Shown here: positions 1-64,000 of the stretch, piece after piece
How positions within the stretch are numbered: position 1 is the first letter of the stretch
Layout: each line of letters starts with the position of its first letter
Assembly: GCA_965207135.1 (NCBI GenBank)
Contig: OZ242272.1
Location: forward strand, 2,437,336-2,501,335
Reading direction: 5' to 3'
DNA: 64,000 nucleotides
Source: Chloroflexota bacterium
Lineage (GTDB): Bacteria > Chloroflexota > UBA11872 > VXOZ01
Notes under the pieces: generated by a model
Seen by the model: only the letters and a program-made list of their open reading frames with translations
The model's database searches: none
Told to the model about the DNA's origin: nothing
Made by a program: the position numbers and the translations under genes

Positions 1-1716
1 CGCACGGGCGAGCAAGTCCCGGATACTGCGTTCGGCTGCGGCGCCCACAGCGCCGCTCATCGCTACCAATTCATCCACTTGCTGATCTGCTGCCAGGGCA
101 TCAACGTGTGTGATCGTGCGGCTGTCAGCCGATTCCTTATGGATAAAATAGTGGTGATCGGCATACGCCGCCACCTGCGGCAGATGCGTCACGCAGATCA
201 CCTGGTGACTTTGGATGAGGCTCCACATCTTCTCGCCCAGCACCGCGCCGCTGCGGCCCCCCACGCCAATCTCGATCTCGTCGAAGACAAGCACCGGTGT
301 TTCATCGGCGTGGGCAAGCGCCGACTTGAGGGCAAGCAAGAGGCGAGATGCCTCGCCCCCCGATGCAATCGCGGCCAACGGCTTTGGCGGTTCGCCGGGA
401 TTGGGGCTGATGAGAAACTCAACCGTGTCGATGCCTGTTGGCCCGCACTGCAGTGATTGCGGCCCTTCTTCGGTCTCCACCAGGAGCCCATGCGGCACCA
501 CCTCCTGGGTCACGGCCACGTCGAACGACATGTGGGGCATGCCCAGCAGCGCAAGTTCTCGGTGCGCAGCAGCAACTACATCCTGCACAGCGCCCTTGCG
601 TTGCCGCGAGAGATCGGCGGCATACTCCGCGAGTTCTCCATTTAACCTCCGCTCTTGCGCCGCAAGGTCGTCCACGCGGTCCTCGCTGGAGTGAATGCCT
701 TCAAGTTCCGTTGCGGCTCTCTCCGCATACGCCGCGACCTCATCGATGCTGTCGCCGTACTTGCGCTTCAGGCTTTCAATAACGTCGAGCCGCGCCTCCA
801 CCTCAATCAGTCGATTCGGTTCTTGCTCCAAACTACCGGAATAGCGCCGCACGTCGGCGACCAGTTCCTCCAACTGCGCCGAAATCTCTTGTCCGATACG
901 GAGGGACGGCCCCGTTTCCGGATCGAGTTCAGCCAAGCGCTGGAGCGTTGCAACCGCCTCCCCCAGCAAGTCGCTTGCGGTCCGCGCGGGATCGGGAGCA
1001 TCGCTCAGTGTCTCAAGGACACTGCCGGTGAGATCGACTAACTCTGCGCTATGACGCAACCGCCGGTACTCATTGCGCAGCGCTTCTTCCTCACCGGTGT
1101 GAAGACCCGCCTCCGCGATCTCTTGAATTTGAAAAGAGAGCAAGTCCGCGCGCTGCGCGAGTTCGCGCTTGTCTTGACGCAGATGCCGCAATTCTGACTG
1201 CACATGCTGCAGTGTGCGGAAGGTTTGCCGTACTTGCTGCCGCAGGCCATCGAGTCCGGCGAAGCGATCAAGAAAGTCCAACTGCAACCGGGAGCGCAGC
1301 AGCGAAAGATTCTCGCCCTGGCCGTGAATGTCTACCATCAAGCCGGCCACCTGCTGCAATGCGCCTACGGGCACGGCGCGACCTTGGATGCGCGCAGTCG
1401 TGCGACCGGAAGCCGCAATCTCACGCCCAAGTTGCAAGCGGTTTTCCTCATCCAGGTTGGCGCCAATCTCATCCAGCGCTTCGGCGAGCGCCGGACGCAC
1501 GGCATCCAGCACAAATGTGCCGGCAACCCGCGCAGTGCGCGCGCCGCTCCTCACCTCAGCAGCTCCCACGCGGTTTCCGAGCAACGCGCCGATGGCGTCG
1601 ATGATGATAGACTTCCCGGCGCCGGTTTCGCCGGTGAGGACATTGAAGCCAGCGCCAAACTCGACCCGCACCTCGTCAATGAGGGCAAAGTCGTGGATCT
1701 CTAAGTGCTCCAGCAT
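1..1716 (-). CDS. recN: DNA repair protein RecN, C-terminally truncated by the window edge. The N-terminus reads MLEHLEIHDFALIDEVRVEFGAGFNVLTGETGAGKSIIIDAIG.
   Basis: By-eye translation of the reverse strand from the ATG at 1716 gives the RecN N-terminal Walker A block. Translation near the left edge gives ...VLVFDEIEIGVGGRSGAVLGEKMWSLIQSHQVICVTHLPQVAAYADHHYFIHK. The frame stays open to position 1, and the ORF track omits it because it has no in-window stop. Confidence 0.85.
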   Translation of the reverse strand, partial: MLEHLEIHDFALIDEVRVEFGAGFNVLTGETGAGKSIIIDAIGALLGNRVGAAEVRSGARTARVAGTFVLDAVRPALAEALDEIGANLDEENRLQLGREIAASGRTTARIQGRAVPVGALQQVAGLMVDIHGQGENLSLLRSRLQLDFLDRFAGLDGLRQQVRQTFRTLQHVQSELRHLRQDKRELAQRADLLSFQIQEIAEAGLHTGEEEALRNEYRRLRHSAELVDLTGSVLETLSDAPDPARTASDLLGEAVATLQRLAELDPETGPSLRIGQEISAQLEELVADVRRYSGSLEQEPNRLIEVEARLDVIESLKRKYGDSIDEVAAYAERAATELEGIHSSEDRVDDLAAQERRLNGELAEYAADLSRQRKGAVQDVVAAAHRELALLGMPHMSFDVAVTQEVVPHGLLVETEEGPQSLQCGPTGIDTVEFLISPNPGEPPKPLAAIASGGEASRLLLALKSALAHADETPVLVFDEIEIGVGGRSGAVLGEKMWSLIQSHQVICVTHLPQVAAYADHHYFIHKESADSRTITHVDALAADQQVDELVAMSGAVGAAAERSIRDLLARA

Positions 1717-1724
1717 CGCGAGTC

Positions 1725-2615
1725 CTAGGAGCTATCGAGGGGTATCCTGAGCTTGCGCACCAGGGTCTCATAGAAGTACGTGGGCTCTTGCACGCGGGCG
1801 AATTTGCACGACTGGGTCGCGGTGGTCAGGTGCATCATTCCCTCGTTGGCGAGATCGCCCACCGGCAGCCCGTCGATGGTAACCACTGCTTCATGCTGGT
1901 GGAAGACCTGCAGGCGCAGGCGAGCAGACTGTCGCAAGACGAACGGCGTCGTCGGTCCACGTAACACACACATCGGCGTGATGAGCATATTCCGCACCTC
2001 AGGATGCAGGATCGGCCCGCCGGCCACCATCGAGTATGCCGTAGACCCGGTAGCAGTGGAAATCATGAGACCGTCCGCAACGTAATCGGCAAGAAACGCG
2101 TCGTCGATCCATACTTTTATGTCAAGTACACGGCGTACGTGGCCCTGGCTGATCAAGGCTTCGTTGAGGGCGAGAGTCTGTTTCGTTTCACCCTCTATCA
2201 AGCAATCAAGCATGGAGCGCTCTTCTATCCAGTATTCCCCGTTCAGGAAGCGCGGTAATGACTGGATTGCTTCCGCCGGCAGCAACTCCGAGAGAAAGCC
2301 TAGACGTCCAAACTTTACGCCTACGATGGGAACGTCACTCTCCGCACACAGTGGCGCCGCCCGCAGGATGCTGCCATCGCCGCCCAGAGTAAAGAGCAGG
2401 TCGGTTTCCGGGATTCTTTCTTGCCAGTCTGATTCCGCTTCCACCGGCACGTGCCACGCGGCATGCCCATCTTTCTCAACCAGGGAATGCAGAACCGTCG
2501 CCAGCGACTGCGCTTGCTCGCGACCGGGATGGTAGAGCAATCCAATATTCACGGCTGCGTGCCTATCTCTCACTTTTCGCAGATCAGGTATCTGCCACAC
2601 ACGATCATTGCGCAT
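1725..2615 (-). CDS. nadK: NAD(+) kinase
   Basis: The 296-aa ORF contains the GGDGSIL and NE..I signatures typical of NAD kinases. It sits 8 nt upstream of recN in the conserved nadK-recN arrangement. Confidence 0.85.
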   Translation of the reverse strand: MRNDRVWQIPDLRKVRDRHAAVNIGLLYHPGREQAQSLATVLHSLVEKDGHAAWHVPVEAESDWQERIPETDLLFTLGGDGSILRAAPLCAESDVPIVGVKFGRLGFLSELLPAEAIQSLPRFLNGEYWIEERSMLDCLIEGETKQTLALNEALISQGHVRRVLDIKVWIDDAFLADYVADGLMISTATGSTAYSMVAGGPILHPEVRNMLITPMCVLRGPTTPFVLRQSARLRLQVFHQHEAVVTIDGLPVGDLANEGMMHLTTATQSCKFARVQEPTYFYETLVRKLRIPLDSS

Positions 2616-2956
2616 TCACACGCGCAAACTGCGAACCCGAAATGTAATGAACTGCTGTGCCTGCAATGATTTCAGCACACGTCTCTCACTCTAAGGCTGG
2701 GCGCGGTTCGATTATACCGTAGTGAGCGGCGGCTAGAGTACATTACGCTCACTGCGTGGCGCCCAGCCAACCCATTACTGCCTGTCACACGCGCCGCACA
2801 ACACGTAGCGGGCAGTCTTTTTCTTCCGGCGGCACTCTCGTCCCACACGAGTTGTGGCAGCCGGTGTCCGCCCGCCATAGCATGCGAACGATGCGAGTCG
2901 GGACAAGTGCAAACGAGTAGCCCCGGTCCCGCTTTCGACACCGCAGCGGATAGCGG

Positions 2957-4111
2957 TTAAACCGACTCATGTTGCTGCGCGCCGTACTGCAAACCGTGTG
3001 TGAGTTGGCGATACATGAGCACAGTCTTTGCCGCAATTCGGCTCTGCGTATACTCTCGGAGCACCCGCATTCGTCCCTGTGCGCCAAGTTCGTGGTGCAG
3101 CGCCGGCTCTTGGTAGAGTTGCTCCAGGATCTCTGCGAGCACCTCAGCCTCCCCTTCAGGAAACGTCATGCCACCGCGGTCGGCGTCACTGTCGCCGACA
3201 ATCTCAGGGATTTCGCCCGATTCCGAGCCTACCACGGGCACCCCACACGCCATCGCCTCGATGAGCACCCGCCCAAACTGCTCTTTCCAGTTCGGTGTCG
3301 TGAGAGAAGGCAGCACACAGACATGCATGGCGCGATAGTGCGCCGGCATCGCGCTGCTGGGAACGTGGCCGAGAAACTCAACGCGATCCTGGATGTGCAG
3401 TGACTCTACGAGTGCTCGGAGCGACGATTCCGCTGGGCCTGTCCCAAAGAGTTGGATACGGTATGGGAAGGAGAGCCGGGAGGCGGCATTGAGCAGCACG
3501 TGAACGCCTTTTTCGCGAACTAATCGACCCACGTACCCAATCGTATAAACGTCATCGCGTTCGTGCGGATCGGTTCTCGGAGCAAAGAGGTCCGGGTCTA
3601 CGCCGAATTGTGGAAAGACCGCTGACGGATATGAATAGCGCTTCCGGCGAAGAACCTCCTGCGCTTGGCGGGAGCCGGCTTGCGCTGCATTTGCCTTGAG
3701 CAAGCTGTAAAGTTCGAAAAAGTAGAAGGGCAGCGGATAGATTCTGTAGATATTCTGCCACGCAAAGAAAATCGTCTTGGCGCCAACGCGCCGCGCGTGC
3801 CATATGGCGTGGGCCGTCGCAAAGTTGTACGGCTCTTCGTCAACGTGGACCACATCGGGCTGCCACTCTAGCAGATGACGCCGGAGGTTGGGGTAGTAGT
3901 GAATGTGATAGTGGCCATTGAAGCGCATGTGCTCCGGCACGAGTTCGTACCCGTTCGTAAAGCGGGCATCCAACATCTGGCGATGGTCGCCCTCTTGCCA
4001 GTAGCGAGGCACGATAGCGCGGAGGTCAACATCCGAAAACCTGGCGATTTCTTCCATCTTGCGCTGATAGGTGCCAACCACCAGCGCCTTGGAGATGTAG
4101 AGCACCCTCAT
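2957..4111 (-). CDS. Glycosyltransferase family 1 (GT4-like)
   Basis: It carries the C-terminal EAMACGVPVV motif. The start was trimmed from the track ORF (4252) to the ATG at 4111 (MRVLYISKALVV...). That ATG overlaps the upstream gene's stop in an ATGA arrangement. Confidence 0.8.
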   Translation of the reverse strand: MRVLYISKALVVGTYQRKMEEIARFSDVDLRAIVPRYWQEGDHRQMLDARFTNGYELVPEHMRFNGHYHIHYYPNLRRHLLEWQPDVVHVDEEPYNFATAHAIWHARRVGAKTIFFAWQNIYRIYPLPFYFFELYSLLKANAAQAGSRQAQEVLRRKRYSYPSAVFPQFGVDPDLFAPRTDPHERDDVYTIGYVGRLVREKGVHVLLNAASRLSFPYRIQLFGTGPAESSLRALVESLHIQDRVEFLGHVPSSAMPAHYRAMHVCVLPSLTTPNWKEQFGRVLIEAMACGVPVVGSESGEIPEIVGDSDADRGGMTFPEGEAEVLAEILEQLYQEPALHHELGAQGRMRVLREYTQSRIAAKTVLMYRQLTHGLQYGAQQHESV

Positions 4112-5238
4112 CAGTTGACCTGTTTGTAGACCGCTACGGTCTGTGCGGCCGTTCGCTCCCACGAGAAAGTACGTGCTCTTGCCAGCGCTCGTTCGGCGTA
4201 GTGCGCCCGTTCCTGCTCGGATTCCCATAGTCGCTCGATCGCTGCCGTCCACGCGTCGGCGTCGTCAGGCGGAACCAAGATCCCGCCCTCTCCCACTACT
4301 TCAGGCAGAGAAGCCGCGTTGCTGCTTACTACCGGCGTGCCGCACGCCATAGCTTCCAAAGGGTCAAGGCCGAAGCCCTCATAGCGGGATGGAAAAACGA
4401 AAACCGTCGCGGCCCTGTACAGGAGCGGCTTATCTGCCTCCGGCACACCGCCCAAAAAGCGCACACGGGGCCCAATCTCCGTTGACGTGGCTGCGTGCAC
4501 CCAATCGGGAAAGAGAACTGCCTTCCCATGCCGGGTGCGGCCGGCGACGACAAGAGTAACGTCATTGGGCAGTTTCCTCAGCGCGTCGAACAGCACGCCA
4601 ATGTTCTTGCGCACATCCAATCCACCCAGATAGAAGAGAAAGCGCTCCGGCAGATCGTAGCGGCGCCGTACTGCCATCACATCCTCAACGGGCGCAATGG
4701 TGGAAAAGCGGGAGTCGGCCGCGAGGTGCACAACATGCACGTCATCGTCGGCCAGGCCGAGGCGCTCTGTGACGTCGCGCTTAGACGCCTCTGAATCCGT
4801 GATAATGGCATCTGCCTTGTGCGCTGCCGCCATGACGAGGCTGGTATAGAGCCGTACGAGGAAATTGCCGCGATATTCGGGCAGCACCACTGGAATCAGG
4901 TCGTGGATCGTGGCGACCAGCGGAAAGCTGTGGTAGTGCGGCGGCGCAAAGTACGGTACGTGGCCCACCACGCTTTCTCCCACCTTGGCGGCAAGGCGCG
5001 GCCACGTGAACTGCTCCCACCAGAGTTTGGCTAGGTTGCCGCTGCCAAGTGCCCCACGCAATGGCGACCGCGCCTGGATGCCGCCAACCGGGCGCATAGT
5101 ATCGCGTGAGAAGTAAGGGGTCTGCACCCCAAGCCGCACGTCGTCGCGCTTCTGGAGAGCTCGCAACAAGTGATACGAGTATTGTGCGCTGCCGGTGTGG
5201 TGCACATTGAGGAAATACCCATTGATGGCAATTTCCAT
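4111..5238 (-). CDS. Glycosyltransferase family 1 (GT4-like)
   Basis: The 375-aa ORF has the EAMACGTPVVSSNAASLPEVVG GT-B C-terminal domain motif. Confidence 0.8.
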   Translation of the reverse strand: MEIAINGYFLNVHHTGSAQYSYHLLRALQKRDDVRLGVQTPYFSRDTMRPVGGIQARSPLRGALGSGNLAKLWWEQFTWPRLAAKVGESVVGHVPYFAPPHYHSFPLVATIHDLIPVVLPEYRGNFLVRLYTSLVMAAAHKADAIITDSEASKRDVTERLGLADDDVHVVHLAADSRFSTIAPVEDVMAVRRRYDLPERFLFYLGGLDVRKNIGVLFDALRKLPNDVTLVVAGRTRHGKAVLFPDWVHAATSTEIGPRVRFLGGVPEADKPLLYRAATVFVFPSRYEGFGLDPLEAMACGTPVVSSNAASLPEVVGEGGILVPPDDADAWTAAIERLWESEQERAHYAERALARARTFSWERTAAQTVAVYKQVN

Positions 5239-5249
5239 GGCAGTGCGGG

Positions 5250-6983
5250 CTATTTCGGCAGTGCCTGTAACGCCAGGTATGCAGGCCGCGGCCGCAAGTG
5301 TTCGTCGAGAATCGCGAACGAGTACGAGCTGTCGGTCGGTTCAATGTGATTGGCAAAGTTTAAGTTAAAGACCACCAATCCGGTGACATACGGGAATCTC
5401 TGCTTCACGAGTTGATAGGACCCGACAAGATACCGCCCCTGGTCTTCGTCGGAAATCTCAGACCCGTAGGGGAACTCGGGGTGAAGATTGTGGGTCGTCC
5501 ATCCCATCTCGGTCAGCCAGATGGTTTTGCCGGTGTCACCATACTTCTGCAGTACGTCCCAGTGATTCTCAAAACGGCGGAAGTAGAACGACCAGTGGTG
5601 CTTGTAGGTGGTGCCTGATGTCGTATAGTTATCCGGCGTGTCGCCGGGCGCGTTATTGAAGCCATAGGAGTGAAGTCCGAGCACGTCGTAGTAATTGCGA
5701 ATCACCCCATCTTTGTATTGGTACATAGCCTCCAGGTAGGCCACGTCGTCCATGGCAACCCCTTCGAGATTTACTCCTGTGGGCGACAAGCCGCCGCTGA
5801 CGACGATCGCGTTCGGGTTGCCGCGCTTCACTCCCCGATAGCCCGCGGCCATAAGCTCAACGAATTCCCAAGGCGCGACCGTGCCATCCCAGTTCCCGGC
5901 CAGATTTGGCTCATTCCATAGCTCGTAAGACTGCACCCGATCGCCGTACCGCGACGCGATAATAGATAGGAAATTCTCAAAGTCGCCGAAATTCGCTGGC
6001 GGACCGTTATGGAACGATGCAAACTGCGCCCACCACTCCTCGGCAGAAACAGTATTGGTGCCCTGTGGCACACCGCTTTGGCTCCCTGTGGGCCGCACGC
6101 GGCGCATCCAATACGGCGACGCATATATCCCCAGCATCACTTCCAAGCCGTGCCGGTTTGCCGCCTCCACAATGCGGTCTACCTGGTCCCACATATATCC
6201 GCCGGGATGGAGTTCTACGGCCTTCCACTCTACCTGTTGTTTAATGCCGGTAAAGCCCGCGGCTTTTGCCAAGGCGAGGACATGCTCGATGTTTGGATCA
6301 TAAAATAGCGAAACTTGCGCGATGAGCTTTAGCTGTGAAGGACGCGACGGCTGGTCCACGAGTTGCTGCGCCGTGCCGCGCAAGGAGAGAAACCGCCGCC
6401 CCAATGGCGCAAGCTGCACTTCGCCGGGAGTGCCGGCCTTCGTTGGATCGTACCGGAATACGGCCCGCTCGAAGTACTGCACGGCATGCTGCCATTCGTC
6501 ATCGGCCGGTAGTTCCCCGGAAATCGGCAGACCAAATACCGATACTCCGCCATGTTCCTGGAAGAAACGGAGAAAGGCAAAGCGCACGGAATGGCCCGTC
6601 TCCGGGAAGAACCGCTGGGCAGAGGTCTCCTCTACCGGAGCTTCCTTCACAAAGAAGCGCCAGTGGGGATAGAGTAGCCGGCCCAGGGGACTTAGGCGGA
6701 CCTGACCGCGCTGCGGCCACCACTCCAGACGCGCATTTTCGAAGTACTGGACAACGTGACCGTCTTCTTGTTGTTCGTTCGTCAGCGGCTCGCCTAGAAC
6801 GCTTTCGCCCCCCATTTGCTCAAAATACTGGAGCATGGCGCCGTGAACGACGGTATTCGTGCTTGCAAATTGCCTGGGTTCGGTGTTCGCAAAGACCGGA
6901 GTAGGCAAGAGCATGACGCACAAGAGAACAAGTATGAAACGAACACACCAATTTCGGGGGCCCTTGCCATTCATGATGCTCAA
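5250..6983 (-). CDS. Secreted clan GH-A (GH5-like) glycoside hydrolase with N-terminal LGFP-type repeats
   Basis: A signal peptide (MSIMNGKGPRNWCVRFILVLLCVMLLPTPVFA) is followed by about three repeats of the form G.P....VQYFE.A.L.W. The catalytic domain has YELWNEPN (acid/base NEP) and IWLTEMGW (nucleophile TE). Confidence 0.7.
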   Translation of the reverse strand: MSIMNGKGPRNWCVRFILVLLCVMLLPTPVFANTEPRQFASTNTVVHGAMLQYFEQMGGESVLGEPLTNEQQEDGHVVQYFENARLEWWPQRGQVRLSPLGRLLYPHWRFFVKEAPVEETSAQRFFPETGHSVRFAFLRFFQEHGGVSVFGLPISGELPADDEWQHAVQYFERAVFRYDPTKAGTPGEVQLAPLGRRFLSLRGTAQQLVDQPSRPSQLKLIAQVSLFYDPNIEHVLALAKAAGFTGIKQQVEWKAVELHPGGYMWDQVDRIVEAANRHGLEVMLGIYASPYWMRRVRPTGSQSGVPQGTNTVSAEEWWAQFASFHNGPPANFGDFENFLSIIASRYGDRVQSYELWNEPNLAGNWDGTVAPWEFVELMAAGYRGVKRGNPNAIVVSGGLSPTGVNLEGVAMDDVAYLEAMYQYKDGVIRNYYDVLGLHSYGFNNAPGDTPDNYTTSGTTYKHHWSFYFRRFENHWDVLQKYGDTGKTIWLTEMGWTTHNLHPEFPYGSEISDEDQGRYLVGSYQLVKQRFPYVTGLVVFNLNFANHIEPTDSSYSFAILDEHLRPRPAYLALQALPK

Positions 6984-7225
6984 TCTACCTCCTGTACACC
7001 GAATCTTGAACCCGCTGGACTATCTTGCTTACAAAGGCTCTTTGGCAACCGCTCTTGCTCAGCAACGTCCGCCGTCGCAATCCTAAACACGGCAAGGACA
7101 CAAAGCGGATGCTTTGCCACATTATAGCAGATTCAAGCCGTCGCTCAACGCAGGTGATGCACTCTTTTTCCCATCAGTTTTCCAAGATAATTGGCGCTTG
7201 AAGCCGGCTAACGACACTACACTCA

Positions 7226-8365
7226 TCATCTGTTTCCTCTCTCAGCGGCACGCGCCAAGTGCCCGCGCAGCTCGGCTGCCGCTCGCTCCCAGGTGAAGCC
7301 GGCAGCGCGCTTCATTCCCGCTGCGCCGAGCCGGTCGCGCACGCTATCCTCTGTGGCGAGTTCCACGAGCGCTTTGCCAATAGCTTCTGTATCGGCAGGA
7401 TCCACCAAAATTGCGGCTGCACCCGCAACTTCGGGCAGCGAGGAGGTGTTGCTCGTGACAACCGGTGTCCCACATGCCATGGCTTCGAGAACCGGCAATC
7501 CAAAGCCCTCGTAGAGGCTGGGAAAGACGAACGCGGTCGCCCCTGTATACAAGGCTGCGAGTTCATCGTCGGAATCGACTGTGGTGAGGAAGTGCACGCG
7601 ATCTGCGACATCATACTCCTGCGGAGCATTGAGAATGTCCTCATTGAGCCAGCCTGGGCGCCCTACGTGCACGAGGTGGTGGGGCAACCCGGCCCGTATC
7701 ACAGTGCGCAAAGCCGCAATAATTCGCTTGATGTTCTTCCGCGGTTGTATCGTGCCTACCGAAAGAAAATAGGGGTACGCGATGTCATGTCGCCGGAGCA
7801 CTGCACACCGCGCATCTTGATCGTCGCGGGGGCGAAATGCAGCATCAACGCCACAGTGGAGCACGCTAATGCGCGCCGCCTCCGCATTGTATTCGGCTAC
7901 CAAGTCCCGCTGTGTGGCTTCGGAATCTGCGAGAATCAACTGAGCGCGCGCGATGCTGCGGGGCACCACCGCGTCCAAGTATGCTCGCAGGGAAGTAGGG
8001 TACGAATCGGGAAAGTGTCGATACGAAAGATCGTGAACAGTCATTACCCCGGGCGCACGCCATAGTGGCGGCAAGACGAAGTCCGGGGCATAGAAGACAT
8101 CAACCCCGCCGGCGAGCAGGTCGGCGTAGAGAGGCAGCCGCAAGCGATGCCAGATGCGGGTCAACGTGCGCTCCGAGAGCGGCACGATGCGATACTCGGA
8201 ATTAAGGGTGTAGAGGCGTCGCCACAGGCCTGCGGCAGGTCGCGGCGTTAAGAGTGTGAATTGGTCGGCAGGGCACTGAGCAATTAACGCACTAACCAGC
8301 GACCACGTATACCTGCCAATGCCGGCCGTTTGCGTTGCTGCCGTAAAGTCGATGCCAATTCTCAT
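7226..8365 (-). CDS. Glycosyltransferase family 1 (GT4-like)
   Basis: The 379-aa ORF has an EAMACGTPVVTSNTSSLPEVAG motif. Confidence 0.8.
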   Translation of the reverse strand: MRIGIDFTAATQTAGIGRYTWSLVSALIAQCPADQFTLLTPRPAAGLWRRLYTLNSEYRIVPLSERTLTRIWHRLRLPLYADLLAGGVDVFYAPDFVLPPLWRAPGVMTVHDLSYRHFPDSYPTSLRAYLDAVVPRSIARAQLILADSEATQRDLVAEYNAEAARISVLHCGVDAAFRPRDDQDARCAVLRRHDIAYPYFLSVGTIQPRKNIKRIIAALRTVIRAGLPHHLVHVGRPGWLNEDILNAPQEYDVADRVHFLTTVDSDDELAALYTGATAFVFPSLYEGFGLPVLEAMACGTPVVTSNTSSLPEVAGAAAILVDPADTEAIGKALVELATEDSVRDRLGAAGMKRAAGFTWERAAAELRGHLARAAERGNR

Positions 8366-8529
8366 GGTGATTAAACACTACGCAACGATCTGCCGCTCAC
8401 GTGCCACTTTCAGCTACTTAAATCCGCCAATTCCGCGCGAGGCTCGTACGTTCGCTCGTACATTCATGGTACGTACCTGCTATCAAGGCCATGCAGCAAT
8501 CTCTTGAAGACGTCGCCACCGTGGGGTCT

Positions 8530-9420
8530 CTATAGGCGCAGGCGGGCATGCGTAAAGTAGTAGACTGCTCCGGGAATGAGCACCAGCCAGTAGCTGATGA
8601 GACGGTCGACGATGGCCACCGCCGCCGCCATGTCCACCGGCACGTCTAGCAGCAGCATTACCCCCACCATGCCGCCTTCAACGGCGCCGAGGCCCCCCGG
8701 CGTAGGCGCGGCAAGCAGGAGCGCTCCGGCGGCAAAGACGAAGAGCAATTGCGGCATTGTGAGTGGGACTCCCATCGCATTGGCCACCAGGAAGAAACGT
8801 CCGGCTTCGGCGGCCCACGCGAGCGCAGTAAGCAAGATTATAAGCCAGAGGGGTTGCACCGACATGAAGATGCCGCGTTGGAAACTCTCAAACCGTTCAC
8901 CCAACCTATGCGGCAACCAAGACAGCAGGCTGCTGTCCAATCGCCAAAAGAGAAACAGTCCACCGGCTATGAGCACCACTAGGATACCTGCGCTGAGCAG
9001 AATGCTCCGCATTTCGGTCAGTAGCTCCCCTCTTACAAAGAAGAATGCTGCGGTGATCGCAACGATGAGGAGGGCGAACATGTCGATCACACGCTCTGCG
9101 AGCACGCTCCCTGTGGTCATAGAGAAAGAGATCTGTTCTCTGCGGCGCAGAATCAGGCCGCGATAGAGGTCGCCCATCTTGGCAGGAATCAAGTGGTTGA
9201 CGAACCAGGAGAGAAAAATAACCTCACCAAGCAGGCGCAAGGGCAGTACATGCCCAAGATTGCGCAGCATTCTGCGCCAGCGCACGGCCCGCGGCAGCAG
9301 GGTCGTGTAGTAGACGAGCAACGCGAGCAGGAAGAGTGACAAGTTGATCTGGCGTATTTCAGTCCAGATCCCCCGCCAATCCAGACCGACCAATCGCCAC
9401 ACCGCGACCAAGAGGGCCAC
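8530..9420 (-). CDS. Flippase-like / lysylphosphatidylglycerol-synthase-TM-region family membrane protein
   Basis: The 296-aa polytopic membrane protein begins MALLVAVWRLVGLDWRGIWTEIRQ..., typical of the UPF0104/LPG_synthase_TM family. It sits at the head of the GT cluster. Confidence 0.6.
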   Translation of the reverse strand: MALLVAVWRLVGLDWRGIWTEIRQINLSLFLLALLVYYTTLLPRAVRWRRMLRNLGHVLPLRLLGEVIFLSWFVNHLIPAKMGDLYRGLILRRREQISFSMTTGSVLAERVIDMFALLIVAITAAFFFVRGELLTEMRSILLSAGILVVLIAGGLFLFWRLDSSLLSWLPHRLGERFESFQRGIFMSVQPLWLIILLTALAWAAEAGRFFLVANAMGVPLTMPQLLFVFAAGALLLAAPTPGGLGAVEGGMVGVMLLLDVPVDMAAAVAIVDRLISYWLVLIPGAVYYFTHARLRL

Positions 9421-9910
9421 CGCGACGAGGAAAGAAAAAATTGTCTGCGGACTTATGAGTCGTTGCCGAAATGACTGAGGAGCACCGCCGCCTTCTTCCT
9501 TAGATTCAGGTGGGGTGGAAACTGGGGGATCGATGGCTTGTTCTCTCGTAAGGTTGCAGCGTTACTCCTACCCATCATACCGAAAGCCCCCGCGCTACTG
9601 CTAACCTCGCGGTTTTCATTCAAGGTGGTCCATGCCTCTCTCGTGCTGCGCCAAGACCGGCAACATACCAACAGAAGAGAATCCAAGACTCCACGCAGAG
9701 CTCAGAAAGACGCGTCTACGGGCACCGGCCAGAGGGGATCGACGGTACGTCAATGCCAATCCAAGTTGGATTCACGCGATTGGCCGTATCCTCACCTCGC
9801 TTAACTTGATTAAGGAGGGTCGCACTGGATTTGACCGGCGCAATTACCCTCGGTAGCTTGGACTTGGAGAGTCCCTTTTTGGGCCGCCTGATGGTGGTGG
9901 AGGATGACGC

Positions 9911-10969
9911 ATGAAACGAGCAATTGTGTATGTAGCGCTAGCGCTGGGTCTATTTATAGCGCTGCCGGTGGGCGTCGCCGCACAGTCTGCGCCGGACTTG
10001 CATGCGTTGGGTCTAGGTTCGAGGGACAACGTGAAGCCGGGCGAGACATTCAGATTGTTGGTTACGGTGCAGAACATTGGCCATGGGCAGGCGGCTGCGA
10101 CAACGGTGCGCTTCTACCGGTCGACAGACTCGACAATCACGACATCCGATACGGAGTTGGGCACGGAATCCATTCCATCGCTTGGTTACCTGCAAGGTAG
10201 GGGGAGTTTGATTCCTACAACGGCGCCAGCGACGGCTGGCACGTACTACTACGGCGCCTGCGTCGATACAGTGGCCGGAGAGTTGGATTTGACGAACAAC
10301 TGCTCGGGGGCCAGAGAGGTCACTGTTCAAGACGTTGACGAAGGTACAGAAAGCAGTGGAGGTGGCGGCAGCAGCAGCACCTCACGGCAATCCGCTATTG
10401 TTGGCAACTCCGGTGCTGCCACCGCTACCGAACTCCAAGGCGACAAACTCAGAATTGATATCCACGACCAGCCCGACAATTCATTTGAACTAGGAATTGG
10501 CTGGGTCTCCCGCGACGGCTCAAGTGTCGTCCTTGTCGGCGTCATTCGCGACCAGCCTTTGGGCCAAACCTATTTGATCGTCCGCCACGAGGGCCATCCC
10601 CAGATCGTCCGCCGCTGGGTCCCACCTTACAGCCCCCTCATCTACGCCATAGACTGGCCACTTGTCATCGCCAACAACTCTTACCCCGTTGCGATTATCA
10701 CCGCCATCCCCTTAGACCACCGTCACCCGGAACTCAATATGCTCGCGCGCCGCTTCGACGGCCGCGATGACCGCATCTTCGCCTACGACGCCGCCCTCCA
10801 GCAGTGGCGGCACATTCCCGATTGGCCTACCTTCCAAGCCATGGGGTTCTACTGGTGCGACGTGACTGCGGCTGACGCGGGATTCTTCGACCGCATCTCA
10901 ATTGGGCCTCCCTACCCATCCAGCGGAACGCCCGTTCAAAGCGACTATCCCAATTGCTCAACGGGGTGA
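9911..10969 (+). CDS. Secreted protein with N-terminal CARDB-like beta-sandwich domain, C-terminal domain unknown
   Basis: It has a signal peptide (MKRAIVYVALALGLFIALPVGVAAQ). The following GETFRLLVTVQNIGHGQAAATTVRFYRS...GTYYYGACVD segment is typical of CARDB. A GGAGGA RBS lies upstream. Confidence 0.5.
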   Translation: MKRAIVYVALALGLFIALPVGVAAQSAPDLHALGLGSRDNVKPGETFRLLVTVQNIGHGQAAATTVRFYRSTDSTITTSDTELGTESIPSLGYLQGRGSLIPTTAPATAGTYYYGACVDTVAGELDLTNNCSGAREVTVQDVDEGTESSGGGGSSSTSRQSAIVGNSGAATATELQGDKLRIDIHDQPDNSFELGIGWVSRDGSSVVLVGVIRDQPLGQTYLIVRHEGHPQIVRRWVPPYSPLIYAIDWPLVIANNSYPVAIITAIPLDHRHPELNMLARRFDGRDDRIFAYDAALQQWRHIPDWPTFQAMGFYWCDVTAADAGFFDRISIGPPYPSSGTPVQSDYPNCSTG

Positions 10970-11188
10970 GGGCTTTGGAAGGACCTAGGGGGATGAGTTG
11001 GAGTCTTGCTCAGTCGCACGGCCGCCCAGACGATCATCCGGGCACTGATTCGATCAGGTGTTTGCCTGCTTTCGTCTTTAATACCCACTAATTTGAACTC
11101 CTAGCAGGCAGTCTCAATCAGCGTTACACTACTATAAAGAAGCTGAGATTTAATGAACGGCACTTGTGAGCTATGGGAGAGGCAGTCC

Positions 11189-12226
11189 ATGGAATTGTTG
11201 AAGCGGCTATGCGAGACCCCGGGCATTCCTAGCCGGGAAGATCCTATTCGAAGGGTCATTCGCGACGAACTGGAACCGCTGGTAAATGCGGTGCGGGTCG
11301 ACGCCTTGGGAAATTTGATCGGATACCGTAAGGGCCAGGGCGGGCCCAAAGTCATGATCTCCGCCCACATGGACCAGATTGGGTTCATGGCACGGCATGT
11401 TGACGAAAACGGCTTCATTCGTCTCCAGCCCGTGGGCGGCTTTGACCCGCGCACGCTCGTAGCGCAGCGAGTCCGCGTGCACGGCACGGAGGAACTCTCC
11501 GGCGTGCTTATGCCCGCAACTAAACCGACGCATCTGCTGGATGAGTCCGAAAGGGGCAAGGCCCTGCAGCTCGACGATCTATTCGTTGATGTAGGACTAT
11601 CCGGCGAGCGCACGAAAGAGCTGGTCCCACTGGGGACTCCAATTACATTCGACCGTACCTGCAATGACTTGGGTGACGTAATGGTAGGGCCGGCCATGGA
11701 CGACCGCGCCAGCGTCTACGTTATGATCGAAGCCCTGCGCGGCCTTGGCGAGCATGCAGCGGAGATCTATGCCGTCGCATCCTCCCAGGAAGAAGTCGGC
11801 TTGCGCGGCGCAACGGTCGCGGCGTTTGGCGTAGAACCCGATATAGGCCTGGCCCTCGACTCCACGCTGGCCGTGGACATCCCAGGCGGCACTGAAGCGG
11901 ACCGCGTATCGAAGCTCGGCGACGGAACGGCAATCAAGATCATGGATTCGTCACTTATCTGCGACCCGCGCCTTGTGGCACACAGCCGCAAGATCTGCGA
12001 CGAAGCCAACATCCCCTACCAGATGGAGATTCTGCCGCGCGGCGGCACGGACGGCGGCGCAATTCAGCGAACGCGCGATGGCGTGCCCTCCATCACTATC
12101 TCCACGCCAACACGGTATGTGCACACTGTGAATGAGATGGTGAACAAGCAAGACGTTAACGCGACGGTCGATCTCGTGCGGCGCTTCATCGAGACCGCAC
12201 ACGAGATCGATCTCACGTGGGACTAG
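11189..12226 (+). CDS. M42 family metallo-aminopeptidase (FrvX/CelM-like)
   Basis: It begins MELLKRLCETPGIPSREDPIRRVIRDELEPL... and has the M42 signatures ISAHMDQIGFM and GGFDPRTL. A GGAGAGG RBS precedes the ATG at 11189, and the track ORF opens at 11153. Confidence 0.75.
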   Translation: MELLKRLCETPGIPSREDPIRRVIRDELEPLVNAVRVDALGNLIGYRKGQGGPKVMISAHMDQIGFMARHVDENGFIRLQPVGGFDPRTLVAQRVRVHGTEELSGVLMPATKPTHLLDESERGKALQLDDLFVDVGLSGERTKELVPLGTPITFDRTCNDLGDVMVGPAMDDRASVYVMIEALRGLGEHAAEIYAVASSQEEVGLRGATVAAFGVEPDIGLALDSTLAVDIPGGTEADRVSKLGDGTAIKIMDSSLICDPRLVAHSRKICDEANIPYQMEILPRGGTDGGAIQRTRDGVPSITISTPTRYVHTVNEMVNKQDVNATVDLVRRFIETAHEIDLTWD

Positions 12227-12413
12227 CGCTTCGCAGGCGATTCGTTTACTCTGCACCGTTCCATGTCCGCTTGAAGCCCAAAGTCACACTGTGATAATTG
12301 GAGGCCTTGCTGAAAGGGAAAGGATAGCCCATGCGAAGTCGTGCCATCGCTCCAGACTCTCTTACTGTGGCGGGCCGCCATTGGCGTTCACCGCCTCTTT
12401 TCACGCCAGCATT

Positions 12414-12458
12414 GGAACAAAAGCGAAACGCCTGTGGTGTTCCCACCTCCAGGCGTTT
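12414..12458 (-). terminator. Intrinsic terminator hairpin between convergent genes. The 9-bp stem (AAACGCCTG / CAGGCGTTT) has a 15-nt loop and is followed on the minus strand by CGCUUUUGUUCC.
   Basis: Read directly from the sequence. It lies about 60 nt downstream of the cytochrome P460-like gene stop, and also follows the plus-strand M42 gene. Confidence 0.45.
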
Positions 12459-12517
12459 CGGTTTGCGCTATTGTGGAATTCACGGCAAGAGTCGTCGCAC
12501 TCCACGGGGTTGTTAGC

Positions 12518-13051
12518 CTACTTCACATCCACCGAGAAGAGGAAGTCATTGTCCTGCACGTCGCCGTGACACTCAGTGCAGCCCTGGACTTTGCCCTCGG
12601 CCTCGATCACGCCGTCGGGTCCATACTTAAGAAAGAACCATCCGTTTGCTTCCGCGTTCTCAAAGCCGGCAGGCTTGTACATCACCGTTATGGCAGCCAA
12701 CGTGCCATCGGGCATGAAGTTTTCCTTGACCACCATGCCGCCTTCGGGGATGCTCCCCGCCTTGTCCTCAATTGCCTTCAGCGCAATTGCGTTGAAGTAC
12801 GTGCTCAGCAAGGCGCCGTGGGGATCCTGTCCGGTATACAAAGGCTCAACACCGGGCAGATGCTGCCAAGTGTTCTGAAAGTCCGCTGACCCGAGATACT
12901 CTACGATGGCGGCTCCTTCAGCAGCCGGGGCCTCGGCAGCCATATCATCGGATTCTTGGCTGGCGCATCCTGCTAACAGCAGCATGACCCCCAAGAGTGA
13001 AACACTGAGCAAGACTGCTCTCTTGCGCAGTAGAAGCAAGTTACAACACAT
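12518..13051 (-). CDS. Cytochrome P460-family-like lipoprotein (c-type haem CXXCH)
   Basis: The ATG at 13051 is preceded by an AGGAGG RBS. The protein starts MCCNLLLLRKRAVLLSVSLLGVMLLLAGCAS (signal plus lipobox), has IPEGGMVVKENF, and carries the CTECH haem-binding motif about 20 aa from the C-terminus. The track ORF's extended 5' part (to 13309) was rejected. Confidence 0.55.
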   Translation of the reverse strand: MCCNLLLLRKRAVLLSVSLLGVMLLLAGCASQESDDMAAEAPAAEGAAIVEYLGSADFQNTWQHLPGVEPLYTGQDPHGALLSTYFNAIALKAIEDKAGSIPEGGMVVKENFMPDGTLAAITVMYKPAGFENAEANGWFFLKYGPDGVIEAEGKVQGCTECHGDVQDNDFLFSVDVK

Positions 13052-13159
13052 GCAATACCTCCTACCTAAGTTAAAACGAATCGTAAGTTGTGTATGATGG
13101 TACTGTGTTGCTTTGGCAAATATATGTAGGCTGAGCGACAAGCTCACCGAGAGAGTGCC

Positions 13160-13891
13160 ATGAGCGCGCTTAGTAAACTGCTGCCGACCAAGAGTCGCAG
13201 CCCCATCGCGAGCCGAGACGAGCGCACGGCACTGCTCATGCGCTATCTCATTCACTTTGATCTCTTTCGAGATCTCACCAAGTCTGAGATGGAGCGCCTG
13301 TTTGGGCATTTGCCCATGTACTCCTTCGCCAAAGATACCCTTGTCTACACACCTGACGACAGAAGCGAAAACCTCTATATCCTTAAGATGGGTGCCGTCG
13401 ATATCTACAGACTGAGCGAAGAGGGTAAACGCCTGAGCATCCGCCGCGTGTTCATGGGCAGTGTATTTGGCGAAATGGGCCTACTCGGACAGTCGATGCA
13501 CGGCTGCTTTGCCGAGACGGTCGCTCCCAGCCTCGTGTGCGTGATGACACGCGTTGAGATGGAGGGCCTCCTGCGCCAGCGTCCCGACGTCGGCCTGCGC
13601 TTCTTCAAGGTGATTGGAGACCGGCTCAAGTCGCTTGAGGACCAGTTGGCGCGCCTTGCGTTCAGCCCGGTGCGTGCTCGCGTTGCAGCCTTCCTCCTCA
13701 CCCATATAGACCCGGCATCGAACGAGGTTCGGGGCTTCACGCACGAAGAAATCGGCGATAGTATCGGAGCGTTACGATCCACAGTCACGCAGACTCTTGG
13801 GGAATTAGCGCGCATCGGTCTGCTTGAGGTAAAGCATAAGCGCATCCATGTGCGCAACTTACAGGAACTTTCAGTCATGGTCAGGGAGTAA
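13160..13891 (+). CDS. Crp/Fnr family transcriptional regulator, with no N-terminal Cys cluster, so Dnr/NnrR-like rather than FNR
   Basis: It has a cNMP-binding-like N-terminal domain and a C-terminal HTH ([19 protein letters not shown]). It is divergent from the P460-like gene. Confidence 0.75.
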
Positions 13892-13896
13892 CGGCA

Positions 13897-14634
13897 ATGG
13901 CTCAGCCAGTCCGCGTCACCGTATGGAACGAATTTCGTCACGAGAAGACGGATGAACACATCAGGCAGGTGTATCCAAAAGGTATCCACGGCGCCATTGC
14001 CGACTACTTGGAAGCGCAGGCCGGCATCTCCGTGCAGACGGCGACACTGGACGAACCGGAACACGGCCTTACGGAAGCAGTGCTCGCGGATACCGACGTG
14101 TTGATCTGGTGGGGACATCAGGCACATGGCGCGGTAGAGGATGCAATCGTAGACCGCGTGCATGACCGTGTCCTGGAAGGCATGGGACTCATCTGCTTGC
14201 ATTCCAGCCACTTCTCAAAGATATTCAAGAAGCTCATGGGCACGACGTGCAACCTGAAGTGGCGTGAAATCGGCGAGAACGAGCGCCTCTGGGTGGTCGA
14301 TCCCAGCCATCCCATAGCGGCGGGCGTAGGGCAGTACATCGACATCCCGCACGAAGAGATGTACGGCGAGTTCTTCGACATTCCCCAACCGGACAGGCTG
14401 GTCTTTGTAAGCTGGTTCCCAGGAGGTGAAGTCTTCCGCAGCGGTTGCTGCTACCACCGCGGCCGCGGCAAGGTCTTCTACTTTCGCCCCGGACACGAGA
14501 CCTTTCCCACGTTCTACCAAGCAGAGGTGCGCCACGTGATCGGTAACGCCGTGCGCTGGGCAGCGCCCACCGCCGGCCCGGAACCAGTGTTCGGCAACGT
14601 GCAGCCATTAGAAGAGGTCACTCTAACGGAGTAG
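13897..14634 (+). CDS. thuA: ThuA-family protein (trehalose-utilisation / GATase1-like)
   Basis: Its motifs ([61 protein letters not shown]) match ThuA family members. It lies 5 nt downstream of the Crp gene and has an AGGGAG RBS. Confidence 0.7.
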
Positions 14635-14770
14635 AAACAGGTTGGCGCAATTGTGGGAGCGCCGTACCGGCCGGCTCCGACGTGGCGATGAATTCGCCTT
14701 TTTGTGCAAACCCCGGCGCCAGTGCCCCCACGCGATAGGGAATAGCCTGCGCAGTTCTCGCTTGCAAGAC

Positions 14771-15241
14771 CTAGCGCGTCGACCGTTCCACGCCGCCGGT
14801 CAATGCCGCCAGCGCCACGCCCATCTGGAGCAACATGCCGGCGGCCAGCAAGGGCGCGGGACCGACCGCGCCACTCAACACCGCCCACCAACGCTCGGAT
14901 TCAGGCATCAGCTCCCACTGGTCCGTGTAGCGGGCGTCCAACGGCGCAACATCGTAGTTCGCCGCCAGATGCTGCCAAATCCCTACTATGGCAAAGACGA
15001 CGGCCAACGCCGCCATTGCGCGCGCCAGCCATATTGTCGCCGGTGCGATGCGCGTGGCGAGAGCCGCCAAGCCGATGCAGATACCGCCAACCGCCACCCA
15101 GGGCAGCATTTGGATCCAATCGTGCCAGTGTCGTGCCAGAGCCAACTCCCCGGCGGCGCCAATCACGCCTAGTAGTACGAGCGCCAACAGCGCGGCACGC
15201 AGGCCTTCAACTTTGCCGCTGCGGCTGATGAGCTTCTTCAC
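14771..15241 (-). CDS. Small integral membrane protein, hypothetical
   Basis: The 156-aa protein has 4 predicted TM segments. It overlaps the upstream gene by 4 nt (ATGA). Confidence 0.45.
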   Translation of the reverse strand: MKKLISRSGKVEGLRAALLALVLLGVIGAAGELALARHWHDWIQMLPWVAVGGICIGLAALATRIAPATIWLARAMAALAVVFAIVGIWQHLAANYDVAPLDARYTDQWELMPESERWWAVLSGAVGPAPLLAAGMLLQMGVALAALTGGVERSTR

Positions 15242-15792
15242 GGCAAATGCAATTGCGCGATGATTGCATCCACAACTCCGGCAGCGGGATTGTACTTAGC
15301 GAGTTCACCGCGTAGTTTCCTGTAGTCCGTGTCGTCGACATCATATGGGCGGTACTCATCCACTTCACGCGCCCATCGACGTGCGTTGCTAATCCCTGCG
15401 GCTTCAAATGCCGCCGCGAGCTCCGCGATGCTGGCGTTATTTGCTGACAGTGTCGTCTCAGCCGTTGCCGGAGTCTCGGATGGCGCCGCAGTCGCTGCAG
15501 TCTCATTAGAACTCTCGGCAGGCGCTGCAGTTGCCGCGGTCTGGCTCGCCGACGAATCGGCAGCTCCTGTATCGGGCTCGTCGCCACCGCACGCCGTGCC
15601 GAGCGCAATTGCCGCGGCGAAAACTATTGCTAAGGCACCGCGCGCTAGCCCGATGTGAAGCCTGGGACTCTCAGAATCTCGTTCCCAACTAGCAGTCGGT
15701 TTACCTTTCAAAGTCAATACCCATTCTGTTTGCAAACGATTCTTGACCAATCTCCATTGCTCTCGAAACACAGAGCGCCACTGCAGGCGCAT
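15238..15792 (-). CDS. Secreted/lipoprotein-like hypothetical protein with Ala/Thr/Ser-rich linker
   Basis: It has a signal-like segment (LARGALAIVFAAAIALGTACGG) and a low-complexity linker. The true start is uncertain, with an in-frame TTG at 15711 as one candidate. Confidence 0.35.
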   Translation of the reverse strand: MRLQWRSVFREQWRLVKNRLQTEWVLTLKGKPTASWERDSESPRLHIGLARGALAIVFAAAIALGTACGGDEPDTGAADSSASQTAATAAPAESSNETAATAAPSETPATAETTLSANNASIAELAAAFEAAGISNARRWAREVDEYRPYDVDDTDYRKLRGELAKYNPAAGVVDAIIAQLHLP

Positions 15793-16046
15793 CCGCGAAA
15801 TGCCAAAGTCTCTGCAATTGCGGCCTCTTTAGAGACAACGGCTACAGGTGGAATCCCCAATTCGACTGAAGGCCGTCAGCATCCAGAAACCTTAGAGTGC
15901 TACCCCCTCAAATCGAGCCAAGGCACAAAGCAGCCTAAGGTCTCCCCAGATGGGTAGCACGCGATCCACAGCGGACGGGCCACAGCCCTCAACATCAGGT
16001 CAATGGGGCGCCGCTGGCACTGAGGAGCGCCTCAATACACTCCTGC

Positions 16047-17540
16047 CTATTGGCGCAGCAGTTCCTGCATTGCGATGGATACCTGCTGAGCCGCATCGGC
16101 CACGGTACTTTGGCCGCTCAAGACCGGCCCCATGAGGTGTTGTTGGAAGAGTGCCTGCAGGTACGGCGCAAGCAAGGGGGGCACGCCCCGGCTGTAGCCG
16201 AGTGCATCCGAAATGATGTTCGCATCCTCAATTCTCAGGCTCGGCCGCACCTGTTTGATCCGTTCGCCGGTGACGTTGTAGACCGGATAGCCGAAGAATG
16301 TAACAGGCAACTGGGAGAGTTCCCGCGCGAGCACGACCGCCGCCTGTGCCGCGAGGCCGGTGTCTTGCGCTTGCGCGCCCACACCCAGTCCGGCCACTGG
16401 CGACACCCACGTTGCCTGGCCTGCATCCACCGGCATGGCCGCGGCATGAATTCGCTCCGCGCCAAGCCCTTGCCCGCCGCCTGAGCGTACGGCAGTAGCC
16501 AGGCGCGCACGTTCGCTGGGCTGAACGCCGCCACCGCCACCCCCACCGCCGCCTCCCCCTCTTTGGGGCAGTTGGTCGAAACTGACCACTTCCATGCCAT
16601 CGCGACCCGCGCGCAAGAGTGCGAAGGTGCCTTCCGGTGGATTCGGCGCAATTTGATGGAGCGTCATCATATCGCGCCAGAGCTCAATTCCCTTTATTGC
16701 TTCCGGTTCGGCAAGGCGCACGTCGCCGCCTTGAGCCCCAAACACCTCGCCACCGTGACTCCATATCAGGCTTAGCAGCAGCGGCACGGAGGCATGGGCG
16801 TAGGTCCCCCACTGCGAACCGTCATCGTTGCTGAAAGTGAGGCGCTTCCCCGCTTCGATCATCTCCATCCAGGTCCACGCGCTACCGGGGGCAGCTACTC
16901 CAGCATCTGCGAGAAGGTCGGAATCATACGTGAGCGTATTGATGGAACTGGAGAGTGGCAAAACGAGCGCTTGCCCTTGCCAACTCACTGCCTCCAGCGC
17001 TCCGGGCGCAAAATCCGAGAGATCAATGCTGCCGTCTACACGAGTAGCTTGCTCGAAAGGCTCGATGATGCCCTCAGAATAGAGCAGTGGGAGTTCGTTG
17101 ATATTGCTAATCATCAAGATGTCTGGCAGCGGATCGCCGCTAGCCAACTGTCCACTTGCCGCTGCCTCGTTCAGCGTGTCGGCGATCGGACTGAATGGCG
17201 TTGGCGTAGGCTCTGGGTTAGCGGTGGTTGTGCCAAAGAAAGCAGCAAAATTGAAGTTAGGCCCCGGCGGCACAACGGTAAGGTTCACCTCCATCTGAAA
17301 GCCGAGGCTCTGGTCGTTAATCTCGTTTGCGGCGGTCTGGAGGCTGGCCAGGATATTTCCGGCCTGCGCTGCTTGAAAATTAGCCCCTTGCCCCTGAGGA
17401 AGAAAGACCGCGACGTGTACCGTCTTATCGCCGGAATCTCCACCGACCAAGTCCTCAAAGAAGCCACAACCGGACGCAAGACTTGCCGCCAGCGGCACGC
17501 CCCCAACCAGACCGAGAAACGAACGACGCGTCATGGCCAT
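16047..17540 (-). CDS. ABC transporter substrate-binding lipoprotein (family 1 solute-binding protein) with a Tat-type signal
   Basis: It starts MAMTRRSFLGLVGGVPLAASLASGCG (twin-arginine signal plus lipobox) and has an AAGGAGAGG RBS. It contains a run of about 11 consecutive Gly residues, and no permease genes are adjacent. Confidence 0.7.
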   Translation of the reverse strand: MAMTRRSFLGLVGGVPLAASLASGCGFFEDLVGGDSGDKTVHVAVFLPQGQGANFQAAQAGNILASLQTAANEINDQSLGFQMEVNLTVVPPGPNFNFAAFFGTTTANPEPTPTPFSPIADTLNEAAASGQLASGDPLPDILMISNINELPLLYSEGIIEPFEQATRVDGSIDLSDFAPGALEAVSWQGQALVLPLSSSINTLTYDSDLLADAGVAAPGSAWTWMEMIEAGKRLTFSNDDGSQWGTYAHASVPLLLSLIWSHGGEVFGAQGGDVRLAEPEAIKGIELWRDMMTLHQIAPNPPEGTFALLRAGRDGMEVVSFDQLPQRGGGGGGGGGGGVQPSERARLATAVRSGGGQGLGAERIHAAAMPVDAGQATWVSPVAGLGVGAQAQDTGLAAQAAVVLARELSQLPVTFFGYPVYNVTGERIKQVRPSLRIEDANIISDALGYSRGVPPLLAPYLQALFQQHLMGPVLSGQSTVADAAQQVSIAMQELLRQ

Positions 17541-18101
17541 TACAAACCTCTCCTTGTGCGACTACCACCACTCTTGCTGCCGCTTGCCAGCGAAACAAAC
17601 GCTTTCCAAGATGCGGCCGAATTGACCTATGTCAAGCTGTACAACTGCGCTCACTTAACGCCTGCGTTAAGGTTCTTCCCGAGAATTTTAGACTAAACGA
17701 TGTTGACAATCTAGTCTGAAATGTCACTATTGCAGCAATTGCGGCCTTGCCGCAATGTCTTCTCAAGAGAAGCACGGTGGCGCTTTCCAACACTTGCCTA
17801 TGCTACAGGCGAATTGTCAAGAGAATGTGAATTTGTGTAGAAATCGAAGAAGCGTTGGGGTCAACGTGAGGCGCGACTTGGACAAGAGAGCCACCATAGA
17901 CAGTGGAGCAGGCGCTGAAGGAGCCACATTCCACTTCCGCTGCGTCTTCGTTGTCAACAGAGCAAGTCCGTTGGCGCCGCCGTGTTATCCCGGCAGAACA
18001 AAAAGAGACCGTTCATGGTTCGTCTGGGACTTAGCGCAGCCCTCTCACCACGAACGGTCTCTTTGGCCGTCCAATCTTCTGCTCGGTCTGTCGGCCAATT
18101 C

Positions 18102-19082
18102 CTAGAGAGGCAGAGTGATGTCTCCACCTTGCTCAGCCGACATAAAGGTCGCAAGACACACCTCCAAGGCACGGCGGCCGTCGTGGCCGTCGGGCATGGG
18201 AGTCGTGCCGTCGCGTGCGCAGTCATAGAACGCGGCGAGTTGGTTGTGCATCCCCACGCTATTGGGTTCGGATTCAATCTCCTCGCGTTTGCCGTCATGG
18301 GTAACTAATACCGGCCCGGAGTGTCTATTTAGATGAATTGCACCCTTCGTACCGGCAATGCCGAAGTTGGACGCGCCGGCGGGGTAGATCTGGCTGCTGT
18401 GCAGCGAGCCGATCGCGCCGTTCGTATAGTTCAGGGTCGAAATGAACGTGTCCTCGATATCTGTGTTGGCAAACGTGCCGAACGTGGCGTTGCCGTGCAC
18501 AGATGCAACCGGACCACCCATCCAGAGCAATAGGTCGAGCTCGTGCACCGACGAGGACCACGTGCCGCCCACCAGTTCCCGGCTTAGGCGCCACTCGCCC
18601 ACACCTACGGGCGGGCGTCCGCTCAGGCGCGTCGACCACGCCAACTTTAGGTCGCCGATGTCACCGTTCTGCAGGCGCTTGTGCACCTCGACGTAGACCG
18701 GCCAATACCGCATCACGAAACCCAGCATCAGCGGCACACCATTGTTCGCAGCGGCCTCGATCATGGCATCGCAGTCATCGAGCTTCAACGCCATCGGCTT
18801 TTCGCAAAAGACGGCAATACCGGCATTTGCCGCATCCACGCAGATTTCACGATGCGTCGAAGTGGGCGTAACGACCAAAACGGCATCCAGATTCTCGTTC
18901 AGAAGATCTTTGTGGCTGGTAAACGCCTTGACGCCATGCTCGTCTGCCACCGCTTGGGCGGAATCGATGTTCACGTCTACCACGCCGACCAATTCGATAC
19001 CGTCCATCTCATGCGAAATCTTGGCCTCGCTCGGTCCCAGGCCTCCGCACCCAATTACACCGGTTCGTAACGTGCCTGCCAT
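18102..19082 (-). CDS. Gfo/Idh/MocA family oxidoreductase
   Basis: The ATG at 19082 (MAGTLRTGVIGCGGLG..., Rossmann GxGxxG) has a GAGGAG RBS. The 678-aa track ORF is a read-through whose 5' half is antisense to the gene at 19284-20327. Confidence 0.75.
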   Translation of the reverse strand: MAGTLRTGVIGCGGLGPSEAKISHEMDGIELVGVVDVNIDSAQAVADEHGVKAFTSHKDLLNENLDAVLVVTPTSTHREICVDAANAGIAVFCEKPMALKLDDCDAMIEAAANNGVPLMLGFVMRYWPVYVEVHKRLQNGDIGDLKLAWSTRLSGRPPVGVGEWRLSRELVGGTWSSSVHELDLLLWMGGPVASVHGNATFGTFANTDIEDTFISTLNYTNGAIGSLHSSQIYPAGASNFGIAGTKGAIHLNRHSGPVLVTHDGKREEIESEPNSVGMHNQLAAFYDCARDGTTPMPDGHDGRRALEVCLATFMSAEQGGDITLPL

Positions 19083-19283
19083 AGCCGGACTCTCCTCATC
19101 ACTTACTGGGATTGGACACATCCGATTGCCTCGCTCGGATTTGGACACCATGATAGCAGGTAGCTTCAACATTGGGAACAGTGCAGCAGCACGTGGCGCC
19201 ACCGTCTCGTAGGCACTGCCCAAGCAAACCAATGTCGTTACAATAGAGCCATCAGGAAGTCGGCAGTCACGTAGGAGAAGACA

Positions 19284-20327
19284 ATGGCGGACAAGTATCG
19301 CGTTGGCATAATCGGTTGCGGTTGGATGGGAAAGTCGCACGCGCAGGCGTATGCGGAGTTGGATTCCGTTCAGATGGTGGCTGCGTCCGACACCCATCCC
19401 AAAGCCCTGGCGGAATTGCAGAGCGAGCATAGTATTCCCGGCGGCTATGCCGATTATCATGACATGCTGGCCAAAGAAGACCTGGACATCGTCAGCGTCT
19501 GTTCCTGGCCGGGGTTGCATGCGCCTATGACGATTGCCGCCGCGGAAGCGAAGGTGCCCGGCATCATCTGCGAGAAGCCCATGGCGCGCACGCTTGGCGA
19601 AGCCGATGCCATGATTGCGGCTGCCGAGCAGCACGGCTCCAAGCTCGTGATCGGACATCAAGGCCGCTTTCGCAAGCAGACGAACGCGATACGAGACTTG
19701 ATATCCGATGGCGCTATCGGACGCGTGGAGATGCTCTACATCCAGCAAAGCGGAGGACTGACGAATAGCTCCATCCACAACGTGGACTACGCGCGCTACA
19801 TACTCGGCGATCCAAAAGTGGCGTGGGTGATGGGGTCGGTGGAACGCCGCACCGACCGCTACGAGCGCGCTCAGCGCATTGAGGACCGCGCCCAAGCCTT
19901 GATCGGCTTTGCCGGCGGCGCGCGCGGGATCTTGGAATCGGACATCGGCGACGACCGGCGCGTGCAGCCCTGCATCGTCTATGGGTCTCACGGCAGCATC
20001 TTCCCGGGGAGCGGCGGAATTCGACTGTTGACTTCCGCCGGCAGCAAGGAGATTTCGTTCAACGAGCCCAATGCCCAAACACTCCAAGCGCAAGAAATGA
20101 TCGATTGGCTGCAGGGACGGCGTGAACATCGCGGCCACGCCCAGAACGGCCGCCAGGCGTTGGAAGTGTTGCTGGCGATATCGGCTTCAACGTATACCCG
20201 TGGCATCGTCAATTTCCCCTTGGAAATTTCCGATTATCCCTTGGAGCTTGCCGTCGAAGAAGGTGTGCTGCCGGTTGAGCAGCCGGGCGCGTACGATATC
20301 CGCGGATATCTGGTGCGGAAAGACTGA
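19284..20327 (+). CDS. Gfo/Idh/MocA family oxidoreductase
   Basis: It begins MADKYRVGIIGCGWMGKSHAQAY... and has the ICEKP motif. An AGGAGAAG RBS precedes it. Confidence 0.8.
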   Translation: MADKYRVGIIGCGWMGKSHAQAYAELDSVQMVAASDTHPKALAELQSEHSIPGGYADYHDMLAKEDLDIVSVCSWPGLHAPMTIAAAEAKVPGIICEKPMARTLGEADAMIAAAEQHGSKLVIGHQGRFRKQTNAIRDLISDGAIGRVEMLYIQQSGGLTNSSIHNVDYARYILGDPKVAWVMGSVERRTDRYERAQRIEDRAQALIGFAGGARGILESDIGDDRRVQPCIVYGSHGSIFPGSGGIRLLTSAGSKEISFNEPNAQTLQAQEMIDWLQGRREHRGHAQNGRQALEVLLAISASTYTRGIVNFPLEISDYPLELAVEEGVLPVEQPGAYDIRGYLVRKD

Positions 20328-20542
20328 GCGGAGTACACTGGGATAGAGCCGTACACACATTGAATGGCTCTCCCACTAATTGCGGTCCATAGCCGCACGA
20401 GAATTGCATGCCGATATACGGGTAGCGCAGATTTGTAACCTGCGGCTCTTCGCAGCACCCTAATGAGAAGCATGAGATCACGAATCCAGACACACTTGCC
20501 CGGTCATTCATAGCACTGGGCGCAAGACAAGGAGCGAATGAC

Positions 20543-21589
20543 ATGGCGGTACAGAGCGCGCAAATCTTGTCGCAGGACGAATTGGCAGCGAAACTGGCAG
20601 AGCAGCCCCGCGTCGAACTGGGCACGTTTCCCACGCCTTTGGATGCCTGTCCTCGCCTCTCCGAGGCCGTAGGCGGGCCGCCGCTCTACATCAAGCGCGA
20701 CGACCTCACCGGACTTGCGCTCGGCGGCAACAAGACCCGCAACTTGGAATTCCAAATAGGTTCGGCTATTGCGCAGGGCTGCGACAGCGTCGTCGCCGGC
20801 GCGGACGCCCAGTCAAACCAGTGCCGGCAGGCCTCAGCGGCCTGCGCCAAAGTTGGCCTCGATTGTTTCCTCGTACTTTCCGGCGGCCTGCATACGGAGC
20901 TCCAGGGCAACCTTCTCCTCGACCACATCTTTGGGGCAGACGTCACTGTGTTGGAAGACGCGACCATCGACAACCTGCAGGAGCGGATCGATCCCATCGA
21001 GGCGGAGTTGCGCGCGCAGGGACGCAAGCCCTACCGCATCACCAGCATGTATCCCGAACCGGCGTTGCGGGCCATGTGCGGCTACTTAAGCTGTGCGCTC
21101 GAGCTTTCCACGCAACTATCGTCGCTGCCGCAACCGCCGAGCACCATCTTCATCACCTCCGGCTCTGGCACGACCCACGCGGGCTTTGCCGCCGGCATCA
21201 AAGTCTTGGGATTGCCCATCAAGGTGGTTGGCATCTCAATCAAGGAACCCGCGGACGAGCAGCGCGAAAACGTGGCGGCGCGGTCGCAACGGCTCGCGGA
21301 ACAGCTTGACATTCCCTGCGGCCTCTCTGAGGATGAGGTCTACGTGTCCGGCGACTACATCGGTGAGAAATACGGCTTGACGACTCCAGAAGGATTGGAA
21401 GCCATTCGGCTCACGGCGCAGCATGAAGGCATCCTGCTCGATCCGGTCTACACCGGCAAGACGATGGCCGGCATCATCGCCATGGCGCGCGCCGGCGAAC
21501 TGCCTGAGGAGCAGCCGGTGATCATGGTCCACACCGGCGGTATTCCGGCAATCTTCGCCTACCATGAAGAGATCATGTCAGCGCTTTAG
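20543..21589 (+). CDS. PLP-dependent D-cysteine desulfhydrase / ACC-deaminase family enzyme
   Basis: It has YIKRDDLTGLALGGNKTRNLEF, the family's lysine-containing PLP motif. An AAGGAG RBS precedes it. Confidence 0.75.
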   Translation: MAVQSAQILSQDELAAKLAEQPRVELGTFPTPLDACPRLSEAVGGPPLYIKRDDLTGLALGGNKTRNLEFQIGSAIAQGCDSVVAGADAQSNQCRQASAACAKVGLDCFLVLSGGLHTELQGNLLLDHIFGADVTVLEDATIDNLQERIDPIEAELRAQGRKPYRITSMYPEPALRAMCGYLSCALELSTQLSSLPQPPSTIFITSGSGTTHAGFAAGIKVLGLPIKVVGISIKEPADEQRENVAARSQRLAEQLDIPCGLSEDEVYVSGDYIGEKYGLTTPEGLEAIRLTAQHEGILLDPVYTGKTMAGIIAMARAGELPEEQPVIMVHTGGIPAIFAYHEEIMSAL

Positions 21590-21680
21590 GGGTCGCAGCG
21601 CACTGGCCGGCCGCATGCGGCAGTATTCGATTCTCGCGAGCTGTCGCGAGTGAATGGCCCGGTAGCCTACCGGCGCCATC

Positions 21681-22073
21681 CTAGCCCGCCGTCCCATCCT
21701 TGCGGCTGTGGAGAAGAATCAGGTTGCCGTCCGGGTCAGCTATTCCAGCCGCGTAACAGGTGGCCTGTTCGCCGGGCTCAAGGATCACGCTTACTCCCCG
21801 CGCTCGCAGTTCGTCAGTGGCCTGCTGCACGTCGTCGACCGCGATAGCAATGGCGCCGCCGCAGTCCGCTCCCTTCGCCGAATAGTCTCCGCGAGTGGCT
21901 CGCAACGCGAGCACGGTTGGAGTGTCACCAACCACAAACTCCACCCACCCCGGATCGATCCACGCGTAGAGCGTGAGGCCCAACGTGTTCTCGTAAAATT
22001 CCGCGCTCTTGCCGATGTCACTGACGGTGTAGCAGAAAAAGTCGACGCCTCTCGGTTTCATTAGGCTCTCCAC
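21681..22073 (-). CDS. VOC (glyoxalase/bleomycin-resistance) family protein
   Basis: At 130 aa it shows the typical VOC-fold length and pattern. Confidence 0.6.
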   Translation of the reverse strand: MESLMKPRGVDFFCYTVSDIGKSAEFYENTLGLTLYAWIDPGWVEFVVGDTPTVLALRATRGDYSAKGADCGGAIAIAVDDVQQATDELRARGVSVILEPGEQATCYAAGIADPDGNLILLHSRKDGTAG

Positions 22074-22425
22074 AATTGAACAACATCAATTTGGGTACGC
22101 TCAGACGCACGCTGCATTTTGCTTGAATTAAGCCGGCACAAGATAGTTTGCCCAGATCTTTGCAGAAGAAGGGCGCGAGTCTCGCAGTTTCTATCCATTC
22201 TACAGCAGTCAATGGGACAGCAGAGTGGCTCAGCCTCCACTCTATACGCGTGCATACCCCGCGCTCTGGCGCTCCTTCCAGGCGTTTGCGGGTCAACTGT
22301 CTTGACGAGCAGCTCACACTCATATAGAACTATATTGGTGGTCTAGTCATTGCCACATTGAGGAGTTCGCAGCATTCGCAATCGCTCCTCGGTCGTAGGC
22401 ACAAGACAAGTGGAGGTATTCCGTA

Positions 22426-23838
22426 ATGAGTATTGTGCGTTCTATGAAAGTCACCCGTCGCACCGCGCTCGCAGGCGCGGGGGCCGGCGCGCTGAGCGCG
22501 CTAGTTGCCGCTGCGTGCGGACAGGCGGCCGTGGCCACGCCGGAGGAAGCGCCGAAGGCTGAGATGAAGGAGGAGGCGCCCAAGGCTGAGCCTACGGCAA
22601 TGCCCGAGGCCGAAACGGTAACCATCTCTATGATTTCAGCAGAAAAGCCAACCACGCGACCGGTGCTGGAGCCAATCCTCGCTGATTTCGCCGAGGAAAT
22701 GCCGAACATCGCGGTTGATTTGGTGCCCTCCGGCGGCTGGGGGGAGGTGCGAACGAAGTTCTATGCGGCGCAAGCGGCCGGCGATCCCATCAACATTATG
22801 GAAAACGGCTGGAGCGCGGTTCTCACCACGTATGAGACGGGCGTGACTATCGACCTGGCGCCCCTCTTTGCCCGCGACAAGATCGATACCGCTGCCACTT
22901 TCGCTGCCCCGGCTATCAACATGTGGACAGTGGAAGGCCGAATTCTGGGCATGCCCATCACCATGTCGGTGGATTCGATGGCCTACAACGTGGAGATCTT
23001 TGAGGCGGCCGGCATCAACCCGCTACCCGTAGACCTCAACGACACTGACTGGAATATGGAAGCCCTCTTGGACTTGTCGACGCAGCTCACCAATGAAGAT
23101 CGCACGCAGTTCGGCCATGGCGGCGGCATCACGTGCTCCAATGGCGGCGGCATCGGCACCGGCACCTTCTGGGGCGTGGGACCGTGGGACTCGGAGGCCA
23201 AGCGCGCAACCATAGATACGCCTGAGTTCATTAATGCACTTGAATGGTGGCGCGATTTTGGCGACAAGCACCGCGTAACACCCAACGCTGAGGAACGCGA
23301 GGCTGCTATGGGCGGCCAATCGGGCAATGTTTTCATGTCCGGTAAGGTGGCCATGCAGCTCACGTGCACGTCTTTCCGTGACGCGCCGTTCACATGGGCG
23401 CTGGCAACTATGCCCTACTCGGGTGAGGGCCCGAGCCAGTCAGGCCGCACCTGGACGCACCCGTTGCAAATGGCGGATGACGGCGCCGACACCAACGATC
23501 TGGCATGGGAGCTCTTCAAGTGGCTCCTCAAACCAGAAAACGGCGGACGCTACCCGCCTTCGGCCGGCCACGTCGTGTCGCCGCTCCTGGATGACAACGC
23601 GTCCACACTGGCGCAGGAGGGCTACAAGAACAGCCTGGGCGTTGACCCCAGATCATTCCTCCTCCACTCGCGTACCACGAAACCGGCAGGCTGGGGTCTC
23701 TGGACGTTTACGGAGTTTGGAGACATCTCCGGCGACATGAATGGTCAATACCGCGAATTTCTCGCCGGCAATCTCACCGGTGCGGAATATGCTCGCTGGG
23801 CGGCCGACCTCATCAACGCCACGCTCGGCGGCAAGTAA
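22426..23838 (+). CDS. ABC transporter substrate-binding lipoprotein (sugar-type family 1 solute-binding protein)
   Basis: It has a Tat-like signal MKVTRRTALAGAGAGALSALVAAAC and a GGAGGT RBS. No adjacent permease genes are present. Confidence 0.7.
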   Translation: MSIVRSMKVTRRTALAGAGAGALSALVAAACGQAAVATPEEAPKAEMKEEAPKAEPTAMPEAETVTISMISAEKPTTRPVLEPILADFAEEMPNIAVDLVPSGGWGEVRTKFYAAQAAGDPINIMENGWSAVLTTYETGVTIDLAPLFARDKIDTAATFAAPAINMWTVEGRILGMPITMSVDSMAYNVEIFEAAGINPLPVDLNDTDWNMEALLDLSTQLTNEDRTQFGHGGGITCSNGGGIGTGTFWGVGPWDSEAKRATIDTPEFINALEWWRDFGDKHRVTPNAEEREAAMGGQSGNVFMSGKVAMQLTCTSFRDAPFTWALATMPYSGEGPSQSGRTWTHPLQMADDGADTNDLAWELFKWLLKPENGGRYPPSAGHVVSPLLDDNASTLAQEGYKNSLGVDPRSFLLHSRTTKPAGWGLWTFTEFGDISGDMNGQYREFLAGNLTGAEYARWAADLINATLGGK

Positions 23839-24234
23839 ACAGTTGCCTGGGCAGCGAGGGCGGTGAGATGCCCTTGGACTCAGTTCGCTTGCGGGTCAAT
23901 GGCCGGCGAACTACTGCCAACCGCGGTTAGACAGATGCGTAGGGGCACGATATATCGTGCCCCTACCTGCGCAGTGCCCCACCGGGCTGCCGACGGGATT
24001 CGCTCTATCGTCATTCCCACTTTCGCGGAATTCTGCTCTTGCGGAATTTCTCTGCATTGCTGAGCGAAGTGGCAAGAAAACCACATGCGCATGCGCTATC
24101 TCCTTTACATACTTCTCCCATTCAATTGAAGAGCCAGGAAGCAGTTGAAGTGCAGGGCCTCAGCGAGACAGTTTCCAACGCTTGAGTTTCATCGCTCCCG
24201 CACGGAGTGACGGCTACGCGGAAAGAGAGCTATT

Positions 24235-25686
24235 GTGGCAGATCTCCAGCATGGTCAGTTACGGCTTGGTGTTGGCGCCGAGCGCATCAACCCGCCGCTG
24301 GGCGTGCCGCTGCCGTTGGCCTACAGCGGCGGTGGAGCACCAGTGGCAGTAGAGGGGCGGCACGATGACTGCTGGGCCCGGGCATTGGTGATGGAGCAGG
24401 GCGAAACCCGCCTCGCGATTGTCTCGGTCGACCTGTGCACCATGCGGGACGACCAATACGGGGAAATCGTTGCCCGTATCAGCGCGCGCTGCCGCATTCC
24501 CGCCGACCACATCATGATCGCGTGCACCCACAATCACTCCAACGCGCCGCTGCTGGAACCGTTCGATGCGCCGCCCTCTCCTTGGCAGGAAACACTCAAT
24601 GACCTGATCGTCTCCGCCGTCTATCAAGCGGGCCAATGTTTGAGGCCGGTAGCGCGCATTCGCTACGCCACGGCAAGGTACGGCAATGTTGCGTACAACC
24701 GTCGGGTCGTGCTGCCCGATGTCGTGTGCATGCTCATTGGCGCGGAACCGAACTGGGAGGCAATTGTCGAGCGCTTGTCCGGCACGTTGGGAGCGACGCG
24801 GCAGCAACTGGGTCTGGCGCGAGATTCCGTTGCGCCCCATGGAGTTGTGGACGACCGGCTGCGCCTGCTGGTCTTTGAGGGCGCCGAGAACTCTACCCTG
24901 GCGAGTATTGTCAGCGCCGCATGTCACCCGGTCACCCATAGCTTTTCCGATCGCCACACGTGCGCGGACTATCCTGGTTTGCTTGTCAGGCAAGCAGAGG
25001 AAGAATTGGGTGGGATGGGATTGTTCCTCCAGGGCTGTAGCGGCGACGTGCGTACCCGCTACCGTGAACCCACGTTCGAGGAAGTAAGACGGGTGGGCGA
25101 GCAGTTTGGCAGCGCCGTGCTGGAGGCGGCGGGCAAGTTGGCGGCAACTGGCGGCCCGAATTGCATTGGCGTTGCCAAGCAAGAGGTCGCGCTGCCACTA
25201 AAACCCTATGCATCGCGCGCGCAACAGCGAACAAGACTTGCTGAACTCGAACAGACTCTGAGCGAGCTTGCGCAGACTCCTGCCCAAGCTTCCAAGGACA
25301 TTCAGGTGCGCTGGGCAATATACCAGGAATGTGCGTTCCTCCGCTACCAACTGAAGTGGGGCGATCTGGAAACGCGCCAAGCCGATTTAGCCCAAGAACG
25401 CGTACCGGTTGTTTTGCAGGCAATTCAACTTGGCGGAGTCCTGCTGTTGACTTCGCCCGCTGAAGTCTTCGCCGAAACGGGCATTCAGCTTTCCACCTGG
25501 GCGCGGGAGCAGGGCTGGCAAGACAGCATTGTCTCCTCCTGCACGAATGGGTACATCAATTACATCCCGCCCCGTGCCGAGGCGGAGCGCGGCGGCTTTG
25601 AGCCAAGCTGCACCATGCTCGCTCCGGGGGCATGCGAACGAATGGTGGCGTCGCTAAAGGACTTGTCAAGACCGGCACCGGCCTAA
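24235..25686 (+). CDS. Neutral/alkaline ceramidase-like hydrolase (N-terminal ceramidase domain family)
   Basis: It has a GTG start. The pattern GRHDDCWARALV...LAIVSVDL...IACTHNHSNAP parallels the ceramidase N-domain (H..L.ARAFV...V..DL...AATHTHSGP). Confidence 0.5.
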   Translation: MADLQHGQLRLGVGAERINPPLGVPLPLAYSGGGAPVAVEGRHDDCWARALVMEQGETRLAIVSVDLCTMRDDQYGEIVARISARCRIPADHIMIACTHNHSNAPLLEPFDAPPSPWQETLNDLIVSAVYQAGQCLRPVARIRYATARYGNVAYNRRVVLPDVVCMLIGAEPNWEAIVERLSGTLGATRQQLGLARDSVAPHGVVDDRLRLLVFEGAENSTLASIVSAACHPVTHSFSDRHTCADYPGLLVRQAEEELGGMGLFLQGCSGDVRTRYREPTFEEVRRVGEQFGSAVLEAAGKLAATGGPNCIGVAKQEVALPLKPYASRAQQRTRLAELEQTLSELAQTPAQASKDIQVRWAIYQECAFLRYQLKWGDLETRQADLAQERVPVVLQAIQLGGVLLLTSPAEVFAETGIQLSTWAREQGWQDSIVSSCTNGYINYIPPRAEAERGGFEPSCTMLAPGACERMVASLKDLSRPAPA

Positions 25687-25784
25687 GCCAAGCCAGGAGG
25701 GTGTTGTCTGGCGCTGACAAGTGGGAAGTGAGACCGCATTCGCCAGGGCGACAGCGCAACGGGTTGCGGCGTGCGCCATGCAGT

Positions 25785-25818
25785 CCCAAAACAAAAGAGC
25801 GCCCATTTGCGGCGCTCT
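25785..25818 (-). terminator. Intrinsic terminator downstream of ftsH. The 8-bp GC-rich stem (AGAGCGCC / GGCGCTCT) has a 7-nt loop and is followed by UUUGUUUUGGG on the minus strand.
   Basis: Read directly from the sequence, about 54 nt after the ftsH stop. Confidence 0.5.
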
Positions 25819-25871
25819 CTGCTTCGAAACGCTGTCCAGGACTAGCTATAGACGCAGTCCGCATTGCCGCG

Positions 25872-27830
25872 CTAGGTCGCCATGCCCGGATACGGGCGGG
25901 TGCGTGGTTTCTGAGTGCCATCATCGCTATCTTGCGGGGGTGAGGATGGCTGTTGGTCTTCGTTGTCTACGAGTGTGCTCGCCGCCTGGGTATCCACATC
26001 GTCGGCGGGTTCGGGCTCCTCGAAAAACGAGCTAAAGGCTTTGCCGTCGAAGGTCTCCACTTCCATCAACGTGTCGGCTATCTCCACGAGCTTTTCTTTG
26101 TTCGCGGTGAGCAGGCTCGAAGCCTTATCGTGGGCCTTCTGGATTAGCTCTTCGACCTCGCCGTCGATATCCTGTGCTACGGCTTCACTGTAATTGCGCT
26201 GCTCTTGGATGTCGCGGCCCAGGAAGATCAACTCTTCCTTGCGCCCAAACGCCCGCGGCCCGAGCTTCTCGCTCATGCCGTATTCCATGACCATGCGCCG
26301 CGCCAGGCTAGTGGCCATCTCGATATCATTCGAAGCGCCGGTAGTCATCTCGCCAAAGACCAAGACTTCCGCCGCGTAGCCGCCGAGGGCAAAGGCCATC
26401 TGCTGCCTAAACTGTGAGCGCGTCCAGAGGTGGCGGTCTTCCGGTGGGAGCACCCGTGTATAGCCGCCGGCGCGGCCTCGCGCCACGATGGAAATCTTAT
26501 GGACCGGGTCAACGTCCGGCAAGAGCTGCGCCACCAGGGCGTGGCCCACCTCGTGGTATGCCGTCACCTTCTTTTCACGCTCACTGATGATGCGGCTGCG
26601 CCGTTCCGGACCGGCGAGAACGCGTTCAACCGCTTCCTCGACCTCGTCCTGGCTGATAGCCTTCTTATTACGTCGCGCGGCCAGCAACGCCGCTTCATTG
26701 AGCAAGTTCTTCAAGTCGGCGCCGGAAAAGCCCGGTGTCTGTCGAGCAATAGTTTCCAAGTCCAGGTCTTCCGCCAGGGGTTTATCTTTGCCGTAGAGGT
26801 TGAGAATATGCTCGCGGCCCTTGACGTCGGGGCGGTCGAGGACAACCTGCCGGTCAAAACGACCCGGGCGCAGGAGGGCGGGATCGAGCACGTCAGGACG
26901 GTTGGTGGCCGCCAACACAATCACACTCGTATTGCTCTCAAAGCCGTCCATTTCAACCAAGATCTGGTTGAGCGTCTGTTCGCGTTCATCGTGGCTGCCG
27001 CCCAGACCGGCGCCGCGCTGCCGCCCCACGGCGTCGATCTCGTCTATGAAGACGATGCACGGGGCATTGCGCTTCGCTTGATCGAAGAGGTCGCGCACAC
27101 GTGAGGCGCCGACACCGACGAACATCTCTACAAACTCGGAACCGCTGATGCTGAAGAAAGGCACACCCGCCTCTCCGGCGACGGCGCGGGAGATATGAGT
27201 CTTGCCGGTACCCGGTGGGCCGACCAAGAGGACGCCCTTAGGAATCTGCGCGCCCAAGGCTTGGAAGCGCTCAGGGTACTTGAGGAACGCCACGACTTCC
27301 TGCAATTCCTCTTTGGCTTCCTCCACACCGGCCACTTCGGCAAACGTGATGGTCGGATTATTGCTCTTGAAGACCCTGGCTTTGCTCTTGCCAAATGACA
27401 GGGCTTGGTTGTTCGTGCCCTGAGCTTGCCGCATCATGAGCAGCAAGATACCGCCAAAGATGAGAATTGGGAGGAAGGTGCCCAGAATTGGGAGCAGATT
27501 GCTGAACTGGCTGGGCTCCTGGACGGACACATCAACTTGATCGTCGCCAACGCCGCGGCTGTGCAGCGCTTCAAGTATGTCAAAGCGTTCCGTCTGGAGA
27601 GTAGTTATGCGCCTATCGTCGATCTCTGCGATAAGACGATTGTCTGAAATGATGACGCGCGGGCGCTCGCTACTCGTCCACGCTGCATCCTGCACAATCG
27701 CGATGAATTCGGTTAGGGAAACTTTGGAGTTCTCACGGGCCGGCGGCACAAACAGGGTAAAGATTATGGCCAGAATCGCGACCGTAATGACCAGATAGAC
27801 GAACCCATTCTTCAACCACTTGCTATCCAC
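25872..27830 (-). CDS. ftsH: ATP-dependent zinc metalloprotease FtsH
   Basis: It has an AAA+ Walker A ([19 protein letters not shown]), the HEVGHALVA zinc motif, and an N-terminal TM anchor. Confidence 0.9.
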
Positions 27831-28225
27831 TGTGCTTTTCCTAGTTGAGACGTCCTAGGGGACGACGTACCCACGGTCATTCACATAGATGCTATCGTCA
27901 TTATACCATACGGCTTTATGCGTCACGTCACGTGCGGGTCTCCCCGGCTCTGAGCACACGCTCTTGCGAGCGCGCGTGGATACAGCGCTTCCAAGCCCAG
28001 TGTCCGCGCCTGCTCTCCTGACAGGTCCCGCTCCGGCATGTATCCTCTTGCTCACCGGCATTTCCTCGTTCACCTAAGTCCACCGAGCCTTGGGGCGCCA
28101 CCCTAATCAGGGCGAACCCCTGGCAAAGCAATCCAGGTGCAAGGAGAATTCGAAGCGAGAGCATCACTTTCTGACATCACAACCACAGTGCGTCACCTAA
28201 CCGGCACATCCGGGGCTGCGCGTGG

Positions 28226-30127
28226 CTACGTCGACGGCACCGCAGTTGGCTTTTCGGCTGCTTCCTCGCCATCGATGCCCGCTGTCACGCCGGTGGTGTA
28301 AAGTTCCGCGTAGAACCCTTGCGCCGCCAGCAACGCATCGTGGGCGCCCCGCTCAACGATCTTACCTTCACGCAGTACAAGAATGCAGTCGGCATTCTTG
28401 ATAGTAGAGAGGCGGTGGGCGATGACAAATGCTGTGCGCCCCTGCAACAGGGTAGCGAGGGCACGCTGGATGAGCATTTCTGTGTGCGCATCAACACTGC
28501 TCGTGGCTTCATCGAGAATGAGGATGTGCGGATCGACAAGCAATGCGCGCGCAAAGCAGATCAACTGCCGTTGTCCTACTGAAAGCCTTCCGCCGCGCTC
28601 CATTACAGCGGTTTCGTACCCGTCCGGCAAGCGCTGAATGAAACCGTCGATGCCCACAGCTTGGGCGGCAGCCGCTACCTCCGCCATGCTGGCGTCCGGT
28701 TTGCCGTAGCGAATGTTCTCCAAGATTGTGCCGGAAAACAGAAAACTATCCTGCAGCACCATGCCAACTTGCCGGCGCAATGTGCGGATCTGAACGTCGC
28801 GCAGGTCCTGCCCGTCGATCGTAATGCGCCCTTCCTGCACGTCGTAGAATCGCATCAGCAAATTTACGATAGACGTCTTGCCTGCACCCGTCGGGCCCAC
28901 CAGCGCTATGGTTTCGCCCGGTTTCGCCTCCAAATTTATCCCGGTGAGCACCGGTTGCTCGGGATCGTAGCCAAACGTCACATCCACGAAACGCACATGA
29001 CCGTCCACTGCCGGCAAGGCGGGCGCGCCCGGCTTGTCAGTGATTTCGGGGTCGGTGTCAAGCAGCGCAAAGATGCGCTCGCCGCCTGCCATTGCTTGCT
29101 GGAGGTTGGTGTACCAGGCCGAAATTTCGCGGATGGGCATGAAGAACTGCTGGACATACGAAAGGAATGCCACCAGCACACCCACGCTCATCTGATCGTT
29201 CAGCACACGGTAGCCGCCGTAGACGATTACGAGTCCGATGGCCAGCGCCGTGACCAGCTCAACCGCCGGCGGAAAGGCGGCCATGACGCGCGCCGCCCGC
29301 ACGGACGCATCCAGGTTCTCGCGGTTGGTGCCCTGAAACTGGCGGTAATTGAGGTCCTCCCGGGTGAAGGATTGGGCGACGCGCACGCCACTGATGTTTT
29401 CCTGCAGATTTGCATAGACTTTGCCGACGCGAAAACGCACCTCGCGAAACCGCTGCCGCGCCTGTCCGCTGAAAACGCGCGTAATCAGGAACATTATCGG
29501 CAAGACGATGAAGGTTACGAGAGAGAGGGCGGGATCTAAAATCAGCATAACGCCGAGAATCAAGCCAAGGCCAAGCAAGTCGGCGACAAGTGTCATGGTG
29601 CCCTGGGAGAAGGCATTGTTGAGCGCGTTCACGTCGCTCGTGACGCGGGCTATGATTACGCCGATTTCATTGCTGTCGAGGTAACGGAAGGAGAGCTTCT
29701 GCAAGTGGACTACTACTTTTACCCGCAGGGCGTGGAGCATGCGCTGCGAGATTGCCGCAATCATTGCGCCTTGCGTGTAGGATGAAACCCCCATAGTAAT
29801 CAAGCTGAGCAGGAAGAAGATCGCTGCAAACGCCAGTATGCGCGTGTCACCCTTCGCGATGCCGTCATCAATAGCTATCTTGATCAAGAAGGGCCCAGCC
29901 ATGGTAGCGCAAGACGTAACCAATACAAGAAAGGCGGCCACCAAGAGCTGTCCGCGATGGGGAGTCAGGAAGGGCAGCATGCGCCGCACGACATTCTGGT
30001 CGAAACGCTTGGCGTCCGGATCGACTTCAGCAAACTCGTCGCCGCCGCGCCAACTGCTGCCGCCGCGCGACCCCATACTGCCGCCGCGAAAGCCCCCGCC
30101 GCCCATGTCGAACCCGCCGCTTATCAT
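28226..30127 (-). CDS. ABC exporter, fused permease-ATPase (ABCB-type half transporter)
   Basis: It has the LSVGQRQLICFARALLVDPHILILDEATS signature/Walker B and 6 TM helices. The Gly/RGG-rich N-terminus reads MISGGFDMGGGGFRGGSMGSRGGSSWRGG. Confidence 0.85.
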   Translation of the reverse strand: MISGGFDMGGGGFRGGSMGSRGGSSWRGGDEFAEVDPDAKRFDQNVVRRMLPFLTPHRGQLLVAAFLVLVTSCATMAGPFLIKIAIDDGIAKGDTRILAFAAIFFLLSLITMGVSSYTQGAMIAAISQRMLHALRVKVVVHLQKLSFRYLDSNEIGVIIARVTSDVNALNNAFSQGTMTLVADLLGLGLILGVMLILDPALSLVTFIVLPIMFLITRVFSGQARQRFREVRFRVGKVYANLQENISGVRVAQSFTREDLNYRQFQGTNRENLDASVRAARVMAAFPPAVELVTALAIGLVIVYGGYRVLNDQMSVGVLVAFLSYVQQFFMPIREISAWYTNLQQAMAGGERIFALLDTDPEITDKPGAPALPAVDGHVRFVDVTFGYDPEQPVLTGINLEAKPGETIALVGPTGAGKTSIVNLLMRFYDVQEGRITIDGQDLRDVQIRTLRRQVGMVLQDSFLFSGTILENIRYGKPDASMAEVAAAAQAVGIDGFIQRLPDGYETAVMERGGRLSVGQRQLICFARALLVDPHILILDEATSSVDAHTEMLIQRALATLLQGRTAFVIAHRLSTIKNADCILVLREGKIVERGAHDALLAAQGFYAELYTTGVTAGIDGEEAAEKPTAVPST

Positions 30128-32010
30128 CCGCCGTCACCTCCGGACCCACCGCTGCCGTCTGTAGCAAGTATCGTACCGACCCTACCAGCGTCTTTACTCT
30201 GCGCCGCTCGTTGCCGCTCCATGTGTTCATCTTGTTCCTGCAATTGGTAGACGTACATGTCGTGGTAGAGACCGTCCTGCAACGCCAGTTCTGCATGCTT
30301 GCCGCGCTGGACGATCCGTCCCTGATCGAGAACCACGATTTCGTTCGCTTCACGCACGCTGGATATCCGCTGCGCAATGATGAAAGTTGTACGGCCGCGC
30401 ATGAGTTCTTTGAGCGCAACCTGTAAGGCCGCTTCGGTGCGCGTGTCCACGGCCGACGTGGACTCGTCGAGCACCAAGACTCGGGGATCGAGCAAGAGCG
30501 CGCGTGCAATGGCGATTCGCTGTTTTTGGCCGCCGGAGAGCGTGACGCCGCGCTCACCGACGTGTGTGTCATACCCGTCCGGAATCTCCATGATGAAATC
30601 GTGGGCCTGTGCAGCCTTGGCAGCCGCAATAATCCCCTCTTCAGTCGCGTCCGGCCGACCATACGAGATGTTTTCTCGAATTGAAGCTGCAAAGAGGAAG
30701 GTCTCCTGCGCTACCAGGCCGATATGCTGCCGTAGGGCGCGAAATGTCAGGTCGCGGATGTCATAGCCGTCCAATGAAATGCGCCCACTAGTCACATCAT
30801 AGAAGCGAGGCAGCAGATTGATAATCGTGCTCTTGCCCGATCCGGTGCTGCCCACAATGCCAACTACCTCGCCCGCCTTTGCCTCAATCGTGATGTCATT
30901 GAGCACGGGTAAGCCACTCGCATCGTACGACACCGACTCAAACTTGACGTTGCCCGCTACGGCGGCTATGTCAATGGCATCCGGCTTCTCTTCGATTTCC
31001 GATTGGGTATCGAGGATTTCGAAGATTCGTTCGCCGGCGGCAACCGCGCGCGCGTACGTGTTGATCGTCATGCCCAGCATGCGGATCGGGCGCTGCAACA
31101 ACATTAGATAGCCGCTAAAGGCAACAAGCGTACCGAGGCTCATGTCGCCGCCGATCACCTGAAGGCCGCCGTACCAGACCACGGCCGTGGTGCCGATGCC
31201 GGCAATGAACTGCAGCAGCGGGTTGCGCATAGCAAACAGCTCCATGGTCCTCGACGTAGCAACTGCCAGCCGGTCGGAGCTGCGCAGAAATTTGGCGTTT
31301 TCCTGTTCTTCTTGGGCAAACGCCCGCACCACGCGCATACCGGATAGGTCTTCTTGCAGGACCGTACTGAGTTGCGCCGTTTCTTGCTGCACCAAACTGA
31401 ACATCGGCCGCAACTGGCGCGCAAAGAGAACGGCAATGACGAAGAGCACCGGCATCGTCGCCAGGGAGAGAAGCGCCAACTGCCAGTTCGTCAGCAGAAG
31501 AACACCAAGCACCGCGACGAATGTAAAAAGCATCAGTGCGCCGTTGATCAGGCCCTGCGAGACGAAGAAACGAATCTGCTCCACGTCGCTCGTCGCCCGC
31601 GACATAAGCTGCCCGGTTTGGGAGCGGTCGTGGTAAGCAAAGGAGAGACGCTGATACTGGTTGAAGATGCGGTTGCGCAGATCGAAGCACACGCGCTGCG
31701 ATAGGTACTCGCCCACAAATACCTGCGAGAAAGTGAAGACGCCCTTAGCTAGCGTAGATGCGAAGATCAGACCGGCAAAGAAGAAGAGCGGCTGTAGCTG
31801 TGCAAGCAAGGGTGTTTCGCCAATGACATCAACAACTTCACCGGCGAAGATGTAGATGTCTTGCGTTTCAAGGGCTTCGTCAACGACTCTGCCGATCAAA
31901 CGCGGAATAACGAGGCTTAGGAGTGCGCTGCCGAGGAGGGCGCCGTAGGCAAGAGAGGCCAGCTTGCGGTAGCGCCACGTGTAGAAGAAGAGTCGCCTCA
32001 GCGTATCCAT
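30124..32010 (-). CDS. ABC exporter, fused permease-ATPase (heterodimer partner)
   Basis: It has LSGGQKQRIAIARALLLDPRVLVLDESTS. Its C-terminus ends ...DGSGGSGGDGG, and it overlaps the downstream partner by 4 nt. Confidence 0.85.
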   Translation of the reverse strand: MDTLRRLFFYTWRYRKLASLAYGALLGSALLSLVIPRLIGRVVDEALETQDIYIFAGEVVDVIGETPLLAQLQPLFFFAGLIFASTLAKGVFTFSQVFVGEYLSQRVCFDLRNRIFNQYQRLSFAYHDRSQTGQLMSRATSDVEQIRFFVSQGLINGALMLFTFVAVLGVLLLTNWQLALLSLATMPVLFVIAVLFARQLRPMFSLVQQETAQLSTVLQEDLSGMRVVRAFAQEEQENAKFLRSSDRLAVATSRTMELFAMRNPLLQFIAGIGTTAVVWYGGLQVIGGDMSLGTLVAFSGYLMLLQRPIRMLGMTINTYARAVAAGERIFEILDTQSEIEEKPDAIDIAAVAGNVKFESVSYDASGLPVLNDITIEAKAGEVVGIVGSTGSGKSTIINLLPRFYDVTSGRISLDGYDIRDLTFRALRQHIGLVAQETFLFAASIRENISYGRPDATEEGIIAAAKAAQAHDFIMEIPDGYDTHVGERGVTLSGGQKQRIAIARALLLDPRVLVLDESTSAVDTRTEAALQVALKELMRGRTTFIIAQRISSVREANEIVVLDQGRIVQRGKHAELALQDGLYHDMYVYQLQEQDEHMERQRAAQSKDAGRVGTILATDGSGGSGGDGG

Positions 32011-32295
32011 CTCGGCTGCCGTGCACCCCCCTTCTCATCATCCGACGATCGCGGCGCGCTGTACTCCTAATATTGGAAATACAAATTAGTTTGAACGCTA
32101 ACCCGCACGTTTACGTTAATGTGGATGCTAGCATGCGCTTACGTGCCAGTCAAACGATCTGCCCTGGATGGCAATGCGGTTTTGTCGCGATTTTGTGTGG
32201 AGTCCAACCTGTGGCGTGATGTGCTGCGCCGCGAGATAGCAGCCTGGGAAAGAGCCGCCAGCACAGGCCCGCTTGCCACCCGGTGTACTCTTTGC

Positions 32296-33111
32296 TCAGT
32301 GCTGGCACCGCGGACAGATATGGGTGCCGCGCTGGGCAACCACGATGCGCTGGATGGGCGTGCCGCACGCGAGGCACGGCTCTCCAGTACGGCCGTAGAC
32401 TGCGAGATGTTCCCGGTGGCGGCCGGGCTTCCCTTCAGCATCGCTGTACACGGCGTCGAAGGTCGTACCGCCATTCGCAATCGCATTGCGCAATATGCTC
32501 CGTATGGCGTCGAGCAAGCCGCTCGTTTCCCCGGATTCAAGAGTATTGGCCTGCCTGCGGGGATGCAGATTACACGCGTGGAGCACTTCGTCCACGTAGA
32601 TATTGCCGAGGCCCGCCAGAAATTGCTGGTTCAGCAGGAGCGACTTTAGCGGCGCGGTGCGCTGTTCCAGAAGTTTCTGCAGCGAGTCCGCAGTAAGTGC
32701 CGGGTCAAACGGCTCGGGGCCGAGCGGGGCAAAGAGTTCGGCAAGACGGGCGTCATCGGTCAACCAGATTCGCCCGAAGCGCCGCACGTCATAGAAACAG
32801 AGCACGTGACCGGACTCAAGATTCCACTGGGCGCGCAGATAGCGGCTGTCCTCAACCGTTTGCACCAGCTTGAGGCGCCCGCTCATACGCAGGTGCACGA
32901 CCAGGTTGAGCGTATCCAGCGCAAAGATCAGGAACTTTGCCCGCCGCTCAACGGAGATAACACGCCGGCCGGGCAGCAGGGCAACTATCTCAGCAGGGCT
33001 TGGGGCAGCCACGGCGTGCGGTTCCAACAGCGGCACCGCCCGTATCACGTCGTCAACTAGGAGCGGCACCAAGCTGCGCCGAATAGTCTCGACTTCGGGC
33101 AGCTCAGGCAT
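32296..33111 (-). CDS. mutM: Formamidopyrimidine-DNA glycosylase
   Basis: The N-terminus is MPELPEVE (catalytic Pro2/Glu3) and the C-terminal zinc finger is CLACGTPIQRIVVAQRGTHICPRCQ. Confidence 0.9.
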   Translation of the reverse strand: MPELPEVETIRRSLVPLLVDDVIRAVPLLEPHAVAAPSPAEIVALLPGRRVISVERRAKFLIFALDTLNLVVHLRMSGRLKLVQTVEDSRYLRAQWNLESGHVLCFYDVRRFGRIWLTDDARLAELFAPLGPEPFDPALTADSLQKLLEQRTAPLKSLLLNQQFLAGLGNIYVDEVLHACNLHPRRQANTLESGETSGLLDAIRSILRNAIANGGTTFDAVYSDAEGKPGRHREHLAVYGRTGEPCLACGTPIQRIVVAQRGTHICPRCQH

Positions 33112-33201
33112 AGTAATTCCTTGAACTCTTCACTTCGAAGTGATCCCAAGAACTCACCCCAGCGGCGGAAATCGGGCATGTGCGGCGTGGCAACATGCTG
33201 C

Positions 33202-33813
33202 CTATTGTTGCTCCCGCAAGTTTTCGCCGGTAAGACGTAGCACTCCCGGCAGGATCTCGACGTCCGTCACCCGTATGCCGTACTCCGTCCTGAAATAGGT
33301 GTCGAGCTTTTCGTTGACTTCAGCGGTGGCCTCCGCTATGTACCATGCCGGCACCGCAATGATGCCAATCCTCCCCTTCACCATCTCAGCCTCTATCCTG
33401 CCGTTGCGCACGACGAGGTGACCGCTCACCTGGATCGTCGTACGGAAAGGACGCTGAAGCCTGCCCCGGATGACAAAGGCGTCTGGCTCGAACGTAAGGA
33501 CGACGTTCGTTACCTCCCCTTCATCGTCGCTGGCCGCGATGGCTGCTACGATCTTTGGGGTCAATTCGCGTTCGGTCAACGTTAGCATGAATTGCCCCGG
33601 CGCTGGGGAGGGACACAGGTTATCGGGCATTGCCAGAGAATCCCCTTGCGGCGGCAGGCAAGACACCCACGTCGTCTGTGCTTGCGGTATGGCGCGAGGC
33701 GCCTGGGGCGTTTCCCGAGGTACCGGTGCACCTAACTCGCCGCCGCACTGCACGAGAAACAGCATGCACGCGAGGACGGCGAACCATCTTGCATGCGACC
33801 ACATCCGCCCCAT
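33202..33813 (-). CDS. Secreted hypothetical protein, paralog 1 of a tandem pair
   Basis: It has a signal peptide. The C-terminal domain pattern VTN.V..FE.DAFV..G....PFR...Q..GH.VV.....E.......G..A.P...........NE..........G.R...VEILPG.....GE.L is shared with the gene at 34110-34871. Confidence 0.5.
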   Translation of the reverse strand: MGRMWSHARWFAVLACMLFLVQCGGELGAPVPRETPQAPRAIPQAQTTWVSCLPPQGDSLAMPDNLCPSPAPGQFMLTLTERELTPKIVAAIAASDDEGEVTNVVLTFEPDAFVIRGRLQRPFRTTIQVSGHLVVRNGRIEAEMVKGRIGIIAVPAWYIAEATAEVNEKLDTYFRTEYGIRVTDVEILPGVLRLTGENLREQQ

Positions 33814-34109
33814 AAACGTACCACCTTAGAACTCGGCATCACGTCGTCATAGTCCCATGGTACAGAACCCACCGGCGTTTGTGCGGGCAACGCAGCGCCG
33901 GAGCCCGCTGTTTTGCCAGCGCTGGTGGGGCGGAAAGCCCCGTGCGACAGCTTCTCGCAAGCCCAGACGGCATGGAGAGTCGGACTGCCTGCCTGCCACT
34001 TGAGACGTCCGGCGAAGAGTTCCGTGTCCCGCGCATTCGGCAGGGGTGAAAGTGCCAACGGCGTACCCAAGGAACCGAGATCAACTTGGCGATTAGGAAC
34101 TGGGCGCGG

Positions 34110-34871
34110 CTACTGTTCGAGGCGCTCGCCGGCAACGATGATCTTGCCGGGCAAAATCTCGACACTGTCTATGCGTAGCCCCTGTGCGGCACCGACGTTG
34201 GCAGCAACAAACTCGTTCGCCTGAATGGCTAGCTGGTCGCGTAACGCTTTCGGCATAGCCAGCGCGCCCAGTTTTGCCTCAGTGAATACAATCTCGACCG
34301 TTTCCTCACTCACTACGAAGTGACCCCTTGCCTGAACTGATGCACGAAATGGGGACGTTATTGTGCCGCTGGCCACGAAGGCATCCTGCTCAAAGACCAC
34401 GACCATATTTGTCACTGGGGGATTATCCAGCGACGCGATTACCTCACCCAATAATGCGGTGAGGTCGCTGTCAGTGATTTCGATGTTAAAGCGACCGGGT
34501 TCATCAGCTTCACGGATGGCATCCTCTGCCCGCTGGATCGCTGCCGCCTCTTCGTCCGCCGCCCCTGCGGTTGAGGTTGCGCCAGGTTCAGGTGTTCCGG
34601 TCTCCCGGACCGCATCGTCCGCGGACTGGCTTGACGCCTGATCACTCGTTCTGGTCTCGGTTTGCGTTGGCGCCGGTGGGTCGCCGCTGCGAAACAAAGC
34701 GCTCAGCCCCGGCACTTCCACGACGCCTATTCCCGCGAGCAATATCACCCCAAGCAGGAGTAGCACAAGGAATAACGTAAAGAACAGTACGGAGAGCGCC
34801 TTATAGAACTGCCACAAACATCCCATAGCTATTTTCCGGTTCCAAGAGTTGCGACCTCCTCCATGGTACAA
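34110..34871 (-). CDS. Membrane-anchored/secreted hypothetical protein, paralog 2 of a tandem pair
   Basis: An N-terminal TM/signal (LSVLFFTLFLVLLLLGVILLAGIGVV) is followed by a Thr/Ser/Ala-rich linker and the same conserved C-terminal domain as 33202-33813. An alternative start lies near 34826. Confidence 0.5.
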   Translation of the reverse strand: MYHGGGRNSWNRKIAMGCLWQFYKALSVLFFTLFLVLLLLGVILLAGIGVVEVPGLSALFRSGDPPAPTQTETRTSDQASSQSADDAVRETGTPEPGATSTAGAADEEAAAIQRAEDAIREADEPGRFNIEITDSDLTALLGEVIASLDNPPVTNMVVVFEQDAFVASGTITSPFRASVQARGHFVVSEETVEIVFTEAKLGALAMPKALRDQLAIQANEFVAANVGAAQGLRIDSVEILPGKIIVAGERLEQ

Positions 34872-35053
34872 TACCGGCGGCTTTGACTAAGGATTTCGCG
34901 CTCTTCGAGTTCTGGCTCACACACAAAGCACCGAGGAATGGCGACGATTCCCTGCCCTCACTAGAGCCATCGTCGTCTTAGTAGATTCGCTTCCTGCCGC
35001 GCCTTTTGCCATGAAATCCCACAAATGTAGAGAGCAACCACCTGGAGACGGGC

Positions 35054-35644
35054 ATGCCTTCCAAGTCAAGTGAAGGACAGCATGCCACCGCAGCCACCGC
35101 GTTGTGCCAAAAGGGCACAGAATTCTTGAAACGACTAGAGCAAGCGCGCGCTCGTAGTCCGCAGGATCCATGCCTCACGTCACCGGAATGGGAGGTGTTT
35201 GCGGTATTCGATCTTCACAGCACGCAGGCGATTTGCCGTCGGCTGGACGAACGTGCGCTGCTTGCCGCCTACGACGGTGCGCCCGGCGCACTCACGGAAA
35301 TGCATAGCGAGCGCGCGGAAGCATTGCCGTCGGACGCGCAGATGCCAAGCCGCCCAATAGAGGATTCCGAGAACCTTCAGAATATGCTTTTGGAATCCAA
35401 GCTTCGCTTTGATCCGGACGCGGACAGGGCTTATCTCCGGTTCATGGTAACCAGGTGGCTAGTCGCGCATTCCGAAGTCGAGAAACAGATTGCAGCACGC
35501 AAGAGTGTCTATTATTCCCTTGTCTACGATACGCGCGCCGGTCGCGTCACGCAGCGTGAGTATGGCACGATTGGGCAGGCACCGGGACAAGCAACGGCAA
35601 CGCTTGAAGTTGCGCGAGAGGTAGTCCCACTCTCCTCCCCATGA
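35054..35644 (+). CDS. Hypothetical protein
   Basis: The 196-aa ORF has coding-like GC3 bias and no family is recognised. Confidence 0.35.
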   Translation: MPSKSSEGQHATAATALCQKGTEFLKRLEQARARSPQDPCLTSPEWEVFAVFDLHSTQAICRRLDERALLAAYDGAPGALTEMHSERAEALPSDAQMPSRPIEDSENLQNMLLESKLRFDPDADRAYLRFMVTRWLVAHSEVEKQIAARKSVYYSLVYDTRAGRVTQREYGTIGQAPGQATATLEVAREVVPLSSP

Positions 35645-35882
35645 GACACCGGGCCGCACTGAGCGCCAAACCTGCACCGCGTACCCAATAACCTGCACAG
35701 CAGGCAGTGGCAGCTAGCCCGGACCCCATGGCTGGGCGGCGCGCTTTCAAGAAGCTCCTTGCGTGAGAGCTGCACTGCTTCAATTGCAAATGTGTGGAGT
35801 ACACTTGGGCAGGAGCAGCGCGAGATCGGAGTGGGATTCCGCAACCCCGTGCCGCGTTGACGTGAATTGCAGGCAGTAGGGA

Positions 35883-36641
35883 ATGTCGTTAATCAACCTG
35901 ACTGACTTTCAAGTCCTTCTGCTCTTCGGGGGCGCAGTGACCTTTTTCGCGGCCACGGTCGCAGGCATTACGGGCTTCGGCTACGGGCTTGTGAGTGTGC
36001 CGTTGCTGGTGCTCGCGCTGCCGCCGAAAGTGGTTATTCCCGCCGTCACCACACACATCTTTCTAATCTCCCTGCTCATACTCTTGGAAGTCATCAAGAA
36101 GGTGGATCTACGGCGCATCTGGCCGCTGATGGTGACCGGCCTGATGGGGCTGCCGCTGGGTGTCTTTGTGCTGCTCGTCCTGAGCGAAGGCGTCCTGAGA
36201 ACCATTCTCGGCGTCGTGATTGTCTTATTCGCGCTCGCGCTGCTGCTGGGGCTAAACCTTTCAATCAGGAATGAGAAGCTCGCGCTGCTGCCGGTGGGTG
36301 TCACGAGCGGGCTGCTCGCATCCGGGATCGCCATGGCTGGGCCGCCGGTGATCCTCTTCTTCTCTAACCAAGGGATGCAAAGGCAGGTCTTTCGGGCGAA
36401 TCTCGCTGCCTATTTCGTCTTTCTCAACATGATTACCGTTCCCGCCCATGCCGCGAGCGGGCTCTTTACCGGTGAGGTCATTCGCTTTGCGCTGCTCTTT
36501 CTGCCTACACTGGTGGCGGGAATGGTCTTTGGCAGCTTTCTTTCCCGCAAGGTGCCCGAGGCGCAGTTTCACCGCGTGGTCTTGGTAGTCGTGCTTTGCT
36601 CGGGCCTGCTCTCGCTGACGTCCGGCCTGGGACTTATCTAG
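35883..36641 (+). CDS. TauE/SafE (DUF81) family sulfite/anion exporter-like membrane protein
   Basis: The 252-aa protein has about 8 TM helices. Its start (...GAVTFFAATVAGITGFGYGLVSVPLLVLAL) is typical of TauE/SafE. Confidence 0.65.
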   Translation: MSLINLTDFQVLLLFGGAVTFFAATVAGITGFGYGLVSVPLLVLALPPKVVIPAVTTHIFLISLLILLEVIKKVDLRRIWPLMVTGLMGLPLGVFVLLVLSEGVLRTILGVVIVLFALALLLGLNLSIRNEKLALLPVGVTSGLLASGIAMAGPPVILFFSNQGMQRQVFRANLAAYFVFLNMITVPAHAASGLFTGEVIRFALLFLPTLVAGMVFGSFLSRKVPEAQFHRVVLVVVLCSGLLSLTSGLGLI

Positions 36642-37180
36642 TCAGAACCGGTCGTGCGGAGCGTCTCCATTACGGCTTCCCACCTTCCAGGATAGCTGGG
36701 ATGACTCATGTGCGGCGCAAAGCCAAGCTTTAGGTAGATGTGGATCGCCGGCAGGCGTACGTCGTCGGTGAGCAGTTGCACGGAGCGAAAGCCGCGCTCG
36801 CGCAAGCGATGCAAGACCGAGAGCGAGAGCCAGTATCCCAAGCCAAAGCCGCGATGTTCCGGGTGGACGCAGACCATGTGCACGGTGCCGCGCTCCGGTG
36901 GATTTTTCTCTTCATGAACCGCGCTGGCAGTTCCGACGACTGTCTCGTCCTTCACGGCAAAGAATAGTCCGCCTGGATCGTATCCTGGCGCGCCAATGAT
37001 TCTCTCGCGGCAAGCCTCGACGGTCCACGAAGAGTTCATCGCCACTCTCACGAGTTCCGTCCAAAGCACCTCGTCGTTGGGCCGATAGGCACGGATGCGA
37101 TAGGGCGCCGGCACCTGCAGCGGGGGGAGATCGTCCAAGTGCGGGCGTACCATGATCAATTGTGGATTCGACGCGCTCAC
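36638..37180 (-). CDS. GNAT family N-acetyltransferase
   Basis: It has an HRGFGLGYWL acetyl-CoA-binding-type motif. It overlaps the TauE stop by 4 nt in a convergent arrangement. Confidence 0.65.
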   Translation of the reverse strand: MSASNPQLIMVRPHLDDLPPLQVPAPYRIRAYRPNDEVLWTELVRVAMNSSWTVEACRERIIGAPGYDPGGLFFAVKDETVVGTASAVHEEKNPPERGTVHMVCVHPEHRGFGLGYWLSLSVLHRLRERGFRSVQLLTDDVRLPAIHIYLKLGFAPHMSHPSYPGRWEAVMETLRTTGSD

Positions 37181-37184
37181 TACA

Positions 37185-38369
37185 TTACTCCTTGATTTGC
37201 GCTGCAGCCGGATCGTTAAAGATGGTGCCGCCCCAGGTATCCACGGTCGGCCTGCTCCAAGGGGTGGGAATGGAGCGGTAGGGGTGTTGCAACAATGCTT
37301 CTTCGTTTAGTTCTATTCCCAATCCAGGCGCATCCGGTATGCGCAACGTGCCGTCCGGTTGGACGCATTCCAGCGAGTCGACGACGATGTCCTGTCGCCA
37401 AGGACAGCCGAACAAGAATGACTCAAGGATGAGCACGTTGGGTATGCAGCCAACCGCCTGCAAGGTAGCCGCCATCGCCACCGGGCCATAGGGATTGTGC
37501 GGGGCCACAGGGATGTCGTACGTCTCCGCCCATGCCGCAATCTTCTTGGCCTCCAGAATGCCGCCGGTGTGGCTGATGTCGGGTTGGATGATGTCCAAGA
37601 GCTGCTGCTCAAGGTATTCGCGAAACCCCCAGCGGGTGAAAAACCGCTCGCCGGCCGCAATTGGCATGCCAATCCGCGCCTGTGCCAGTTTCGCGTAGGC
37701 GGCGGGGTTGTCCGGCCGGAGCGGTTCTTCATAGAAGAACGGTCGGTAAGGACGCAGCGCCTCCGCGGCGGCAATCGCGCTCGTAACGTTGAGACGACCG
37801 TGCACTTCTACGCATAGGTCAGTGTCGTCGCCCACAGCCGCGCGTACTGCCGCGACACTGGCCGCGGCTTCCTCAATCTCCTGGTTGGACGCCGTGATCC
37901 AGGAAGTAAACGGGTCCCATTTCAGGGCCGTGTACCCTTGCGCCACCACCGCTTGGGCGGCTGCCGCAAATTCATCCGGCGTGCTCGCTCCCTCAAACCA
38001 GCCGTTGGCGTAGACGCGTATGCTATCGCGGCACGGTCCCCCAAGCAGCGCGTGCACCGGCAGCCCAACGTCCTTGCCCTTGATGTCCCAACACGCCTGC
38101 TCCAACGCGCTGATGGCGGTGTTGTAGACCGGTCCCGTACCGCCGTACTCGCCTCGGTGCAACAATTGCAGGTTGGCCTCAATGTGCCGTGGGTCCTCGC
38201 CGATCAGCACAGCACCTAGCTCACTGATAGCGGTGGCCGCGGTGTGTTCTTTCCAAGCCAGCGGCGCTTCCCCCCAGCCGTGAAGACCGGCGTCCGTCGT
38301 AACCTTGGCAAAGACCCAGTTCCACCACTGGCCGTCAACAATGAATGTCTGAATGCCCGTGATCTTCAT
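37185..38369 (-). CDS. Enolase-superfamily enzyme, mandelate racemase / D-galactonate- or D-mannonate-dehydratase-like
   Basis: The ATG at 38369 gives MKITGIQTFIVDG...WVFAKVTTDAGLHGWGEA, the canonical MR/ManD N-terminus. The track ORF opens 16 codons earlier. Confidence 0.7.
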   Translation of the reverse strand: MKITGIQTFIVDGQWWNWVFAKVTTDAGLHGWGEAPLAWKEHTAATAISELGAVLIGEDPRHIEANLQLLHRGEYGGTGPVYNTAISALEQACWDIKGKDVGLPVHALLGGPCRDSIRVYANGWFEGASTPDEFAAAAQAVVAQGYTALKWDPFTSWITASNQEIEEAAASVAAVRAAVGDDTDLCVEVHGRLNVTSAIAAAEALRPYRPFFYEEPLRPDNPAAYAKLAQARIGMPIAAGERFFTRWGFREYLEQQLLDIIQPDISHTGGILEAKKIAAWAETYDIPVAPHNPYGPVAMAATLQAVGCIPNVLILESFLFGCPWRQDIVVDSLECVQPDGTLRIPDAPGLGIELNEEALLQHPYRSIPTPWSRPTVDTWGGTIFNDPAAAQIKE

Positions 38370-38373
38370 GCCA

Positions 38374-39132
38374 CTATGGGATATGTGTCTTATGGTACGT
38401 GCGAATGAACTCGGCAAGATTCTTAGTAATTGCGTCCAAGAATGCTTTGCCTTTTTCAGCGGTAGCCAGGGTCGGATCGCCTGCTACACCGGTCGTGCCC
38501 GGATCGAAGACCGGCCAGAAGTAGACTGCCCCGCCCGTGGGCAAACGTGTTGGCGGAATTCCCAGGTCCTTGACCGCGGTGCTCATGTCCACGTGCTCTT
38601 GCCGGAGGTACAGCATCAACGAGGTCTCAATCTCACACGCGTGCCCGACCTTCTTGCGCTCACCCTCAACCAATTCGGCCAGCTCATCCGCTGCCAAGTC
38701 CCAATAGGTCGCCGCGGCTACCTCGATGCCTGCGGCGCCAAGCTTAAGCGTGGTAGCCTTCATCGTCTGATCGTTGCCGCCGTGTCCGTTGAGCAGCAGA
38801 ATGTGGCGAAAGCCATGCTGCCACATGCAGGTGACGATCTCGCTAATCACCTGGGAGAACGTGTCGACGGTGAGGGTGAGCGTACCGGTGAAGTGCATGT
38901 GATGCGGGGAAACTCCAGTCCACACTGAAGGCGCAACGAGCACGGGGACCTCAGGTGAAAGCGCCTGAGCCGCTGCCAGTGCAACGGTTTCCGCCACGAA
39001 GATGTCGGTATCCACCGGCAGGTGGCGACCATGCTGCTCGATTGACCCTACCGGCACGATCACGACGGCATCATGGTCGCGCATTTCCGCGATTTCGTCC
39101 CGCCGCATGTGTTGCCAAACATACTTTTCCAT
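38374..39132 (-). CDS. Creatininase-family amidohydrolase
   Basis: It has VIVPVGSIEQHGRHLPVDTD, the creatininase-family metal-binding segment. Confidence 0.7.
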   Translation of the reverse strand: MEKYVWQHMRRDEIAEMRDHDAVVIVPVGSIEQHGRHLPVDTDIFVAETVALAAAQALSPEVPVLVAPSVWTGVSPHHMHFTGTLTLTVDTFSQVISEIVTCMWQHGFRHILLLNGHGGNDQTMKATTLKLGAAGIEVAAATYWDLAADELAELVEGERKKVGHACEIETSLMLYLRQEHVDMSTAVKDLGIPPTRLPTGGAVYFWPVFDPGTTGVAGDPTLATAEKGKAFLDAITKNLAEFIRTYHKTHIP

Positions 39133-39419
39133 GCTTTTCTCCTAATCTATACCGAGGCCTTTGACGGCTCTGGTTCGCGGCAATCTCATTGGCTCGTACC
39201 ACTTTGGCAAAACGCCAATTCCTAAGATACTCGGGTGACTTTCATAATCGTGACTGTTCCTAAAGCCCTTAGAGGGCGAAGCACCTGTCCCTGTGTCCCA
39301 AACCTGAGCCAAGTTGGGCCCAGGGGAGGATTGTGCAACAACAGGACTCCCATGAATCCTTTTGCAAGGTGTGCAAGCCAGGCCCCCGGCAACGCCTAAC
39401 GCACTTATGTAAATTAGAA

Positions 39420-40247
39420 CTAAAGGTCGGCCTGTCCCGGCGCGGAATACGCCTGAATGAGACGAGCGCCACTGAGCGCGTTCAGCACCGTTTCTCCACG
39501 ATACTCGACCGTTCTTGAATCAATTTTAGTGCAGGCACTGCCGTCAAAGTACATGCGGTCGATGAGATCCGTGCTGTTGTAGCGAATTCGCACCCTTACC
39601 GGTGCAGTCACCGTGTAGGGCGTGAATTCGCGCACTCTTGCCACCGCGCGGTGGGCTTTCGCCTGCAGCAGTTCGCGCGCGCGCTGCGGCGAGAGCATCC
39701 GGGCCGCATGGCGTCCCAACGCCCGCTTTACTTGCGCTGTTTCGATATCGCCCAAGAGACTGCGGGCCTCGGCGCACGCCTTGTCGTCGCCTGTTACCAG
39801 ACCTACCGGCACCCCGTGCGCGCCGGCAACTGCCGCATCGATCATGATCTCTCCCGCCGGCTCACCATTGATGGTAATGTCTTGATACGTAGCAGAACTC
39901 ATTGTGTGGTCCCGCACCGCATTCGCAGTGCCCGACATCGCGTGGTAGCCCACCAGCATCATGACATCCGCGTCAGCCAAGAAAGGGAAGCGCTGTTGGT
40001 GGGCCCCGCCCATGATGTATTCCGCGGCCGGATGCAATTCTTCGTAAATGAAGTTGAAACCGGAGGCATGTGCGTCTACAACGAGCACTTCAGCAGCACC
40101 CGCAGCCAGGGCGCCTTCAATCACGGCATTGGTATCCTTGACCAGTTGTCGGCGCGCCTCTTGATAGAACAGCCTTCCGTGCAGAAGCTGCTCCGAGATG
40201 ACGACACCACTGATCCCTTCCATATCAACGGCAATGTACACTTTCAT
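39420..40247 (-). CDS. M55 family D-aminopeptidase (DppA-like)
   Basis: It begins MKVYIAVDMEGISGVV, typical of DppA (MKIYISADIEG..GV). Confidence 0.7.
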   Translation of the reverse strand: MKVYIAVDMEGISGVVISEQLLHGRLFYQEARRQLVKDTNAVIEGALAAGAAEVLVVDAHASGFNFIYEELHPAAEYIMGGAHQQRFPFLADADVMMLVGYHAMSGTANAVRDHTMSSATYQDITINGEPAGEIMIDAAVAGAHGVPVGLVTGDDKACAEARSLLGDIETAQVKRALGRHAARMLSPQRARELLQAKAHRAVARVREFTPYTVTAPVRVRIRYNSTDLIDRMYFDGSACTKIDSRTVEYRGETVLNALSGARLIQAYSAPGQADL

Positions 40248-40737
40248 GACCGCGCATCCTTCCTGCGGTGGAGACCCTTGATCGCGCTATTGCGATCAGC
40301 AGCCTCGGACTTTGTGCCCATGGGCGCTGCGCCGTTCCGTGCCGCTTGGCCCAGTGATTAGTACTAACACAATTGAGGAACTCGCTGTGGTCTCGATATC
40401 GTTCTTGAAATAAACCGAGACCGCCCCCGCAAGGCGCCGCCTTAGCGCAAGGGCAAGGACCGTTAGGTACGCTAAACCCTCCCCAACTGCACAAAGATAG
40501 GTTATTATAGACATGCGCATCCGTTTCAGTAAACGTGCGCAAGTCCTTTGCTGACATTGCCCTGAAACTATGGTACTCTCAAGTGGTGCGCGCTTTCGGT
40601 TACGCGCTCCTATGAGACTTAACTTTGGGATAGGGCTCTTGTCTTCGTAGTCTTGGGCAGACGTTCTCGGTGTCCAGGTGACCAAAGCAATCTTTTCTAG
40701 CGGCCACGCTGACGGTGAGGAGGAGTATTAACCCACC

Positions 40738-42600
40738 ATGCGATGTATTATCCGGTTGCGTCATATACCTAAGGCTCTCGCCCTAATGGTAGTGCTACTC
40801 GTTCTGGCGACGGTGCCAGCGAACGCACAAGAGGCTACCACATTTTCATCGGCAGTAGTCACAAAGAACCACTATGATTCCACGCTGAGGCACAACATTC
40901 CCAACCTCCAAATCACCCGGAATGGTGTAACGCACAGCGTCAACTTCCTTGACCACTACAACTCAACCGGCGGCATTACCCGCTGGGGATTCCCAACATC
41001 TGAGGTAATTGAAGAAGAAACCGGCAACCTTGCACAGTACTATCAACGAGGCGTCGTGGACTGGCACTGGCGCCCCGACCTTGGGCGCTACGTGATGGAA
41101 CGCCGCTTGGCTTGGGACTTTTTTGGCGGCGGCGCCGGCGGCAGTGTCGACCAAGGCGTGGAGCCAGGACGCACCAACCCCAATCCCGGAGTAGTGCTAG
41201 GACCATGGGGACACAAGGTGTCTGACTTTTCAATTGAAGGGATTTTCACCGGATTCAGAGGATTCTATGAGTCGCTCGGCGGCGTGCAGGCCTTCGGTTT
41301 CCCAAAGACCGACGCTCGCATTGATAGAAATGCGCCCGGCACGCTCCATATTCAGACGGCAACCCCGGGCTTCATCAGGCAGTATTTCCAAGCTGCCGTG
41401 CTTGAATACCACCAAGGAGATCCCGAGCCGGTAAAGTTGCGTCTCCTCGGCGACGACCTTCGCAATCAGAATTATCCGAATAATAGCTGGCAAACGTATC
41501 CGGCTTTCAATGCCGCAGTTGCGCTTACGCCGGGTCAGCTATACGGTATTCCGCGCGTGGTCCGGGGCCACACCGCCAGCGGGCAGCCCGTAGCGAGTGT
41601 TCCCCAGCCGGTGCAGCCGACTCCCGCGCCGCAGCCGGCGCAACCGACTCCCGCGCCGACCAGTCCTACACCAACGCCGATACCGGCGTCGTGGAGTGGC
41701 AGCGTGTGGTTCGGCGCCTATGGTGGCGGTGTTATCAACTACGATGGAGAAATCTGGAGGACATATCGCAGCTTCCAAAGTCCGCTGCCGCATGATAGAG
41801 TGAACGACATTTTCGTTGCGGATGATGACTCAAAGTGGTTTGCGACGGAGGACGGTCTCGCACAGCTCCGCGGCACGACGTGGACCAATTTCGATACGGG
41901 CACGGACGGCTTTCCTGGCAATGACGTAGCGTCGATCCATGTGGTTGGCAACCTAGTTTGGATCGGCACGAACGGGCATGGCGCCGGCTTCTATGACATT
42001 TCTAAGAACGACTGGACGAGCCTCCGCACAGATAACTCAGATATTCCCAGCAATTCAGTGCGGGATGTACTAATCATCAACGAAGGACGAAATCGCGTCT
42101 GGCTCGCCACCGCGAACGGCGCTGCACTGTACGACAATGGGCAGTGGCAGCTATTCAATGCTTCAGTGATAGCGTCGAATGATGTCCTAAGTCTCGCCCT
42201 TGACACTTCGGGTAATGTTTGGGTAGGCACGAATGGCGACGGACTCAGCGCGTTCAATGGGACGACGTGGACAGAATACCACACAGGAAACTCCGGCCTT
42301 ACGAATGACACCGTGCGCAGCATCTCAGTTGCACCAGATGGTCGGCACATCTGGTTTGCGACCAGTGGCGGCATAGGTGTCTACGATAACTCCAATGGGA
42401 CGTGGGCTAGCTACAATATCTTCAATTCCGGGCTCGCGCACAATGAGGTCTTCGACATCGCGTTCGACTCAAGCAACCGCGTGTGGATAGCCACCGCCGA
42501 CGGTGCCTCGCTCTTAGAAGACGGAATAATGCAAACATTCCAGACCGGCGGTGATTCAGGCATTACGTTCGATGCCTTACGCGCGGTAGACGTAGAGTAG
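40738..42600 (+). CDS. Secreted protein with N-terminal LGFP-type repeats, Pro/Thr linker, and C-terminal two-component-regulator-propeller-like beta-propeller repeats
   Basis: After a signal peptide come repeats such as GGITRWGFPTSEVIEE.TGNLAQYYQRGVVDWH and LGGVQAFGFPKTDARI...RQYFQAAVLEYH, then a PQPVQPTPAPQPAQPTPAPTSPTPTPIPA linker, then repeated WFAT/WIGT/VWVGT...G propeller blades. Confidence 0.6.
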   Translation: MRCIIRLRHIPKALALMVVLLVLATVPANAQEATTFSSAVVTKNHYDSTLRHNIPNLQITRNGVTHSVNFLDHYNSTGGITRWGFPTSEVIEEETGNLAQYYQRGVVDWHWRPDLGRYVMERRLAWDFFGGGAGGSVDQGVEPGRTNPNPGVVLGPWGHKVSDFSIEGIFTGFRGFYESLGGVQAFGFPKTDARIDRNAPGTLHIQTATPGFIRQYFQAAVLEYHQGDPEPVKLRLLGDDLRNQNYPNNSWQTYPAFNAAVALTPGQLYGIPRVVRGHTASGQPVASVPQPVQPTPAPQPAQPTPAPTSPTPTPIPASWSGSVWFGAYGGGVINYDGEIWRTYRSFQSPLPHDRVNDIFVADDDSKWFATEDGLAQLRGTTWTNFDTGTDGFPGNDVASIHVVGNLVWIGTNGHGAGFYDISKNDWTSLRTDNSDIPSNSVRDVLIINEGRNRVWLATANGAALYDNGQWQLFNASVIASNDVLSLALDTSGNVWVGTNGDGLSAFNGTTWTEYHTGNSGLTNDTVRSISVAPDGRHIWFATSGGIGVYDNSNGTWASYNIFNSGLAHNEVFDIAFDSSNRVWIATADGASLLEDGIMQTFQTGGDSGITFDALRAVDVE

Positions 42601-42836
42601 TCCTGGAGACCTTGGCTCGTTGCACGGCGATTTGCGACCGCATCAGCGCCTAGGAGCGCTGGTGCGGTTGTACATTGGGAGACCTGCGGGCGTTGTGCAG
42701 CGCAAGACTTGCAGGAAACAGCTAGTCTTGCCAAGACCGGGAGGACGCAGACAGTATCGTCTCTCGTTTGGCGCCCCAATAACCGTGCACACGTCGCGGC
42801 GCGAATTTTAACGCAAGTACACACGAGATATCATCA

Positions 42837-43505
42837 ATGCGCGATCCCATCAGACATCTCAAGGCCCTCGCATTTGCGTTGACGGTTTTCCTAATCACGT
42901 CATTCGCCGGCGCCCAGTTTCGCCCCCAGCTCTTTCCCTTCATGCCGTATGTGTGGCCGTATATTGCGGGCGGCTCCTTGACTTATACCGGCACGGACCT
43001 CGCTATCGCCCCCGCTCCGTCATTTGCGCTCCAGAACCAACGAGGAGAGCAAGTTTCCCTGGACGACCTGCGCGGGAAATTGGTCGTCCTCACGTTTCTC
43101 GACCCGCTGTGCACCGATGATTGCCCGCTCATAGTGCAGGAATTGGCCGCTGCCTATGCGCAACTGGGCGCGCTTGCCCAGGAGGTTGTGATTGTCGCCA
43201 TTAATGTCAACCCCGATGCGCAGACCCAATTCGAAATGGAGTCCTTCTTTCGGACCCAGGGCCTGGACGAGAATTCAGCCTGGCATTTCGTAGGAGGAGA
43301 GTGGGCGGAGGTGGCTGAAATCGTTGCGGCGTACCATGTGTCAGCGGGCGACCCCAAACCCAGCAAGCCGGGCGAGGTGGCGCATCAAGATGTGGTATTT
43401 CTCATCGACCGGCAAGGCAACTACCGCGTGCTCATCACGCATCCGACGCCGGTGGGGGTCTCTCTGCAGGACGTCATACTGCAGCGGCTGCGGGAGCTAG
43501 GGTAG
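42837..43505 (+). CDS. SCO1/SenC family copper chaperone (thioredoxin fold, CxxxC)
   Basis: It has the GKLVVLTFLDPLCTDDCPL motif. Confidence 0.75.
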   Translation: MRDPIRHLKALAFALTVFLITSFAGAQFRPQLFPFMPYVWPYIAGGSLTYTGTDLAIAPAPSFALQNQRGEQVSLDDLRGKLVVLTFLDPLCTDDCPLIVQELAAAYAQLGALAQEVVIVAINVNPDAQTQFEMESFFRTQGLDENSAWHFVGGEWAEVAEIVAAYHVSAGDPKPSKPGEVAHQDVVFLIDRQGNYRVLITHPTPVGVSLQDVILQRLRELG

Positions 43506-44474
43506 CTTTTCAATACGCTCCACCGCGAATTGCGGCTGCGGCTCGTCTTCCTTGCCGCAGGAGCTGGGGAAGCGGAGCATCTGCTCCGGAGCTTCTCTGA
43601 CGGTTACTTCATATGAACCATTGTACGCTGAATCATCTGAGGAGAATGTGAGTCGCACGGTAACCGCGTCGTCTCTACTTCCGGCAATGAACTCGCTCTG
43701 TACCCGGTACGTCGTCCACCGCCAGTCTTCGGCCAGTAGCACCGCGTGTTCGGCTGCCTGCTCCAATGGTGAAAGCCTGCTCCAGCCGCGATACTGCCGC
43801 TCCAAATCCGAGAAAGAGCCCGCGCGTGCAATCAGATTGGGCAGATCATCTTGCGTGATATAGGCATAATAGCGGCCTTCAGGTAAGTCGAGCAGCGTTG
43901 GCGCCATACGGTGCCCGCCCAGGTGGCTGCAACGCCAGACACGCAACGCGTCCGGCTGGGAGCGCACGTAGACCTCCCGCAGTTCACGATAGATTTCAAA
44001 ACCGAAGGTGGCGCAGCAGCGGTCTCGGCTGCCGTGGTTGCATACCAATAGCTCGCGCATGTGATCGGTCGCCTGCCGGTAATCCGCAAAGCGCTGCATG
44101 TCATTTGGCCTGTAGAGCAGCGCCTCTACCACTGCCGGCAGGGATTCCGCTGGCACGAGGTACTCTTGTTTCTCGTAAGTCGGCGACTGTTCGTTGGTGT
44201 GCGTGAAATAGAATACCCGGGTAAATCCTGCGCGCGCATACTCGGCGTCCGGCATAAGACCCGTAACGCGCGGCGCGATGCCGTCCTCTACCGCTCGCTC
44301 AAGTACCGACCGAACTTCAGCGGGAAACGTGGAAGACTCAGTCACTTCGCGGTCCCACGGTAACGCGCACTCCATGATCAAGTGCTCAAGGTGCGTCGGC
44401 GCAGTTCCCACGGGATGAAAGCCTGCGGCCCGCGCCACACGCGAACAGAAGGCCGTCGCTGCGTTGCTCGCCAC
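43497..44474 (-). CDS. Sucrase/ferredoxin-like family protein
   Basis: The VCNHGSRDRCCATFG motif matches the family CTHG.RD.RC signature. It overlaps the SCO stop by 9 nt in a convergent arrangement. Confidence 0.5.
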   Translation of the reverse strand: MASNAATAFCSRVARAAGFHPVGTAPTHLEHLIMECALPWDREVTESSTFPAEVRSVLERAVEDGIAPRVTGLMPDAEYARAGFTRVFYFTHTNEQSPTYEKQEYLVPAESLPAVVEALLYRPNDMQRFADYRQATDHMRELLVCNHGSRDRCCATFGFEIYRELREVYVRSQPDALRVWRCSHLGGHRMAPTLLDLPEGRYYAYITQDDLPNLIARAGSFSDLERQYRGWSRLSPLEQAAEHAVLLAEDWRWTTYRVQSEFIAGSRDDAVTVRLTFSSDDSAYNGSYEVTVREAPEQMLRFPSSCGKEDEPQPQFAVERIEKLP

Positions 44475-44729
44475 TATCCACTCCTTCTCAGACGGATTCT
44501 CTTGCCCCTGCCATCCGTTTCAGCCCATCTCGAGGTGCTGGCGGACCAACTGGGCGTGATCCGACGCACTGGTTGCGCGCGGCTTAGTGCCAGTCAATGG
44601 CACAACCACTTTGCCACTTCTTCCCTCAACCCCAGAATGTCGTCTCGGGCACACCTTCCAGCGGTTTACCATGCTACACTAGCAAGGAAAAACCTGGAGG
44701 GCAACGCGGCATAGAGGATTGCGCCGAGT

Positions 44730-45236
44730 GTGAGCACGTTAGACCTTCTCCGTGTCGCACTGCGCTGGATGCACCTGACTGCAGCCGTAGTGTGGATAGG
44801 CGGCACGCTCTTCTACGTCATGGCGATACAACCGTCAGTAGACACTGCGGAGAAGGCGGCTGGTTGGCGGAGAATTCGCCAGGGGGTCGAGCAACAGTTT
44901 CATGAAATCGTGCAGGTATGCATTTGGACGTTCTTCATATCCGGCGCCATCCTGACGTACGATCGTTTGACGTCCGTGAACCCGGGCTTGGACTACATAG
45001 CCGCCCTGGTGGTTAAGGTACTATTAGTACTGTGGATGGTATACATTTCCGGCGGATTGCGGCGGTCGGGAGCCCGCAAGCCAATTGGCTCAGCGAACAA
45101 GAAGCCATCCTCCGCCGGGAGCGTATTTCAGCGGCTGCGTTCGCCGGTGCTTCAAATCGCCATAATCGGCGTCATAGTATTGTTGCTGGCCGATCTCCTT
45201 AAGGTCCTGGCGGAGAACGCACTGCGTCCCCTTTAA
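44730..45236 (+). CDS. CopD-like small membrane protein (putative)
   Basis: It has a GTG start and 4 TM helices. The first helix carries H..AAVVWIGG, as in CopD-family proteins. Confidence 0.35.
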   Translation: MSTLDLLRVALRWMHLTAAVVWIGGTLFYVMAIQPSVDTAEKAAGWRRIRQGVEQQFHEIVQVCIWTFFISGAILTYDRLTSVNPGLDYIAALVVKVLLVLWMVYISGGLRRSGARKPIGSANKKPSSAGSVFQRLRSPVLQIAIIGVIVLLLADLLKVLAENALRPL

Positions 45237-45257
45237 AAGCGACGGAAGACGAGTTCA

Positions 45258-45722
45258 ATGGCAAATGAGGTTGTAGTTGCATGCGCAGGCGGGAATAGCC
45301 GTCGCACGTTCGACGTTAAGATCATCGTAGGCGGTATCGTCATCCTCTTGGCGGTGGCCTATTTGGTCGTGGCTGCGCTGCCGTCGGGGACTGCGTACTA
45401 TCTGACGGTGAGTGAATTGGCTGATATGGGCGAACGCGCGCAAACCCAGCAAACACGCGTCTCCGGCAACGTGGTACCAGGCACCATCGTGCGCAGTGCC
45501 GATTCCCAGGACATTCGCTTTCAAATTGAGGATGAGAGCGGCCGTCTAACTGTGGTGTTCAGCGATGTCGTCCCCGACATCTTTGGCGATCACACGCAGG
45601 TCGTTGTGGAAGGCACGCTCGGTGAGGATGGCATCTACAGCGCCGAAATCCTCTTAGCCAAATGCCCGTCGCGCTTCGAAGAAGCCGCCCCAACCGGTAG
45701 TGAATACACGAAACCCGGTTAG
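45258..45722 (+). CDS. ccmE: Cytochrome c-type biogenesis haem chaperone CcmE, variant with Cys in place of the haem-binding His
   Basis: It has an N-terminal anchor and an OB-fold core (GNVVPGTIVRS...IRFQIEDESGRLTVVFSDVVPDIFGDHTQVVVEGTL). Its C-terminal LLAKCPSRFEE aligns to E. coli VLAKHDENYTP. Confidence 0.65.
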   Translation: MANEVVVACAGGNSRRTFDVKIIVGGIVILLAVAYLVVAALPSGTAYYLTVSELADMGERAQTQQTRVSGNVVPGTIVRSADSQDIRFQIEDESGRLTVVFSDVVPDIFGDHTQVVVEGTLGEDGIYSAEILLAKCPSRFEEAAPTGSEYTKPG

Positions 45723-45975
45723 GAGCTGGCGCGAATGCGTGTTTGCGGGCCGCTGCGCTGGACAAAAGAGGGTAGCTACCTGACCGCTCATCCTTGCCGA
45801 TAGGATGGGCGGTAACTTTGTGAGCGAGCAGACCTAGTAGAGATTTCACAATATGCGATTTTGCGTGCGCCGCAGTTGTCGAGCATCGGCAACACGCCAA
45901 CTGCTTGCAGAGTGTCACTTTTGGCAGGAAAGCGCGCCGGAATCACCTGCAGGAAGGGAATTGGGATAAAGAACA

Positions 45976-46299
45976 ATGATCATTGCGACGACGGCACAAA
46001 TTCCGGGTAAGCGCGTGACCGCCGTAAAGGGCCTTGTGCAGGGCAACACAATCCGTTCTCGGCACGTGGGACGGGACATCATGGCGGCATTCCGGAATAT
46101 TGTCGGCGGAGAAATCGCTGAGTACACGCGGCTCATGACAGAATCTCGCAAGCAGGCCGCAGACCGCATGGTGGCTGAGGCAGAAGGGTTGGACGCAAAC
46201 GCGGTGATAGGCGTCCGGTTCGTTACTTCGATGGTGATGTCGGGGGCATCGGAGTTGCTGGCCTACGGCACGGCGGTGGTCATTGAGGATGACGTCTGA
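45976..46299 (+). CDS. YbjQ/UPF0145 family protein
   Basis: The 107-aa ORF has the characteristic length and Gly-rich pattern (NAVIGVRFVTSMVMSGASELLAYGTAVVIE). Confidence 0.65.
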   Translation: MIIATTAQIPGKRVTAVKGLVQGNTIRSRHVGRDIMAAFRNIVGGEIAEYTRLMTESRKQAADRMVAEAEGLDANAVIGVRFVTSMVMSGASELLAYGTAVVIEDDV

Positions 46300-46569
46300 T
46301 AGAACGGGGCCATCCGCAGGAGGAATAGAGGACTTCAGAATCTTGAATCACGCGAATCTTCGATCTTACGCAGCCTATTTGAAGATCCAGACGGGGACTT
46401 CACCCCATCCTCCCAAAACATTGGTGTGGCACGGTCTGCCAATGAGGCATTATTTGAAGAGTTTTTCTGAGCCAAGTGACGGGTATGTCGTGATGAAAGC
46501 CATGGCATTCCAAGACTCAGCAGGGCGCAATCGGACTACTGAACGCGATCGCAGTGAGAATTCGACACA

Positions 46570-48585
46570 ATGACGGCTAACCTCGGCACAGCCTTACTCT
46601 TCATTGCCTTTTTGGCAGCCCTTTACGGCGCGGTTGCGTCTGTGCTGGGTGCACGACTGCGGGTGCCGGAGTTGGTTGTGAGCGCACGCAACGCCGTAAT
46701 TGCCGTTGCCGCCCTCGTGGCGCTGGCCGCGCTCACGCTCATGTACGCCTTCGTAACGCATGACTTCAGCCTGAAGTACGTTGTCGCCCAAACGACCCGT
46801 TCTCAGCCGTGGCCGTACCTTTTCAGCGGCTTCTACGGCGGTCAGGCGGGCTCCTTGCTCTACTGGTCGCTCACGCTGGCGTTGCTCTCAACGGTAGTTG
46901 TGCTGGTTCATTTTCGCTCGGACCGGCAGCTCATTCCCTATGTCATTGCCGTCCTCCTGACCATCGAATCGTTCTTTCTCGTCGTGCTGAACTTCATCTC
47001 GTCGCCATTCGAGACGGTGTTCCCCGTGCCGCCCGATGGACGCGGTCTCAACCCGCTGCTGCAAGATCCCGGCATGCTGATACACCCGCCAATGTTGCTC
47101 GCCGGGTACATGAGCGTTTCCATTCCGTTTGCCTTCGGCATAGCCGCGTTAGTTACGGGCCAGGTGAATAACCGCTGGCTCCAGGCGACGCGCCATTGGG
47201 CGCTGCTGGCCTGGCTCTTTCTTTCGCTGGGCAATCTGCTGGGCGCCTGGTGGGCCTACCACGTCCTCGGCTGGGGCGGTTACTGGGGCTGGGACCCGGT
47301 GGAGAATGTCGCGATCTTGCCCTGGTTCGCCATGACTGCCTACGTGCACTCGGTGTTGGTGCAAGAGCGTCGCGGCATGCTCAAAGTTTGGAACATGATC
47401 CTAATCATCGTGGCCTTCAACTTGGCTGTTTTCGGAACATTTGTGGTGCGGAGCGGTATTCTGGCTTCCGTTCACTCCTTTGCCGTATCCGAAATTGGGC
47501 CGTACTTCTTTGGGTTCCTGGCCGTCAGCCTGATCGTCTCACTCACCCTGCTCATGCTGCGCTTGCCCCAACTGCGCGACGAGCATAACTTCGACTCCAT
47601 GCTGTCCCGGGAGGCAACTTTTCTCTTCAACAACCTACTCTTGGTGGCGGTCATTTGCGTCACTTTCCTCGGCGTGATCTTTCCGCTGCTCTCGGACGCC
47701 ATCCAAGGACGGCAAATCAACGTCGGTCCTCCTTTCTACCAGCAGGTCAATGGGCCGCTGTTGCTTGCCCTGGTCGCACTCATGGGCTTTGGCATGCTGG
47801 TTCCCTGGCGGCGGGGCGCAGCCCGGGCCCTCTTTCGCGGACTACGCGTCACAGTGCTTGGCACGGCCGTGATTACTATCATCGCTATTGTGCTTGGCGC
47901 GCGCTCGCCCTGGACGATTCTCAGCATCGCTGCCTGTTCATTTGCGTTAGTAGTGGCCCTCAGGGAATTTCACCGCACGGCCATTGCGCTCATGCGGGCG
48001 CAACAGACGCCGTATCCCGCCGCATTGCTCGCGGTCTTTCGCTACAATCGCCGCCGCTACGGCGGGTATCTCGTCCACGTCGGGATCGCGATCATGGGCC
48101 TGGCCATCATTGGTTCCTCTTTCTTCCAGGCTGAGCGCTCCGTGAGCATGCGTCCCGGTCAGAGCGTGGCGGTCGGTCAATACACCGTGGCGTACCAAGG
48201 CCTCACCACGTGGAGCGAGCCGGGCAAGCAACGGACCATTGCCTCCCTGCTGGTACGCAATGCAAACCAGTCCTTTGAAGTAGCGCCGCAGAAGGTTGTC
48301 TATCAGAATTGGGAAGATCAGCCCATCAGCGAGGTCGTAATCAAGACGGTCTATCCGCAATTCGACGACGTGTACATTGTGATGGCGGCTTATGGCGAAG
48401 ACGGCACGGCGAGCTTTCACATTTTCGTGAACCCGCTGGTCGCGTTCCTCTGGCTCGGCGGCGCGCTCCTCGTGCTCGGAGGGCTAATCTCGTGGTGGCC
48501 GTCTCCAGCGACTTCGCCGACGACGGCGCCAGCGGCCGCTGGCCTACGCGCCAGGCGGCTGGGGCCGGACACCGTCTCGACTTAG
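46570..48585 (+). CDS. ccmF: Cytochrome c-type biogenesis protein CcmF (haem lyase subunit)
   Basis: The 671-aa polytopic membrane protein has a CcmF/NrfE-like N-terminus and Trp-rich WWD-type segments. Confidence 0.85.
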   Translation: MTANLGTALLFIAFLAALYGAVASVLGARLRVPELVVSARNAVIAVAALVALAALTLMYAFVTHDFSLKYVVAQTTRSQPWPYLFSGFYGGQAGSLLYWSLTLALLSTVVVLVHFRSDRQLIPYVIAVLLTIESFFLVVLNFISSPFETVFPVPPDGRGLNPLLQDPGMLIHPPMLLAGYMSVSIPFAFGIAALVTGQVNNRWLQATRHWALLAWLFLSLGNLLGAWWAYHVLGWGGYWGWDPVENVAILPWFAMTAYVHSVLVQERRGMLKVWNMILIIVAFNLAVFGTFVVRSGILASVHSFAVSEIGPYFFGFLAVSLIVSLTLLMLRLPQLRDEHNFDSMLSREATFLFNNLLLVAVICVTFLGVIFPLLSDAIQGRQINVGPPFYQQVNGPLLLALVALMGFGMLVPWRRGAARALFRGLRVTVLGTAVITIIAIVLGARSPWTILSIAACSFALVVALREFHRTAIALMRAQQTPYPAALLAVFRYNRRRYGGYLVHVGIAIMGLAIIGSSFFQAERSVSMRPGQSVAVGQYTVAYQGLTTWSEPGKQRTIASLLVRNANQSFEVAPQKVVYQNWEDQPISEVVIKTVYPQFDDVYIVMAAYGEDGTASFHIFVNPLVAFLWLGGALLVLGGLISWWPSPATSPTTAPAAAGLRARRLGPDTVST

Positions 48586-48596
48586 GGAGCCACCGG

Positions 48597-49199
48597 ATGG
48601 AAATCCCTGCCACTCAAGAGAAGCAGTTTGTCGAACAGCGGTCCGCTGTTGGCAACCAATCCTTCCGCATTGCAGCGGGTCTAGCTAAGGCGTACTCACT
48701 TTCCGCGACAGCCTTGGCGGCGCTCTTGCTGGCCGCGCTGCTCCTCCACACCGGGCTGACCGCGGCCTCAGCCGCCACCATCGACGAACAAACTGTGGAA
48801 ATTGCCAAACAGCTCAAGTGTCCGGTCTGCCAGAACGTGCCGGTCGCTTACTCCCAATCGCAACTTGCGGTAGAGATGCGCCAGGTGATTCGCGAAAAGG
48901 TGGCGCAAGGTGAGAGCGAGGACGCCATCATCCAGTACTTTGTAGACCGCTACGGCGAGGACGTCTTGCTGGAACCCCGGCGGGAAGGATTCGGTCTCTT
49001 GCTGTGGGTGACATCCGTCGGCGTGGTGGTGTTTGGCGCCGTCGTCGTTGCCATAGTGCTCTGGAACTGGAGCCAGGCCCGCCCGGTGTCAAGGCCCGTC
49101 GCTGCATCGCCGGCAGACTCCGACACGCCAGCGTCCAGCGAACTCGAGCAACTCTTTGAGGAAGAGTACGCGCGCTACAAGCGGGGCAAGCGGATATGA
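48597..49199 (+). CDS. ccmH: Cytochrome c-type biogenesis protein CcmH/CycL
   Basis: The ATG at 48597 follows a GGGAG RBS. It has the LKCPVCQN (LRCxxC) redox motif plus a C-terminal TM helix. The track ORF's 5' overlap with ccmF was rejected. Confidence 0.8.
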   Translation: MEIPATQEKQFVEQRSAVGNQSFRIAAGLAKAYSLSATALAALLLAALLLHTGLTAASAATIDEQTVEIAKQLKCPVCQNVPVAYSQSQLAVEMRQVIREKVAQGESEDAIIQYFVDRYGEDVLLEPRREGFGLLLWVTSVGVVVFGAVVVAIVLWNWSQARPVSRPVAASPADSDTPASSELEQLFEEEYARYKRGKRI

Positions 49200-50500
49200 G
49201 CATTGCAGTCTTTGGCAGCGTGATCGGTGCGGCCGCGTTGCTCTGGATTCTCTGGCCGCTCGTGCGGCGCAACGGTTTCTCCACGTCGTCCCGCGAAGAG
49301 AGCATCCGCGACGACCTTGCCGAACGCACGCTGTTGCTCTATCAAGAGCTCGAGGAAATAGACCTGGAGCACGAGCAAGGCGACCTCACCGCGGACGAAT
49401 ACGCGAGTTTGCGCGAGGCACAGAAGCAGCGTGTGCTTGCACTCCTCGAGTCCCGCCAGCGGGAATCAGAAGCGCTTAGCAGCACCGCCGCCAGCAGCGA
49501 TCCCGATGCTATGAGCGACGCGATTGAACGAGAAATCCTGCGTATTCGCGCGCGGCGCCGGGGACAGCAGGACATCTCTGACGGCTCGCAGCCTAATGAG
49601 CAAGCCCTGTCACCCCTGGGATCACGAAAACTGCGTTGGCTGTGGCTTGGTGTGCCCGCCGCCCTCGTGCTGCTTGCGTTTGGCGCCATCTTCCAACTCT
49701 ACCAGTCCTCCGCCCGTATCCTCACCGAGCAAACCCCCATCGTTCAGATTGACGTGTCGGAACTCGTGGGCTTTGCCTATGTCGGCCCCGACCACGTGCT
49801 GCTGGCAAGCGCGAGCGGCCTCCGGGAGAGCCGCGACGGCGGACGCACGTGGGTGGAAACCGCTCGGGACGTCGCGCCTGCCGCTATGGCAGTGTCGCCT
49901 GCAGGCGCTGGCTTTGTGTACGTTTTCACAGAGAATAGCGTGCATTCTACGTCAGACGCCGGACAGACCTGGCAGGAAGTGCAGGGCACGCTGCCGGGCA
50001 CGGACATCCTCGCTGCGGCAGTAGACCCATTCGCGCCGACCCAACTCTACGCGAGTTTTGCCGAGACCGGGCTGCACCGCTCGCGCGATGGCGGCGCCAC
50101 CTGGGAACCGGTGCCCACGCCTGATGACGAGACGATTGTGGCAATCCTGGTTGGCGACGTGCCGCCGCTGGTCTTTATTGCGCGGGAATCGGGTAGAGTG
50201 CAAGTGAGCAGCGACGAGGGTGAAACGTGGGCAGCCGCCAGCGGCGCCGTCACTATGGCGCTGCGCGGGCCGGTGCGCGCGCTGTCCGGCGCAGCGGACG
50301 GCAGCATGCTATTCGCGGCGTCCCATACCGGCCTGTACATGTCCACGTCGGCCGGGCAGACGTGGGTAGACCTCCCGTTGCGCAAGCCGCTGACCGCAGT
50401 TACAGTAGACCCAGCTACGCCTCGGACAGTACTGGCCGTCACGGAGTCAGGCGAAGTGTACCGCAGCACCGACGGCGGCATCGCTTGGAGAGACGAGTGA
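49196..50500 (+). CDS. Bitopic membrane protein with a CcmI-like N-terminal module (TM - WPLVRR - coiled G.L...EY..LR....R.L.LL - TM) fused to a periplasmic BNR/Asp-box beta-propeller
   Basis: There are six S/T-x-D-x-G-x-T/A-W Asp-box motifs (SRDGGRTW, SDAGQTW, SRDGGATW, SDEGETW, TSAGQTW, TDGGIAW). It overlaps the ccmH stop by 4 nt. Confidence 0.6.
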   Translation: MSIAVFGSVIGAAALLWILWPLVRRNGFSTSSREESIRDDLAERTLLLYQELEEIDLEHEQGDLTADEYASLREAQKQRVLALLESRQRESEALSSTAASSDPDAMSDAIEREILRIRARRRGQQDISDGSQPNEQALSPLGSRKLRWLWLGVPAALVLLAFGAIFQLYQSSARILTEQTPIVQIDVSELVGFAYVGPDHVLLASASGLRESRDGGRTWVETARDVAPAAMAVSPAGAGFVYVFTENSVHSTSDAGQTWQEVQGTLPGTDILAAAVDPFAPTQLYASFAETGLHRSRDGGATWEPVPTPDDETIVAILVGDVPPLVFIARESGRVQVSSDEGETWAAASGAVTMALRGPVRALSGAADGSMLFAASHTGLYMSTSAGQTWVDLPLRKPLTAVTVDPATPRTVLAVTESGEVYRSTDGGIAWRDE

Positions 50501-52032
50501 TGGCGCGAGCCGCGCATAGGAATTCTGCGAATCGCGTCGACGATACGTCGCTCCAGCCAAGGCGTCCTTCTCTCAACACACCAATTCCGCCACCCCCGTG
50601 TACACGAGACTCTGACATGGCATTCAATTCGTCATCCTCCCCTGGGAGGTCTTCTCTTGACCCAACAAATCCTTCGTTTCCCCAAGGGCGAGAAACTGCT
50701 GGCGCAAATAGTCCGTCATTCCCGCGCAAGCGGGAATCCATCCTTGCCGGCGCTGCCGCAGACTCAGAGTCCAACATCCTCTCGTCCCTGCCGCACTCCT
50801 TGTCTCTCATCCGCCGGGCAGCGTGCCTCTTTCTCGGCATGCTACTGTTTCTCTTCCACTTTGCCGCGGTCGCGGCGGCAGAGAACGGCGTCGTAACCGG
50901 TACGGTCATCAACGGCACTGAGGACGGCAGCGCGCCTGCGGACGTAGCAGTAACCCTCTACTACCTGCGTAACGGCGAGATTGTGGAGCAACGCACGCAG
51001 GTCACTGACGCTGCGGGCGTGTACCGCTTCACTGAGATTTCCACAGAGCCCACGCTGACATTCGTGGTTGTGGCTGCCTACGGGCAAGTGCCCTACAACT
51101 CCCCAGAGCTGCAGTTCGGGGAGAGTACGGAAATCCAGGCGCCGCCGCTCGCGGTGTACGAAGCCAGCCAGGATGCGAGTGTGGTGCGGGTGGTGACCGA
51201 TGTATTATTCGTCGCCCCGGGAGAAGAAGGGAGCGGCATGCTCGGCGTGATCGAGGTTGTGAGGCTCGCGAATGACAGCGATCGCACCTACCTCGCAACC
51301 GGCGTTGCCGGCGGCGGCGCGCCGATGAATGTGCTCCGTTTTGCACTTCCTGCCGACGCAGAGGACCTCACGATGCTCAGCGGTCTCAATTCGCAAAATG
51401 TGGTGCAGATCGATCGCGGCTTCGGCGTCTTCATGCCGCTGCTGCCAGGCGAACGCGAAGTAGCCTTCGGCTATCAGCTCCCGTACTCCGGCAGCACGCT
51501 GGAGCTCAACAAGCGCACGGTCTATCCCACCGATCATTTCGCCATTCTTGCCCTCGAAGAACATGCGCTGCAATTCAATTCAAGTCAACTTGAAGTGCAT
51601 GCCACGCCAATCGGCGACCGCCGCTACTTGGTGGGCGCCGCAAACTCTCTGACAGCGCGTGCGGACGTAAGCGTGCAAGTCGCAGGCTTGCCTGCGCCCT
51701 CCCTGCAAGTCCGGTTCGAGCGGCTCTTCGCTCGTGTCCGCGCTGCTCAAGCGACTTTCTTCATCCTACTGGGCATTGTTCTGGTCTTGCCCGTCCTCTA
51801 TGCCGTCTATCGCATGCGCGGCGGACTGCGGCGCAGAGTTGCGCGGACCTCCGCGTCCGCTGTCGCCGCGCCAGACGCGCAAGAAGCCCTGCTCCTCGAA
51901 ATAGCCCAACTTGATGATGACTTTGCCGCAGGCGGCTTGGCAGAAGACGAGTACCGGAAATTGCGCGCGGACAAGAAGCAACGCTTGCTTGAACTCTATG
52001 GCGAGCCGGGCAGCGAGGCAGACGATGGGTGA
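50500..52032 (+). CDS. Envelope protein with carboxypeptidase-regulatory-like beta-sandwich domain, C-terminal TM helix and cytoplasmic CcmI-like motif
   Basis: It has VVTGTVINGTEDGSAPADVAVTLYYLRNGEIVEQRTQVTDAAGVYRF and a C-terminal ...TM-RMRGGLRRR...LDDDFAAGGLAEDEYRKLRADKKQRLLEL. The start is uncertain among the ATG at 50500 (ATGA-coupled to the upstream gene), a TTG at 50800 giving a clean signal peptide MSLIRRAACLFLGMLLFLFHFAAVAAA, and an ATG at 50839. Confidence 0.45.
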   Translation: MARAAHRNSANRVDDTSLQPRRPSLNTPIPPPPCTRDSDMAFNSSSSPGRSSLDPTNPSFPQGRETAGANSPSFPRKRESILAGAAADSESNILSSLPHSLSLIRRAACLFLGMLLFLFHFAAVAAAENGVVTGTVINGTEDGSAPADVAVTLYYLRNGEIVEQRTQVTDAAGVYRFTEISTEPTLTFVVVAAYGQVPYNSPELQFGESTEIQAPPLAVYEASQDASVVRVVTDVLFVAPGEEGSGMLGVIEVVRLANDSDRTYLATGVAGGGAPMNVLRFALPADAEDLTMLSGLNSQNVVQIDRGFGVFMPLLPGEREVAFGYQLPYSGSTLELNKRTVYPTDHFAILALEEHALQFNSSQLEVHATPIGDRRYLVGAANSLTARADVSVQVAGLPAPSLQVRFERLFARVRAAQATFFILLGIVLVLPVLYAVYRMRGGLRRRVARTSASAVAAPDAQEALLLEIAQLDDDFAAGGLAEDEYRKLRADKKQRLLELYGEPGSEADDG

Positions 52033-52759
52033 TTCTGACGGTGCTGCAAGTCTTGCCGTGGAGGCCCTGGGGCTGGCCAAGAATTACGGTCTGCAAGTTG
52101 CGCTGGATCAAGTAAACCTCTCTCTGGGCGAGAAAGAGCGTTTGGCTGTCCTCGGCCCCAATGGTTCTGGTAAGACAACGTTGATTTCCGTCCTGAGCAC
52201 GGCCATGCGACCGTCGGCGGGCACGCTGCGCATCATGGGCTACGATAGTGCAGACGCCCCGAACGACGTGCGCCGGCACATCGGTGTCGTCGCGCATCGC
52301 ACCTACCTGTACGAAGAGCTATCGGCACGGGAGAATCTCGTTTTCTACGGCCGTCTCTTTGGCATTTCTGACCTTGCCGCGCGCGCAGATATGCTGCTAG
52401 ACCTTGTGGACATCTACGCGCGCCGCCACGATCAGGTAGGGAGCTTATCCCGCGGTATGCAACAGCGCGTGACTCTTGCGCGCGCCTTGATCCACGATCC
52501 CGCCGTGCTTCTGCTTGACGAACCGGACACGGGCTTGGATCAGGAACACCTCGATCTGCTTGCTTCTCTTGTCACCGGCAGCAAGATTCCACCGCGAGCC
52601 GTTATCCTCACCACGCACAATCTGGAGCGTGCGCTCGACCTCTGTCACCGGGTTGCGGTGCTCGCGCAAGGGAGGCTCGCGTACCAAGCCGAGAGCGCGT
52701 CCCTCGATCGCACGGCATTGCTTGACGCCTATCGCCGCCTGGCAGGAGCAGCCAAGTGA
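52025..52759 (+). CDS. ccmA: Haem exporter ATP-binding protein CcmA (ABC ATPase)
   Basis: It has the GPNGSGKTT Walker A, LSRGMQQRVTLARA signature and LLLDEP Walker B. The ATG at 52025 overlaps the upstream gene's end by 8 nt. Confidence 0.8.
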   Translation: MGDSDGAASLAVEALGLAKNYGLQVALDQVNLSLGEKERLAVLGPNGSGKTTLISVLSTAMRPSAGTLRIMGYDSADAPNDVRRHIGVVAHRTYLYEELSARENLVFYGRLFGISDLAARADMLLDLVDIYARRHDQVGSLSRGMQQRVTLARALIHDPAVLLLDEPDTGLDQEHLDLLASLVTGSKIPPRAVILTTHNLERALDLCHRVAVLAQGRLAYQAESASLDRTALLDAYRRLAGAAK

Positions 52760-53424
52760 ACCTTGCCGTACGACAGGTATTGGCGGTAGTGCAAAAAGAC
52801 CTCATGGTGGAGATGCGCGCGCGCGACCTGCTGAACGTGATGCTGACGTTTGCGGTGCTCTCGCTGATAATCTTCAACCTTGCCTTGGACCTGCGCGGGC
52901 CGACGGTTCACGAAGTGGGGCCGGGGTTGCTGTGGCTCACAATCGCCTTTGCCGCCATTCTGGGTATGGGGCGGACATTCGTGCGCGAGCATGACCGCGG
53001 CACACTTGACGGACTGTTGCTCGCGCCAATCGACCGGGGCACACTCTACATTGCGAAGCTGCTCGCCAACCTCATCTTCCTTTTCATCATGGAAGCAGTC
53101 GCCCTACCCATGTTCGCCTTGCTGTTCAATCTGCCGGTGCTCCAGCCGTCCGTGATTCTCATAACTGTGTGTGGCACGCTGGGCTTTGCCATTCTGGGCA
53201 CAACGTTCTCCGCCATGGCGGCGCACAGCCGCGCGCGTGAAGCGTTGCTGCCGCTCTTGCTCTTGCCCACGACCGTACCCATAATCATCGGCGCCGTACA
53301 GGCTACAAGCTATGCGATCAGCCGTACGGAAGGCGGCCCCCCCTGGCTGGGCCTGCTCATTGCCTTTGACGTGATATTCTTCACCCTCTCATACTTACTC
53401 TTTGCACACGCCGTTGAAGGATGA
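52756..53424 (+). CDS. ccmB: Haem exporter membrane protein CcmB
   Basis: The 222-aa, 6-TM protein shows the CcmB family pattern. It overlaps ccmA by 4 nt. Confidence 0.8.
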   Translation: MNLAVRQVLAVVQKDLMVEMRARDLLNVMLTFAVLSLIIFNLALDLRGPTVHEVGPGLLWLTIAFAAILGMGRTFVREHDRGTLDGLLLAPIDRGTLYIAKLLANLIFLFIMEAVALPMFALLFNLPVLQPSVILITVCGTLGFAILGTTFSAMAAHSRAREALLPLLLLPTTVPIIIGAVQATSYAISRTEGGPPWLGLLIAFDVIFFTLSYLLFAHAVEG

Positions 53425-53664
53425 GTTTATTCCCTTGATTGGCAGGGCACCGTTCGTGCTGCGCACTCTGGGCGCCCCTATATGTATAGTTAGCTGAACG
53501 GAACTGCGTATTAACTCTTACGTCCCGCGAAAGGAAGAGCCTGCGTCGTGAGCAAAGAGCCACCTGGTCTTCCGAACGCTATACTTTAATGCAGCCGGTG
53601 ATGACGTCCCCGCGAGCGCACGAGTTGGCGCGGATGGCGCTGGCTACGGTCACAATGCGATGCT

Positions 53665-54396
53665 ATGCACTTGCAGGAAAGGAAGCAAACGGCGGTGAGT
53701 AGTATTGATAGAGGCGCGCGGCGATGGGTAGATGACATTCTTGGCGTTGCCACGCTGGTCGGCATGGTGGCGGCACTCTGGCTTGTTTTTGTCTACACGC
53801 CCGTAGAGCTTGTGCAGGGCGCCGTGCAGAAGGTTTTCTACATCCACCTTGCCTCCATTTGGAACGCATACTTGAGTTTCTTCCTCGTCTTCGTGGCGAG
53901 CATCCTCTATCTGCGACGGCCGAGTGCGGCTACAGATCGGTTCGCGCGCGCTTGGGCGGAAATCGGCGTGATCTTCACAACCATCACACTCATCAGCGGC
54001 GCGATTTGGGGCAAGCCAACCTGGGGCACGTATTGGACGTGGGATCCCCGGCTTACCACCACACTCCTCCTCTGGCTCATCTACGTGGTCTACATCATGC
54101 TGCGCGGCTTCGTGGGCGATCCCGAGCGCGGGCGGCGCTACGCCGCCATCGTAGGCATCATCGGCTTCATCGACGTGCCCATCGTGCACATGTCCGTACG
54201 CTGGTGGCGCACGCTGCATCCCGACCCAATCGTAGCCAGACTAGAGGGTCCGGAATTGCCAATGAGCATGTGGTACACGGTGCTCTACTGCATCGTGGTG
54301 TTTACGCTTTTGGCAGTCTTCTTGGTGCGTCAGCGCCTGCAAATCGACGAGTTGCGGGAAAGCCTCCTCGCGCTACGTTTGTCCCCGAGACAATAA
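53665..54396 (+). CDS. ccmC: Haem exporter protein CcmC
   Basis: It has the WWD-domain signature WGKPTWGTYWTWDPRLTTTLLLWLIY and conserved His residues. Confidence 0.85.
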   Translation: MHLQERKQTAVSSIDRGARRWVDDILGVATLVGMVAALWLVFVYTPVELVQGAVQKVFYIHLASIWNAYLSFFLVFVASILYLRRPSAATDRFARAWAEIGVIFTTITLISGAIWGKPTWGTYWTWDPRLTTTLLLWLIYVVYIMLRGFVGDPERGRRYAAIVGIIGFIDVPIVHMSVRWWRTLHPDPIVARLEGPELPMSMWYTVLYCIVVFTLLAVFLVRQRLQIDELRESLLALRLSPRQ

Positions 54397-54413
54397 GGAA
54401 CAGGAACAGCTCT

Positions 54414-54593
54414 ATGGATACGCTACAAAACCTTGACTACCTTTTCGCCGCGTTTGCCATATTCTGGGTGGTGATCTTCGGCTACTTCTTTTACATCACC
54501 AGACAACTGGGTGAGCTGCGGCGTGAGGTGAAGGCACTTCACGAAGAACGCGCACGCGATGCATCGGACCCGGATGCACCGTCGGGATACTAG
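54414..54593 (+). CDS. ccmD: Haem exporter protein CcmD (small single-TM protein)
   Basis: The 59-aa protein is MDTLQNLDYLFAAFAIFWVVIFGYFFYITRQ... It has an AGGAA RBS and lies immediately after ccmC. Confidence 0.7.
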   Translation: MDTLQNLDYLFAAFAIFWVVIFGYFFYITRQLGELRREVKALHEERARDASDPDAPSGY

Positions 54594-54750
54594 CTCTTGC
54601 TTTCAACTAAACGGCATCACGGTCTTTCGCGGCTCGGAAGCAAGACATGCGCGCCGGAGTACTACTTCATCATGTTGGCACCTGTCAGGGTGCGTGTTAT
54701 CCTATAAATACTGAAGTAATGGCGCAATCCAGGAATCCGAGAGAGTTTCA

Positions 54751-56268
54751 ATGACGGAAGACGGGTCATGTACGACGGCACAGACAGAGAATCGAAAGAA
54801 TCAGACGAGTGAAGGTTCTGGAGGGTCCGCCGCCGTAACTACCCTTACGGAATCCGACGCGCGTGCGCGCAGTCTGGCGCTCAATGACCGCGTTCCCGCG
54901 AGCGGGTTGTTTGGCGAGGCGAGCCGGCCCCTTGTGGAAGGCTCCCGCGCCTCTTGGCGCATTGCGCCCGAGCCGTTCCTTATCACTCCCGAGAGCTACG
55001 CGCGTTTGCAGCAATTGGGAGACCGGCTGCTGGCCTTCTATAGCGCCGCAAACCGCCTTTACCGGCGCAGCGTGCGCGGCACAATTCCCTCGTTCTTTCA
55101 CGAGTATCTCGATCGGGGCAAGAGCGAGACCGTAGTCGATTACGGACGCATGAACCGCTTCCGGCGCGACCTGCCCGGCGTGATCCGTCCCGATCTCCTC
55201 CTGACGACCGACGGCGTGAAGGCCGCAGAATTAGATTCCGTACCCGGCGGTATCGGCCTCACCGGCAGCATGCAGCAGCACTACAGCAGCCTGGGTTTCA
55301 CCATGGCAGGCGGCAACAACGGCATGGCTGAAGGCTTTGCCGCCATGATTCGCAGCTACGCTGGGAATGAGGACCCCCAGCTTGCAATTGCGGTTTCAGA
55401 CGAGTCCGCCGACTACCGCCCGGAGATGCAATGGCTTTCCGATCAATTGCGGGAACTGGGCATGAGCAGTGCCTGCGCCAAGCCGGAAGACATTGTCATG
55501 CGCGACGACGGGCTTTATCTGGACGACCGGCCGATTGACACGCTCTATCGCTTCCTAGAGCTCTTCGATCTGAAGAATATCCCAAACTACGATCTGCTGC
55601 TCTACGCCGTGCGCAAGCAACTGGTCGTAATGACGCCGCCGCTCAAAGCATATCTTGAGGAAAAGTTGCTCTTCGGGCTCTTCCATCATCCGGTGTTGGC
55701 TGAATTCTGGGCACAGGAGATGGGGAAAGAGAACGTTGCCGCCCTGCAACGCGTGATTCCCCAGACCTGGATACTGGACCCACGGCCGTTGCCGCCCCAC
55801 GCGGTTGTCCCGGGTCTGGAAGTCGTAAAAAAACCCGTATCGGACTGGAAGCAACTCTTGGGGTTGGGTCAGTCAGAGCGGCGCTTGGTCATCAAGCCTT
55901 CCGGCTACTCTGCCACTGCCTGGGGCAGCCGGGGCGTCACCATCGGCCACGACCATCCAGAAGCGGAGTGGGATGAAGCCGTGCAGACGGCGCTTGACGC
56001 TTTCGAGACGACACCCCACGTCCTACAGAAATTCCACCACGGCAACCGCTACGGCACCCGGTATTACGACTTTGCGCAGGACTCTGTGCGCAAGATGAAC
56101 GGCCGCGTGCGGTTGAGTCCGTATTACTTTGTTGCGAATGACGAGACTACCCTCGCCGGTATTCTTGTCACAATCGTGCCGGCGGACAAGAAACTCATCC
56201 ACGGCATGGTCGACGCCGTGATGGTGCCGGCCGCTGTAAGCGAGAGCGGCGTAAACCTCGACCTTTAA
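54751..56268 (+). CDS. ATP-grasp-fold amidoligase (glutathionylspermidine-synthase / pre-ATP-grasp-like), specificity unknown
   Basis: The 505-aa protein has a large N-terminal domain followed by LVIKPSGYSATAWGSRGVTIG, which resembles the ATP-grasp K-P..G..G.GV phosphate-binding motif. Confidence 0.5.
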   Translation: MTEDGSCTTAQTENRKNQTSEGSGGSAAVTTLTESDARARSLALNDRVPASGLFGEASRPLVEGSRASWRIAPEPFLITPESYARLQQLGDRLLAFYSAANRLYRRSVRGTIPSFFHEYLDRGKSETVVDYGRMNRFRRDLPGVIRPDLLLTTDGVKAAELDSVPGGIGLTGSMQQHYSSLGFTMAGGNNGMAEGFAAMIRSYAGNEDPQLAIAVSDESADYRPEMQWLSDQLRELGMSSACAKPEDIVMRDDGLYLDDRPIDTLYRFLELFDLKNIPNYDLLLYAVRKQLVVMTPPLKAYLEEKLLFGLFHHPVLAEFWAQEMGKENVAALQRVIPQTWILDPRPLPPHAVVPGLEVVKKPVSDWKQLLGLGQSERRLVIKPSGYSATAWGSRGVTIGHDHPEAEWDEAVQTALDAFETTPHVLQKFHHGNRYGTRYYDFAQDSVRKMNGRVRLSPYYFVANDETTLAGILVTIVPADKKLIHGMVDAVMVPAAVSESGVNLDL

Positions 56269-56307
56269 AGCGCTAGCCCTAGGGCAAATGGAGAATAGGG
56301 AACCGGC

Positions 56308-57504
56308 ATGGCAATCTCACAATCTCAAGTGAAACGAGACAAAGAAGAGTGGCAGGAACTCCTTGCGGCTGGCATCAACCGGCCTGAGAAGCTTATTAAC
56401 GAACTTGGCGAGCGGCTTGGTTTGGACGACGAGACTGCCGCCAGCCTGCACAGAAACTTCCCGGTGCGGATTAACCCCTACTACCTTGGCTTGATTGATG
56501 AGGTCAATGATCCCATCTGGCGTCAGGCCATTCCCGATGAGATGGAACTCGACCACAGCGATTCATTCACGACGATGGACCCGCTGGCCGAGGATATGGA
56601 CTCGCCGGTGCCATATCTGACGCACCGGTACCCCGATCGGGTGCTCATGGTCGTGCAGTTGCAGTGCGCCATGTACTGCCGCTTCTGCACGCGCCGCCGC
56701 GAAGTAGGCAGCCGCAATGCCGTCACCAAAGCTGACTGGGACCGGCAGATCCAATATATCGCAGAGAACCCTGAAGTTCGCGACGTTATTATCTCCGGCG
56801 GCGACCCTTTCATGCTGCTCGACCACCAGATCGACTATATTCTCAAGAATCTCCGCGCGATACCGCACATGGAGATCATCCGCCTGGACTCCCGCATGCC
56901 CGTCACCTTGCCCCAACGCGTGACGGAGAACCTCTGCAAAATCATACAGCGCTATCACCCGGTCTACCTGAACACCCACTTCAACCACCCGCGCGAAGTT
57001 ACGCCTGAGTCTTCACGCGCGTGCGAACTCATGAACGATCACGGGGTTCCCGTGGGCAATCAGAGTGTGCTGCTGCGCGGCGTAAACGACAATCCTGAGA
57101 CCATGAAAACCTTGGTCCAAGAACTGCTGAAAATTCGCGTCAAACCCTACTATCTTTACCAGGCCGACCTGGTGACCGGTACCAGCCACTTCCGCACCGC
57201 CGTGGAAAAGGGACTGGAGATTATCAAGGCCATCCAAGGCCACACGAGCGGCATGGCTGTTCCTCACTATGTGATCGACGCGCCTCAGGGCGGCGGCAAG
57301 ATTCCGGTGACGCCCGATTTCATCCAAGAAATCACCGACAATGAAATCGTGCTGAAGAACTACGAAGGCAACGTCTACCGCTATCCCATAGACGCGGAAG
57401 TGCCGAACGCCCAGGAAACGAAGCTGTCCCAAGCGCACACCAATGGCAAGGGCAACGGCGATCTCGTCGAAGACGGCAGCGCCGCAGGTACAGATGCAAG
57501 TTAG
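56308..57504 (+). CDS. kamA: KamA-family radical SAM L-lysine 2,3-aminomutase
   Basis: It has the CAMYCRFC (CxxxCxxC) cluster. Both substrate-lysine-binding Asp residues are conserved (YQADL and VIDAPQGGGK), which argues against a glutamate 2,3-aminomutase. It also has a PLP-Lys region. Confidence 0.85.
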   Translation: MAISQSQVKRDKEEWQELLAAGINRPEKLINELGERLGLDDETAASLHRNFPVRINPYYLGLIDEVNDPIWRQAIPDEMELDHSDSFTTMDPLAEDMDSPVPYLTHRYPDRVLMVVQLQCAMYCRFCTRRREVGSRNAVTKADWDRQIQYIAENPEVRDVIISGGDPFMLLDHQIDYILKNLRAIPHMEIIRLDSRMPVTLPQRVTENLCKIIQRYHPVYLNTHFNHPREVTPESSRACELMNDHGVPVGNQSVLLRGVNDNPETMKTLVQELLKIRVKPYYLYQADLVTGTSHFRTAVEKGLEIIKAIQGHTSGMAVPHYVIDAPQGGGKIPVTPDFIQEITDNEIVLKNYEGNVYRYPIDAEVPNAQETKLSQAHTNGKGNGDLVEDGSAAGTDAS

Positions 57505-57571
57505 TGGTTGTCTGCGTGGCAGTAGGTGCTTGCGACAACTGTCCTGAACCCTCGACAGAGAAACCTCCCCT

Positions 57572-58621
57572 TTGAAGGCCCTACTCCGCATTGCCGCCGT
57601 CGGACTAGAACACGACGAGATCTACCGTGTGCTCGACCGGCTGCGCCATCATGAAGAAGCCACCCTGGCGGCCATCGCTGAACGCAGCGGACGTCTGCGC
57701 ATGGCTGCGGCAGGCCGCTATTGCGTACCCGTCTTTCCGCGCCTGGCGCCGCTCTTGGATAAGACCGACGTAGACGCCGTGCTCGTTGCCACGGCGAACG
57801 GCGACAAGGCGGCCGCCGTCCAGGAAGCCTTGCACGCAGGCAAGCACGTCATCGCCCATGCCCCGCTCGCAATTACGTTGGAGCAACTTGCTGCGGTGGA
57901 AGAAGCACAGGAAGTCACCAACGCCGCGCTGGTCATGCTGCTGCCGCAGCGCTTCGCGCCGGCCTACGTGCACCTGCGGGACATGGTCGTAAAAGGAGGG
58001 CTTGGCGCCATCAGCCAGGTGGTGATCATAAACTCGCAGAAGGTCGCGGCAACCCCCCGCACCCAGGCGTTCTATGCCACCAAGACGCACGGCGGCGTGC
58101 TGACGACTCTGGCAGTCCACGACATCGACGTGTTGCGCTGGCTGGGCGGAGAAGTGACAGTCGCCTATGCCGCGACCCAATGCCACGGTCTCACCGAGCA
58201 GCCGGACTTCGAAGACGCGGGCTTGGTGCGCTGCGCGCTCGCGGGCGGCGGCGAGGGCATAATTGCGTGCAATTGGCTGGCGCCGGACGGCGGTGCGCCG
58301 TTTCACGAAATCACGGTGATCGGCACCGAAGGCACAGCCTGGGTTCACGGCGGGAAGATGCACGCATTGCGCGGAGACGCCGCAGGACAATTGTCCGACG
58401 GCGCCGATAGTCAGGGCTACTTTGCCACACACAGTGAAGCCGGAAATGCCTTCCCATCGGCCGCCGGTCAAGCCGACCATGACATTGACGCAGCAATGCT
58501 GAACGCCGCACTTTCCGCGCTCGGCGATGCCGACTTGCGCGCAGCGGCCACTACTGATGCCCTCCGCACCACTCGTGCGGCAGTGCAAGCTCAGCACACT
58601 GCCTGGCAGGACGTTGAATAA
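57572..58621 (+). CDS. Gfo/Idh/MocA-like oxidoreductase with a degenerate N-terminal dinucleotide motif
   Basis: It has DAVLVATANGDKAAAVQEALHAGKHVIAHAPLA, the family core (D.V.IATP...H....AL.AGKHVLCEKPLA), but the first strand lacks GxGxxG. Confidence 0.55.
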   Translation: MKALLRIAAVGLEHDEIYRVLDRLRHHEEATLAAIAERSGRLRMAAAGRYCVPVFPRLAPLLDKTDVDAVLVATANGDKAAAVQEALHAGKHVIAHAPLAITLEQLAAVEEAQEVTNAALVMLLPQRFAPAYVHLRDMVVKGGLGAISQVVIINSQKVAATPRTQAFYATKTHGGVLTTLAVHDIDVLRWLGGEVTVAYAATQCHGLTEQPDFEDAGLVRCALAGGGEGIIACNWLAPDGGAPFHEITVIGTEGTAWVHGGKMHALRGDAAGQLSDGADSQGYFATHSEAGNAFPSAAGQADHDIDAAMLNAALSALGDADLRAAATTDALRTTRAAVQAQHTAWQDVE

Positions 58622-58622
58622 C

Positions 58623-59483
58623 GTGCGCGCGTGCGCCTCTGCGACGCCGGATTTTCTCGCAATCGGCCATGCGGCGCGGGACCTGACCCCTGATGGCTGG
58701 CGCTGGGGCGGCACGGTCACCTACGCGGCGCTGCTTGCCCGCGCTTGGGGAGTGTCCGCAGCCGTGCTCACCGCCTTGGCAGCAGCAGACGAGTCCCGCT
58801 ACCAAGAATTTCTCGGTGGTGAAGTCTTCCTGCACGCGCTCCGCGCACCGACCACCACGACGTTTGAAAACGTCTATACTGCCGCGGGCCGCCGGCAGCG
58901 TTTGCATGCCCAGTCAGCGCGGCTCGAACCGCGCCACGTACCGCAAGCCTGGGGCAGCGCGCCAATTGTGCTAGTGGGCCCGCTGTTGAGCGAGGTCTCT
59001 ACGCAATTCAGCGGTTTCTTTGCCCAAGACACTTTGGTTGGCATGGCCATCCAGGGGCGCTTGCGCAGTCACCGCCAGGGGAGCATCTATGCGCGCCGCT
59101 GGCACCTTGCCCCGCAGGAGTTTGCGGCCTATGACGTGCTCTTCTTTTCGGAAGAAGACGTTCAGGGCAGCGCCGCGCTTGCCGAGAGATACGCAGCACT
59201 GGTCCCCTTGGCGGTGATGACACGAGGCAGTGCCGGCGCAACGCTCTTTGCACACGGCCGCGTTACGCAACATCCTGCCTTTGCGTCCCGACCGGTTGAC
59301 ATGACGGGTGCCGGTGATGTCTTTGCCGCCGCGTTCTTGCTCCACTACGCGGAGAATCGCGATCCGGCAGCAGCCTGCCGCTACGCCAACGCCGCCGCGG
59401 CCTGCAGCATCGAGCACGTCGGCGCGAGCGGGATTCCAAATCGCGGGCAGGTGGATGCACGATTGCGCTCCAAGCCTCACTAG
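58623..59483 (+). CDS. PfkB-family (ribokinase-like) carbohydrate/small-molecule kinase
   Basis: The GTG start lies 2 nt after the upstream stop and gives VRACASATPDFLAIGHAARD. The DMTGAGDVFAAAFL motif matches the DTxGAGD catalytic signature. Confidence 0.7.
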   Translation: MRACASATPDFLAIGHAARDLTPDGWRWGGTVTYAALLARAWGVSAAVLTALAAADESRYQEFLGGEVFLHALRAPTTTTFENVYTAAGRRQRLHAQSARLEPRHVPQAWGSAPIVLVGPLLSEVSTQFSGFFAQDTLVGMAIQGRLRSHRQGSIYARRWHLAPQEFAAYDVLFFSEEDVQGSAALAERYAALVPLAVMTRGSAGATLFAHGRVTQHPAFASRPVDMTGAGDVFAAAFLLHYAENRDPAAACRYANAAAACSIEHVGASGIPNRGQVDARLRSKPH

Positions 59484-59490
59484 GCAACCC

Positions 59491-59510
59491 GGCCTCCTGC
59501 GCCGGAGGCC
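59491..59510 (+). terminator. Weak hairpin (GGCCTCC-tgcgcc-GGAGGCC) just after the PfkB gene, without a clear U-tract
   Basis: Read directly from the sequence, 8 nt after the stop codon. Confidence 0.3.
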
Positions 59511-59688
59511 CCAGTTAGTTGCAGGAACTCCATCCACGCTAGCCGACTAGGACTCTCTGGAGACCTTCACCAAGCCCTGCTATGTGTAGAGTCTCGCACC
59601 GATTGGCGAGACAAGCCTCTGCGCGTTGTCACTCTCTACCCTCTCTCGAGAGAAGACCTTGCATAACCCTTGCCGGAGTGAGAAAGTC

Positions 59689-59942
59689 CCCTCTCCCTTG
59701 AGGGAGAGGGCCAGGGTGAGGGTGGATCCCTGTCCTGTATTCCTAACGAACATGGTGCGACCGGCGCACAACCGCAGCGCCACTCTTGCGCAGGTTGCAA
59801 ACCTACGCTACCGAAAATAGCAGTAAAGTAGACATGTATGAGTGAAGGCTCTCCTGGAAAACCGTTAAAGAACTTACCACCTGACCATTGACGTAGCCAC
59901 TCTCATCGCGCTCGTTGTTTCTTTTCCCCTCTCCCTCGAGGG
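59689..59942 (+). repeat. Copy A of a ~245-bp tandem repeat (pseudo-5' region of rqcH), truncated by the IS481 insertion and starting with the palindrome CCCTCTCCC-TTGA-GGGAGAGGG
   Basis: By-eye alignment shows high similarity to 61208-61450 and 61451-61658. Confidence 0.7.
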
Positions 59943-61207
59943 TGTATAGACCGGGTTGATGGGTAACACATGTTCGGGTTGATGGGTTACACCTAAAGGC
60001 ATGGGAAGTCTTGCAATAGGAGGATGACCATGCCGTGGAAGGTGGAAACGCTTATGTCTGCCCGGGAAGAGTTTATTGCCTTGGCCTCTAGTGGCGCAGT
60101 GAGCATGAGCGAATTGTGTGGTCGGTTCAGCATCAGCCGCAAGACCGGCTACAAGTGGTTGCGGCGGTATGCGTCGGGGGGAGCGCAGAACCTGCGTGAC
60201 CGTTCGCACCGTACGCACAGCTGTCCGCACCGGACAGACCCGGAGCTGGAAGAGAGGATCATCGCGCTGCGCCTGGCGCATCCTACGAAGGGCGCGCATG
60301 TGCTGCACAGGCTGCTGCAAGACCAAGGCTGCACGGACGTGCCGGCCAAGAGCACGATCCAGGCCATTCTCAAGCGCCATGGGCTTATCGATCCCGTGGA
60401 GAGCACCAAGCACACACCCCACGTGCGTTTCGAACACCCTGAGCCCAACGCACTGTGGCAAATGGACTTCAAGGGGCACTTCAGCATGCAGCACGACCGC
60501 TGCCATCCGCTCACCCTCCTGGATGATCATTCCCGCTTCAACCTCGCCCTACAAGCCTGTGCCAACGAACGCGGCGAGACAGTCCAAGACCGCCTCACCA
60601 CTGTCTTTCGCCGCTACGGCCTGCCCCAGGCCATGCTCATGGATAACGGCTCCCCCTGGGGCAACGACAGCGGCCAGCCCTTCACGCCCCCCACCATCTG
60701 GCTCATGCAGTTGGGCATCGGCATCCGGCACAGCCGACCCTATCATCCCCAGACACTCGGCAAACTCGAACGCTTCCACCGCTCGCTCAAGAGCGAACTG
60801 CTGCAAAACCGCACCTTCACCGACCTGGACCACTGCCAGCTTGCCTTCAACACCTGGCGTGACTTCTACAACCTGGAACGTCCCCATCATGCCCTCGACC
60901 TGGACACCCCCATCACCAGATACACCCCCAGTGACCGCTCCTTCCCCGCAACCTTGCCTGCCCTCGACTACGGCCCTGACGACCACGTGCGCAGCGTCGA
61001 TGTCAACGGTCGCATCTCCTTCCAGGGCAAAACCCTCCCTATGGGTAAGGCCTTTCGGCATAAGCAGGTCGCGCTCCGCCCCACCCAAACCGACGGCGTC
61101 TGGAACGTGCACTTCTCAATACAACGCATCAAAACCATAGACCTCAGAGAACAACATGTGTAACCTATCAACCCGAACACCTGTTACCTATCAGCCCAGT
61201 CTGTACA
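59943..61207 (+). mobile_element. IS481-family insertion sequence, about 1265 bp, with about 50-bp imperfect terminal inverted repeats
   Basis: The left end reads TGTATAGACCGGGTTGATGGGTAACACATGTTCGGGTTGATGGGTTACAC. The reverse complement of the right end reads TGTACAGACTGGGCTGATAGGTAACAGGTGTTCGGGTTGATAGGTTACAC. It contains a single transposase ORF whose stop lies inside the right IR. Confidence 0.8.
60024..61163 (+). CDS. IS481-family transposase (N-terminal HTH plus rve/DDE integrase core)
   Basis: The 379-aa protein has an HTH (SISRKTGYKWLRRY), DDE-type core residues (WQMDFKG...LMDNGSPW...HPQTLGKLERFHRSLK), and a GGAGGA RBS. Confidence 0.85.
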   Translation: MTMPWKVETLMSAREEFIALASSGAVSMSELCGRFSISRKTGYKWLRRYASGGAQNLRDRSHRTHSCPHRTDPELEERIIALRLAHPTKGAHVLHRLLQDQGCTDVPAKSTIQAILKRHGLIDPVESTKHTPHVRFEHPEPNALWQMDFKGHFSMQHDRCHPLTLLDDHSRFNLALQACANERGETVQDRLTTVFRRYGLPQAMLMDNGSPWGNDSGQPFTPPTIWLMQLGIGIRHSRPYHPQTLGKLERFHRSLKSELLQNRTFTDLDHCQLAFNTWRDFYNLERPHHALDLDTPITRYTPSDRSFPATLPALDYGPDDHVRSVDVNGRISFQGKTLPMGKAFRHKQVALRPTQTDGVWNVHFSIQRIKTIDLREQHV

Positions 61208-61450
61208 ACGGGTGAGGGCTAGGGTGAGGGTGAATCTTTGTCCTGTATCCCTAACGAACATGTTGCGACCGGCGCACAACCGCAGCGCCACTCTTGCGCA
61301 GGTTGCAAACCTACGCTACCGAAAATGGCAGTAAAGTAGACATGTATGAGTGAAGGCTCTCCTGGAAGACCACGGAAGAGCCAACCACTTGACCATTGAC
61401 GTGGCCACTCTCATCGCGCTCGTTGTTTCTTTTCCTCTCTCCCTCGAGGG
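61208..61450 (+). repeat. Copy B of the ~245-bp tandem repeat, retaining a TTG start plus 11 rqcH-like codons (TIDVATLIAL) and ending with the CTCTCCCTCGAGGGAGAG palindrome
   Basis: By-eye alignment to copies A and C. Confidence 0.7.
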
Positions 61451-61658
61451 AGAGGGCCAGGGTGAGGGTGAATCTTTGCTCTGTATCCCCACGAACATGG
61501 TGCGACCGGCGCACAACCGCAGCACCACTCTTGCGCAGGTTGCAAACCTGCGCTACAGAGAATAGCAGTAGAATAGATATGTATGGATGGAGACTCTACA
61601 GGAACGCCATAGAAGGACTCACCGCTTGACCATCGACGTAGCCACTCTCATCGCGCTC
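61451..61658 (+). repeat. Copy C of the repeat, which is the authentic promoter/5'UTR/first codons of rqcH
   Basis: It runs continuously into the intact rqcH ORF. Confidence 0.65.
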
Positions 61659-63368
61659 CGCCGGGAAATTACCGAGAAAGTCCTTGGCGGCCGCATACAG
61701 CGCGTGCTGCATTCGGGCCAACTCGCCGTCGCCTTTGAGATATACGCGCACGGTGAGACTTGGTGGCTCATCATCAATGCCGCGCCGCAAGCGCCGCATC
61801 TCTACCTGACTCGCGAGCGGCCGGCGCGCGCTGACGACAACGTGACCCCGCTGCTCCTCCTGCTGCGCAAGTACGTGCGCAACGGCCGCCTCATCGCGGT
61901 AGGACAACCACCGTGGGAGCGGGTCCTGCAATTCACCGTCCACGCCCGCGTGGATGACGCTATCACGGAAACTACGCTCGTCGCCGAGATCATGGGGCGC
62001 ACGAGCAATCTCGTGCTGGTGGACACCGATGGCGTCATTCTCGATAGCATGAAGCGCGTGGGCGCATCTATCAATCGCTATCGCCAGGTGCTGCCGAAGT
62101 TGCCGTACATGCCGCCGCCGCCTCTTGAACGTCCCGATCCTTTCACCGCGCAGGCGGCGCACTTGGAGGCCGCTGCTGAAGCCGCGCCTACGCAGCCCGC
62201 CTGGCGCGTGCTGATGGGGCAGACTACCGGCTGCGGACCCCTCGTCGCCCGTGAGGCAGTCTTTCGTGCCGCAGCCGCGGCTGAGGCGTCCGCGGCGGAC
62301 GTTGTGTGGCACGACGTACTGGAGGCGGCGCGACAGGTGTTTACACAGGTTGAGCGCGGCGAACTCACGCCCAGTCTCGCGCCCGGCGCGGACGACGCCC
62401 TCACTGCCTATGCGCCCTACGCGCTCACCATGTTTCCCGGCTGCGAACAGGCGGACTCTATGAGCGCGGCCATCGAGCGCTTCTACCGTGAACAGGGCCG
62501 AGCGCCCCAGCGCCGGACGCGCGACCTGGGACAGAAGCCGCTGCTCCAAGCGCTGCAGGAGCGTATGGACCAACTTCAACAACGCCGGCGCGCCCTGAAG
62601 CGTCAAGAGCGTGACGCCGTCGACGCGGAGGAATGGCGGCGCAAAGGCGATTTGGTCCTGGCCTATGGGTACGGTGTCGCGCCGGGAAGCAAAGAAATCG
62701 ATGTAGACGGCGAAAAGATTCGTATAGACCCGGAAACCTCGGTTCCCGAAAATGCCGATACATACTTTACCGCGTACAAGCGCAAGAAGCGGGCGCAAGA
62801 AGAAGTGCCGGGACTGCTGCGGAAAGTCGAGAATGAGACCGCCTATTGCGAACAAGCGGAGGCCTTGCTGGAAGCGGCGGAGTCGCCAGCCGACGTGCGC
62901 GCGCTGCGCGATGAATTGCGGGAGCAGGGCATAGTCGGCGGCGGTCGGCCCCGTAGGGACAAGGGACGCAAGGGCAGGCGGGGTAAAGATGTAGAAGTGG
63001 GAGCGCGCCCGGTCTCAATCTGGCTCGACGAAATTCAGGTGCTCGTGGGCCGCAGCGGCGCGCAAAACGACGCTGCACTACGCCTCGCGGACGCGGATGA
63101 CGTCTGGCTGCACGCGCGCAACGTGCCCGGTGCGCACACCGTGCTACGCTCCGGCGGCCGTGACGTGCCCGAGGCAATTATCCATCAAGCAGCGCAGATT
63201 GCCGCCTACTACAGCAAACTGCGTGAAGCCACGAGTGCCGAAGTCGACGTCACCAAGCGTCGCTACGTGCGCCGTATCCCCGGCGGGCACCCCGGCCTCG
63301 TCACCTACCGCAACGAGTACACGATCCGCGTCAAGCCTGAGCCATTGCCTCAACCGGAGCAGCAATAG
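61587..63368 (+). CDS. rqcH: RqcH/FbpA-family (NFACT) ribosome quality control protein
   Basis: The N-terminal TIDVATLIALRREITEKVLGGRIQRV compares with B. subtilis YloA MSFDGMFT..NELKEQLLGGRIEKI. The C-terminal NFACT-R segment is WLHARNVPGAHTVLRSGG...AAQIAAYYSK. The in-frame TTG at 61626 (MTIDVATL...) may be the true start. Confidence 0.75.
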   Translation: METLQERHRRTHRLTIDVATLIALRREITEKVLGGRIQRVLHSGQLAVAFEIYAHGETWWLIINAAPQAPHLYLTRERPARADDNVTPLLLLLRKYVRNGRLIAVGQPPWERVLQFTVHARVDDAITETTLVAEIMGRTSNLVLVDTDGVILDSMKRVGASINRYRQVLPKLPYMPPPPLERPDPFTAQAAHLEAAAEAAPTQPAWRVLMGQTTGCGPLVAREAVFRAAAAAEASAADVVWHDVLEAARQVFTQVERGELTPSLAPGADDALTAYAPYALTMFPGCEQADSMSAAIERFYREQGRAPQRRTRDLGQKPLLQALQERMDQLQQRRRALKRQERDAVDAEEWRRKGDLVLAYGYGVAPGSKEIDVDGEKIRIDPETSVPENADTYFTAYKRKKRAQEEVPGLLRKVENETAYCEQAEALLEAAESPADVRALRDELREQGIVGGGRPRRDKGRKGRRGKDVEVGARPVSIWLDEIQVLVGRSGAQNDAALRLADADDVWLHARNVPGAHTVLRSGGRDVPEAIIHQAAQIAAYYSKLREATSAEVDVTKRRYVRRIPGGHPGLVTYRNEYTIRVKPEPLPQPEQQ

Positions 63369-63637
63369 GTCTTCCATTGGCCCTGAACCTGCCTGTCTTG
63401 AGCACGTCGAAAGGCGGTCGCCTGCAAGCAATTGTGCTGCGACAGGCTCTGCACGTACGGTGCCGCGATTGTTCTCTTTGGTTGGCTTGGTTCCGCTCGC
63501 CCTGAGCTTGACTGTCCTGAGCCTGCCGAAGGGTCGAAGGGTGATTGAGGGCATGATTGAATTTTGCAAACTCTCTCCCTCTTGTTCACACTTCGAATGG
63601 CTAGGCGCAAACGGGAAGGGGCTTCCCTGCTCTGTCG

Positions 63638-64000
63638 CTAGCTACCCCTGGGCGTCCATTTCAAGTGTTTATCCAGAAACGGGAACGTGCCGGTACCTTC
63701 GATCATGTGGCCGCCGTCGAAGTAGTAGATTTCGGCGCGGTCGGGAATCTTGATGTCGGCGTAACGGCGTTGCACCCGCGCGTATTCGTAGGCACACCAC
63801 TCGTCCGAGGCCACGGCGTCGCGGTGGCCGCGCTCGACCATGAAGGCGCGCGGCGCCATCAGATAGGCCATCTCGGCGTAGTTGAATGTCTGTCCCAGGT
63901 TGAATTCCTGCATTTCCCACTCGTGATTGAACATGTAGCCAGAGAAATAGTCGGTGCTCGCGCATTTTCGCGCCCACTCGTTGAAGTCGCCCGCGCAAAT
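63638..64000 (-). CDS. C-terminal fragment of a hypothetical hydrolase-like protein; the gene continues beyond the window end
   Basis: The frame is open from 64000 down to the stop at 63638 and reads ...FNEWARKCASTDYFSGYMFNHEWEMQEFNLGQTFNYAEMAYLMAPRAF...YYFDGGHMIEG.... The family is not recognised with confidence. Confidence 0.35.
   Translation of the reverse strand: MCAGDFNEWARKCASTDYFSGYMFNHEWEMQEFNLGQTFNYAEMAYLMAPRAFMVERGHRDAVASDEWCAYEYARVQRRYADIKIPDRAEIYYFDGGHMIEGTGTFPFLDKHLKWTPRGS

Follow-up and report, generated by a model that had tools for sequence, protein, structure and literature searches.

A Chloroflexota CcmE with cysteine and phenylalanine at the canonical His and Tyr positions, encoded together with a CXXC-type CcmH

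The open reading frame at 45258..45722 on the plus strand of our window (the whole stretch of DNA that was analysed, 64,000 nucleotides) encodes a 154-aa member of the CcmE family in which Cys and Phe stand at the positions of the canonical His and Tyr. To judge from its relatives, this C..F arrangement is the standard form of CcmE in Chloroflexota, and here it lies within a System I gene cluster, otherwise canonical, that includes ccmH. Both C..F and the co-occurrence of Cys-type CcmE with CcmH are already documented in the literature, so what is new is only their combination, C..F with a CXXC CcmH, as the standard Chloroflexota configuration.

Several lines of evidence identify the protein. 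It matches Pfam PF03100 at 91.5 bits (cutoff 24.6), with residues 46-142 aligned to model positions 2-98/99, and in a phmmer search against PDB chains the significant matches were CcmE structures only, at E-values of 2e-11 (1j6q/1lm0), 6e-9 (8ce8_E), 3e-8 (1sr3), and 3e-5 (2kct). The AF2 model (mean pLDDT 71) has a helix at residues 20-40, five strands between residues 66 and 134, and a tail from residue 135 with pLDDT below 50; when it was compared with the PDB using Foldseek, four CcmE structures (8ce8_E, 1lm0, 1sr3, and 1j6q) were among the top five hits and 2kct was 10th. The predicted layout is therefore a cytoplasmic N-terminus, a transmembrane helix (residues 20-40), an OB-fold β-barrel (66-134), and a flexible tail (135-154), the translated C-terminal end reading ...EILLAKCPSRFEEAAPTGSEYTKPG. 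Identity to E. coli CcmE is 27%. All eight NCBIfam CcmE equivalog models scored below their cutoffs (50-77 bits against 126-310; the best, 77 against 126).

The original prediction had read Cys-x3-Phe in place of His-x3-Tyr, and this reading is borne out. By phmmer, LAKCPSRF falls on LAKHDENY of Shewanella CcmE (1j6q) and on LAKHDE of E. coli CcmE (8ce8_E and 1sr3), and KCP falls on KCP of the D. vulgaris Cys-type CcmE (2kct). When the protein was aligned by MAFFT with E. coli K-12 CcmE (sequence taken from NC_000913.3) and 15 relatives, the register was unchanged, Cys136 being equivalent to E. coli His130 and Phe140 to Tyr134. With the alignment of homologues described below, three independent alignments agree. 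The motif itself, K135-C136-P-S-R-F140-E-E, lies at 45660..45683 (plus strand), with Cys136 encoded by TGC (45663-45665) and Phe140 by TTC (45675-45677), and is near-invariant among homologues. The canonical HxxxY pattern, with His at the attachment site and Tyr at +4, is absent. We also considered a misalignment that would hide a shifted His/Tyr pair nearby; it was ruled out because the three alignments are concordant and the sole later Tyr lies 14 residues downstream.

As the Phe codon TTC is one base away from Tyr TAC, it is reasonable to ask whether the Cys/Phe pair might come from an error in sequencing, from a mutation private to the strain, or from a gene in decay. The first two had been named in the original prediction as what might undo it. 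Among 5.8 billion proteins, a word-indexed search returned 55 homologues, 37 of which were aligned with the window protein; CPS[RK]F is present in 35 of these 38 sequences, down to approximately 38% identity, and Cys136, Pro137, Ser138, and Phe140 are each at least 90% conserved. The three exceptions are P0049 (CPSKY), P0053 (CPTKY), and the frameshifted P0028, so two homologues among the 37 have Tyr at +4. When 1.84 billion cluster representatives (50% identity) were scanned exhaustively with HMMER, 2781 matched, and a motif census was made on the 147 usable sequences among the best 150 of them: approximately 108 were CxxxY, 31 CxxxF, 3 CxxxM, and 1 CxxxL, and 4 were His-type with F or M at +4. 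These best 150 are nearly all Cys-type, and within the census the C..F sequences are the nearest to the query. The unbiased motif frequencies are those of the 38-sequence alignment and the HMMER census, not those of the genome loci described below.

A scan of GTDB, one genome per species, yielded 128 relatives. The best 80 are all from Chloroflexota and span Anaerolineae, Phototrophicaceae, Aggregatilineales, Sphaerobacteraceae/Thermomicrobiaceae, Chloroflexia, and the window's own clade (73-92% identity); where members of related protein clusters carry a name, they too belong to Chloroflexota. All 80 of these loci carry KCPSRFEE, but this peptide was itself one of the search seeds, so the figure is ascertainment-biased; we draw on these loci only for how widely the form is distributed among taxa, for the operon context, and for codon variation. 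That variation is informative: every motif codon varies synonymously, with Phe as TTC (26) or TTT (55), Cys as TGC (69) or TGT (12), and Ser as either AGY or TCN, which points to purifying selection on the amino acids. Dozens of independent assemblies, whose identities range from 97% to approximately 35%, have the C..F residues as well. Such deep conservation across sequences, together with the differing synonymous codons and an intact, conserved operon, refutes an artefact or a decaying gene, to which we assign a vanishingly small probability.

How often Tyr gave way to Phe is a different matter. In a neighbour-joining tree of the 147 representatives (approximately 105 alignment columns) most C..F sequences group together, but the placement of the window protein is unstable and the tree is too noisy to read. 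Fitch parsimony on this same noisy tree gives 16 changes at +4, from which independent Y-to-F events are not countable.

The surrounding genes form a complete System I cluster, all on the plus strand, in the order ccmE-ybjQ-ccmF-ccmH-(CcmI-like)-X-ccmA-B-C-(D), and approximately 70 Chloroflexota loci have the same ccm gene order. Upstream of ccmE are genes for a Sco1/SenC-like thioredoxin-fold protein with a CxxxC motif (42837..43505, plus strand; Pfam SCO1-SenC, 63.6 bits), found at loci L001-L017 except L015, and, directly adjacent, for a CopD-like membrane protein (44730..45236, plus strand; weak CopD matches below cutoff) that is kept in L001-L017. The ybjQ-family gene between ccmE and ccmF (45976..46299; Pfam YbjQ_1, 126.5 bits) is more variable: of the 14 closest loci, only 7 have it at this site (L001, L002, L006, L009, L010, L011, and L014). 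Downstream of ccmH, the gene at 49196..50500 encodes a CcmI-like N-terminal module (transmembrane segment, cytoplasmic coil, transmembrane segment) fused to a BNR/Ycf48-like β-propeller with BNR, Sortilin-Vps10, and PSII_BNR matches; the CcmI-like module aligns to TIGR03142 over residues 10-93 at 24.5 bits, below the 29.3 cutoff, and the fusion is conserved in L001-L014.

Next comes a conserved membrane protein just upstream of ccmA (50839..52032), recognised through its tblastn homologues, which occur in 40 Chloroflexota loci and lie upstream of ccmA where listed. It has no Pfam or NCBIfam match. Its start is uncertain, as a TTG at 50800 would add the n-region of a signal peptide, and the homologue at locus L018 carries an extra CXXCH domain. 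The cluster continues with ccmA (52025..52759, from a putative start; Pfam ABC_tran, 106 bits), which encodes the ABC ATPase and whose position is conserved across loci, ccmB (52756..53424; Pfam CcmB, 121.1 bits), and ccmC (53665..54396; Pfam Cytochrom_C_asm, 125.2 bits). A candidate ccmD follows at 54414..54593; its 59-aa product has no Pfam match, but it has one transmembrane helix followed by a charged tail, the size and layout are those of E. coli CcmD, and it is conserved directly after ccmC in 16 loci. On position and layout, this is probably ccmD.

The partner proteins that would handle haem look canonical in pairwise alignment. CcmF, the haem lyase/haem b reductase subunit (46570..48585; Pfam CcmF_C, 205.8 bits, and Cytochrom_C_asm, 129 bits), matches T. 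thermophilus CcmF (6zmq) at E 7e-104; its His172, His260, His302, and His503 align to E. coli H173, H261, H303, and H491, and the WWD motif WGGYWGWDPVEN is present. CcmC has the WWD motif WGTYWTWDPRL, and its His61 and His185 align to the haem-ligating H60 and H184 of E. coli. With the CcmH cysteines described below, all the key E. coli residues that we listed for CcmC, CcmF, and CcmH are identical in the window proteins. The catalytic residues of the partners are intact, and CcmE alone among the window's Ccm proteins departs from the canonical pattern.

A CcmH with LKCPVCQN three genes downstream had also been predicted, correctly. The ccmH gene (48597..49199, plus strand; Pfam PF03918, 104.9 bits) is the third gene after ccmE, following ybjQ and ccmF, and has a GGGAG-like site upstream of its start codon; the CXXC Cys75-Pro-Val-Cys78 (nucleotides 48819-48830) aligns to C43/C46 of E. 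coli CcmH. The accompanying expectation that Cys-type CcmEs typically lack CcmH does not hold for bacteria. CcmH is encoded in 67 of the 68 Chloroflexota C..F loci with enough sequence past ccmF, and always as C-[PML]-x-C. As a control, metagenome contigs were scanned with an alignment of CPSKY-type CcmEs; among the 21 informative C..Y loci, 16 had a CcmH-family gene directly after ccmF that passed the Pfam CcmH threshold (62-78 bits). Bacterial Cys-type CcmE thus commonly comes with a partner of the CcmH family, be the +4 residue Tyr or Phe, and the textbook link between a Cys-type CcmE and the lack of CcmH is out of date for bacteria. The CcmH motif in the CPSKY sample was C-x-C-G-C in 23 of 26 cases and C-x-C-G-x-C in the other 3, with no CXXC; the comparison with the CXXC of the C..F loci is essentially one of two clades and is not yet readable as co-variation.

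Here, we must place the window among the known systems. Stevens et al. (2011, FEBS J, PMC3601427) found Cys-type CcmEs in delta-proteobacteria and noted that "chloroflexi and firmicutes also feature"; among their 36 Cys-type CcmEs, Y was replaced by F in 4, and CcmH was present in about a third of such bacteria. That paper also withdraws the absence of CcmH, which belonged to the original 2006 description of System I* (Allen 2006), as a characteristic. Shevket et al. (2018, PMC6204919) describe Tyr134 as almost entirely conserved, with Phe in approximately 3% of CcmEs, and as "not essential" yet important for efficient holo-CcmE formation. The view in the original prediction that the combination was unusual is not supported, since these two papers record its elements and C..F is the rule in Chloroflexota. 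The study of Stevens et al. shares with ours C..F, the presence of CcmH, and the phylum, but it gives counts only, without sequences, taxa per motif, or experiments, whereas here C..F is shown to be the standard Chloroflexota form and to go together with ccmF-ccmH. Our literature search found no dedicated or experimental study of a CPSRF, CPSKF, or CXXXF CcmE.

The System I* CcmE of Desulfovibrio (2kct) has the same OB-fold, a Cys for the haem-binding His, and the same K-C-P-S-[KR]-x-E context, but its +4 residue is Tyr (CPSKY) whereas that of the window protein is Phe (CPSRF). The Desulfovibrio operon used experimentally is described as being without CcmH and CcmG, in contrast to the window cluster with its CXXC CcmH. 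Of the features that define System I*, the window has Cys for His, but neither Tyr at +4 nor the absence of CcmH. Given the 4 of 36 literature members with F, Phe at +4 is a minority state within System I* and not a ground for exclusion. The archaeal CcmE of Methanosarcina acetivorans (C120xxxY) attaches haem in a Cys-dependent manner, and the window protein has the aligned Cys; archaea, however, retain the Tyr, and CcmD, CcmH, and CcmI are universally absent from them (PMC9084895), whereas the window encodes CcmH, a CcmI-like protein, and probably CcmD. With E. coli CcmE (H130xxxY134; 1sr3 and 8ce8) the window protein shares its fold, membrane anchor, motif position in the tail, and partner proteins, and differs by Cys for His and Phe for Tyr. 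No new kind of system is revealed; the window is a further example of a minority form, C..F, of the Cys-type (System I*) CcmE that is noted in the literature.

What might such a protein do? We think it probable, with real room for doubt, that this is a functional membrane-anchored Cys-type CcmE in an otherwise canonical System I, in which Cys136 carries haem through a thioether and Phe140 does not ligate the iron. By this account, CcmC(D) would hold haem b between its two histidines and the WWD loop, and the flexible CcmE tail would enter the site. With the haem still bound by CcmC, the thiol of Cys136 would then add to a haem vinyl group and give a thioether, by analogy with the CcmEs of Desulfovibrio and Methanosarcina. 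CcmAB would release holo-CcmE, which would dock on CcmF, where two periplasmic histidines would ligate the haem, and CcmH (CPVC) with the CcmI-like protein would present the reduced apocytochrome CXXCH. Phe140, having no lone pair to offer, cannot coordinate iron; it may instead keep up the aromatic and hydrophobic packing by which the tail is oriented against the face of the porphyrin. This lineage would do without a phenolate from the motif, and the iron of free holo-CcmE would be solvent-ligated or five-coordinate, or held transiently by a tail residue.

The analogy for covalent attachment at Cys136 has experimental roots. In M. acetivorans, attachment of haem to CcmE depends on the Cys of CXXXY (Gupta et al. 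2022, PMC9084895), and the CcmE of D. desulfuricans is reported to bind haem covalently, being haem-stainable in vivo in a Cys-dependent manner (PMC3601427). The CcmE of D. vulgaris speaks against covalent carriage: this Cys-type protein is reported to have bound ferric haem in vitro only non-covalently, with thiolate ligation (PMC3884852). Stevens et al. (PMC3601427) further remark that the thioether would be hard to break. One could thus picture non-covalent carriage, with the Cys136 thiolate as axial iron ligand and a cycle that involves no covalent bond and no Tyr ligand. The in vivo findings in D. desulfuricans and M. acetivorans argue against this picture, as does the retention in CcmC, CcmAB, and CcmF of all residues of the covalent-intermediate pathway, and we regard it as quite improbable.

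A different difficulty for the thioether account with a non-ligating Phe140 concerns release. In E. coli, holo-CcmE is proposed to leave through a switch of iron ligand from P-His2 of CcmC to Tyr134 (Li et al. 2022, PMC9616876), which a Phe is unable to perform. Might the axial ligand have moved down the tail? Tyr150 (45705..45707, plus strand; C+14) is a candidate to ligate the iron of released holo-CcmE instead of the +4 Tyr, and the Anaerolineae equivalent would be the terminal IPEH His. Tyr150 is kept, as x-Y-[AT]-x-P-G, in 13 of the 14 closest genome loci, the IPEH His is conserved in the CcmEs of 42 Anaerolineae genomes, and the disordered tail predicted by the AF2 model is long enough to fold back; these residues also count against a cycle in which the motif Phe has no substitute. 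His, Tyr, or Met follows the motif in 72 of the 80 KCPSRFEE genome loci, though two clades dominate these genome counts, which do not stand for independent events. Against displacement, the same-clade locus L010 lacks the Tyr, and an equivalent of Tyr150 is missing from C..F CcmEs outside the window's immediate clade. No His, Tyr, Met, or Cys follows the motif in 45 of 79 C..F CcmEs, several of which stop 2-4 residues past the Phe (for example KCPSKFES, KCPSKFETT, and KCPSRFET). Tails with such a residue are no commoner in C..F proteins (34/79) than in C..Y proteins (51/110), where the +4 Tyr is already in place. A substitute ligand on CcmE is therefore not a general requirement, and the 45 tails without one support the view that no motif ligand is needed; we hold a displaced ligand to be possible but doubtful.

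It follows that the absence of a Tyr ligand, as originally predicted, stands for the canonical +4 position only, with Tyr150 further down the tail being conserved in the window's clade. The proviso that a His or Tyr elsewhere in the tail would overturn the case has turned out two-sided: Tyr150 and the IPEH His are such residues, but many C..F CcmEs have none.

If the sequences are a fair guide, Chloroflexota offer a natural H130C + Y134F double variant, fixed across a phylum, within otherwise canonical CcmC/F/H machinery, and thereby a ready test of whether the holo-CcmE tyrosinate and the ligand switch of CcmABCD release are mechanistically necessary. A bolder proposal, which we put forward as unlikely, is that System I in Chloroflexota works without an iron ligand from the CcmE motif, so that the switch from P-His2 to Tyr would not be universal (there being no ligand, or Tyr150 or the IPEH His having taken over), and that in addition the +4 residue may co-vary with the CcmH motif, CXXC going with C..F and C-x-C-G-C with CPSKY. 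If true, the latter would hint that the hand-over of haem is functionally coupled to the thiol chemistry of the apocytochrome.

Two observations on the neighbourhood may be added. In Pfam scans that covered the window's ccm cluster and some of the remaining 64-kb window, no CcmG/TlpA-like gene was found within the cluster, and the only thioredoxin-fold gene upstream was the Sco1-like one; a second ccmE, CcmG/CcdA, or System II may lie outside the examined 64 kb, and the L018 locus has a gene for a WCPPC thioredoxin-like protein after ccmH. Finally, a cytochrome P460-like ORF with one CXXCH is present at 12518-13480 on the minus strand, so substrates for maturation exist nearby.

The CcmH-family genes (PF03918, 62-78 bits) that lie immediately 3' of ccmF in ccm clusters with a LAKCPSKY-type CcmE, as seen in the metagenome loci L086-L155, have C-x-C-G-C (23/26) or C-x-C-G-x-C (3/26) in place of the redox motif CXXC; examples can be found at 4030-4626 of L087, 12414-12923 of L091, and 12480-12977 of L103. 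Early accounts of "no CcmH" may have arisen from this variant. In contrast, CXXC is retained in all Chloroflexota clusters whose CcmE carries Phe four residues (+4) after the Cys at the haem-attachment position, although this comparison is phylogenetically confounded.

Loss of the +4 Tyr extends beyond Cys-type CcmE, since four His-type relatives with 34-38% identity to the window protein (P0132, P0158, P0200, and P0118) likewise lack it, their motifs being VKHDASF, TKHPTKF, VRHPDRF, and TRHPDTM. Among Cys-type proteins, P0066, P0070, P0074, and P0071 place Met (CPSKM) or Leu (CPSRL) at this position. Met could ligate the iron; Leu is incapable of doing so.

Directly 5' of the window ccmE lie a Sco1/SenC-like gene (42837-43505, + strand) and a CopD-like gene (44730-45236, +). 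The CopD-like gene precedes ccmE in L001-L017, and the Sco1-like gene does likewise in all of these loci except L015. As this placement is kept across distant Chloroflexota, it suggests that copper delivery genes are tied to those for haem c maturation. At the ccmE/ccmF junction there is a ybjQ-family gene annotated as "putative heavy-metal-binding" (45976-46299, +; 126.5 bits). Of the 14 closest relatives, just 7 have it at this site (L001, L002, L006, L009, L010, L011, and L014).

The gene 3' of ccmH (49196-50500, +) encodes a protein whose N-terminal module is CcmI-like, with a cytoplasmic coil between two TM segments, and scores 24.5 bits against TIGR03142, slightly below the 29.3 cutoff. 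The protein differs from CcmI in that a BNR/Ycf48-like beta-propeller occupies the place of the usual TPR repeats, and its conservation is limited to the 14 closest genomes. The protein encoded upstream of ccmA (~50800/50839-52032, +), which has no match in Pfam or NCBIfam, has a secreted beta-rich domain, a TM helix at the C-terminal end and a cytoplasmic coil resembling that of CcmI (LLLEIAQLDDDFAAGGLAEDEYRKLR). Homologues were found by tblastn in 40 Chloroflexota loci, directly 5' of ccmA where their position is listed. The protein may serve as a Ccm accessory factor specific to the phylum. The homologue in the Anaerolineae locus L018 (14088-15977; BLASTP E 7e-10) has an additional N-terminal CXXCH cytochrome c domain.

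In this one inspected locus, a thioredoxin-like gene with WCPPC (13185-13754), CcmG/TlpA-like by motif alone, follows ccmH; it has no counterpart within the window ccm cluster. Elsewhere, in the Anaerolineae-type loci L024, L032, L039, and L042, ccmABC comes after ccmE, and neither ccmF nor ccmH was detected between them; the lyase genes may be sited elsewhere or replaced. The unmatched protein has homologues in L024, L032, and L042.

Immediately 3' of ccmC, a 59-aa single-TM ORF (54414-54593, +) without a Pfam match is probably a divergent ccmD, being CcmD-like in size and layout and conserved in 16 loci. A likely substrate of the window Ccm system is encoded at 12518-13480 on the - strand, where an ORF combines one CXXCH with a cytochrome P460 domain (42.7 bits).

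Follow-up and report, generated by a model that had tools for sequence, protein, structure and literature searches.

The gene that directly follows ccmH in the window (the whole stretch of 64,000 nucleotides of Chloroflexota DNA that was analysed) encodes a protein in which a CcmI-like membrane module is joined to a six-bladed BNR/Asp-box beta-propeller (Table 1). We consider it probable, with a likelihood of roughly 0.6, that this protein is the CcmI-type subunit of the Chloroflexota System I machine, in which the propeller replaces the TPR repeats as the binding platform. To our knowledge, no other subunit of the System I heme-ligation complex is as poorly understood as CcmI. Searches of a literature library for CcmI with a beta-propeller, CcmI in Chloroflexi and Ycf48 in cytochrome c maturation gave no description of the protein.

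Table 1. Coordinates in the window of the fusion gene, its segments and the surrounding ccm operon
Feature	Position	Strand	Basis
ccmE, System I*-type cysteine variant (AKCPSRF)	45258–45722	+	Pfam CcmE; motif scan
ccmF heme lyase	46570–48585	+	Pfam CcmF_C, Cytochrom_C_asm; TIGR00353
ccmH, 200 aa, CPVC motif	48597–49199	+	Pfam CcmH, E 7e-30
Fusion gene, CcmI-like membrane module + six-bladed BNR/Asp-box propeller, 434 aa	49196–50500	+	ORF
TM1, ~residues 1–24, N-terminus outside (predicted), then RR	49196–49267	+	hydropathy; AF2 helix 2–24
Cytoplasmic helical hairpin, residues 32–94, CcmI-like motif LLLYQELEEIDLEHEQGDLTADEYASLREAQKQRVLALL	49289–49477	+	TIGR03142 match; AF2; hhalign
Variable cytoplasmic linker, residues 95–146	49478–49633	+	alignments; pLDDT <50
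TM2, ~residues 147–169	49634–49702	+	hydropathy; AF2 helix 143–177
Six-bladed BNR/Asp-box beta-propeller, residues 185–434	49748–50497	+	Pfam; AF2; Foldseek
Hypervariable intergenic spacer	50501–50799		
Conserved partner gene	50800–52032	+	start approximate (TTG at 50800); similarity start conserved across 14 loci
ccmA	52025–52759	+	Pfam; gene calls in near-identical locus L001
ccmB	52756–53424	+	Pfam; gene calls in near-identical locus L001
ccmC	about 53665–54396	+	Pfam; gene calls in near-identical locus L001
ccmD-like 59-aa gene	54414–54593	+	Pfam; gene calls in near-identical locus L001

The gene and its place after ccmH

The open reading frame singled out in the preliminary description is real, and its proposed coupling to ccmH is present, its start codon and the stop codon of ccmH sharing the sequence ATGA (49196–49199); ccmH itself is preceded by an RBS-like GGAG. 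About 30 full-length orthologs share 65–97% identity, and a genome scan with the ortholog alignment located the gene in 16 Chloroflexota species genomes. Beyond the close clade the same scan, whose peptide patterns are clade-specific and give it no taxonomic breadth, returned only four unrelated propellers. The propeller form is spread over at least six clusters at 50% identity, and every named source belongs to the Chloroflexota. An artefactual fusion of two genes was rejected, because the reading frame is unbroken in all orthologs.

The assignment to the Ccm machinery made at the outset is supported by the survey of related loci: the orthologs, and relatives of the same architecture down to about 30% identity, are ccm-linked in every locus examined. 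The propeller form lies directly after ccmH in L001, L002, L026 (where CcmF is present though uncalled), L028, L030 and L031. The start–stop overlap with ccmH recurs in five of the distant or variant loci checked (L026, L028, L031, L033 and L034), and a gap of 10 nt separates the two genes in L030. In most of the loci examined, CcmE is of the cysteine type characteristic of System I* (reviewed in PMC3601427).

Across genomes the position after ccmH is filled by three forms of the gene, namely the module only, the module with TPR repeats, and the module with a propeller; an overlap of 4 nt with the ccmH stop codon is seen both in P0187, which carries TPR repeats, and in the short P0124, which has the module only. 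The protein described here is therefore one of three alternatives rather than a lone oddity, with a conserved partner gene beside it. A search of the 64-kb window for a TPR-type CcmI elsewhere found none. Since the module alone occupies the position in some genomes, the machine may not require the outward domain, or may use it as an accessory; Escherichia coli can likewise do without its CcmI-like domain (PMC3601427).

The N-terminal membrane module

Hydropathy analysis gave two transmembrane segments, at about residues 1–19 and 148–166, and together with the AF2 model reproduced the layout of CcmI, that is, two TM helices with a cytoplasmic loop between them and a large outer domain. Basic residues precede TM2, which by the positive-inside rule places the C-terminal domain outside the cytoplasm, and we infer an N-out/C-out topology. 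Within TM1, W17, W20, P21 and L22 are conserved in the ortholog alignment, and W150 of TM2 is invariant among the distant fusions. The hairpin is modelled as helices 32–60 and 66–94 with G62 at the turn, and G62, L64 and Y69 are kept even in relatives at 30% identity. The linker that follows is polymorphic in length, and contains a CxxC...CxxC zinc ribbon in some distant relatives.

The resemblance of the N-terminus to CcmI, first proposed on inspection, is borne out by several profile comparisons. TIGR03142 (cytochro_ccmI) aligns with residues 10–93 (E 2.6e-5), its score of 24.5 bits falling short of the curated cutoff of 29.3. The model also detects 18 of 20 orthologs, at E 2.1e-7 in the best case; the TPR-bearing relatives in the same operon position score no higher (20.8–22.6 bits). 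With residues 1–190 as query, phmmer retrieved from 1.84 billion representatives, among others, the TPR-bearing proteins P0143 (E 2.2e-5), P0160 and P0187, and TPR-bearing proteins among its matches give weak TPR_CcmH_CycH scores. JGI names two TPR-bearing matches, P0160 as CcmH/NrfG and another as CcmI. A word-indexed search with the N-terminal alignment gave 13 matches, the JGI-named CcmI with TPR among them, and hhalign of the module against the TPR-bearing relatives gave a probability of 99.4% (E 2.7e-21). A sequence search of the PDB with residues 1–190 retrieved no solved homolog of the module. By these sequence comparisons, the N-terminal module is homologous to domain 1 of CcmI.

The propeller domain

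The C-terminal part scores above the Pfam cutoffs of BNR (PF02012; E 2e-11, 42.5 bits, cutoff 27), Sortilin-Vps10 (PF15902; E 4e-16, 59.2 bits, cutoff 33) and PSII_BNR (E 8e-10, 38.8 bits, cutoff 27), whereas no TPR family, PF23914 (TPR_CcmH_CycH) included, matches the protein at E ≤ 1; the suggestion that a propeller stands in place of the TPR repeats is thus upheld. The repeated Asp boxes reported earlier are present, although their number, given as at least six, was slightly generous: five conform strictly to S/T-x-D/N-x-G-x-x-W (at residues 212, 252, 296, 338 and 424), and the sixth, STSAGQTW at residue 383, is degenerate. Their spacing of 40–45 aa indicates six blades. The AF2 prediction called for in the preliminary description yielded a propeller at a pLDDT of about 90. 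The Ycf48/sialidase-like fold proposed there is correct as to the BNR propeller, which has six blades, unlike the seven of Ycf48. Foldseek matched the propeller with Ycf48 at the top (5ojp, with D1 peptide), with DAIP and with GH74, the best geometric match being the designed six-blade protein Pizza6 (TMt 0.79).

The columns invariant across the distant fusions are confined to S, D, G and W of the Asp boxes and a few P, L and Y, and their alignment revealed no conserved functional surface. As only structural Asp-box residues are invariant, the pattern is that expected of a binding scaffold and not of an enzyme. A thiol-redox role was rejected, because the protein, propeller included, contains no cysteine.

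The partner gene and the spacer

The 300 nt following the fusion gene form a hypervariable repeat region that is not conserved as protein, and conserved protein begins only near 50800. Public annotations in which the downstream gene opens at TGATG (50498–50502), on the stop codon of the fusion gene, were rejected, their N-terminal ~100 aa being translated variable repeat. Within the spacer, a GC-rich hairpin (TTCCCGCGCAAGCGGGAA, 50719–50736) is rendered by gene callers as 'SFPRKRESI', and a search of the spacer against Rfam gave no match.

The downstream protein begins with a signal peptide (AAA|ENG), continues with beta-sandwich domains and a TM helix, and ends in a cytoplasmic hairpin; homologs of it are encoded in four distant ccm loci, namely L028, L030, L031 and L034. 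In the AF2 model the beta-sandwich domains stand in tandem, and their Foldseek matches (pilin, ribophorin, Ig-like) are generic and give no functional clue. The protein matches TIGR03142 at E 0.021 and aligns with the module of the fusion protein in hhalign (probability 97.5%); judged by these profiles, the TM helix and hairpin are homologous to that module. The beta-sandwich protein is probably a partner of the fusion protein, and represents a second conserved, unannotated ccm-operon protein in Chloroflexota.

Discussion

The fusion protein shares with CcmI/CycH (Rhodobacter capsulatus, Pseudomonas aeruginosa; in E. coli the C-terminal half of CcmH; paralog NrfG) two TM helices and a cytoplasmic helical loop containing a TIGR03142-type motif, a predicted N-out/C-out topology, a translationally coupled gene directly 3' of ccmH, and a large extracytoplasmic domain after TM2. 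It differs in that this outer domain is a propeller lacking TPR or PF23914 matches, that its N-terminal score falls short of the TIGR03142 cutoff, and that a beta-sandwich partner, encoded next to it, bears a second copy of the TM helix and hairpin. Its BNR-type propeller, with PSII_BNR above the cutoff and the top Foldseek match, recalls Ycf48/HCF136. Ycf48 binds peptides and, without being an enzyme, serves the assembly of photosystem II, a membrane complex that bears cofactors; it is a seven-bladed lipoprotein or soluble protein. In contrast, the present protein has six blades, is 14–19% identical to Ycf48, lies in a ccm instead of a photosystem II context, and scores 40.8 bits against the equivalog NF010237, the cutoff of which is 326.

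In R. capsulatus, CcmI is known as a member of the CcmFHI complex that binds apocytochrome c (PMC3884852); the role and domain layout of CcmI have been reviewed (PMC3601427, PMC3884852), and it is required in R. capsulatus and dispensable in E. coli (PMC3601427). In the proposed role, the membrane module would dock the protein on the CcmF/CcmH heme-ligation complex, as in R. capsulatus, and the extracytoplasmic propeller would take the place of the TPR repeats as a platform that binds proteins or peptides, perhaps capturing apocytochrome c in its unfolded state, or apo-CcmE, and handing it to CcmF/H. The beta-sandwich partner would probably join the same complex through the shared TM and hairpin module. 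The propellers of Ycf48 and DAIP bind peptides in a comparable manner, and by this analogy we infer that the propeller may bind apocytochrome. The occurrence of the TPR form in the same position argues for functional equivalence with CcmI, and the replacement of the TPR domain, which is thought to hold the unfolded cytochrome, by a propeller suggests that the heme-attachment machine can exchange its outward part.

An alternative retains the protein in the Ccm complex through its module and assigns to the propeller a metal- or assembly-linked role, such as coupling to copper delivery, assembly of respiratory complexes or sensing of metal stress in the envelope, instead of apocytochrome handling. 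It draws on the closest stand-alone relatives of the propeller (30–38% identity, with a single TM anchor), which lie in copper/heavy-metal islands and not in ccm operons, beside HMA-domain P-type ATPases, CDF exporters, multicopper oxidases, CopY/BlaI–BlaR-like pairs, SCO1, CcdA with thioredoxin, and CtaG. In the window, likewise, SCO1/SenC and a CopD-like membrane protein are encoded at the start of the operon, which also includes a YbjQ 'heavy-metal-binding' gene (Pfam), the CopD-like gene is kept upstream of ccmE in L028 and L031, and Ycf48, among the closest folds, is itself an assembly factor. However, the link to metal islands comes from three neighbourhoods only, no set of Cys, His or Met ligands is conserved (cysteine is absent, and H377 and M354 are not kept in the distant fusions), and the sharing of the position with the TPR form speaks for a CcmI-like function; we regard this alternative as unlikely, though worth keeping in mind. 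Far less plausible is an enzymatic role, in which the propeller would act on envelope glycans as an active glycoside hydrolase or sialidase-like enzyme and would only be tethered near the Ccm system. Both the sequence and the fold comparisons return GH74 enzymes, and the best NCBIfam match is NF045728 ('F510_1955 family glycosylhydrolase'), propellers of Bacillota, Actinomycetota and Chloroflexota of similar size (~250 aa). Yet the score of 106 bits is far under the cutoff of 175, which even the highest-scoring distant fusion (P0122, 147.5 bits) does not reach, and where the fusion protein has its CcmI module, the NF045728 proteins have one TM helix or a lipoprotein anchor, with metal-homeostasis genes instead of ccm genes in the three neighbourhoods examined. 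In GH74 the catalytic residues lie in the cleft between two seven-bladed propellers, and sialidases use an Arg triad and a nucleophile, whereas the present propeller is one minimal six-bladed domain of ~250 aa without insertions, and in the alignment of the fusions only structural Asp-box residues are invariant, apparently none of them of these catalytic kinds. The family name itself goes back to a lipoprotein of Anoxybacillus that is uncharacterised and owes its annotation solely to similarity (PMC3948429).

It might also be argued that the N-terminal likeness is generic to a TM helix followed by a coiled coil, and that the protein is an unrelated anchored propeller encoded in the ccm operon by chance, or an artefactual fusion, since the TIGR03142 match lies below the cutoff, profile scores can owe part of their value to TM segments and charged helices, and a weak match to the 'antisigma' family NF052375 is found as well. 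The motif, however, reaches past the TM helix into a hairpin with residues retained to 30% identity, the reciprocal matches are specifically proteins of the position after ccmH, the continuous frame persists in more than 30 orthologs and in six 50%-identity clusters, and the overlap with ccmH recurs in five of the distant or variant loci checked, so that this objection is largely refuted and very improbable.

The reading of the protein as a CcmI-type subunit with a propeller as its binding platform would bear on both the annotation and the study of System I. The existing annotations, 'hypothetical' or 'photosystem II stability/assembly factor-like', are misleading for these proteins. As of 2013 no crystal structure of the periplasmic domain of CcmI was available, the paralog NrfG alone having been solved (PMC3884852), and these proteins, the compact, confidently predicted six-blade propeller among them, are new and probably more tractable subjects for structural and binding studies. 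What appears to be a natural domain swap separates two roles, the module presumably docking to CcmF/H and the outer domain presumably handling the substrate. More tentatively, and with the balance somewhat against it, the CcmI module may be a general System I docking adaptor for interchangeable outer domains, a device of propeller and partner having replaced the TPR repeats. If so, the propeller and the beta-sandwich partner of some Chloroflexota would each carry a copy of the adaptor, and the two together would either handle apocytochromes or link heme ligation with some other process of the envelope, by a mechanism unseen in any Ccm system studied.

Sequence features and predicted structure of the target protein

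The open reading frame of the target protein overlaps the end of ccmH: in the DNA sequence its ATG at 49196 shares ATGA with the ccmH stop, as described earlier. In Pfam, BNR, Sortilin-Vps10, and PSII_BNR each matched residues about 190–434 above their gathering cutoffs and no TPR family was matched, in agreement with the preliminary description of a propeller standing in place of TPR repeats. The Asp boxes are spaced by 40–45 residues; of the at least six claimed, five are strict, whereas the sixth is degenerate only. Hydropathy gave two TM segments (about 1–19 and 148–166), and the whole sequence contains no cysteine.

With a 20-sequence ortholog alignment as input, AF2 arranged the N-terminal part as TM1, a helical hairpin (helices 32–60 and 66–94, turn at G62, pLDDT 60–78), a disordered linker, and TM2, in that order, and folded residues about 185–434 into six four-stranded blades (pLDDT about 90). 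The C-terminal domain is thereby predicted to be a minimal six-bladed Asp-box propeller. The most significant Foldseek matches in the PDB were Ycf48 with the D1 peptide, DAIP, and GH74 enzymes, and the closest geometric fit was the designed six-bladed 'Pizza6' (TMt 0.79, rmsd 3.2). The Ycf48/sialidase-like propeller expected earlier thus holds for the Asp-box fold, with Ycf48 among the top folds, but not for the number of blades, which is seven in Ycf48.

Relationship of the N-terminal module to CcmI

TIGR03142, the NCBIfam model of the CcmI N-terminal domain, matched residues 10–93 (E 2.6e-5) at 24.5 bits, below its 29.3-bit cutoff, and was found in 18 of 20 orthologs (best E 2.1e-7). A phmmer search with residues 1–190 against 1.84 billion cluster representatives (E<=1e-3) returned 73 matches falling into four groups: propeller fusions in at least six clusters at 50% identity (proteins P0029, P0122, P0127, P0131, P0135, and P0140); proteins of 300–330 aa with the two-TM layout followed by TPR repeats (P0143, P0160, P0187, and P0169), in which TPR_CcmH_CycH matches are weak and of which P0160 is named 'cytochrome c-type biogenesis protein CcmH/NrfG' in JGI; many module-only proteins of 90–200 aa, some with zinc ribbons; and P0182, with the module close to the C-terminus. 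A further TPR-bearing match, P0250, is labelled CcmI. In profile–profile comparison, the propeller-form modules matched those of the TPR forms (Prob 99.4%, E 2.7e-21) and of the short, module-only forms (Prob 99.8%). Because the TPR forms score no better with TIGR03142 than the propeller forms do, the sub-cutoff score is attributed to a proteobacterial bias of the model, not to absent homology. Judged by these comparisons, the membrane module is homologous to CcmI domain 1, as its N-terminal resemblance had suggested.

In many module carriers, the cytoplasmic part includes a CxxC...CxxC zinc ribbon, placed in the loop between hairpin and TM2 in P0127 and P0135 and at the C-terminus, after the hairpin in short forms, in P0124, P0130, and P0182; the window protein is without one. 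These ribbons hint that the module has a site for interaction or regulation in the cytoplasm.

The position after ccmH in other genomes

The target gene occurs in 16 species-level genomes, all Chloroflexota. Within the close clade (65–97% identity), the whole synteny is kept in L001 and L002, the loci with gene calls examined. Propeller forms of 29–35% identity (X) also lie immediately 3' of ccmH, in the orders ccmE-F-H-X-[443 aa]-A-B-..-C-D (L028), ccmE-F-H-X-AB-C-D-[398 aa]-Trx (L030), and Trx-[CopD-like]-ccmE-F-H-X-[379 aa]-A-B-C-D (L031), and in L026, where tblastn located an uncalled CcmF in a gap. By gene order, the ccm-linked propeller arrangement is conserved over deep divergence. The 4-nt overlap with the ccmH stop recurs for the TPR form P0187 (L033) and the short form P0124 (L034, ordered ccmF-ccmH-[164 aa]-[308 aa]-ccmA-B-C-D). 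In the target, the propeller has taken the place of the TPR domain. With CcmI-like similarity and ccm linkage of orthologs both found, the preliminary description therefore stands on the two points that could have overturned it.

The ccm operon and a conserved putative partner gene

The window order is SCO1/SenC, Suc_Fer-like, CopD-like small membrane protein, ccmE, ybjQ, ccmF, ccmH, the target, a 300-nt spacer, an unannotated conserved gene (hereafter the partner), ccmA, ccmB, ccmC, and a 59-aa ccmD-like gene.

Features of the ccm region in the window
Feature	Position	Strand	Remarks
Secreted protein	40738–42600	+	620 aa; Pro/Thr-rich linker; upstream of cluster
SCO1/SenC-type protein	42837–43505	+	CxxxC; just upstream of ccm cluster
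Sucrase/ferredoxin-like (Suc_Fer-like) gene	43497–44474	-	Convergent with SCO1/SenC; just upstream of ccm cluster
CopD-like gene	44730–45236	+	168 aa; multi-TM; weak CopD/Urate_ox_N similarity; directly upstream of ccmE
ccmE	45258–45722	+	Cys for heme-binding His, F for Y (AKCPSRF)
YbjQ-family gene ('putative heavy-metal-binding')	45976–46299	+	Between ccmE and ccmF; kept in L001, L002
ccmH	48597–49199	+	ATG; GGAG ahead of start
Target ORF	49196–50500	+	434 aa
Hypervariable spacer, target to partner	50501–50799		Hairpin 50719–50736; GC-rich palindrome TTCCCGCGCAAGCGGGAA
Partner gene	50800–52032	+	Unannotated, conserved
Protein after ccmD	54751–56268	+	505 aa; kept in L001, L002

CcmE is of the System I* type, which a 2011 review noted in Chloroflexi; the same review counted only four cases of the F-for-Y variant (PMC3601427). 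Its motif is unchanged in seven related loci and varies to CPSKF in L028, CPSRY in L031, and a His form, KHDANF, in L030. Homologs of the CopD-like protein (34–38% identity) are likewise encoded directly upstream of ccmE in the distant L028 and L031, and the protein is possibly one more ccm-operon component particular to this lineage. The SCO1/SenC and Suc_Fer-like pair is kept in L001 and L002, as is the 620-aa secreted protein, whose C-terminal domain has faint similarity to Reg_prop (two-component regulator propeller). The 505-aa protein has no Pfam match; in L001 it is followed by a lysine-2,3-aminomutase-like radical SAM gene.

Public gene calls place the partner start at a TGATG overlapping the target stop. 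This start was rejected, as the added first 100 aa or so, with 'SFPRKRESI'-type repeats, are a translated GC-rich hairpin element, hypervariable across the 14 related loci compared. The palindrome (8-bp stem, GCAA loop) occurs once in the window, and nine relatives carry 1–3 exact copies of it at the corresponding site; some related genomes carry larger repeat arrays, and the spacer has no Rfam match. An mRNA stabiliser, a REP-like element, and a processing site are candidate roles.

The conserved part of the partner opens with a signal peptide near 50800 (..AVAAA|ENGVVTGTV..). An Ig/CarboxypepD_reg-like domain (AF2 pLDDT about 90) and further beta-sandwich domains are followed by a TM helix and a cytoplasmic hairpin, ALLLEIAQLDDDFAAGGLAEDEYRKLRADKKQRLLEL, a C-terminal module common to the homologs in L028, L030, L031, and L034 (27–37% identity, E 1e-22 to 1e-38). 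On hhalign evidence, this module is homologous to the TM1-plus-hairpin of the target (Prob 97.5%, E 7.4e-12). Both proteins therefore present a common TM-plus-hairpin on the cytoplasmic side and differing beta-rich domains outside; since two adjacent ccm-operon proteins have this module in common, we infer that it serves in docking or pairing. The partner is a candidate new Ccm component.

Discussion

In R. capsulatus and P. aeruginosa, the membrane domain of CcmI belongs to the CcmFHI complex and its TPR domain is an apocytochrome chaperone (PMC3884852, PMC3601427). By analogy, the target module would dock onto CcmF/H, and the propeller would serve as a binding platform for apocytochrome (or apo-CcmE). 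The module homology, the coupling after ccmH, and the conserved ccm linkage support the earlier assignment to the Ccm machinery, of whose heme-ligation apparatus the target is probably a subunit or accessory. That the propeller binds apocytochrome is a more tentative proposal, a little short of an even chance. Invariant propeller columns in the distant fusions are essentially the Asp-box S/D/G/W positions, with no catalytic or ligand signature seen among them, which favours a binding scaffold and leaves the substrate unreadable from sequence. Among NCBIfam families the best match is to NF045728 ('F510_1955 family glycosylhydrolase'), with a score below its cutoff; this family takes its name from an Anoxybacillus BNR lipoprotein, itself uncharacterised.

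The main alternative is that the propeller has a metal-linked or assembly-linked role, which we consider unlikely. It would accord with the SCO1 and CopD-like genes within the window operon and with the copper-island settings of the closest non-fused propeller relatives (30–38% identity, about 290–340 aa; the same propeller on a single TM anchor with a basic N-tail). The three neighbourhoods examined (P0056, P0053, and P0069; loci L021–L025) hold Cu/heavy-metal P-type ATPases with HMA, CDF exporters, and multicopper oxidases, together with BlaI/BlaR-like pairs, SCO1, CcdA plus thioredoxin, CtaG, and sortase. A sortase gene adjoins the propeller gene in four loci, L024 and L025 for the stand-alone form, L026 and L027 for the fusion.

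No second, TPR-type CcmI is encoded within the 64-kb window, and the literature searched contained no paper on a CcmI–propeller link or a Chloroflexota CcmI; propeller-form proteins are at present unnamed, 'hypothetical', or 'photosystem II stability/assembly factor-like'. We favour, with a probability of roughly 0.6, a CcmI-type subunit of the Ccm machinery whose propeller would bind apocytochrome or apo-CcmE. Since it lacks the TPR domain of canonical CcmI, the target is not filed as such; the description that fits it best is a CcmI membrane module joined to an outward-facing domain of another kind.

Follow-up and report, generated by a model that had tools for sequence, protein, structure and literature searches.

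To our knowledge, only a few fates of beta-lysine have been described: it is acetylated to give an osmolyte, used to modify EF-P, fermented, or built into NRPS antibiotics. Two described systems come closest to the locus presented here. The first is AblA/AblB, which produces the osmolyte N-epsilon-acetyl-beta-lysine with two genes, one for making beta-lysine and one for derivatising it. Our locus follows this scheme and has an aminomutase closest to AblA, but the partner enzyme is an ATP-grasp ligase rather than a GNAT acetyltransferase, and no conserved GNAT occurs in the loci that we compared. The second is EpmA/EpmB. In both cases, a KamA-family enzyme is accompanied by an ATP-dependent one capable in principle of beta-lysyl amide formation; however, our ligase is not a LysRS paralog, and efp is not found nearby in any locus.

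The ligase itself has its own set of described relatives. GspS, trypanothione synthetase, and Escherichia coli YgiC/YjfC are GspS-type ATP-grasp acid-amine ligases with which it shares a fold. It is only 10 to 16% identical to them, lacks the amidase domain, and has an aminomutase as its partner gene instead of a polyamine pathway. Eukaryotic-type glutathione synthetase (GS) and homoglutathione synthetase also have this fold, but sequence similarity is absent, as is a gamma-Glu-Cys ligase gene from every locus compared. The fungal enzyme Cp1B (PDB 9CJN), the ligase in the E-64 pathway, is 15% identical, has no aminomutase partner, and acts on a different acid, epoxysuccinate (PMC12568646).

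Organization of the locus

The window (the whole 64-kb stretch of Chloroflexota DNA that was analysed) carries the following features at the locus:

54673..54722, + strand, promoter-like block (consensus scan and conservation)
54751-56268, + strand, ligase gene, 505 aa (ORF list)
56308..57504, + strand, KamA gene, 398 aa (ORF list); lysine 2,3-aminomutase of the KamA/AblA type, radical SAM and PLP (Pfam, NCBIfam, PDB 2A5H)
57572..58621, + strand, Gfo/Idh/MocA-family oxidoreductase gene, 349 aa (ORF list; Pfam GFO_IDH_MocA and GFO_IDH_MocA_C3)
58623..59483, + strand, PfkB-family kinase gene, 286 aa from GTG 58623 (58527/58623-59483 in the ORF list; Pfam PF00294)

A first-pass annotation had described these as four same-strand genes with gaps of 39, 67, and 1 nt, directly downstream of a ccm cluster, and this layout is borne out. 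All ORFs are on the + strand, and CcmF, CcmH, CcmA, CcmB, and CcmC adjoin upstream. The first two gaps separate ligase from KamA and KamA from Gfo. The third is 1 nt if PfkB starts at GTG 58623, right behind the TAA at 58619-58621; relatives align from this GTG onward.

Ahead of the ligase gene, the promoter-like block consists of a −35 element (TTGGCA, 54675-54680), a 17-nt spacer containing TG, and a −10 element (TATCCT, 54698-54703), followed by a conserved 19-nt stretch, ATAAATACTGAAGTAATGG, at 54704-54722. When the window is compared with 14 related Chloroflexota loci, nothing else in this intergenic region is conserved, which suggests that the block is a promoter, with a predicted start near 54710. 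A search of the same upstream region for riboswitches and other RNAs gave no Rfam match at the gathering score. Elsewhere in the window, a second 379-aa ORF (7226-8365) was considered as a further copy of an IS transposase and rejected, the two proteins being unrelated.

The ligase-KamA pair is conserved across phyla

The ligase gene is followed by KamA, in the same order and on the same strand, in all 14 complete close relatives among the Chloroflexota, in both Bacillota (Limnochordia) loci, and in all six complete Nitrospiraceae loci. Manganitrophaceae also carry the pair in this arrangement. Among metagenome and look-up loci, we counted as informative those with at least 1800 nt of sequence downstream of the ligase; 29 of these 57 contain the pair, always with the same order and strand. 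KamA was co-directional with the ligase in 39 of 39 cases, at a median distance of 304 nt. Even divergent pairs (L109 and L121, with KamAs 36 to 41% identical) remain linked, and the link is thus an old one. The arrangement exceeds chance. The neighborhood comparison that the first-pass annotation had proposed therefore shows the ligase-KamA pair to be kept across Chloroflexota, Nitrospirota, and Bacillota, and the literature that we searched yields no account of the pairing, in line with the earlier view that the combination is undescribed. The compared loci share no conserved partner of the known kinds, whether GNAT (AblB), efp, or NRPS.

The same does not hold for the four genes as a unit, which the first-pass annotation had proposed as a candidate operon. 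Gfo lies downstream of KamA, and all four genes occur together, only in one narrow Chloroflexota clade (L001-L014 and L056), with PfkB accompanying Gfo in 14 of 14 close loci. In the other lineages compared, neither Gfo nor PfkB sits beside the pair, and the downstream gene is a dCTP deaminase or an amidohydrolase. Gfo homologs are at least 56% identical within the clade and at most 35% identical outside it. As anticipated in the first-pass annotation, the Rossmann motif of Gfo appears degenerate: GFO_IDH_MocA aligns only from profile position 15, leaving the GxGxxG part outside the match, and the N-terminus reads IAAVGLEHDE (motif region VGLEHD) with no canonical GxGxxG. The PfkB protein matches PF00294 with 72.2 bits (cutoff 25.8; E = 5.9e-20) over residues 180-269 only, its C-terminal 90 residues, and has the GAGD catalytic motif (TGAGDVF).

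One reading of this region is a four-gene pathway of the Chloroflexota lineage, in which beta-lysine is ligated by an amide or ester bond to a sugar or cyclitol prepared or modified by Gfo and PfkB. The single strand, the short gaps with no + strand terminator predicted in any of them, the lack of a conserved promoter block upstream of Gfo, and the co-occurrence of all four genes in the 14 close relatives speak for it. However, every other ligase-KamA lineage does without Gfo and PfkB, and the entire region, ccm included, is syntenic across the clade anyway. Furthermore, inserted ORFs part KamA from Gfo in several relatives (L004, L005, L007, and L056), the clade is the only place with Gfo homologs of at least 56% identity, and Gfo appears to have no canonical dinucleotide-binding motif. 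Because Gfo and PfkB are restricted in this way, a sugar or cyclitol acceptor is unsupported outside the clade, and we consider the four-gene pathway very unlikely. Gfo and PfkB are probably a functional pair of their own and are most likely a separate, lineage-specific one that lies downstream by chance of location.

Outside the clade of the window, the recurrent third partner is a glutaredoxin and not a sugar enzyme. A CxxC glutaredoxin of ~80 aa lies between ligase and KamA in 18 of the 29 metagenome and look-up pairs. Possibly, the ligase works in the manner of glutathione, homoglutathione, or trypanothione synthetase and couples beta-lysine with an acid that contains cysteine, for example gamma-Glu-Cys or glutathione. 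The outcome would be a new low-molecular-weight thiol, with the operon glutaredoxin as its cognate redoxin. Taken as a whole, we regard this as unlikely. The loci of the window's clade and of Bacillota have no glutaredoxin in the module, nor does the 64-kb window contain one; neither the window nor any of the 136 related loci contains a gshA, gshB, or ybdK homolog. An alternative role for the glutaredoxin would be to assist the radical SAM enzyme, which is oxygen-sensitive, and a thiol substrate has no residue-level support. The specific proposal that ligase, glutaredoxin, and KamA supply the synthesis and redox partner of a beta-lysine-based low-molecular-weight thiol or redox-active conjugate in Nitrospirota, Chloroflexota, and some Bacillota is a speculative one, which we likewise doubt. 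Candidates for such a thiol would be gamma-Glu-Cys-beta-Lys, a homoglutathione analogue, and glutathionyl-beta-lysine, a glutathionylspermidine analogue.

The KamA homolog is of the lysine 2,3-aminomutase type

By its sequence, the KamA homolog is of the lysine 2,3-aminomutase type and thus a putative source of beta-lysine. It matches PDB 2A5H (E = 3e-115), contains the Pfam domains Radical_SAM and LAM_C (70.5 versus a cutoff of 26.7), and scores 326.6 against the KamA subfamily model TIGR00238 (cutoff 199.2). The CAMYCRFC motif and both lysine-binding Asp residues reported in the first-pass annotation are present, with the Fe-S cysteines at C120, C124, and C127. Alignment to 2A5H shows that it keeps the equivalents of four lysine 2,3-aminomutase (LAM) residues: the PLP lysine (K337), the two substrate aspartates (D293 and D330), and the carboxylate-binding arginine (R134). 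The Fe-S cysteines, the PLP lysine, the Arg134 equivalent, and both aspartates are invariant in 56 of 56 ligase-linked KamA homologs, which thus look like enzymes active on lysine.

The best NCBIfam model for the KamA homolog is AblA, at 469.4 bits, which is below the equivalog cutoff of 525.4; the EpmB model gives 261.2 bits and also falls short of its cutoff (369.3). For comparison, three full-length KamAs linked to ligases in other lineages score 432 to 564 bits with AblA and 233 to 243 with EpmB, and the short, divergent KamA of L109 scores 253 and 195 bits, respectively. These scores favor the earlier assignment as a beta-lysine maker rather than an EpmB. The first-pass annotation had named grouping with EpmB and a nearby epmA/efp pair as the outcome that would tell against it, and we found no efp within 8 to 10 kb in the 136 related loci or in the window itself.

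The partner is a predicted ligase without sequence relatives of known function

Structural modelling indicates that the 505-aa protein has an ATP-grasp fold of the eukaryotic-GS/GspS-like kind and belongs to an unannotated family. In three-dimensional comparison, this fold is common to GspS, YgiC, trypanothione synthetase, and eukaryotic GS; residues 1-30 are predicted to be disordered. The first-pass annotation had called an ATP-grasp enzyme from a K-P..G..G.GV motif. Structure upholds the call, although no sequence model confirms it. Pfam searches with E values up to 10 returned no family, GspS-type families included, and neither NCBIfam nor PADLOC gave a match. The PDB yielded none, either with phmmer and the single sequence or in a profile search, and curated sequence models for GspS-type, eukaryotic-GS-type, and circularly permuted ATP-grasp families left the protein unmatched. 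With hhalign, the ligase family had no significant alignment to E. coli YgiC (probability 1.1%) or to human GS (probability 0.5%; the human sequence was checked as a 100% match to 2HGS). Some family members are longer, P0198 and P0230 among them, but they carry no extra Pfam domain, and their additional N-termini are only low-complexity or mis-called.

Despite this isolation, the family is strongly conserved, with ~50% identity across phyla and ~45 invariant residues. Charged residues conserved family-wide include R146-P-D148 ... E160-L-D162, K299/K305, K382, and K480/K481. R146, D148, E160, D162, K305, K382, and K480 are at least 97% conserved among 94 family members, and K299 and K481 are invariant in a 73-sequence alignment. 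The conserved residues between R146 and D162 sit on a predicted beta-hairpin (144-162). Compared by eye, these residues resemble two features of GS and GspS, namely the Mg/acyl-phosphate motif RxD...ExN and the lysine motifs for ATP, and R146/D148/E160/D162 may match GS R125/D127/E144/N146. The active-site mapping is by eye only because there is no sequence-level relation to any characterised ligase.

Such very high conservation is frequent among enzymes with macromolecular substrates, and YgiC, one of the closest fold relatives, is annotated in RefSeq as a peptide-spermidine ligase. Both points would fit a ligase that places beta-lysine on a carboxylate or amine of a protein or peptide, an ATP-grasp analogue of EpmA or YgiC/YjfC. 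We also know of no EF-P modification system in many of the phyla that bear the module, which we count in favor of this protein modification. Against it stand the lack of efp at the distances given above, the AblA-like rather than EpmB-like character of this KamA and of the other linked KamAs, and the absence of any conserved candidate target gene in the neighborhood. We consider modification of a protein or peptide quite improbable.

Not all family members have a KamA beside them. Basal clades, with Verrucomicrobiota and Eremiobacterota among them, lack an adjacent KamA, as does a nested subclade linked to LarE/SerA, and the neighbors of such unlinked ligases are ruvA, serA, proA, or a LarE-like PP-loop gene. 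Comparison of KamA-linked with unlinked ligases gave no convincing specificity-determining position, the only differences being weak ones at M134 and K289. The whole family may thus share one reaction that is independent of beta-lysine, provided that the genomes of the unlinked members do not carry KamA at another site. The ligase would then have a housekeeping role, and its adjacency to KamA would reflect co-regulation or a shared theme such as amino-acid or stress metabolism. The many lineages without an adjacent KamA and the missing specificity residues agree with such a role. However, KamA-linked ligases group in one large clade, and order, strand, and short spacing are strictly kept over at least three phyla and in about half of the informative loci, divergent pairs too. 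Such a pattern would be difficult to account for if ligase and KamA had no direct functional link, and we hold a housekeeping role to be unlikely.

A proposed beta-lysine conjugate pathway

We give an about even chance to the explanation that the ligase-KamA module makes beta-lysine and joins it, through an ATP-dependent amide bond, into a small-molecule conjugate. The functional unit would be two genes, ligase then KamA, with a glutaredoxin between them in most other lineages, and in the clade of the window a conserved promoter-like site of its own would drive its transcription. L-Lysine would be converted to beta-lysine by KamA. The 505-aa enzyme would activate a carboxylate with ATP as an acyl-phosphate and couple it to an amine; beta-lysine would supply one of these two substrates, and the product would be a small-molecule amide conjugate of beta-lysine. 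The analysis shows the gene order and its conservation, the active-site residues of the lysine aminomutase, and the fold of the ligase; from these we infer an active ligase that uses beta-lysine and releases a small molecule.

The conserved pairing points to an undescribed beta-lysine-containing product. An aminomutase paired with a sequence-orphan ATP-grasp ligase would add a further fate of beta-lysine, and the pairing is present in environmentally important, mostly uncultured groups, for example nitrite-oxidising Nitrospirota and Chloroflexota. With two or three genes, the module is small enough for direct heterologous testing. A new cellular thiol could emerge if the glutaredoxin link reflects chemistry. 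More broadly, the pairing would offer a first functional handle on thousands of 'hypothetical' proteins that have no Pfam or NCBIfam model.

A conserved ligase–aminomutase pair

ORF coordinates bear out the layout that the first-pass annotation had proposed, namely four same-strand genes with gaps of 39, 67 and 1 nt, in order, immediately downstream of a ccm cluster (CcmF, H, A, B and C were found there).

Genes and repeats of the region
54751-56268, + strand: ligase, 505 aa; ORF
56308-57504, + strand: KamA, 398 aa; ORF, KamA-family radical SAM/PLP aminomutase (Pfam and NCBIfam)
57572-58621, + strand: Gfo, 349 aa; ORF, Gfo/Idh/MocA oxidoreductase (Pfam/NCBIfam)
58623-59483, + strand: PfkB, 286 aa counted from the GTG one base past the Gfo stop; ORF, PfkB kinase (Pfam/NCBIfam)
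59687-59942, 61210-61450 and 61433-61658: three copies of a ~230-nt repeat, 85-92% identical, flanking an IS481 transposase

The nearest genome record is an uncultured Chloroflexota MAG, with 96-97% protein identity. Loci holding ligase homologues were gathered from species-representative genomes (50), metagenomes (80) and protein look-ups (6). In the close Chloroflexota clade, every one of the 14 complete loci has KamA 3' of the ligase on the same strand, as do 2/2 Bacillota/Limnochordia loci; KamA also follows on the same strand in six Nitrospiraceae loci and in Manganitrophaceae. Beyond the close clade, 57 metagenome and look-up loci extend far enough downstream to be informative; 29 of them have KamA, and in 18 of these 29 an ~80-aa CxxC glutaredoxin/GST_N protein intervenes between the two genes. 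Across 114 loci outside the close clade, both neighbors are invariably co-directional with the ligase (KamA, 39/39, median 304 nt; glutaredoxin, 30/30, median 41.5 nt).

The first-pass annotation had read all four genes as one candidate operon and suggested a sugar or cyclitol acceptor. Co-conservation holds for ligase and KamA in several phyla, whereas Gfo and PfkB occur downstream of the pair only in the close clade, where the entire region is syntenic, ccm included. Even there, extra ORFs separate KamA from Gfo in four loci (L004, L005, L007 and L056). Gfo homologues share at least 56% identity within the clade and at most 35% outside it. When the window and 14 related loci are compared, the region preceding the ligase is conserved only in a promoter-like block (TTGGCA-17-TATCCT, then another 19 nt); no comparable block was found upstream of Gfo. 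The N-terminal dinucleotide motif of Gfo, which the first-pass annotation had called degenerate, is unaligned in the domain match, and the PfkB match is restricted to the C-terminal 90 residues of the kinase. A four-gene sugar/cyclitol pathway in this lineage has no comparative support and is, in our view, highly improbable. Support is lacking for half of what was first claimed for the four genes.

Genomic surroundings

Within the ccm cluster, a 601-aa ORF without Pfam matches (50227-52032) lies between a BNR-repeat protein and CcmA; in the relative L056, a 530-aa gene, also without Pfam matches, occupies the equivalent position. An IS481-family transposase (60024-61163; domains rve, HTH_32 and LZ_Tnp_IS481) sits just 3' of PfkB. 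This insertion looks specific to the window's genome, because by ORF coordinates PfkB and the NFACT gene are only about 500 nt apart in the closest relative, L001.

Other lineages have neighbors of their own. Some operon glutaredoxins between ligase and KamA (L019, L022, L067 and L075) carry a C-terminal extension ending in acidic-x-P-x-C-(S/N/T)-L, e.g., EFPSCNL or DAPCCSL. Outside the close clade, KamA accompanies the ligase in 39 loci; in 21 of them (including L018-L022, L035, L038, L051 and L099), a dCTP deaminase is encoded directly 3' of KamA, in a 384-aa two-domain or a 183-191-aa form, with no obvious functional link to the pair. Limnochordia/Bacillota-type loci (L016, L017 and L065) have ligase, KamA and a 448-474-aa Amidohydro_1 enzyme in that order on one strand; this dihydroorotase/hydantoinase-like enzyme could act on the ligase product. 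In Nitrospirota-type loci (L018-L020, L022, L035 and L038, plus L064, L104 and others from metagenomes), the ligase is preceded by a divergently transcribed gene on the other strand; its ~510-aa product combines a CxxCxxCC metal-binding domain with a phosphatidylglycerol lysyltransferase C-terminal domain (MprF-like). Such a second lysine-related enzyme may hint at an aminoacylated lipid or polyol, but lineage synteny would account for it just as well.

KamA as a predicted source of beta-lysine

The window KamA aligns with the Clostridium lysine 2,3-aminomutase structure 2A5H (E 3e-115) and conserves the equivalents of D293, D330, the PLP lysine K337 and R134. D293 and D330 are the two aspartates that hold the lysine epsilon-amino group. 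All 56 ligase-adjacent KamA homologues in other loci retain the same four residues. Among NCBIfam models, AblA-type lysine 2,3-aminomutase scores highest (469 bits, under the equivalog cutoff of 525). AblA is also the best model for three full-length KamAs of other lineages (432-564 bits, with EpmB low) and for the short, divergent KamA of L109 (253 bits). As first proposed, KamA should make beta-lysine, a prediction well supported by sequence. Grouping with EpmB beside efp was also looked for: the EpmB model reaches 261 bits, far under AblA, and neither efp nor another target gene lies nearby. We consider protein beta-lysylation very unlikely.

The ligase family

The 505-aa protein had been called an ATP-grasp/GspS-like ligase. 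Sequence models did not bear this out: single-sequence and profile searches returned no match in Pfam (to E 10), NCBIfam, PADLOC or PDB sequences, and profile comparisons with YgiC and human GS were not significant. The predicted fold did, since a confident AlphaFold model from 73 sequences (pLDDT 88.4, pTM 0.89) retrieved eukaryotic GS as the top Foldseek hit over its full length (E 2.6e-17). Membership of the GspS/eukaryotic-GS-like ATP-grasp branch is thus predicted from fold, not sequence. Residues invariant in the family alignment (R146-P-D148, E160-L-D162, K299/K305, K382 and K480/K481) look, by eye, like this branch's motifs for Mg/acyl-phosphate and ATP.

The family is large and strongly conserved. 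It counts more than 7,800 matching proteins, which share about 50% identity across Chloroflexota, Nitrospirota, Bacillota, Latescibacteria, Poribacteria and others. None of them has a Pfam domain on record; few are named by any source, the labels being hypothetical or uncharacterized. The ligase profile matches 1,801 representatives (50%-identity level) at E ≤0.001 and 413 at E ≤1e-30.

In a neighbor-joining tree, nearly all KamA-linked ligases fall in one large clade. Basal clades lack an adjacent KamA (Verrucomicrobiota, often after ruvA; Eremiobacterota; others), as does a nested subclade that adjoins a LarE-like PP-loop gene or sits after serA. There (L052, L054, L078, L079, L082 and L089; also L053, L055, L059 and L060), either a ~280-300-aa PP-loop protein follows the ligase or serA precedes it. 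Pfam assigns the PP-loop protein to NAD_synthase/Asn_synthase; we take it to be LarE-like from its SGGVDS motif. No alignment positions were found that cleanly separate KamA-linked from unlinked ligases. Either KamA lies elsewhere in these genomes, or beta-lysine is not a strict requirement of the conserved chemistry. Because such unlinked clades exist, a ligase role unrelated to beta-lysine is possible, though unlikely.

A candidate beta-lysine conjugation module

We consider it most likely, at roughly even confidence, that KamA would supply beta-lysine and that the ligase would couple it to some partner by ATP-dependent amide formation, yielding a small-molecule conjugate. A narrower reading, and a more novel one, makes the ligase a GS/GspS analogue whose product would be a thiol containing beta-lysine; the operon glutaredoxin would then be the redoxin for that thiol. 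However, no such glutaredoxin occurs in the window's clade, and gshA, gshB and ybdK homologues are absent from every locus collected; we regard this reading as rather doubtful.

The proposed amide-coupling module shares the logic of AblA/AblB and EpmA/EpmB, which make beta-lysine and then attach or derivatize it, but its partner enzyme differs in class from AblB and EpmA and is covered by no sequence model. We found no description of the ligase–KamA pairing in the searched literature. The pair forms a compact, testable module and provides a lead to the function of a large orphan protein family.
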